Source of the DNA: an uncultured virus (IMG/VR IMGVR_UViG_3300012347_000477)
Taxonomy: Duplodnaviria; Heunggongvirae; Uroviricota; Caudoviricetes
Length of the DNA stretch: 20,000 nt
Virus record (IMG/VR): IMGVR_UViG_3300012347_000477
Span: 53,742-73,741 of that record
Strand: one strand, 5' to 3'
The notes beneath the pieces are model-generated. The model searched no databases, was not told the DNA's origin, and saw only the letters and a program-made list of their open reading frames with translations. A program made the position numbers and the translations under genes. How positions within the stretch are numbered: the first letter of the stretch is position 1; each line of letters begins with the position of its first letter. Below are positions 1 to 20,000 of the stretch, piece by piece.

Positions 1-1
1 T

Positions 2-193
2 ATAGATTGGGTTAACTCACAGTCATCACTTGTTAAACTTGCAAATAGTGCAAAACGGACTATCTTATGTAGAAAGTACCATACTAGTGCATATACGATG
101 TATACTAGTTCTGAGCACTTAATAACATTAATGCAAATTAAATATGGAAATATAATATCCGAGGTATACACATACGCTCTTGTTGATAAATAA
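2..193 (+). CDS. 3' end of a hypothetical phage protein (5'-truncated by window edge)
   Basis: Frame 2 is open from the window start to TAA at 191-193 (IDWVNSQ...YALVDK*). Not in the ORF track because it has no start codon. Confidence 0.6.
   Translation: MDWVNSQSSLVKLANSAKRTILCRKYHTSAYTMYTSSEHLITLMQIKYGNIISEVYTYALVDK
185..192 (+). promoter_or_regulatory. T4-like late promoter box (GATAAATA)
   Basis: 7/8 match to the T4 late consensus TATAAATA, 4 nt before ATG 197; the same motif recurs before several other genes. Confidence 0.6.
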
Positions 194-196
194 TAG

Positions 197-562
197 ATGT
201 CCATAGAAAGCACTATTATTTTAAATTCAGTCGGCGATCAGTCGACTGAATTCACAGCCTTCACCTTTACTTCAAAATTTAAAGGTGCGGGCTATCATCG
301 TTTGCATAGTGGAGTACACACTATGCAATTTGACTTAGATCAATTCGAAGGTCAAATTAAAGTACAAGCTACTTTATTGCTGTATCCGGGAGAAACAGAT
401 TGGATTGATGTTGAATACCAATCAGGATCGCAAATTGAAGCAACCGACAGCACTCCGTTAACTTCGTCATTTTTTAGAACTATCCTCGGTAATTGGGTGT
501 GGATTAGAGTGGGATATATCCTAGAACAAGGATCTATTACACAAGTTAGGTATACTGTCTAA
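197..562 (+). CDS. hypothetical late protein (beta-rich, possibly virion-associated)
   Basis: 121-aa ORF directly after a late box; no recognised catalytic motif. Confidence 0.75.
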   Translation: MSIESTIILNSVGDQSTEFTAFTFTSKFKGAGYHRLHSGVHTMQFDLDQFEGQIKVQATLLLYPGETDWIDVEYQSGSQIEATDSTPLTSSFFRTILGNWVWIRVGYILEQGSITQVRYTV

Positions 563-572
563 TTAACATTTT

Positions 573-580
573 GATAAATA
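573..580 (+). promoter_or_regulatory. T4-like late promoter box (GATAAATA)
   Basis: Intergenic ATAAATA upstream of ORF 594. Confidence 0.6.
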
Positions 581-593
581 TAGTATACTTTAA

Positions 594-1082
594 ATGGAAC
601 ATACTATGACCTTAAACCCTGACATTTATACAATTGGCGATATCTTTAGTATAAGCTTGAATGAAGATTTCGAAATTAATACAACTATCATTGATATTGT
701 TGATGATGGAATAGTAATTGCGCTCGACGGTCCAGCAATGTCGTATTTAATCAGTGAAAGTTGGTCGTTTACTCCTTGCACGCATATTGTCGAGTCAAGT
801 AACAGTCGAAAAGGGTATACTTCTAGCAGTGTGCAACTCGACGAAGCCATGTACAAAGGGCGCAAAGTGCAGCTCGGAAAACCAATGGCAGGCGATGTTA
901 AAAAGTCTAAGGTATATGTTAAGAACGACAAAGGCAATGTCGTAAAGGTAAATTTCGGCGATAAAAAAATGCGCATTAAGAAGTCAATTCCTGCTCGAAG
1001 AAAATCATTCCGAGCAAGACATAATTGCGCAAATCCTGGACCTAGATGGAAAGCCCGATATTGGTCATGCCGAGCTTGGTAA
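594..1082 (+). CDS. hypothetical protein with acidic N-half and basic C-terminal domain (candidate internal head protein)
   Basis: The C-terminal domain after LDE|A is K/R-rich (VKVNFGD...RRKSFRARHNC...ARYWSC), a type I recognise from large phages. The start may be ATG 606 (GGA upstream). Confidence 0.75.
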   Translation: MEHTMTLNPDIYTIGDIFSISLNEDFEINTTIIDIVDDGIVIALDGPAMSYLISESWSFTPCTHIVESSNSRKGYTSSSVQLDEAMYKGRKVQLGKPMAGDVKKSKVYVKNDKGNVVKVNFGDKKMRIKKSIPARRKSFRARHNCANPGPRWKARYWSCRAW

Positions 1083-1088
1083 AATAAT

Positions 1089-1679
1089 ATGAATAGTACA
1101 CAACCACTTGCATCATTTAGCGTTCTAGGATCAGCTAGAGAAGAAGATCAAAACATCGATTGGGGTGATGATTTAAAATTTTTCATCGATAATACTGACG
1201 CATTACTGCATCGATTTGTCTTTCCGGCAACTCGCAAACATAAAGAGCGATTAGACGACGAAGATGCTTATAAAATTTACATCCGACCTGTTACACGCAG
1301 TATTTCGATTTACTGCGGACGATTTGACATCGACGATCCGGAAATTAAGTTTCCTCCTGAAGTTATCGAAGGAGTAGCTAGAAGAATTGCAGATGAACAA
1401 AAAGCATATATAGAAAGAGGCGATTACGAAAGTAAAAGAAAATTAGCTACTTTTGAAAGTATGAGCGAATCTATTGTTAACTTAGTATTGAAAGAAGACA
1501 CACAAATGGGAAATACCACATTAGGTAGTGCAAAGCCACGAAATTTTGTAGCAAAAAATGCAAAAATGAGTGGAGCTGGAGCACATACTGATAAGAAAAA
1601 AGCACAAAAGCAAGGTAACTTAAAACATAAGAAACCAGTAGTTGAATCATACTTTTCATTTATGAAGTACAAAGCATGA
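1089..1679 (+). CDS. hypothetical protein (acidic N-domain plus basic C-terminal KPRNFVAK...GAGAHTDKKK segment)
   Basis: 196-aa ORF; ATGA overlap with the next gene. Confidence 0.75.
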   Translation: MNSTQPLASFSVLGSAREEDQNIDWGDDLKFFIDNTDALLHRFVFPATRKHKERLDDEDAYKIYIRPVTRSISIYCGRFDIDDPEIKFPPEVIEGVARRIADEQKAYIERGDYESKRKLATFESMSESIVNLVLKEDTQMGNTTLGSAKPRNFVAKNAKMSGAGAHTDKKKAQKQGNLKHKKPVVESYFSFMKYKA

Positions 1680-1891
1680 AGCAATTTTATATTACTAGTG
1701 AAAACATTTCAGCAATTACTGCAGACCCTACTGATTGTTACTTATCGCCAACTGACCCAGTTCACGAATTAAAAATTGCACAATACATGGGCGGACTAGG
1801 TAGTACTGCAAAGCTTGAAGAGTATCGAATAAAAACTACCATTGATACGATTAAACGGATTCAGCATTCTACAAAATTGGATAATAAATAA
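1676..1891 (+). CDS. hypothetical protein
   Basis: 71-aa ORF translationally coupled by ATGA overlap. Confidence 0.65.
   Translation: MKQFYITSENISAITADPTDCYLSPTDPVHELKIAQYMGGLGSTAKLEEYRIKTTIDTIKRIQHSTKLDNK
1883..1890 (+). promoter_or_regulatory. T4-like late promoter box (AATAAATA)
   Basis: ATAAATA 5 nt before ATG 1896. Confidence 0.55.
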
Positions 1892-1895
1892 TACT

Positions 1896-2156
1896 ATGAA
1901 ACTTAGAGAATTATTTAGCGAAGATGCAACAGCTGGATCAACATCTGCAGGAGCAATTGCATCAGTTGTCAATCCAAACATTGCTATCGGAAACGACAGG
2001 CGGAATAAAAGCTATACAGGTAGTCCTGGTAAATCGGGCACTAAAGCACCGAAAGTACCAACTGTAACTCAACCAAAAAACAAAAACGGAACTGCTAAAA
2101 ACGCATTAGACATAAAAGGTACTAGTCTGTTTGGTGGTTCTACTTTAAAAAGATAA
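1896..2156 (+). CDS. small Gly/Ala/Lys-rich late protein (candidate internal head protein)
   Basis: Start re-called to ATG 1896 (MKLRELFSE|DATAGSTSAGAIA), which removes the overlap with the upstream gene and follows the late box. Confidence 0.75.
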   Translation: MKLRELFSEDATAGSTSAGAIASVVNPNIAIGNDRRNKSYTGSPGKSGTKAPKVPTVTQPKNKNGTAKNALDIKGTSLFGGSTLKR

Positions 2157-2159
2157 ATA
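2152..2159 (+). promoter_or_regulatory. T4-like late promoter box (GATAAATA)
   Basis: Overlaps the upstream stop codon; 4 nt before ATG 2164. Confidence 0.6.
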
Positions 2160-2163
2160 TATC

Positions 2164-2472
2164 ATGGACTTAATGAAACCCCCAGTAGATGATCATGAAG
2201 CAAAGATGGCAAAGGCTGATTTATACAAATTAGCCGAATATTCTATTAAGCTTTTTAAAATGATTGAAGATGACGACGAACTGCAAGGTTGGGTACAAGC
2301 AAAAATTACTAAGGCTTCCGACTATATTTCGAGTGTGTATCATTATTTAGAATACGAGCAGCTTGCTAGTACTAAAATTGAAAGTGGGCCGCGTACATAC
2401 GAAGAACAGGTTCAATCTAATGTATCAGCTGCTCTTACCGAGCAATGGAACCAACAAAAACAAGGAAACTAA
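2164..2472 (+). CDS. hypothetical phage protein (helical WVQAKITKASDY domain)
   Basis: 102-aa ORF with a late box upstream. Confidence 0.75.
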   Translation: MDLMKPPVDDHEAKMAKADLYKLAEYSIKLFKMIEDDDELQGWVQAKITKASDYISSVYHYLEYEQLASTKIESGPRTYEEQVQSNVSAALTEQWNQQKQGN

Positions 2473-2473
2473 C

Positions 2474-3229
2474 ATGGATTTTAAATCACTTATCCAAAAA
2501 ATCGAAAGTCTTGATGACGCTATTGTAACTCCACAGGCGCCGACTTTACCTAAATCAGTACAATTATCAGAAGGTGCACAACTTCGTGTTCTTGCTGGGC
2601 AAACTACTATTCTTGCAGAAGCTAAGACAGCAAAACAAGCTGCCGCTAAAAAAGAAGTTGCTAAAAAAGAAGTTGCTAAAAAAGAAGTTGCTAAAAAAGC
2701 AGTTGCTAAAAAAGAAGCCAACGAAAAAGCTAAAGACAAGCCAGTAGGTAAAAAATCTACAACAACCGAAGCATACGCAGTTGACTCGTTTACTTCTAGA
2801 TTTATGCAAATGGTAGAAGCTAGAAAAACTAAAAAGAAAAAACCAGATGCTGACGGTGACGGAGTACCTGATTGGGCAGACTCCGACAGTAACTCTTCTT
2901 CTAAGAAAAAATCTACTGCTAAGAAAAAATCAACAGGCCCTGCTAAAAAACAGCTAACTCCTAAACAAGAGAAATTCTTTGGTAAGAAAAAGACTGTTAA
3001 AGAAAGCTACGAACCAAAATTAACATTTAGAGATATGGTTAGATTTGTTCAAGAAAGTGGCGGACAACAACAAATTGATCCAGTTGATCAAGAACTATGG
3101 CAATGGGCACAGCGTGTTGCTGTACAAAAATTTGTCGAAGGTGCTAAAGCAGAAATGTATGCAGGTCTTGTATACGAACGCATGGGCGGTGTATTCGAAA
3201 TGTATGATGTGTTGTCAGAGTCAAATTAA
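2474..3229 (+). CDS. Lys/Ala-rich protein with histone-H1-like repeats and a DxDxDG motif (candidate internal head/DNA-condensing protein)
   Basis: Start re-called to ATG 2474 (SD AAGGA at 2462-2466); five AKKEV-type repeats, poly-Lys tracts, DADGDGVPD. Confidence 0.75.
   Translation: MDFKSLIQKIESLDDAIVTPQAPTLPKSVQLSEGAQLRVLAGQTTILAEAKTAKQAAAKKEVAKKEVAKKEVAKKAVAKKEANEKAKDKPVGKKSTTTEAYAVDSFTSRFMQMVEARKTKKKKPDADGDGVPDWADSDSNSSSKKKSTAKKKSTGPAKKQLTPKQEKFFGKKKTVKESYEPKLTFRDMVRFVQESGGQQQIDPVDQELWQWAQRVAVQKFVEGAKAEMYAGLVYERMGGVFEMYDVLSESN
2645..2719 (+). repeat. in-frame 15-bp tandem repeat, 5 copies (GCTAAAAAAGAAGTT)
   Basis: Three exact and two near-exact copies encoding AKKEV/AKKEV/AKKEV/AKKAV/AKKEA. 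Confidence 0.95.
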
Positions 3230-3269
3230 TTATTAAGAACAAATAATTAATATTACTTTGCAGTATACT

Positions 3270-3297
3270 AGCCAGTTTCAATTGACTGGCTTTTTTT
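3270..3297 (+). terminator. Rho-independent terminator
   Basis: AGCCAGT-ttcaattg-ACTGGCT followed by a T-run. Confidence 0.85.
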
Positions 3298-3310
3298 ATG
3301 ACTGTATAAT
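3282..3310 (+). promoter_or_regulatory. sigma70-type early promoter
   Basis: TTGACT-N17-TATAAT; SD AAGGAG before ATG 3332. Confidence 0.85.
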
Positions 3311-3331
3311 ATAGTTTTACAAGGAGTTTTT

Positions 3332-3598
3332 ATGACAAAGATGTATGGCCCAGAAGAACGTGCAAAGTTAGAACGATTAATTAATGAAGGATCTAACGTC
3401 CTTCGTGAAATTGAAGATTTACGAGTGGGCTTAAAAGAGACCATTAATGCAGTAGCAGAAGAATTAGAAGTTAAACCAAGTATTATTAAAAAAGCAATTA
3501 CTATTGCTCATAAAGATAACTGGAAATCACATGAAGACGAGTGGAATGAAGTAGAAATGATTCTCGGAGTAACAAAAAACTTACCTGATGCCGATTAA
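3332..3598 (+). CDS. T4 DsbA-like (GapR-related) dsDNA-binding protein
   Basis: 88-aa helical protein; EELEVKPSIIKKAITIAHKDN...EDEWNEVE aligns by eye with the C-half of T4 DsbA; located in the replication module. Confidence 0.65.
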   Translation: MTKMYGPEERAKLERLINEGSNVLREIEDLRVGLKETINAVAEELEVKPSIIKKAITIAHKDNWKSHEDEWNEVEMILGVTKNLPDAD

Positions 3599-3604
3599 CT
3601 TATT

Positions 3605-3781
3605 ATGGATAAAGAAATATTATTGGCAATTTTATTAAATTATTATGAATACATCAAACACGGAGATGCCGAGCATCAAGCGTGGTTATACAATGCTACC
3701 TTAGAATTCCATAAAAAAATTGATCTAACACAATATAATTTAAATTCAAGTATTAACACGCATGTTGATAAACTTGTATAA
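3605..3781 (+). CDS. small hypothetical protein (58 aa, below the ORF-track cutoff)
   Basis: Manual translation MDKEILLAILLNYYEYIKHGDAEHQAWLYNATLEFHKK...VDKLV*; fills the gap between the dsbA-like gene and pol. Confidence 0.55.
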   Translation: MDKEILLAILLNYYEYIKHGDAEHQAWLYNATLEFHKKIDLTQYNLNSSINTHVDKLV

Positions 3782-3782
3782 T
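3753..3782 (+). promoter_or_regulatory. possible sigma70 promoter for DNA polymerase
   Basis: TTAACA-N18-TATAAT. Confidence 0.45.
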
Positions 3783-3792
3783 TAAGTATAGT

Positions 3793-3866
3793 AATTGCAT
3801 TGCGTAATACAGAAACACACAATGCAATTTTTGATGGTATGTGTAAGCCGTAAGTTGCACGAAGGA
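3793..3866 (+). promoter_or_regulatory. structured 5' leader of polymerase gene (hairpin plus putative H-type pseudoknot abutting SD)
   Basis: AATTGCATTG/CAATGCAATT stem (3793-3829); ATGGT/GCCGT and GTGTAA/TTGCAC pairings (3834-3860); SD GAAGGA at 3861-3866. Confidence 0.5.
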
Positions 3867-3873
3867 AAAATCA

Positions 3874-6540
3874 ATGAGTTATGTAGACGCGTTTTATGAT
3901 AAATCTCAAGACATTATTAATGTCGTTGAACGAGATAGCAAAGGTATTAGGCACTTTAAAGAATACCAAGCACGCCATGTGTTTTATTACAAAGACCCAA
4001 AGGGTAAATTTCTATCAATGAAAGGAGAGCCGTTAAGTCGAGTTACTAGTAAAAATTTAAAAGAGCATCGTAAAGAAACATCTCTTTATTCTGGTAAACG
4101 ATTATTCGAAAGTGACATAAATCCAATTTATAGATGTTTAGAAGACAACTATCTCAATGCTGATGCACCTAAGTTAAATGTAGCATTTTTCGACATTGAG
4201 GTAGATTTTGATCCTGAAAGAGGATATGCTGCCCCAGACGATGCGTTTATGCCAATTACTGCTATTGCGATTCAATTACAATGGCTAGACACATTAGTAT
4301 GCTTAGCTATCCCTCCAAAAACGTTATCAATGGCAGAAGCAACTCGACAAGTTGAAGATTTTCCAAATACAATGTTATTTGATAATGAAGCAGATATGCT
4401 TGATACATTTTTAGATCTTATTCAAGATGCAGATGTTATTAGTGGATGGAACAGTGAGGGTTTTGATATTCCGTATACTGTTAATCGAGTAACTAAAGTA
4501 TTAAGCAAGGAAGATACTAGACGATTTTGCTTATGGGATCAATATCCGAAACGTCGTGAGTATGAAAAATACGGCAAGGCTGCTGTAACTTACGACCTTG
4601 TTGGTCGAGTCCATTTAGATAGTCTTGAATTATATCGCAAGTATACATACGAAGAACGACACACATACCGATTAGATGCAATCGGCGAGATGGAAGTCGG
4701 CGAAACTAAAACTGTGTATGAAGGAACTTTAGATCAACTGTATAACAATGATTTTAAAAAGTTTATTGAATATAACAGACAAGATACTGCGTTGTTAGAT
4801 AAAATGGATAAGAAGTTAAAATTCTTAGATTTAGCTAATTCGATTGCTCATGAAAATACAGTATTACTACAAACAACAATGGGTGCAGTAGCAGTAACTG
4901 AACAAGCAATTATTAACGAAGCACATCGTCGAGGCATGATTGTGCCGAATCGTATTAGTAGAGAACCAGGATCCGAACCAGCAGCAGGTGCATATGTTGC
5001 ATATCCGAAAAAAGGCATTCATGAATGGATCGGATCGCTTGACATTAACTCATTGTACCCGTCTGCGATTCGTGCATTAAACATGGGGCCAGAGACAATT
5101 ATTGGGCAACTTCGTCAGGATGGTACTAAAGCATTTATCGAAGCTGAAATGGCTCGAGGTCGTAGCTTTGCTGGAGCATGGGAAGGCATGTTTGGTAGCT
5201 TAGAATATGAAGCTGTCATGAAGCGCGAAGTAGGTAGGGAAGTTATTATCGACTGGGAAAATGGCGGAAGTGACACTTTATCAGCAGCACAAACACACGA
5301 TTTAATTTTTGAGTCTAATCAGCCATGGATGATTTCTGCTAATGGCACTATTTTTACTTATGAAATCGAAGGAATTATTCCAGGATTATTAAAAAGATGG
5401 TATGCCGAGCGGCAAGAAATGCAGGCTAAAAAGACAGAAGCAGCCAATGCCGGTAATAAAATTGAAGAAGAATATTGGGATAAACGACAGTTAGTTAAGA
5501 AAATTAACTTAAACAGTTTATACGGTGCTATTCTAAATCCGGGCTGTAGGTTTTTTGATAACAGAATTGGTCAAAGTACTACCCTCACAGGCAGACAAAT
5601 TGCAAAATATATGGCCGCTAAAGTTAATGAGATTATTACCGGCGAAAATGATCATACTGGTAAAGCAATTATTTACGGTGACACTGACTCATGTTATTTC
5701 TCTGCATATACAACTCTTAAAAAGGATATCGACAAGGGTCTTATTCCGTGGACTAAAGAATCAGTTATCGAATTGTATGATACTATTGGCAGCTCAGTTA
5801 ATGATACTTTTCCTAAATTTATGATGGAGGCATTTCATTGTCCAAAATCAAGAGGTAGTGTTATTGTTGCTGGTCGAGAAATTGTTGCAATTAAAGGACT
5901 GTTCATCACTAAGAAACGGTATGCTGTGTTGTATTACGATAAAGACGGAAAACGATCTGATGTAGGTGGCAAACCTGGAAAAATTAAAGCAATGGGATTA
6001 GATTTAAAACGATCAGATACCCCAGTTGTTATTCAAGATTTTTTAAGCGAAGTATTAACACAGGTACTTAACGGTGCGCAAAAAGAAGAAGTGTTATCGT
6101 ATATTGCAAATTTTAGAACAGAGTTTCAAACTCGACCAGGTTGGGAGAAAGGCTCACCTAAACGTGCAAATAACATAACTGCGTATCAGACCAAGGAAAA
6201 GACCCAAGGCAAAGCAAACATGCCCGGGCATGTACGAGCCAGCTTAAATTGGAATACTTTAAAACGTATGTACAATGATAAGTACTCTATGAATATTACT
6301 GATGGCGGTAAAGTTATTGTATGCAAATTAAAAGAAAACCCAATTGGGTTTACTAGTGTTGCATATCCAGTAGACGAGCTTCGATTACCTCAATGGTTTA
6401 AAGATTTGCCGTTTGCTGATGGAGAGATGGAAACAGCAGTGATCGACGAAAAGCTATCAAACTTAATTGGTGTATTAGATTGGGATCTAACATCAACACG
6501 GAACGATACTACGTTCGCTAGTTTGTTCGATATCGAATAA
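3874..6540 (+). CDS. polB: family B DNA polymerase (T4 gp43-like)
   Basis: Exo I FFDIE, Exo II GWNSEGFDIPY, Exo III YNRQD, motif A DINSLYPS, motif B KKINLNSLYG, motif C YGDTDS, KKRY; C-terminal FASLF clamp-binding-like tail. Confidence 0.97.
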   Translation: MSYVDAFYDKSQDIINVVERDSKGIRHFKEYQARHVFYYKDPKGKFLSMKGEPLSRVTSKNLKEHRKETSLYSGKRLFESDINPIYRCLEDNYLNADAPKLNVAFFDIEVDFDPERGYAAPDDAFMPITAIAIQLQWLDTLVCLAIPPKTLSMAEATRQVEDFPNTMLFDNEADMLDTFLDLIQDADVISGWNSEGFDIPYTVNRVTKVLSKEDTRRFCLWDQYPKRREYEKYGKAAVTYDLVGRVHLDSLELYRKYTYEERHTYRLDAIGEMEVGETKTVYEGTLDQLYNNDFKKFIEYNRQDTALLDKMDKKLKFLDLANSIAHENTVLLQTTMGAVAVTEQAIINEAHRRGMIVPNRISREPGSEPAAGAYVAYPKKGIHEWIGSLDINSLYPSAIRALNMGPETIIGQLRQDGTKAFIEAEMARGRSFAGAWEGMFGSLEYEAVMKREVGREVIIDWENGGSDTLSAAQTHDLIFESNQPWMISANGTIFTYEIEGIIPGLLKRWYAERQEMQAKKTEAANAGNKIEEEYWDKRQLVKKINLNSLYGAILNPGCRFFDNRIGQSTTLTGRQIAKYMAAKVNEIITGENDHTGKAIIYGDTDSCYFSAYTTLKKDIDKGLIPWTKESVIELYDTIGSSVNDTFPKFMMEAFHCPKSRGSVIVAGREIVAIKGLFITKKRYAVLYYDKDGKRSDVGGKPGKIKAMGLDLKRSDTPVVIQDFLSEVLTQVLNGAQKEEVLSYIANFRTEFQTRPGWEKGSPKRANNITAYQTKEKTQGKANMPGHVRASLNWNTLKRMYNDKYSMNITDGGKVIVCKLKENPIGFTSVAYPVDELRLPQWFKDLPFADGEMETAVIDEKLSNLIGVLDWDLTSTRNDTTFASLFDIE

Positions 6541-6549
6541 AATTAAATG

Positions 6550-6585
6550 AAAATGATAGATAGACTATTGACTTTCTATCATTTT
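6550..6585 (+). terminator. 11-bp inverted repeat (terminator or operator) enclosing the -35 box
   Basis: AAAATGATAGA (6550-6560) pairs with TCTATCATTTT (6575-6585). Confidence 0.55.
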
Positions 6586-6596
6586 ATTAGTATAAT
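6568..6596 (+). promoter_or_regulatory. sigma70-type early promoter
   Basis: TTGACT-N17-TATAAT; SD AAGGA before ATG 6623. Confidence 0.85.
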
Positions 6597-6622
6597 ATAT
6601 TATAATTTACAAAGGAAATCAA

Positions 6623-7360
6623 ATGAAAAATATTTTACAAGACGTTGTTAGCCACACACAAAACTTGGGTTTTTTAACAATTGTTAAAGTTACAGGCACA
6701 GCTGAAAAAACAGTAATCAATTCAATGGCAGACGATCGTTCTGTTATTATGGATGCTGAAACTAAAGCACCGTATCCAGAAATGATCGGTGTATTTGGTA
6801 TGCCCCAACTTAATAAGCTTAAATTCTTATTAGAAGGTAACGAGTATAAAGAAGATGCAAAGATTTCAATTGTATCTGCTGTACGTAACGACGAAACTAT
6901 TCCAGTTGGCATTCATTTTGAAAATAAACACGGAGACTTTAAAAACGACTATCGCTTTATGAACACCGAAATCATTAATGAAAAAATGAAAACATTAAAG
7001 TTTCGAGGTGTAAGATGGGACGTCGAAGTTGAGCCAACAGTTGCTGCCGTACAGCGATTTAACTTTCAAGCAGGTGCAAATAGTGAGCACCCTACGTTTT
7101 TAGCTAAAACAGACGGTGATAAATTAAAATTCATTTTTGGCGATGTTAGCACTCACGGCGGCGAATTTATTTTTGCAACAGATGTCACTGGCAAGCTTGA
7201 TAAAGGATGGACATGGCCTGTTAGCTCTATTTTAGCAATTCTTAAAATTGCAGATGTCAATAACACTAAGATGTCGTTAAGCAACGAAGGCGCCATCAAG
7301 ATCACCCTCGATAGCGGTATTGCTACTTACAATTACATTATTCCAGCTCAAGCAAACTAA
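6623..7360 (+). CDS. probable DNA polymerase sliding clamp (gp45/PCNA-like)
   Basis: 245 aa, directly after pol; two-domain alpha/beta pattern ending in clamp-like strands (GAIKITLDSGIATYNYIIPA). Inferred from size, context and pattern. Confidence 0.6.
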   Translation: MKNILQDVVSHTQNLGFLTIVKVTGTAEKTVINSMADDRSVIMDAETKAPYPEMIGVFGMPQLNKLKFLLEGNEYKEDAKISIVSAVRNDETIPVGIHFENKHGDFKNDYRFMNTEIINEKMKTLKFRGVRWDVEVEPTVAAVQRFNFQAGANSEHPTFLAKTDGDKLKFIFGDVSTHGGEFIFATDVTGKLDKGWTWPVSSILAILKIADVNNTKMSLSNEGAIKITLDSGIATYNYIIPAQAN

Positions 7361-7364
7361 TACA

Positions 7365-7706
7365 ATGAATCAGTTTTTATATACATCTCGATATAATCCC
7401 AATCTCTATTCGTCGTCTAACAATCCAGCGATCGGGCAAGTACAGTTTGTAAATAACATGTTATGCGTGTATGATGGTTACAACTGGCAATCTATGCCTC
7501 AGTTTATAACTGAAGTTCACATGTCGTCAACGGCCGACGATGCTATCAACTGGGCATACAAAAAAATGCTCGAAGAGCAACAACTTGCCGAACTTGCTAA
7601 ATCAAATCACGCAGTACATAATGCATTGTTAGCACTAAACGATGCCAAGTCAAAATTAAATGTTATAGTAGCATTATCAAAGGATACTAATGAAGTCGTC
7701 AGTTAA
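7365..7706 (+). CDS. hypothetical protein
   Basis: Start re-called to ATG 7365, just after the clamp stop; short beta region (VYDGYNW) plus a C-terminal helix. Confidence 0.65.
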   Translation: MNQFLYTSRYNPNLYSSSNNPAIGQVQFVNNMLCVYDGYNWQSMPQFITEVHMSSTADDAINWAYKKMLEEQQLAELAKSNHAVHNALLALNDAKSKLNVIVALSKDTNEVVS

Positions 7707-9232
7707 TTTATCTCCGCTACAACGGGATTATGCCGTATACCTTCCGGCTATCAGCTCTTTTTATAGCACATATATTGCAAAGCAGAGGCTAGAAGAATTT
7801 ATTCCTAAAGATAGAATTCCTGCAGGGTTTGATCGAGGGGTTGAAGGTATGAACTTCTTAAATCCAGAAGAAGGATATTTTACATATAAATACGGCCTGT
7901 ATTCTGCAGGTCACGCTCANNNNNNNNNNACTTGATTTACAAAAGAGCATGGTCCAAGAAAGCATGATTCAGCAGAGAGATCGTGGTAATACAATGATTC
8001 TCGGCGATTCAGGTGGTTATCAAATTGGTAAAGGTGTTCTTAAATTTGATTGGCTTAATTTCGAAGGCCCTGCTGCTAATAAAACTCGTCAAAGTATCTT
8101 AGAATGGTTAGAATTGACTGCTGATTGGTCAATGATGTTAGACGTTCCTACATGGGCATGCGATCATATCCATAGCCCTAAAACCGGGTTAAAAACGTTT
8201 GACGACTGCCTCGATAAGACAAGATTTAATAATGATTACTTTTTATCTAATCGTCTTGGCCAAACAAAATGGCTTAATGTGTTGCAAGGTAGCGATTGGG
8301 ACACTGCTGAAAAGTGGTATCAAGGTGTAAAGGAATTTAGTGATCCAAAAGGCAAATACGCAGGCCGCGAAGCCGAAGGATGGGCAATGGGTGGTGCAAA
8401 TATGTGTAAAATGCCAATTGCATTACGTAGGTTAATTACACTTAAATTTGACGGCTTACTCGAAGGCAAAGATTGGATGCATTTCTTGGGTACTGCACAG
8501 TTAGATTGGAGTTGTTATCTTACACTGATTCAACGACAAGTTCGCAAAACAATCAATCCGAATTTTACAATTAGCTTTGATTGTGCTAGCCCGTTTATTG
8601 CAACTGCACACGGATTAGTATATACTAATGCACAACACACTAATAAGCGGTGGAGTGTTATTATGGACAAGGCTCCTGATAACAAAGCATTAGCAAAAAG
8701 CGATATTCCGTTTCCGTTTGAAAGCGAATTTGGTCGCAGACTTACTATGGGAGACATTTGTCATTATGCCCCGGGCATGTTAAATAAAATTAACAAAGAA
8801 GGAAAAACTTCTTGGGATAGCTTTGCATATGCATTAATGATGGGTCATAACGTGTACTGTCATATTGTTGCAGTACAACGTGCAAATCACTTAATGGATA
8901 TCGAAACTGCAAAACATAAGCCAGACTGGAGACGCTGGACTAAACCTGGCAGCAAAGAAGTAAACATGCATGAATATAGCGATTGGGTTCCTCGCAATAT
9001 TTTGTACTTCAACACATTTGTAGAAGAATTATTTGCATGCGGCACTAAAGACGAAGCATTTCAAATGATTAAAGACGGCGAATTTTTCTTAAAAAATCTC
9101 GAAGGTGCAAGACTTCGAGGCGGCATTACTAATGAGTTTAATCGTTTATTTGTCGAAGACAATGACGAGTCATGGGATAATGACCGAGAAGATACTGCAT
9201 TAGATAATTTAGAATCTCAATTTAAAGATTAA
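7690..9232 (+). CDS. dpdA: TGT-fold guanine transglycosylase, DpdA-like (7-deazaguanine insertion); single gene of about 510 aa interrupted by an assembly gap
   Basis: TGT motifs in order: GDSGGYQ, MMLD, VLQG, AMGG, HFLG, SFDC, HNV. Removing the 10 Ns joins the two ORFs in frame (…SAGHAQLDLQKSMVQES…). Clustered with folE, queE and a queD-like gene. Confidence 0.8.
7920..7929. other. assembly gap (10 N)
   Basis: Run of 10 N that causes an artificial frameshift. Confidence 0.99.
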
Positions 9233-9236
9233 AAAA

Positions 9237-9260
9237 TAAAGCCGAGGGTACTCGGCTTTA
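9237..9260 (+). terminator. hairpin terminator (possibly bidirectional)
   Basis: TAAAGCCGAG-ggta-CTCGGCTTTA, a perfect 10-bp stem with an A-run upstream. Confidence 0.85.
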
Positions 9261-9261
9261 G

Positions 9262-9290
9262 TTGACATGCTACATTATTTGTGTTATAAT
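9262..9290 (+). promoter_or_regulatory. consensus sigma70 promoter with extended -10
   Basis: TTGACA-N17-TATAAT with TG at 9282-9283. Confidence 0.9.
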
Positions 9291-9317
9291 TAACTATGTT
9301 AAACAAACAAAGAGTAT

Positions 9318-9857
9318 ATGAAAAGACAATACGCATCTGGTACAACAACAAATGTTACAATTTTTGTAGGTGTTGAAGTTGAAAAAACTCCAGCATACAA
9401 AATGAAAACATTGTTTGTTGTTGGCTTGCATGATCACACAGACTTAGTACAATATGTTGCATCTGCAGACGATCATGTAGAGCATATTTACTTCGGAGCA
9501 AATCAAAGCTTTAATAGTGAAATTAGTGATTCTGATTTATTAAAATGGAGTAATATGATTACTCCGTGGCTCGAAAGCGGAATTTGGTGTACATTAGACT
9601 TTGATGTAACATTAGTAGAAAAAGTAATGGCAACTAGCCTTTGCAAATATCGAAATTTTATTCCTCAAATCTCAGTTAAATTACCTAAATTGCAAAATTT
9701 AGGGTATAATGCAACACTTAAAATAGACGATACTGGATTTGCAGAATCTAACCCAGGTGTATGGTGTCATCAATTAAACGAGTTACTTGTAAGAGACAAA
9801 TTTACATCTTGGGATCAATACGGCACCGATTTAATTATTAAACAGGAATTAAAATGA
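9318..9857 (+). CDS. hypothetical alpha/beta protein within the deazaguanine cluster
   Basis: 179 aa; motif-like segments GVEVEKTP, HIYFGANQSF, KIDDTGFAESNPGVWC, WDQY; function not recognised. Confidence 0.8.
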   Translation: MKRQYASGTTTNVTIFVGVEVEKTPAYKMKTLFVVGLHDHTDLVQYVASADDHVEHIYFGANQSFNSEISDSDLLKWSNMITPWLESGIWCTLDFDVTLVEKVMATSLCKYRNFIPQISVKLPKLQNLGYNATLKIDDTGFAESNPGVWCHQLNELLVRDKFTSWDQYGTDLIIKQELK

Positions 9858-10054
9858 AAGAATTTACAGTAAAAGAAAATGATGCATTTAGAGTACGTGT
9901 TAAAAAATACGCCTGCGCATCGCCCTCCGACTTGTATGCAATTGATGTAATTAAAGAAGAGTTACACAGTGGTACCGTAACACTTAGTACTACTAATCGA
10001 TTACTTATGACTGAACAAGAAATTAAAACATTAGCTCAAGGATTATTAGCGTGA
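9854..10054 (+). CDS. hypothetical protein
   Basis: 66 aa; SD AGGA; ATGA/GTGA overlaps on both sides. Confidence 0.7.
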   Translation: MKEFTVKENDAFRVRVKKYACASPSDLYAIDVIKEELHSGTVTLSTTNRLLMTEQEIKTLAQGLLA

Positions 10055-10428
10055 ATATCCCCGTAGATCTCCGCCCAAGTGTAAAGACTTTTATTAAAGT
10101 TCGAACTGAATTTGAAGGCTTCCATCACTACCCTAACGCTGGAAAAATTGATCCTCGTATCGAGTTTCTTGAACATGAGCATCGACACATGTTTAAAGTT
10201 GAAGTGACTATTTCAGTTACACATACTGATAGAGAATTAGAATTTTTCTTAGTCAAATGGGCATTAAATGACTTTATTAAATCAGGAAATCAAAATCACA
10301 AATCCTGTGAAATGATTGCAACTGATATTTTAAACGATCATTTGTTACCAAAATACGGTCAGAGATACTATACAATTACAGTGTCAGAAGATGGCGAATC
10401 AGATGGCATTGTTGAGTACAAACCGTAA
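10051..10428 (+). CDS. QueD-like (6-pyruvoyl-tetrahydropterin synthase family, T-fold) protein, DpdL-type
   Basis: FEGFH...LEHEHRHMF...KSCEMIA...VSEDGE parallels the QueD pattern FxAAH...HGH...PTAE...VxET, but has LxxxHRHxF in place of CxxxHGH. Confidence 0.7.
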   Translation: MNIPVDLRPSVKTFIKVRTEFEGFHHYPNAGKIDPRIEFLEHEHRHMFKVEVTISVTHTDRELEFFLVKWALNDFIKSGNQNHKSCEMIATDILNDHLLPKYGQRYYTITVSEDGESDGIVEYKP

Positions 10429-10495
10429 TTAACACACACACAGATATTTTAATCACCTTTTCATAAATCATATATAATAAACAAGGAAATATATT

Positions 10496-10723
10496 ATGGC
10501 TACCAACTACAGAGATATTAGCTACTTCGAAACTCGCCCAGATGTTGTTCGTTTATTCGAAGATATCGAATCATATTACGATTTTTGCAGATTCGAACTA
10601 CGCGAATTTAATCCTGCAGAGTTATACCATAAAGATGCTCCAAACTACGGTGCATATTTAAATCGTCGTCGTCCTCGTAAGCCGTATCTAGGTAAAAAAC
10701 CTAGGTTCGAACGTAGAACTTAA
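10496..10723 (+). CDS. small hypothetical protein with Arg-rich C-terminus
   Basis: 75 aa; SD AAGGA; followed by a terminator. Confidence 0.75.
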   Translation: MATNYRDISYFETRPDVVRLFEDIESYYDFCRFELREFNPAELYHKDAPNYGAYLNRRRPRKPYLGKKPRFERRT

Positions 10724-10733
10724 TAACTAAAAT

Positions 10734-10759
10734 AAGCCCCTTAATTGGGGCTTTTGTTT
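10734..10759 (+). terminator. Rho-independent terminator
   Basis: AAGCCCC-ttaatt-GGGGCTT followed by TTGTTT. Confidence 0.85.
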
Positions 10760-10782
10760 GAGTAAATTTTATATCAGATTGT

Positions 10783-10811
10783 TTGACTACTAGTTGTAAC
10801 TGCTGTATAAT
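10783..10811 (+). promoter_or_regulatory. sigma70-type early promoter
   Basis: TTGACT-N17-TATAAT; SD GGAG before ATG 10843. Confidence 0.85.
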
Positions 10812-10842
10812 TGTATGTATATTATAGCATGGAGAATATATT

Positions 10843-11934
10843 ATGAAATCAACAGTATGGATTTTTTCAATTGAGCCTTTAGAGACTCGCTACACAAAAC
10901 AGTGGCAAGATCATGTTCCGAAGTTATTAGTCGACAAGCTAGGGCACAATTTTAATGTTGTACAGATTGACGGCGAACAGAAAAATACTGCACCAACACC
11001 TGGTGCATTTTTAAATTTTTCAGATACTAACTACTGGAAAAGCTCACAATTGTGTAAGTTTTTAGAACATCACAATAACGGTGAAACTTCAAAAAACGAT
11101 CATTTTATTTTTACAGATGCATGGAATCCAACAGTGATACAACTGCGATACATGTCCGACTTGTTAGGGTTTAATTGGGTATTGCATGGACTATTTCATG
11201 CAGGCAGCTGGGATTCTGCAGATTTTTTAGGTAGAATTGTTGGTGATAAACCATGGGTTAAAAATGCTGAAAAAGCATTATTTCATTCGTTCGATCATAA
11301 TTATTTTGCCACTAAGTTTCACATCGACATGTTTGTATCTAACTTACTTAATGCAAATTACACCACTAAAGTTACGTATTTAAATTCAAAAAAAATAATC
11401 CCAACAGGTTGGCCAATGGAGTACATGGTCGACACATTGGCACCGTATAAGGGGCTAAAGAAACGAAATCTTATTTTATTCCCACATCGTATTGCTCCAG
11501 AAAAACAACTTAATATTTTTCTAGATTTAAAACAACAATTGCCGCAATACGAGTTTATTGTATGCCAAGATAAAAACTTGTCTAAGCATGAATATCATAC
11601 GTTACTAGGAGAATCTAAGATTATCTTTAGTGCAAATTTACAAGAAACTCTTGGTATTTCTTCATGTGCCGAAGGCCCACTAGTTGAATCGTTACCGCTA
11701 GTTCCAAATAGGTTAAGCTATAAAGAAATATTTAGTAACTATCCAGAATTTATGTATCCGTCCGAATGGACTACTGATTGGCTTAGTTATGTGCCGCATC
11801 GTGCTACGCTAGCCAATAAAGTTGTAAACATGATAGAAAATTACGATACGTTAGTTCCAAAAATTAATCACTATACAGATAATACGTATTTAGAATTTTT
11901 TACTGCTGATAATTTAATTGCAAATATCAAGTAA
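10843..11934 (+). CDS. GT-B fold glycosyltransferase (group 1/GT4-like)
   Basis: 363 aa; ILFPHRIAPEKQ (GRxxxxK equivalent), LQETLGISSCAE (ExFG...E-like nucleotide-sugar motif), PLVPNRLSYKE. Confidence 0.8.
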   Translation: MKSTVWIFSIEPLETRYTKQWQDHVPKLLVDKLGHNFNVVQIDGEQKNTAPTPGAFLNFSDTNYWKSSQLCKFLEHHNNGETSKNDHFIFTDAWNPTVIQLRYMSDLLGFNWVLHGLFHAGSWDSADFLGRIVGDKPWVKNAEKALFHSFDHNYFATKFHIDMFVSNLLNANYTTKVTYLNSKKIIPTGWPMEYMVDTLAPYKGLKKRNLILFPHRIAPEKQLNIFLDLKQQLPQYEFIVCQDKNLSKHEYHTLLGESKIIFSANLQETLGISSCAEGPLVESLPLVPNRLSYKEIFSNYPEFMYPSEWTTDWLSYVPHRATLANKVVNMIENYDTLVPKINHYTDNTYLEFFTADNLIANIK

Positions 11935-11967
11935 AGTTCAAGTATAAATGCTGTGTAGAGAAGTTAT

Positions 11968-11975
11968 AATAAATA
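11968..11975 (+). promoter_or_regulatory. T4-like late promoter box inside an inverted repeat upstream of folE
   Basis: AATAAATA lies in the loop of GCTGTGTAG/CTACACAGC (11950-11990). Confidence 0.5.
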
Positions 11976-12035
11976 TATATGCTACACAGCGGTAGCACAC
12001 ATCAATCAAATACCATCACAAAGGAAGGTTATCTC

Positions 12036-12719
12036 ATGTCATTTAATAGAACAAAATGCGACCCAGAATTGGGCAAAAAAATTCACGAACACTTAGTTAA
12101 CTGCGGAGTCGAAACTCCTACAATTAGCAATAATCTTAGTCGTACAGAAAAAATTGATATTATCGAACAAAAGTTTGCCGATATTATGAATGCACTAGGT
12201 TTAGATTTAACTGATGATAGTTTAATCGAAACTCCAAAACGTGTTGCTAAAATGTATGTTGGCGAAATCTTTTGGGGGCTTGATTACGAAGCGTTTCCTA
12301 AATGTACCACAGTCGACAATAAAATGAAGTACGACGAAATGGTCATCGAGCGTAATGTTAATGTTCAATCAAACTGCGAGCATCATTTAGTAGTAATTGA
12401 CGGACTTGCAACAGTAGGTTACATTCCTAACAATAAAGTATTAGGCCTAAGCAAAATTAATAGGGTCGTTGAATATTTTAGCAAACGTCCGCAAATTCAA
12501 GAACGGTTAACAGAGCAGGTTTACCATGCATTGCAATACATTCTCGCTACTGATAATATTGCTGTAGTAATTGATGCCCAACACTTTTGTGTTAAGTCCA
12601 GGGGAGTCGAGGATACTGGTTCGAGTACAATCACTAGTAAATTAGGAGGCTGCTTTAAATCAGACTCGAGTGTGCGTAGCGAATTTATGAATATTGTAAA
12701 TTCTTCCAAAACAAAATAA
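12036..12719 (+). CDS. folE: GTP cyclohydrolase I
   Basis: ETPKRVAKMY, SNCEHH, GLSKINR, RPQIQERLT, HFCVKSRG. ATG 12036 has SD AAGGAAGG; an alternative in-frame ATG is at 11979. Confidence 0.97.
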   Translation: MSFNRTKCDPELGKKIHEHLVNCGVETPTISNNLSRTEKIDIIEQKFADIMNALGLDLTDDSLIETPKRVAKMYVGEIFWGLDYEAFPKCTTVDNKMKYDEMVIERNVNVQSNCEHHLVVIDGLATVGYIPNNKVLGLSKINRVVEYFSKRPQIQERLTEQVYHALQYILATDNIAVVIDAQHFCVKSRGVEDTGSSTITSKLGGCFKSDSSVRSEFMNIVNSSKTK

Positions 12720-12725
12720 TATCAT

Positions 12726-12749
12726 AAACGGGCAAACTTGCCCGTTTTT
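12726..12749 (+). terminator. Rho-independent terminator
   Basis: AAACGGGCA-aact-TGCCCGTTT followed by TT. Confidence 0.85.
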
Positions 12750-12763
12750 ACTTAATACACATT

Positions 12764-12991
12764 ATGATTGATTCAAAAATAAAAATACATTGTACCGACA
12801 ACAACAAAGATCTCGATGCACACATTCTTAATTACAAACCACAGGCATTTTTAGAAGTTGCATTTCAAACATTAAAAATTAAGTTAGTATTCAAAGAAAC
12901 TGCTAAGATATTTGTTGGAAGCTTAGGCGGAAAAGAATTTGTTGTTAATGAATCGCAACTGCAAGTTAAGAATAAAGAATACAGACGATGA
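12764..12991 (+). CDS. hypothetical protein
   Basis: 75 aa; ATGA overlap with the next gene. Confidence 0.7.
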   Translation: MIDSKIKIHCTDNNKDLDAHILNYKPQAFLEVAFQTLKIKLVFKETAKIFVGSLGGKEFVVNESQLQVKNKEYRR

Positions 12992-13455
12992 AATCAAAAT
13001 TTAAAAATGCATATATGCAAACAGCTAAAATATTTGCCGATTTAAGCTATTCTCGAATTACGCAAGAGGGAGCAATTGTAGTAAAAGACGATAGGATTGT
13101 TAGCATAGGATTTAATGGCATGCCAGCAGGCTGGGATAACGATTGCGAAAATATTGTAGGCTACAAAACAGCTAATGAACCAGTTTACAAAACTAAACCA
13201 GAAGTATTAAATGCAACTATGAATGCATTAATGAAGCTAGCAAAAAGTAGTGACTCTGGTACAAATGCAGCAATTTTCGTTACACATGCTCCATGTTTAG
13301 ATTCAGCAAAGGGAATTTATCAAGCAGGAATTACCGAAGTATATTACGAAACAGAATTAGAAAATACCAGCGGTATTGATTTTTTAAAAAAATGTAAAAT
13401 TACAATCGAACGTATTGATAATACTACTACAATCCCGTATAATATAGCAATTTAA
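12988..13455 (+). CDS. dCMP deaminase homologue with degenerate active site
   Basis: GAIVVKDDRIVSIGFNGMPAG and THAPC...IYQAGITEVYY are dCMP-deaminase signatures, but HAE reads NAT and PCxxC reads PCLDS. Confidence 0.85.
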   Translation: MKSKFKNAYMQTAKIFADLSYSRITQEGAIVVKDDRIVSIGFNGMPAGWDNDCENIVGYKTANEPVYKTKPEVLNATMNALMKLAKSSDSGTNAAIFVTHAPCLDSAKGIYQAGITEVYYETELENTSGIDFLKKCKITIERIDNTTTIPYNIAI

Positions 13456-13463
13456 GGAACATT

Positions 13464-14324
13464 ATGTCAAAAATTAAAATAGCAGAACTATTCTATTCAA
13501 TTCAAGGCGAAGGGAAATACATGGGAGTTCCTAGTATTTTCTTACGTACATTTGGTTGCAATTTTTCTTGTAGCGGGTTTGGTATGCCACGGGGTCAAGC
13601 TAGTACAGAAGCTACTACAATTGCACAAACACATATCGGAATTAAACCATTTACCAAGTACGAAGACTTGCCACTAGTTAGCACTGGTTGTGACTCATTC
13701 GCCTCCTGGATGCCTGAATTCAAAGATCTTTCTCCGATGCTAACTTCAGATGCAATTGCTGAAAGAATTTTAGAACTATTGCCAAATAATGCATGGGGTG
13801 ATGCACATTTAGTTATTACTGGCGGAGAGCCTTTACTTGGCTGGCAACGAGCATATCCTGATTTATTAAATCATCCTAAGATGGCTAGCTTAAAAGAAAT
13901 TACATTTGAAACAAATGGTACTCAATCTTTATCTTCTGATTTTAAAAATTACCTAGGTGTATGGCAAGGGCTGCCGAGAAATAAACGAGAAATTACATTT
14001 AGTGTGAGTGCAAAACTCCCATGTAGTGGTGAATCGTGGGAAGACGCTATTAAGCCAAAAATCGTCTGCGAATATGAAGAAGTTGGCACAACATATTTAA
14101 AATTTGTCATTGCCACAGACGATGATTTTAAAGACGCTCAAAGGGCAATTAGAGAATATCGCGATGCTGGCTTTACTGGTCATGTATACTTAATGCCAGT
14201 CGGCGGAGTTGAAAGTGTATATTCATTAAATAATCAAAATGTTGCTAATTTAGCAATAAATGCTGGCTTACGATATAGTGATCGACTTCAGGTTCCTTTA
14301 TTTAAGAACGCCTGGGGTACATAA
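13464..14324 (+). CDS. queE: 7-carboxy-7-deazaguanine synthase (radical SAM)
   Basis: ELFYSIQGEG..GVPSIFLRTFGCN, GCDS, VITGGEPLL, ETNGT, LKFVI, YLMP, YSDRLQ. Confidence 0.92.
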   Translation: MSKIKIAELFYSIQGEGKYMGVPSIFLRTFGCNFSCSGFGMPRGQASTEATTIAQTHIGIKPFTKYEDLPLVSTGCDSFASWMPEFKDLSPMLTSDAIAERILELLPNNAWGDAHLVITGGEPLLGWQRAYPDLLNHPKMASLKEITFETNGTQSLSSDFKNYLGVWQGLPRNKREITFSVSAKLPCSGESWEDAIKPKIVCEYEEVGTTYLKFVIATDDDFKDAQRAIREYRDAGFTGHVYLMPVGGVESVYSLNNQNVANLAINAGLRYSDRLQVPLFKNAWGT

Positions 14325-14345
14325 TTTTTAACAAAGGATAACAAA

Positions 14346-14843
14346 ATGGGATTAAAAGATATTTTTGAAAAACTAGTTGGCTTAGACAAAATTAAGGAGC
14401 AAGCAACTGCAGAAGCTAGAGAAGCTATACAACTAGCTAGAGACGCAGAACAAAGTGCTAAAGACGCTTTAAAGCTACAGCAAGACGCTATACAACTGCA
14501 ACACACTGCAGAAGTTGCAGCACGTAAAGCTACAGAAGAAGAGCAAATAGCTAAACTAACACCTAAAGAACGAGCCACTCGAAAGCAAGAACCGTGGGTT
14601 GGAGTTTTAAACACACACATAAATCAAGATAATATCAGAAATGGATTTTTTGAATTAGACTGGAATAGTATTTTTGTATTAAAACTCAAACAAGAAGGCT
14701 ACGGAGTTGACGGTGATAAAGATGAAGATATTGTTGATCGGTGGTTCAGAGAGTTGTGCGCTAATGTGGTAGTTGACGGCGATTACGGCGGGCCAGTAGA
14801 ATCTGGAGTATTAGATATTCAAACTATAATGAAAAACAACTAA
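14346..14843 (+). CDS. hypothetical protein (N-terminal coiled coil plus FFELDWN...IVDRWF domain)
   Basis: 165 aa; SD AAGGA; heptad-like Ala/Gln/Glu repeats. Confidence 0.8.
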   Translation: MGLKDIFEKLVGLDKIKEQATAEAREAIQLARDAEQSAKDALKLQQDAIQLQHTAEVAARKATEEEQIAKLTPKERATRKQEPWVGVLNTHINQDNIRNGFFELDWNSIFVLKLKQEGYGVDGDKDEDIVDRWFRELCANVVVDGDYGGPVESGVLDIQTIMKNN

Positions 14844-14849
14844 TATATG

Positions 14850-14886
14850 CAAGCACTATGTATGACAACATTAGTGCTTGTTTTTT
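14850..14886 (+). terminator. Rho-independent terminator
   Basis: CAAGCACTA...TAGTGCTTG stem followed by TTTTTT. Confidence 0.75.
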
Positions 14887-14906
14887 ATTAAATTATATGT
14901 TATAAT
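14878..14906 (+). promoter_or_regulatory. sigma70-type promoter, extended -10
   Basis: TTGTTT-N17-TATAAT with TG at 14898-14899. Confidence 0.7.
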
Positions 14907-14954
14907 TAACTTTTAAATAAAGGAGAAAGTTTTAATTTTCTAACTATAGTTACT

Positions 14955-15983
14955 ATGAAAATTTTAACAAAACATATGAATAACAATACATATATTATTG
15001 TCGATACTGCTAATACGTTTTTTAGAGCAAGACATGTAATTAACGGTGATGCAGATATTAAGTTAGGTATGGCCTTTCATATCACGCTAAATTCTATTAA
15101 AAAAGCATGGCAAGATTTTAATGGCACACATGTAGTATTTTGCTTAGAAGGTCGTAGTTGGAGGAAAGATCACTATGCTCCTTACAAGAGAAACCGATCC
15201 GAAACTCGTGCAGCACACACCGAAAAAGAAGCCGAAGAAGAAAAAGTATTTTGGGAAGCATTTGATACCTTTAAAGAGTTTGTAACTACAAAAACAAATT
15301 GTACCGTTATGCAACATCCTCAGTTAGAAGCTGATGATTTAATTGCCGGATGGATTCAAAATCATCCATTAGACAATCATATTATTATTTCGACAGATAC
15401 AGACTTTGTACAACTAATCGCCCCTAATGTTAAGCAATATAACGGAGTTTCAGAAGTTACTATTACCCACGAGGGATATTTTGATAAAAAAAATAAACCA
15501 GTAATTGATAACAAAACTAAAGAGATTAAGTTGCCTCCTAGACCTGAATGGTTGTTATTCGAAAAATGCATGCGCGGCGATTCAAGCGATAACGTGTTCA
15601 GTGCATACCCAGGTGTTCGTACTAAAGGTACTAGTAAAAAAGTCGGATTAACAGAAGCATTTGAAGATAGAAATTCTAAAGGTTTTAACTGGAATAATTT
15701 AATGCTACAGCGATGGACTGATCACGAAGGTGTCGAGCATCGTGTACGAGACGACTACGAACGAAATCGTCAATTAATCGACCTGACAGCGCAACCGGAA
15801 GAAATTAAAAAACACATTATCGACACCATAACAACAGCAACGGCTGCTGATAAAAATATTAATCAAGTAGGATTAAGATTAATGAAATTTTGCGGACTGT
15901 ACGATTTAAAGAAAATTGCAGAACAGGCACAAGCATATGCAGAACCATTGAATGCTCGATACAAATTAACAAGTGCAGAATAA
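14955..15983 (+). CDS. rnh: T4-type RNase H / 5'-3' flap exonuclease
   Basis: IIVDTAN, SWRKDHYAPYKRNR, EADDLIA, STDTDFVQL, GDSSDNV (FEN-family acidic motifs). The start may be ATG 14976. Confidence 0.92.
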   Translation: MKILTKHMNNNTYIIVDTANTFFRARHVINGDADIKLGMAFHITLNSIKKAWQDFNGTHVVFCLEGRSWRKDHYAPYKRNRSETRAAHTEKEAEEEKVFWEAFDTFKEFVTTKTNCTVMQHPQLEADDLIAGWIQNHPLDNHIIISTDTDFVQLIAPNVKQYNGVSEVTITHEGYFDKKNKPVIDNKTKEIKLPPRPEWLLFEKCMRGDSSDNVFSAYPGVRTKGTSKKVGLTEAFEDRNSKGFNWNNLMLQRWTDHEGVEHRVRDDYERNRQLIDLTAQPEEIKKHIIDTITTATAADKNINQVGLRLMKFCGLYDLKKIAEQAQAYAEPLNARYKLTSAE

Positions 15984-16461
15984 TATGACAGAAATATATG
16001 CTACTCCTATTATCGATAATAAATTCTGGGTTGTTGAACAAAATGGTGAAAAAGTCGGAACATTGAGAAAAGATGACGAGAATCGATTTGTACTAAGTAA
16101 CGAATTAGGAATTAAAGTATTTGCTAACGAGGCTAGCATTGCTGACCAATTTGGTAATAACTTTTTTGTTGCAAAAATTATTAAAGAAGCTAACTGTAGT
16201 TTAATTAATGAAGTACACGGATTTCCTACAAACGTTCTACCACATAATCCAATGTACGATATTAAGAGACGATTACCACTTTTTACTAAAAGCAACGAGT
16301 CTAAAAGTTTATATTGTGCAGGATATTATATTATTCAATTTGATAAAGGCTGGGTAAAGAGTTTTTGTCCTAAACTTATTACATTGCAAAGATATAAATA
16401 TCAAGGTCCGTACAATACAGAACACGAAATGAAGCAGGAACTTTTTAATGTCACAAAATAA
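15973..16461 (+). CDS. hypothetical phage protein
   Basis: 162-aa ORF (ATG 15985 is a likely start); aromatic-rich C-terminal domain AGYYIIQF...FCPKLITL. Confidence 0.8.
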   Translation: MQNNMTEIYATPIIDNKFWVVEQNGEKVGTLRKDDENRFVLSNELGIKVFANEASIADQFGNNFFVAKIIKEANCSLINEVHGFPTNVLPHNPMYDIKRRLPLFTKSNESKSLYCAGYYIIQFDKGWVKSFCPKLITLQRYKYQGPYNTEHEMKQELFNVTK

Positions 16462-16699
16462 TATTCCAAAATCTATACCTAGCGTTGAGCGATTAATAAA
16501 TAGAATCGCTGTTGCAGAACGAGCACAACAAAAAGATGTTCGAATTACAATCCAAGAAGCAAAAGAGCTAACACAAGATCTTGCTATGCTAACTGTAAAA
16601 ATGGCAAATACTGTAAAAGAAGTACATCAGATGTTAGCAGCCATGCAAGAATCTAATACCAAAGTCGAAGTTAAGTTTGATGGGGGTGGTTTTAATTAA
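16448..16699 (+). CDS. hypothetical helical protein
   Basis: 83 aa; SD AGGA. Confidence 0.75.
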   Translation: MSQNNIPKSIPSVERLINRIAVAERAQQKDVRITIQEAKELTQDLAMLTVKMANTVKEVHQMLAAMQESNTKVEVKFDGGGFN

Positions 16700-16727
16700 C
16701 ATAAATATATACGTGGTTAATTAGGAG
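16690..16727 (+). promoter_or_regulatory. late promoter box (CATAAATA, 16700-16707) within an SD-sequestering hairpin
   Basis: TTTTAATTAAC pairs with GTTAATTAGGA (8 Watson-Crick pairs, 2 G-U, 1 A-U), covering AGGA of the SD for GTG 16736. Confidence 0.6.
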
Positions 16728-16735
16728 CCCGTATT

Positions 16736-17020
16736 GTGAGTAGACCAAAACCAAAAATATTATTAGAATATACAAATAAAGAAACATTTAAAGTTGAACA
16801 AATTTTAGAAAGTGATGCCATATGGGCAGTTTTTTATAAAAATCAACCATTTAATTTAAAAAGCGGTAGTGTTCTTACTAGCTATCCCGGACCGAAATAT
16901 AAAAAAGTTTCATTTTCGAATCCGGGACATGCAAGAAACTTAGCTAAAAAATTAAATAAACTTTTTAAAACTACTGAATTTACAGTAGTTAAACTATATC
17001 AAGGTGACATTATAGTATAA
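16736..17020 (+). CDS. hypothetical basic phage protein
   Basis: 94 aa; GTG start with SD AGGAG; MSRPKPK...PGPKYKKVSFSNPGHA. Confidence 0.8.
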   Translation: MSRPKPKILLEYTNKETFKVEQILESDAIWAVFYKNQPFNLKSGSVLTSYPGPKYKKVSFSNPGHARNLAKKLNKLFKTTEFTVVKLYQGDIIV

Positions 17021-17021
17021 T

Positions 17022-17414
17022 ATGAGTACAAAAGATTCCTTCACTAAACTGTTTTTAAAAGCAGCAAACGAACCAACTGATAAGCAGACCGTTAAAAAGC
17101 ATAGAAATTTATGGTGGTGGAATTTTAGATCAAACACAGATACTGGTTTACGATTAACTGACACAGGTCTAGAATTTATAGAAGAAAAGGCCGATATTCG
17201 AGTTTACAAAATAGAGTTACCACCCGAGCTAATTGTAACTCCTCAAGTATTATTATGGCTTAACCAACAATTAGATAGCCCGTATCATTTAACTAATAAA
17301 CACATAACAGTATTAAAAGAAAAAGCAGCATTTGAAATATATTTGTTTTCTGGAGATATTAGAAAAATGGGATATTCTAAGTCAATAGCTAAACGATTTA
17401 ATTCAGATTTGTAA
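17022..17414 (+). CDS. hypothetical protein
   Basis: 130 aa; abuts the previous stop; GLRLTDTG resembles a winged-helix wing. Confidence 0.75.
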   Translation: MSTKDSFTKLFLKAANEPTDKQTVKKHRNLWWWNFRSNTDTGLRLTDTGLEFIEEKADIRVYKIELPPELIVTPQVLLWLNQQLDSPYHLTNKHITVLKEKAAFEIYLFSGDIRKMGYSKSIAKRFNSDL

Positions 17415-17432
17415 CCTATTATCAACGCACTT

Positions 17433-17440
17433 AATAAATA
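17433..17440 (+). promoter_or_regulatory. T4-like late promoter box (AATAAATA)
   Basis: Intergenic; 4 nt before ATG 17445. Confidence 0.55.
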
Positions 17441-17444
17441 TTTC

Positions 17445-17726
17445 ATGATCGAATATAATCATTTAGATTTAATCGGAGAAAGAGAATTAGAGTGGTTACC
17501 ACCTCATTTCTCAAAATATAATTTTCCACCTGAAGTTGCTTGGTACGAAAGTCTAATTAGACAATGGATCCGAGCAAATACTAAGGGAAGATTTTATATT
17601 TTAAAAATTCCCAAGATTAATCTTGTCGATAACAAATTAGTAAACTTGTTACAACTAGGGTTCGAAACCCATAGTGAAATGACTTATTTTATGTTAGCAT
17701 GCCCACATTTAAGGAAAATACAATGA
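17445..17726 (+). CDS. hypothetical protein
   Basis: 93 aa; ATGA overlap with the next gene. Confidence 0.75.
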   Translation: MIEYNHLDLIGERELEWLPPHFSKYNFPPEVAWYESLIRQWIRANTKGRFYILKIPKINLVDNKLVNLLQLGFETHSEMTYFMLACPHLRKIQ

Positions 17727-17926
17727 CCAACGATAACGCAACCCCCGCACAAGAAAGTACCGCTCAAGAAGGTATCGAATTAAACATCAGCGATTTAGCA
17801 GCTGTTAAATCTATTATTGATGTAGCATCGCAGCGCGGAGCATTCCGCGCTAATGAATTAGAAGCTGTAGGTAAAACTTACAATAAATTATCTAATTTCT
17901 TAGACTCAATTACAAAGAAGGATTAA
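17723..17926 (+). CDS. small hypothetical phage protein
   Basis: Start re-called to ATG 17723 (SD AAGGA); LNISDL...IIDVASQRGAFRANEL..VG..YNKL. Confidence 0.8.
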   Translation: MTNDNATPAQESTAQEGIELNISDLAAVKSIIDVASQRGAFRANELEAVGKTYNKLSNFLDSITKKD

Positions 17927-17927
17927 T

Positions 17928-18578
17928 ATGAAATCACTAAAACACATCGGGCGAATGAAGAATACTGGAACTAAAGTATTAGTTGCATTTCGTACATTAC
18001 CAGGCGAGTCAAATTATGCATTAGTGTTGCCAACAACAACATTGCCCGATCAGTATCACGATGCATTAATCCAATTAGTCGAAAGCGATCAAGCGCAGAA
18101 TACTAACGAATTTGGAGAAATTATGTTTACTAGACATTTTCCAGATGGTCGAAAAATGCTATCTGCAATGCAGCAAGATAATCGCTTCCAAAAAGTGCCA
18201 ACTGATACAGTTATTATGACTCCTACACTTAATGCATCTATTCCGTTAGATCAATTAAATGTATTAATTGCAGAACAGAAAAATATGGGTGTTGACGATT
18301 TAGCATCATTAGTCGCAGGGGGCACTGTAGCTAAGAATAATCGTGCAAAAGAATCTGCGGATAAATCAAGATCGCCAAAGGTCGAAGCGAAAGTCGAAGA
18401 AGTACTTTCTGAAAAAGACTTGGCTAAAAAGTATCGCAGCGATGCCGATGCAATGTATAAAGAAGCTGCTCGACTACGAAAACAAGCCGATGATTTAGAT
18501 CCGCCGCAAAAGAAAGCGGTAAAAGCAAAAGATGTCGAAGACGTCAAAGAAGCTGCTAGTGACCAAATTACTGTTTAA
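17928..18578 (+). CDS. hypothetical protein with charged helical C-terminus
   Basis: 216 aa; SD AAGGA. Confidence 0.8.
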   Translation: MKSLKHIGRMKNTGTKVLVAFRTLPGESNYALVLPTTTLPDQYHDALIQLVESDQAQNTNEFGEIMFTRHFPDGRKMLSAMQQDNRFQKVPTDTVIMTPTLNASIPLDQLNVLIAEQKNMGVDDLASLVAGGTVAKNNRAKESADKSRSPKVEAKVEEVLSEKDLAKKYRSDADAMYKEAARLRKQADDLDPPQKKAVKAKDVEDVKEAASDQITV

Positions 18579-18858
18579 ATTTCCAGATCAGTTAAAAAAC
18601 GAGTGGCCAGAGGTCTTTAAAGACCTCTCTACTGCGTATATGCCAACTGCATTTTTAGTTGCGTTGCGGCTAGAATTTAACAATGGTAGAATATGGGAAA
18701 TCGATGTCGCTGATTATTCAGATGAGTATCCGTCTATATCTGATCTATTACATAGATTGTTTACAGACTATCGATCTGAAATTAAAGATATCAGTGTCAA
18801 CATCAATTTTGATAAACTAAAGGATTATATCGTTAAATCGTGTAATATGATGCTATGA
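18532..18858 (+). CDS. hypothetical protein
   Basis: 108-aa ORF (the start could be GTG 18559); ATGA overlap with the next gene. Confidence 0.65.
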   Translation: MSKTSKKLLVTKLLFKFPDQLKNEWPEVFKDLSTAYMPTAFLVALRLEFNNGRIWEIDVADYSDEYPSISDLLHRLFTDYRSEIKDISVNINFDKLKDYIVKSCNMML

Positions 18859-20000
18859 CAGAACAAAGTTCGTATCAAAGAAAAGTAAATGCTGCTAAAG
18901 AATCTATCAATAATGTTAGTCCTTCTTTTTGTATAGCAAAATGGAAGCAAGTTACTATACACTTGCAAAACGGCCACACTCATAGCTGTCATCATCCCAA
19001 TACACACGTTGTTCCACTTAGCGAAATTCAAAAAAACCCAACAGCTCTACATAATACAGAATTTAAAAAAAGTCAACGTAAGTTAATGCTAGAAGGCAAG
19101 CGACCCGAAGAGTGTAGCTATTGCTGGAAGGCCGAAGATGCCGGAGATCAACTTAGTGATCGAATTTATAAAAGTGCAGAACCTTGGGCATTGCCTAATT
19201 TAGATTCGATTGTTTCGAAATCTTGGGACGATAATGTTGATCCGAGCTATGTTGAAGTAAGCTTTAGCAGTGTGTGTAATTTTAAATGCAGTTATTGCAG
19301 CCCGAGTGTTAGCAGTAAATGGATGGAAGAAATTGTACAGCACGGACCATATCAAACATCTACACAATTCAATAATATACAATGGTTAAAATCTGAAGAG
19401 AAGATGCCAATTCCCGAAAAAGATGATAATCCGTATGTTGATGCATTCTGGAAATGGTGGCCGACAATGTATCCGCAGTTGCAGCATTTTAGAATTACCG
19501 GTGGGGAGCCACTACTTAGCAAACACACATTTAAAGTTTTAGATTACATAATCGAAAATCCTATTCCTAATCCAGAATTACGATTGGGGATTAATACTAA
19601 CTTAAATCCCCCAGACGAATTAATTGATAAATTTATTAAAAAACTACAAATAATTCAAGAAAGGCAACTAGTAAAAGTAATCGATGTATATACTAGTGCA
19701 GAATCACACGGGGATCAAGCAGAGTATATTCGATATGGCATGAATTACGATAAATGGTTATCTAATGTTGATCGAATTATTACAGAAGTTCCTGAGGTCA
19801 GGGTAGGCTTAATGAGTACGTACAATGTACTAAGTATTCCGAAATATAAAATGTTTTTAGAAGATATTTTAAAAATTCGTCGAAAACATAACGAAAAATC
19901 AATTAAGAACGGAAGATCAGTGATTACTGTCGACACCCCTTATTTGCGATATCCCGAACATCAATCTGCATTTATCATTACTGCAGATTTGCTGCCGTAT
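18855..20000 (+). CDS. radical SAM protein with N-terminal twitch/SPASM-like domain (3'-truncated by window edge)
   Basis: Manual translation from ATG 18855 is open to the window end: FCIAKW...HSCHH...ECSYCW, then CNFKCSYC (19275-19298), ITGGEPLL and INTN. Absent from the ORF track because it has no stop. Confidence 0.9.
   Translation, partial: MTEQSSYQRKVNAAKESINNVSPSFCIAKWKQVTIHLQNGHTHSCHHPNTHVVPLSEIQKNPTALHNTEFKKSQRKLMLEGKRPEECSYCWKAEDAGDQLSDRIYKSAEPWALPNLDSIVSKSWDDNVDPSYVEVSFSSVCNFKCSYCSPSVSSKWMEEIVQHGPYQTSTQFNNIQWLKSEEKMPIPEKDDNPYVDAFWKWWPTMYPQLQHFRITGGEPLLSKHTFKVLDYIIENPIPNPELRLGINTNLNPPDELIDKFIKKLQIIQERQLVKVIDVYTSAESHGDQAEYIRYGMNYDKWLSNVDRIITEVPEVRVGLMSTYNVLSIPKYKMFLEDILKIRRKHNEKSIKNGRSVITVDTPYLRYPEHQSAFIITADLLPY

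Follow-up and report, generated by a model that had tools for sequence, protein, structure and literature searches.

How can phage transglycosylases exchange a large part of a genome's guanines, or even every one, during a single infection cycle? We analysed a 20,000-nucleotide stretch of viral DNA (the window; positions 53,742 to 73,741 of IMG/VR record IMGVR_UViG_3300012347_000477), which is part of a PA5oct-like jumbo phage fragment. The whole record, at 73.7 kb, covers about 21% of the genome by CheckV estimate. Within the window, genes for a family B DNA polymerase, a PCNA-type sliding clamp, a small ORF and a TGT-fold enzyme form a module, and a DpdL-like gene, FolE and QueE follow downstream. 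Because the enzyme tail carries the terminal peptide of the polymerase, the enzyme probably rides the replication clamp.

Organization of the module

The module consists of the following elements.

3874-6540, plus strand: family B DNA polymerase, 888 aa, with T4/RB69-like domain content (Pfam DNA_pol_B 2.8e-33, DNA_pol_B_exo1 1.3e-18; phrog_262 1e-193)
6568-6596, plus strand: sigma-70-like promoter TTGACT-17-TATAAT upstream of the clamp gene (11/12 in a consensus scan; a pattern match only)
6623-7360, plus strand: sliding clamp, PCNA/gp45-type two-domain protomer, 245 aa (AlphaFold2 model and Foldseek)
7365-7706, plus strand: small ORF between the clamp and enzyme genes, 113 aa (translation)
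7690-9232, plus strand: candidate TGT-fold DNA-guanine transglycosylase, DpdA3-type, about 510 aa (single ORF in relatives, junction, fold and PA5oct homologue)
9237-9260, strand not assigned: G+C-rich hairpin with a 10-bp stem at the end of the clamp, small ORF and enzyme unit (terminator scan)
9262-9290: promoter directly after the hairpin (12/12 in a consensus scan)

The gene order polymerase, clamp, (small ORF), enzyme is kept in every fetched locus with sufficient flank, and it recurs in Pseudomonas phage PA5oct, a cultured relative, and in the Vibrio jumbo phage 2.275.O. A nucleotide search with the module gave no match to named phages. The small ORF begins 4 nt past the clamp stop, overlaps the enzyme start by 17 nt and has no family match in Pfam, PHROGs or NCBIfam. 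BLASTP identified 31 related ORFs in the fetched loci, such matches having 28-36% identity, and in other related loci the small ORF is missing or substituted. The original prediction, made from this DNA alone, described the clamp, small ORF and enzyme genes as one unit running from a promoter at 6568 to a terminator at 9237. The promoter-like site and the hairpin are both there, but the hairpin is called as a terminator on the minus strand only, and the plus-strand T-run past its stem is weak.

Gene model and identity of the enzyme

The enzyme gene had been predicted to start at 7949. We found that it spans 7690-9232, so that the N-terminal 77 codons had been missed; an artificial run of 10 Ns (7921-7930) breaks the reading frame in the window. 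With the N run removed, the junction reads ...SAGHA-Q-LDLQKS..., matching relatives, and 80/80 related loci carry both pieces as a single ORF of about 510-550 aa. Since a single enzyme gene starts at 7690, the ORF at 7365-7706 is the only small ORF. The enzyme has 590 matching stretches in IMG/VR. A related-locus search started from a distant representative (P0130) returned nothing from that database.

To identify the enzyme we relied on its fold, modelled on an 84%-identical full-length relative, L001 (pLDDT 92.5). TGT is the top Foldseek match of this model (E 2e-7, prob 1.00), and by VIA the model and TGT align over 288-312 residues (Z 17.5-18.8, rmsd 4.3-5.1 A). Profile comparison agrees: hhalign of a 105-sequence enzyme profile against E. 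coli Tgt gives Prob 89% and E 2e-6, and it pairs the catalytic motifs GDSGGYQ with TDSGGFQ, MLDVPT with IFDECT, and SFDCASP with MFDCVMP. TGTs use the Asp of DSGGFQ, a substrate-binding Asp and the nucleophile Asp of FDC. D149 and D294 never vary among the 105 enzyme sequences, and D104 hardly does.

Sequence family models did not recognise the enzyme. The Pfam TGT model (PF01702) at gathering score matches neither the window protein nor anything else in the phage record, and it gives one faint match below the cut-off (E 0.0045) among 91 relatives. The PADLOC models of the bacterial Dpd system match none of the 20 proteins compared (18 relatives from databases, relative L001 and the piece from the window), and a PDB profile search with the enzyme returned no match that recognises it. 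The zinc site of TGTs is CxCxxC...H, and C-x-C-x-x-C is absent from the translated enzyme sequence. Compared with the bacterial and archaeal TGTs (Z. mobilis, T. maritima and archaeosine TGT), the phage enzyme thus has the (beta/alpha)8 fold and the DSGG.Q and FDC motifs in common, but it is only about 15% identical, falls below the Pfam cut-off, lacks CxCxxC and adds an N-terminal region of about 90 aa, a helical C-terminal domain and a disordered tail.

The TGT fold, the catalytic Asp motifs and a PA5oct homologue listed as DpdA3 (below) together uphold the DpdA-like identity that had been proposed for the protein. We infer that its substrate is DNA rather than RNA, because the phage replication context argues for DNA.

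A PCNA-type sliding clamp

Folds were needed to name both the clamp and the enzyme, as identification from sequence failed for each (Pfam, PHROGs, NCBIfam, PADLOC, and phmmer and hmmsearch against the PDB). The clamp ORF has no Pfam or NCBIfam match and belongs solely to phrog_12062, for which no function is assigned there; searches of the PDB by sequence and by profile returned no clamp among their matches. In contrast, the AlphaFold2 model of the protein (pLDDT 92.4, pTM 0.89) has PCNA as all of its top Foldseek matches (yeast, human, archaeal and ASFV; E 2e-11 to 7e-10, TM 0.62-0.70). ORF 6623 therefore has the clamp fold that had been predicted for it, with PCNA matches at E 2e-11 and TM 0.65-0.70. 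The protein is 36% identical to PA5oct gp170 and 34% identical to Vibrio phage 2.275.O protein 465, and 2,831 database relatives were found.

A peptide common to the polymerase and enzyme tails

The polymerase and enzyme tails carry three elements of note.

6514-6528, plus strand: FASLF motif at the polymerase C-terminus, with DIE and the stop after it; presumed to bind the clamp (translation and relatives)
9128-9160, plus strand: enzyme tail motif ITNE-FNRLF-VED, candidate clamp-binding peptide (residues 394-404 of the 427-aa piece; FNRLF at 9137-9151)
9173-9214, plus strand: WDNDREDTALDNLE, the other conserved element of the enzyme tail, made up of an acidic stretch and an amphipathic helix (relatives and model)

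Translation confirms both of the tails described originally. The polymerase ends ...TRNDTT-FASLF-DIE-stop; its relatives end ..[DN]N[TN]F-x-x-LF-[DST]F[ED]-stop or in clade-specific variants. The enzyme ends ...GGITNE-FNRLF-VEDNDESWDNDREDTALDNLESQFKD-stop, with FNRLF lying in an acidic tail predicted to be disordered (pLDDT below 50). The catalytic barrel of the enzyme stops at about position 470 in a protein of about 510 residues; beyond it come a disordered Gly-, Arg- and Lys-rich linker, a peptide of the form phi-x-x-[L/I/M]-F-[D/E], and an acidic tail. Relatives also keep a [DE]-rich stretch and LxxLE at the end of the tail, as in DDREDGELDKLE, NPDDDELRALEE and INDEKLTELEQ of PA5oct; this second element forms a helix at residues 497-507 of the L001 model.

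We examined motif conservation in 74 dereplicated relatives that are 37-85% identical to the enzyme. The final Phe (F401) is present in 74/74, in a surrounding tail that is disordered and otherwise poorly conserved. Position 400 is L in 57, I in 6 and M in 4 relatives (L/I/M in 67/74), and position 403 is acidic in 58/74 (E 40, D 18). The first Phe of the motif gives way to other residues in many relatives (F 36, V 12, H 7, S 7). Conservation of FxxLF among homologues, as originally expected, therefore holds for the [LIM]-F core but not for the first Phe, which is shared by 36/74. The motif also occurs in the enzymes of PA5oct and the Vibrio phage, at 29-42% identity.

The pattern on its own carries little weight: F-x-x-[LM]-F occurs at chance level in the plus-strand ORFs of the contig (4 seen, 3.5 expected; 21,906 aa), although two of the four matches fall within the last 31 residues of the polymerase and the enzyme. 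Since the pattern alone is not above chance, the signal of the motif lies in its position, conservation and covariation. The shortness of the motif and its background frequency could suggest a chance resemblance with no function. We regard this as extremely improbable, because the final Phe persists in every relative down to 37% identity within a tail that otherwise drifts, the motif reaches PA5oct and the Vibrio phage, and the enzyme and polymerase tails covary (p = 0.002, next section).

A scan of the 73.7-kb contig for further proteins with the motif yielded a single convincing candidate, a small ORF at 1896-2156 of the window with a conserved [LI]FG tail. The ORF at 15985-16461, which ends ..QELFNVTK-stop, was rejected as a motif carrier, as this tail is not kept in PA5oct gp158.

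Covariation of the two tails

Clade by clade, the enzyme tail resembles the polymerase tail of its own genome. The pairs (polymerase with enzyme) are GFVDDLFG-stop with SVNDLFDTDD, TTFDDLFDF-stop with VNNLFDFS-stop, TSFDMLFG-stop with SHGMLFED, and NNTFGSLFSFE-stop with QNTFGSLFEVE; PA5oct pairs HFDSLFGW-stop with SFNSLFDVD, and the Vibrio phage pairs NNTDLFDW-stop with NNNDLFGW-stop. Taking one representative from each of 12 clades, we found a mean tail similarity score of 22.25 when both tails come from one genome and of 17.45 when they come from different genomes (permutation p = 0.002). Codons agree for only 28/55 shared residues, which indicates that the likeness is maintained at the protein level and led us to reject gene conversion as its source.

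The covariation also bears on whether the tail works within its own protein or as a regulator, for instance by folding back on the DNA-binding groove and autoinhibiting the enzyme, with its likeness to the polymerase tail reflecting convergence on a hydrophobic-acidic pattern. The long acidic stretch after the motif could mimic DNA, and both the chance-level frequency of F-x-x-[LM]-F in the proteome and the variable first Phe would fit such a role. However, in the single-chain L001 model residues 473-495 do not dock on the barrel but stay unstructured (pLDDT below 50), and clade-wise covariation with the polymerase tail, which includes the flanks (for example DLF[DG]W-stop in the Vibrio phage), would be unexpected for such an element. 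We consider an intramolecular role improbable.

Predicted docking of the enzyme tail on the clamp

We modelled the clamp trimer together with enzyme tail residues 372-427. The enzyme tail scores ipSAE 0.65, 0.65 and 0.56 on the clamp, compared with 0.01 for the best of three controls. The mark used was reached by 116/157 solved complexes and 2/215 mismatched pairs, a calibration that is only roughly valid for a trimer folded, as here, with custom alignments. Across runs, at least 60% of contacts agree, with pLDDT of 90 for the clamp chains and 45-50 for the partner. The modelled contacts join tail residues 392-397 and 400-405 to clamp residues 38-42, 123-130 (the interdomain loop), 199, 222-224 and 239-244, and F397, L400 and F401 are seated in the interdomain-loop pocket. 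Conservation at the contacted clamp positions exceeds that of the average residue (0.71 compared with 0.59), and clamp F127 is invariant. The model thus places the enzyme peptide in the canonical pocket, in line with the original proposal that it binds the clamp; part of the score may be the model's memory of PCNA-PIP complexes. The polymerase tail is presumed to bind the clamp as well, by its likeness to T4/RB69.

Taken with the tail covariation, this model makes it likely, in our judgement, that the polymerase and the transglycosylase share the clamp through their LF peptides, and that the enzyme is a clamp client acting on new duplex.

Covariation of the tails points to a shared partner but does not say which one, so the peptide could instead bind another replisome hub contacted by the polymerase, such as SSB, helicase/primase or the clamp loader, and recruitment would then not go through the clamp. 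Two further observations lean this way: the homologue in Sinorhizobium phage Phosso adjoins primase and DnaB-like helicase genes, with an upstream protein that is not clamp-like, and the second conserved tail element, the acidic helix, makes no confident clamp contact in the complex model. On the other hand, all fetched loci with sufficient flank have the clamp gene directly between those of the polymerase and the enzyme, the predicted complex puts the three hydrophobic residues in the canonical pocket at a score far from the controls, and a polymerase tail of the same type is a clamp ligand in T4/RB69 (PMC6212786). We therefore judge a different hub unlikely, though it is the alternative to which we give most weight.

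The partner might also be the host beta clamp, in which case modification would be tied to replication or repair complexes of the host type. The bacterial clamp-binding pentapeptide is QL[SD]LF, and the enzyme peptide resembles it. In many distant homologues x-x-[LI]-F stands at the C-terminus or close to it (..DPDLFG-stop, ..VADLFG-stop, ..KSLFEF-stop, and ..VEGLF-stop in Phosso). Phosso encodes a DnaE-like protein in the vicinity, and no phage clamp is recognisable beside its enzyme. In the window and in all close relatives, however, a phage clamp is encoded next to the enzyme, the motif tracks the tail of the phage polymerase, and the PCNA-type pocket is predicted to accommodate it. A host clamp as the partner is accordingly very improbable, and we retain the phage clamp as the likely one.

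Relation to DpdA3 and 7-deazaguanine synthesis

The enzyme is 41.8% identical over 99% of the query (E 1e-103) to the PA5oct ORF at 222985-224607. This ORF encodes QCG76197.1, which stands under DpdA3 in Data S1 of Hutinet et al. 2023 (PMC10516641). DpdA3 as described there belongs to the TGT superfamily and is encoded with FolE, QueE and DpdL, as is the window enzyme; in that subfamily, replacement of all guanines is reported for CP220, phiST and immuto_2-6A (PMC10516641). The genes downstream of the enzyme are as follows.

10051-10428, plus strand: DpdL-like protein, 125 aa, candidate 7-carboxy-7-deazaguanine decarboxylase (similarity to a PA5oct ORF)
10843-11934, plus strand: conserved neighbour, 363 aa, PA5oct gp167 homologue (43.7% identity, E 4e-85)
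11979-12719, plus strand: GTP cyclohydrolase I FolE, first step of 7-deazaguanine synthesis (Pfam PF01227 5.9e-62, phrog_2197 8.7e-76)
13464-14324, plus strand: QueE-like radical SAM enzyme, 7-carboxy-7-deazaguanine synthase (phrog_2076 2.4e-48, weak Pfam Radical_SAM)

The FolE, QueE-like and DpdL-like genes all lie less than 5 kb downstream of the enzyme. The DpdL-like protein is 30% identical (E 1.7e-8) to a PA5oct ORF (9451-9909 of locus L081) that holds gp166 (9535-9912), and the gp166 protein, QCG76199.1, is DpdL in Data S1 (PMC10516641). The 363-aa neighbour has no Pfam or PHROG match. In PA5oct, QueE lies 6 genes downstream of the enzyme homologue, and in Vibrio phage 2.275.O, QueF-like, YhhQ, QueC and FolE genes flank the homologue. 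The pattern of resistance of PA5oct DNA to five restriction enzymes suggests that its G is modified (PMC12191111). The FolE-QueD-QueE-DpdL set of PA5oct suggests, by analogy, 7-deazaguanine or its 7-carboxy precursor as the probable inserted base.

The tail may not extend to every DpdA3. We compared the enzyme with CP220 CPT_0056 (258 aa), presumed to be the CP220 DpdA3 by accession offset only. The two align weakly in hhalign (Prob 22%, E about 1e-3), with QG, HxLG and SxDxSxP motifs paired, and an HMM built from enzyme alignment A1 has no match in CP220 50-100 kb. CPT_0056 ends ..DFRTINGL-stop, without an LF tail, and at about 510 aa the window enzyme is twice as long. Because the presumed CP220 protein is tail-less and aligns weakly, the LF tail appears to be a trait of the long PA5oct-type form rather than of all DpdA3 proteins.

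Comparison with known clamp clients and proposed mechanism

The closest precedent for the arrangement is the gp45 clamp of T4 and RB69. T4 gp43, gp33 and a loop of T4 ligase (LDFLF) bind the same gp45 pocket (PMC6212786). There, as in the window phage, the polymerase and other enzymes have in common a short hydrophobic peptide that is centred on L-F and sits in a disordered tail or loop. The gp45 peptides dock in a hydrophobic pocket on the outer face of the trimeric PCNA-like clamp, and the window peptide is modelled at the interdomain loop and C-terminal strand. The window system differs in several respects: its putative client is a base-exchange DNA-modification enzyme, sequence searches connect its clamp to no solved clamp, and its motif is set back 26 residues from the C-terminus, ahead of the second conserved acidic helix.

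A modification enzyme on a phage clamp also has a precedent. T4 alpha-glucosyltransferase binds gp45 (Sommer et al. 2004, cited in PMC13216743), as confirmed by pull-down in PMC13216743, and it has been proposed to act on the DNA during replication. That enzyme has a different fold and transfers a sugar to 5-hmC, whereas the window enzyme is predicted to exchange the whole guanine base. According to the same study, the share of the modification in T4 is set by promoter strength and not mainly by the binding of alpha-glucosyltransferase to gp45 (PMC13216743), so clamp tethering need not set substitution levels.

We propose that the polymerase and enzyme peptides would each insert hydrophobic residues into the pocket beneath the interdomain connecting loop of the clamp, the mode of insertion used by T4/RB69 gp43, T4 ligase and PIP-box proteins. 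Tethered in this way, the transglycosylase would put a 7-deazaguanine base in the place of guanine on newly replicated duplex, working either behind or beside the polymerase. We infer that the enzyme acts co-replicatively and that tethering contributes to high substitution levels. The most extended version of this proposal is that a DpdA3-type enzyme belongs to the replisome 'tool belt' of PA5oct-like jumbo phages, with a co-evolving LF peptide and exchange on the nascent duplex, and that tethering allows very high or complete substitution; this is possible, but we put it forward tentatively, as something we would not yet call probable.

A literature search for DpdA, deazaguanine or phage transglycosylase together with a sliding clamp or clamp-binding motif gave no such link in the titles and abstracts of the matches listed, and the word 'clamp' occurs 0 times in the main text of the DpdA3 paper (PMC10516641). 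That paper treats 7-deazaguanine insertion as a post-replication event (PMC10516641). If our reading is correct, insertion in the PA5oct-like lineage would be co-replicative and not simply post-replicative.

A clamp-docking peptide would offer a concrete mechanism for replacing so many guanines in one infection cycle, as the clamp would deliver the enzyme to new DNA, and it would extend the known clients of sliding clamps to a base-exchange enzyme. The lineage is abundant in the environment, given the 2,831 clamp relatives and the 590 enzyme stretches in IMG/VR. If true, the LF tail could be used as a readout of the clamp interactome in uncultured jumbo phages, with ORF 1896-2156 as a further candidate. 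The co-evolution of enzyme and polymerase tails offers a route to further clamp clients in uncultured phages.

Organization of the clamp and transglycosylase genes

Consecutive plus-strand genes encode the polymerase, a putative sliding clamp, a small ORF and the candidate DNA-guanine transglycosylase ("the enzyme"):

3874-6540, plus strand, family B DNA polymerase, 888 aa (Pfam DNA_pol_B 2.8e-33; phrog_262 1e-193)
6568-6596, plus strand, promoter-like site TTGACT-17-TATAAT, 11/12
6623-7360, plus strand, 245-aa ORF, clamp (model, Foldseek)
7365-7706, plus strand, small ORF, 113 aa
7690-9232, plus strand, enzyme gene, single ORF (junction analysis, relatives)
9237-9260, G+C-rich 10-bp hairpin; perfect promoter next, at 9262

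The small ORF begins 4 nt from the clamp stop and overlaps the enzyme start codon by 17 nt, so it is plausible that clamp, small ORF and enzyme form one transcription unit. The original prediction had this unit run from a promoter at 6568 to a terminator at 9237; the promoter-like site and the tight gene packing favor it, but the T-run that follows the hairpin on the plus strand is weak. The enzyme ORF had been placed at 7949-9232, and here the start needed correction. A 10-N run at 7921-7930 inside the gene amounts to a frame shift of one base: an 81-aa ORF (7690-7935) reads into the N's, and reading resumes beyond them in the 7949 frame. Without the N's, the junction reads ...SAGHA-Q-LDLQKS..., as in relatives, and both pieces are one ORF of about 510-550 aa in 80/80 related IMG/VR loci; the gene therefore spans 7690-9232. 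The gap is a record artefact and the gene itself appears intact; the source, a 73,741-bp virus contig from IMG/VR, has a CheckV completeness of 21% (relatives' contigs reach 235 kb). A second exact 10-N run lies upstream of the window, at contig 52380-52389, likewise within an ORF.

Family searches and PDB sequence and profile searches did not identify ORF 6623-7360 as a clamp. Its AlphaFold2 model (57 homologues, 29-81% identity; pLDDT 92.4), however, matches exclusively PCNA in Foldseek (yeast, human, archaea, ASFV; E 2e-11, TM 0.65-0.70), in line with the clamp fold predicted for it. Homologues in PA5oct (gp170; 36% identity, E 9e-50) and Vibrio phage 2.275.O (protein 465; 34%, E 2e-37) are each encoded between the polymerase and enzyme genes. 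The clamp identity of gp170 seems to have gone unannotated so far; its gene (5684-6430 of the PA5oct locus, L081) is annotated "structural protein (ESI-MS/MS)", meaning that the product was detected in virion preparations. The PA5oct polymerase gene (L081 377-5603) is split by a homing-endonuclease gene, and the polymerase match is also interrupted in two IMG/VR relatives, L027 and L032.

The enzyme resembles DpdA3

Searches of Pfam, NCBIfam, PHROGs, PADLOC and PDB sequences or profiles returned nothing for the enzyme, and of 91 relatives just 1 had a Pfam TGT match, a faint one. We modeled a full-length relative of the enzyme, L001 (84% identical; 105 diverse homologues; pLDDT 92.5), within a family of 742 representatives at E <= 1e-3. 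All top Foldseek matches are tRNA-guanine transglycosylases (E 2e-7), and VIA-align superposes the model on bacterial, archaeal and mouse TGT with Z 17.5-18.8 (288-312 residues, rmsd 4.3-5.1 A). Profile-profile alignment with E. coli Tgt (Prob 89%, E 2e-6) pairs GDSGGYQ/TDSGGFQ, MLDVPT/IFDECT, LNVLQG/GIIQG and SFDCASP/MFDCVMP; family-wide, the Asp positions show little or no variation. The TGT zinc motif, CxCxxC, is not present in the enzyme translation. Using tblastn against named phages, we found three groups only: Pseudomonas jumbo phages of the PA5oct group (41.8% identity, E 1e-103), Sinorhizobium phage Phosso (28%) and Vibrio phage 2.275.O (29%). The PA5oct ORF, QCG76197.1, is classed as DpdA3 in Supplementary Data S1 of Hutinet et al. 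2023 (PMC10516641), which together with the fold and Asp motifs supports the predicted DpdA-like identity; the same data set lists FolE, QueD, QueE and DpdL (QCG76199.1) and no QueC for PA5oct, and the word "clamp" is absent from the main text. Five restriction enzymes meet resistance from PA5oct DNA, and the pattern is suggestive of modified G (PMC12191111). The 258-aa CP220 protein, presumed to be DpdA3, has weak similarity to the long PA5oct-type enzyme and, unlike it, no LF tail, which points to the tail as a trait of this lineage rather than of DpdA3 overall.

Other genes in the window include:

3332-3598, T4 DsbA-like regulator
10051-10428, DpdL-like gene (30% identity to PA5oct DpdL, E 2e-8)
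10843-11934, 363-aa protein, PA5oct gp167 homologue (44% identity; no family match)
11979-12719, FolE
12988-13455, dCMP deaminase
13464-14324, QueE-like gene
14955-15983, FEN/RNase H-type 5'-3' exonuclease
18855-20000, second radical SAM gene, running past the window end

The 363-aa protein is conserved beside the transglycosylase (131 related ORFs) and may be part of the modification pathway.

Conservation and covariation of the tail motif

Translation confirms the positions predicted for both motifs: the polymerase ends ...NDTT-FASLF-DIE (FASLF, 6514-6528), and the enzyme tail reads ...ITNE-FNRLF-VEDNDESWDNDREDTALDNLESQFKD to its end (FNRLF, 9137-9151). By itself the motif is no more than chance, with four F-x-x-[LM]-F matches seen against 3.5 expected in 21,906 aa of contig plus-strand ORFs. 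Two of the four, however, sit in the final 31 residues of polymerase and enzyme, and the signal is location and conservation rather than mere occurrence. Our alignment covers 74 relatives after dereplication, which share 37-85% identity with the window enzyme. The last F (F401, numbered on the 427-aa piece, 7949-9232) is invariant (74/74), position 400 is L in 57, I in 6 and M in 4, and position 403 is E in 40 and D in 18. The first F (F397) is kept in only 36 (V 12, H 7, S 7). These counts make phi-x-x-[LIM]-F-acidic the conserved unit, so that the predicted conservation holds for the core and not for strict FxxLF. Many of the 150 closest 50%-identity representatives have F-x-x-L-F or x-x-L-F beside acidic residues, at their end or further in; others lack such a tail, and we consider most of these to be cellular proteins or forms that differ in some other way.

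Comparison between genomes favors a common partner for the two tails: in 155 loci that carry polymerase and enzyme, the enzyme motif tracks the polymerase tail of its own genome. These loci give 110 distinct tail pairs and, at 72% identity in the catalytic part, 12 clades.

Tail pairs of polymerase and enzyme. Polymerase sequences end at the C-terminus; enzyme sequences do so where stated.
DNNFNKLFDFE, enzyme TNEFNRMFVEV
NNTFGSLFSFE, enzyme QNTFGSLFEVE
GFVDDLFG, enzyme SVNDLFDTDD
TSFDMLFG, enzyme SHGMLFED
TTFDDLFDF, enzyme VNNLFDFS (motif at extreme C-terminus)
PA5oct: ..AAHFDSLFGW, enzyme ..NSFNSLFDVD..
Vibrio phage 2.275.O: ..NNTDLFDW, enzyme ..NNNDLFGW (C-terminus)

We took a single representative from each clade and scored the best 8-mer BLOSUM match of the two tails; the mean was 22.25 within genomes vs 17.45 with other genomes' polymerases (permutation p = 0.002), and a chance resemblance is scarcely credible. 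The covariation is real but not uniform, because the own polymerase ranks first for 5/12 representatives and poorly, with 4 to 8 foreign polymerases above it, for 5 others. Residues common to both tails use the same codon in only 28/55 cases, which rules out gene conversion and suggests that the likeness is kept at the protein level.

A second conserved tail element (9173-9214, plus strand; WDNDREDTALDNLE) combines an acidic stretch with an amphipathic L-x-x-L-E helix. It is retained in most clades (DDREDGELDKLE, NPDDDELRALEE, PA5oct INDEKLTELEQ) and absent where the LF motif is the extreme C-terminus.

Distant homologues, among them that of Phosso (L082 6779-8428) and proteins P0141, P0157, P0179 and P0231, finish in x-x-L-F at or near the extreme C-terminus (..VEGLF in Phosso, ..DPDLFG, ..VADLFG). 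These tails look like ligands of the bacterial beta clamp (ligand consensus QL[SD]LF). In Phosso, no recognisable phage clamp adjoins the enzyme homologue. An 86-aa protein encoded upstream of the polymerase (1896-2156) has relatives (12 matches) that retain ..NALDMK-x-[ST]-[LI]-F-G.. near the C-terminus, and we speculate that it may be a further clamp client, cf. T4 gp33.

The enzyme tail is predicted to dock on the clamp

We modeled three clamp copies (clamp homologue alignment) with enzyme residues 372-427 (tail alignment). Clamp-tail ipSAE values were 0.65, 0.65 and 0.56, against 0.01 for the best of three controls; the mark applied is reached by 116/157 solved complexes and 2/215 mismatched pairs, a calibration only roughly valid for this set-up. 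At least 60% of contacts agree between runs. Confident contacts link tail residues 392-397 and 400-405 to 38-42, 123-130, 199, 222-224 and 239-244 of one protomer, with the lowest errors at F397, L400 and F401. Clamp residues 123-130 form the interdomain connecting loop (a pLDDT dip in the clamp model) and 239-244 the C-terminal strand; the model thus places the tail, as predicted, in the interdomain-loop pocket, the canonical PIP-box/gp45 ligand site. Contacted clamp positions are above average in conservation (top-residue frequency 0.71 vs 0.59), and F127 is invariant. The pass may mirror likeness to solved PCNA-peptide complexes. With this pocket as the modeled site, a different shared replisome component is an unlikely partner for the peptide, and the host beta clamp a very improbable one.

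Tail pLDDT is 45-50 in the complex, leaving the tail's own fold uncertain, and in the L001 model the motif lies within the sole long low-confidence segment (pLDDT <50 at 473-495) of an otherwise confident structure; an intramolecular or autoinhibitory role for it seems improbable. The second tail element makes no contact with the clamp in the complex model, which does not explain it.

Proposed mechanism

We propose that polymerase and transglycosylase would both be clients of the phage trimeric clamp through tail peptides of one type, the polymerase by analogy with T4/RB69 (PMC6212786). A clamp left on the duplex behind the fork, or shared "tool-belt" fashion, would keep the enzyme on new DNA, its probable substrate, where it would replace G with the 7-deazaguanine base that FolE, QueD, QueE and DpdL produce. 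Base exchange would then be co-replicative, and tethering could increase substitution levels. T4 alpha-glucosyltransferase, which binds gp45, counsels caution on this last point, since PMC13216743 attributes the glucosylation share mostly to promoter strength and not to clamp binding.

Full-text literature searches found no clamp-docking motif on a 7-deazaguanine transglycosylase. For T4, it is textbook knowledge that clients of the clamp carry LF-type tails, and T4 alpha-glucosyltransferase is already known as a clamp-bound DNA-modification enzyme.
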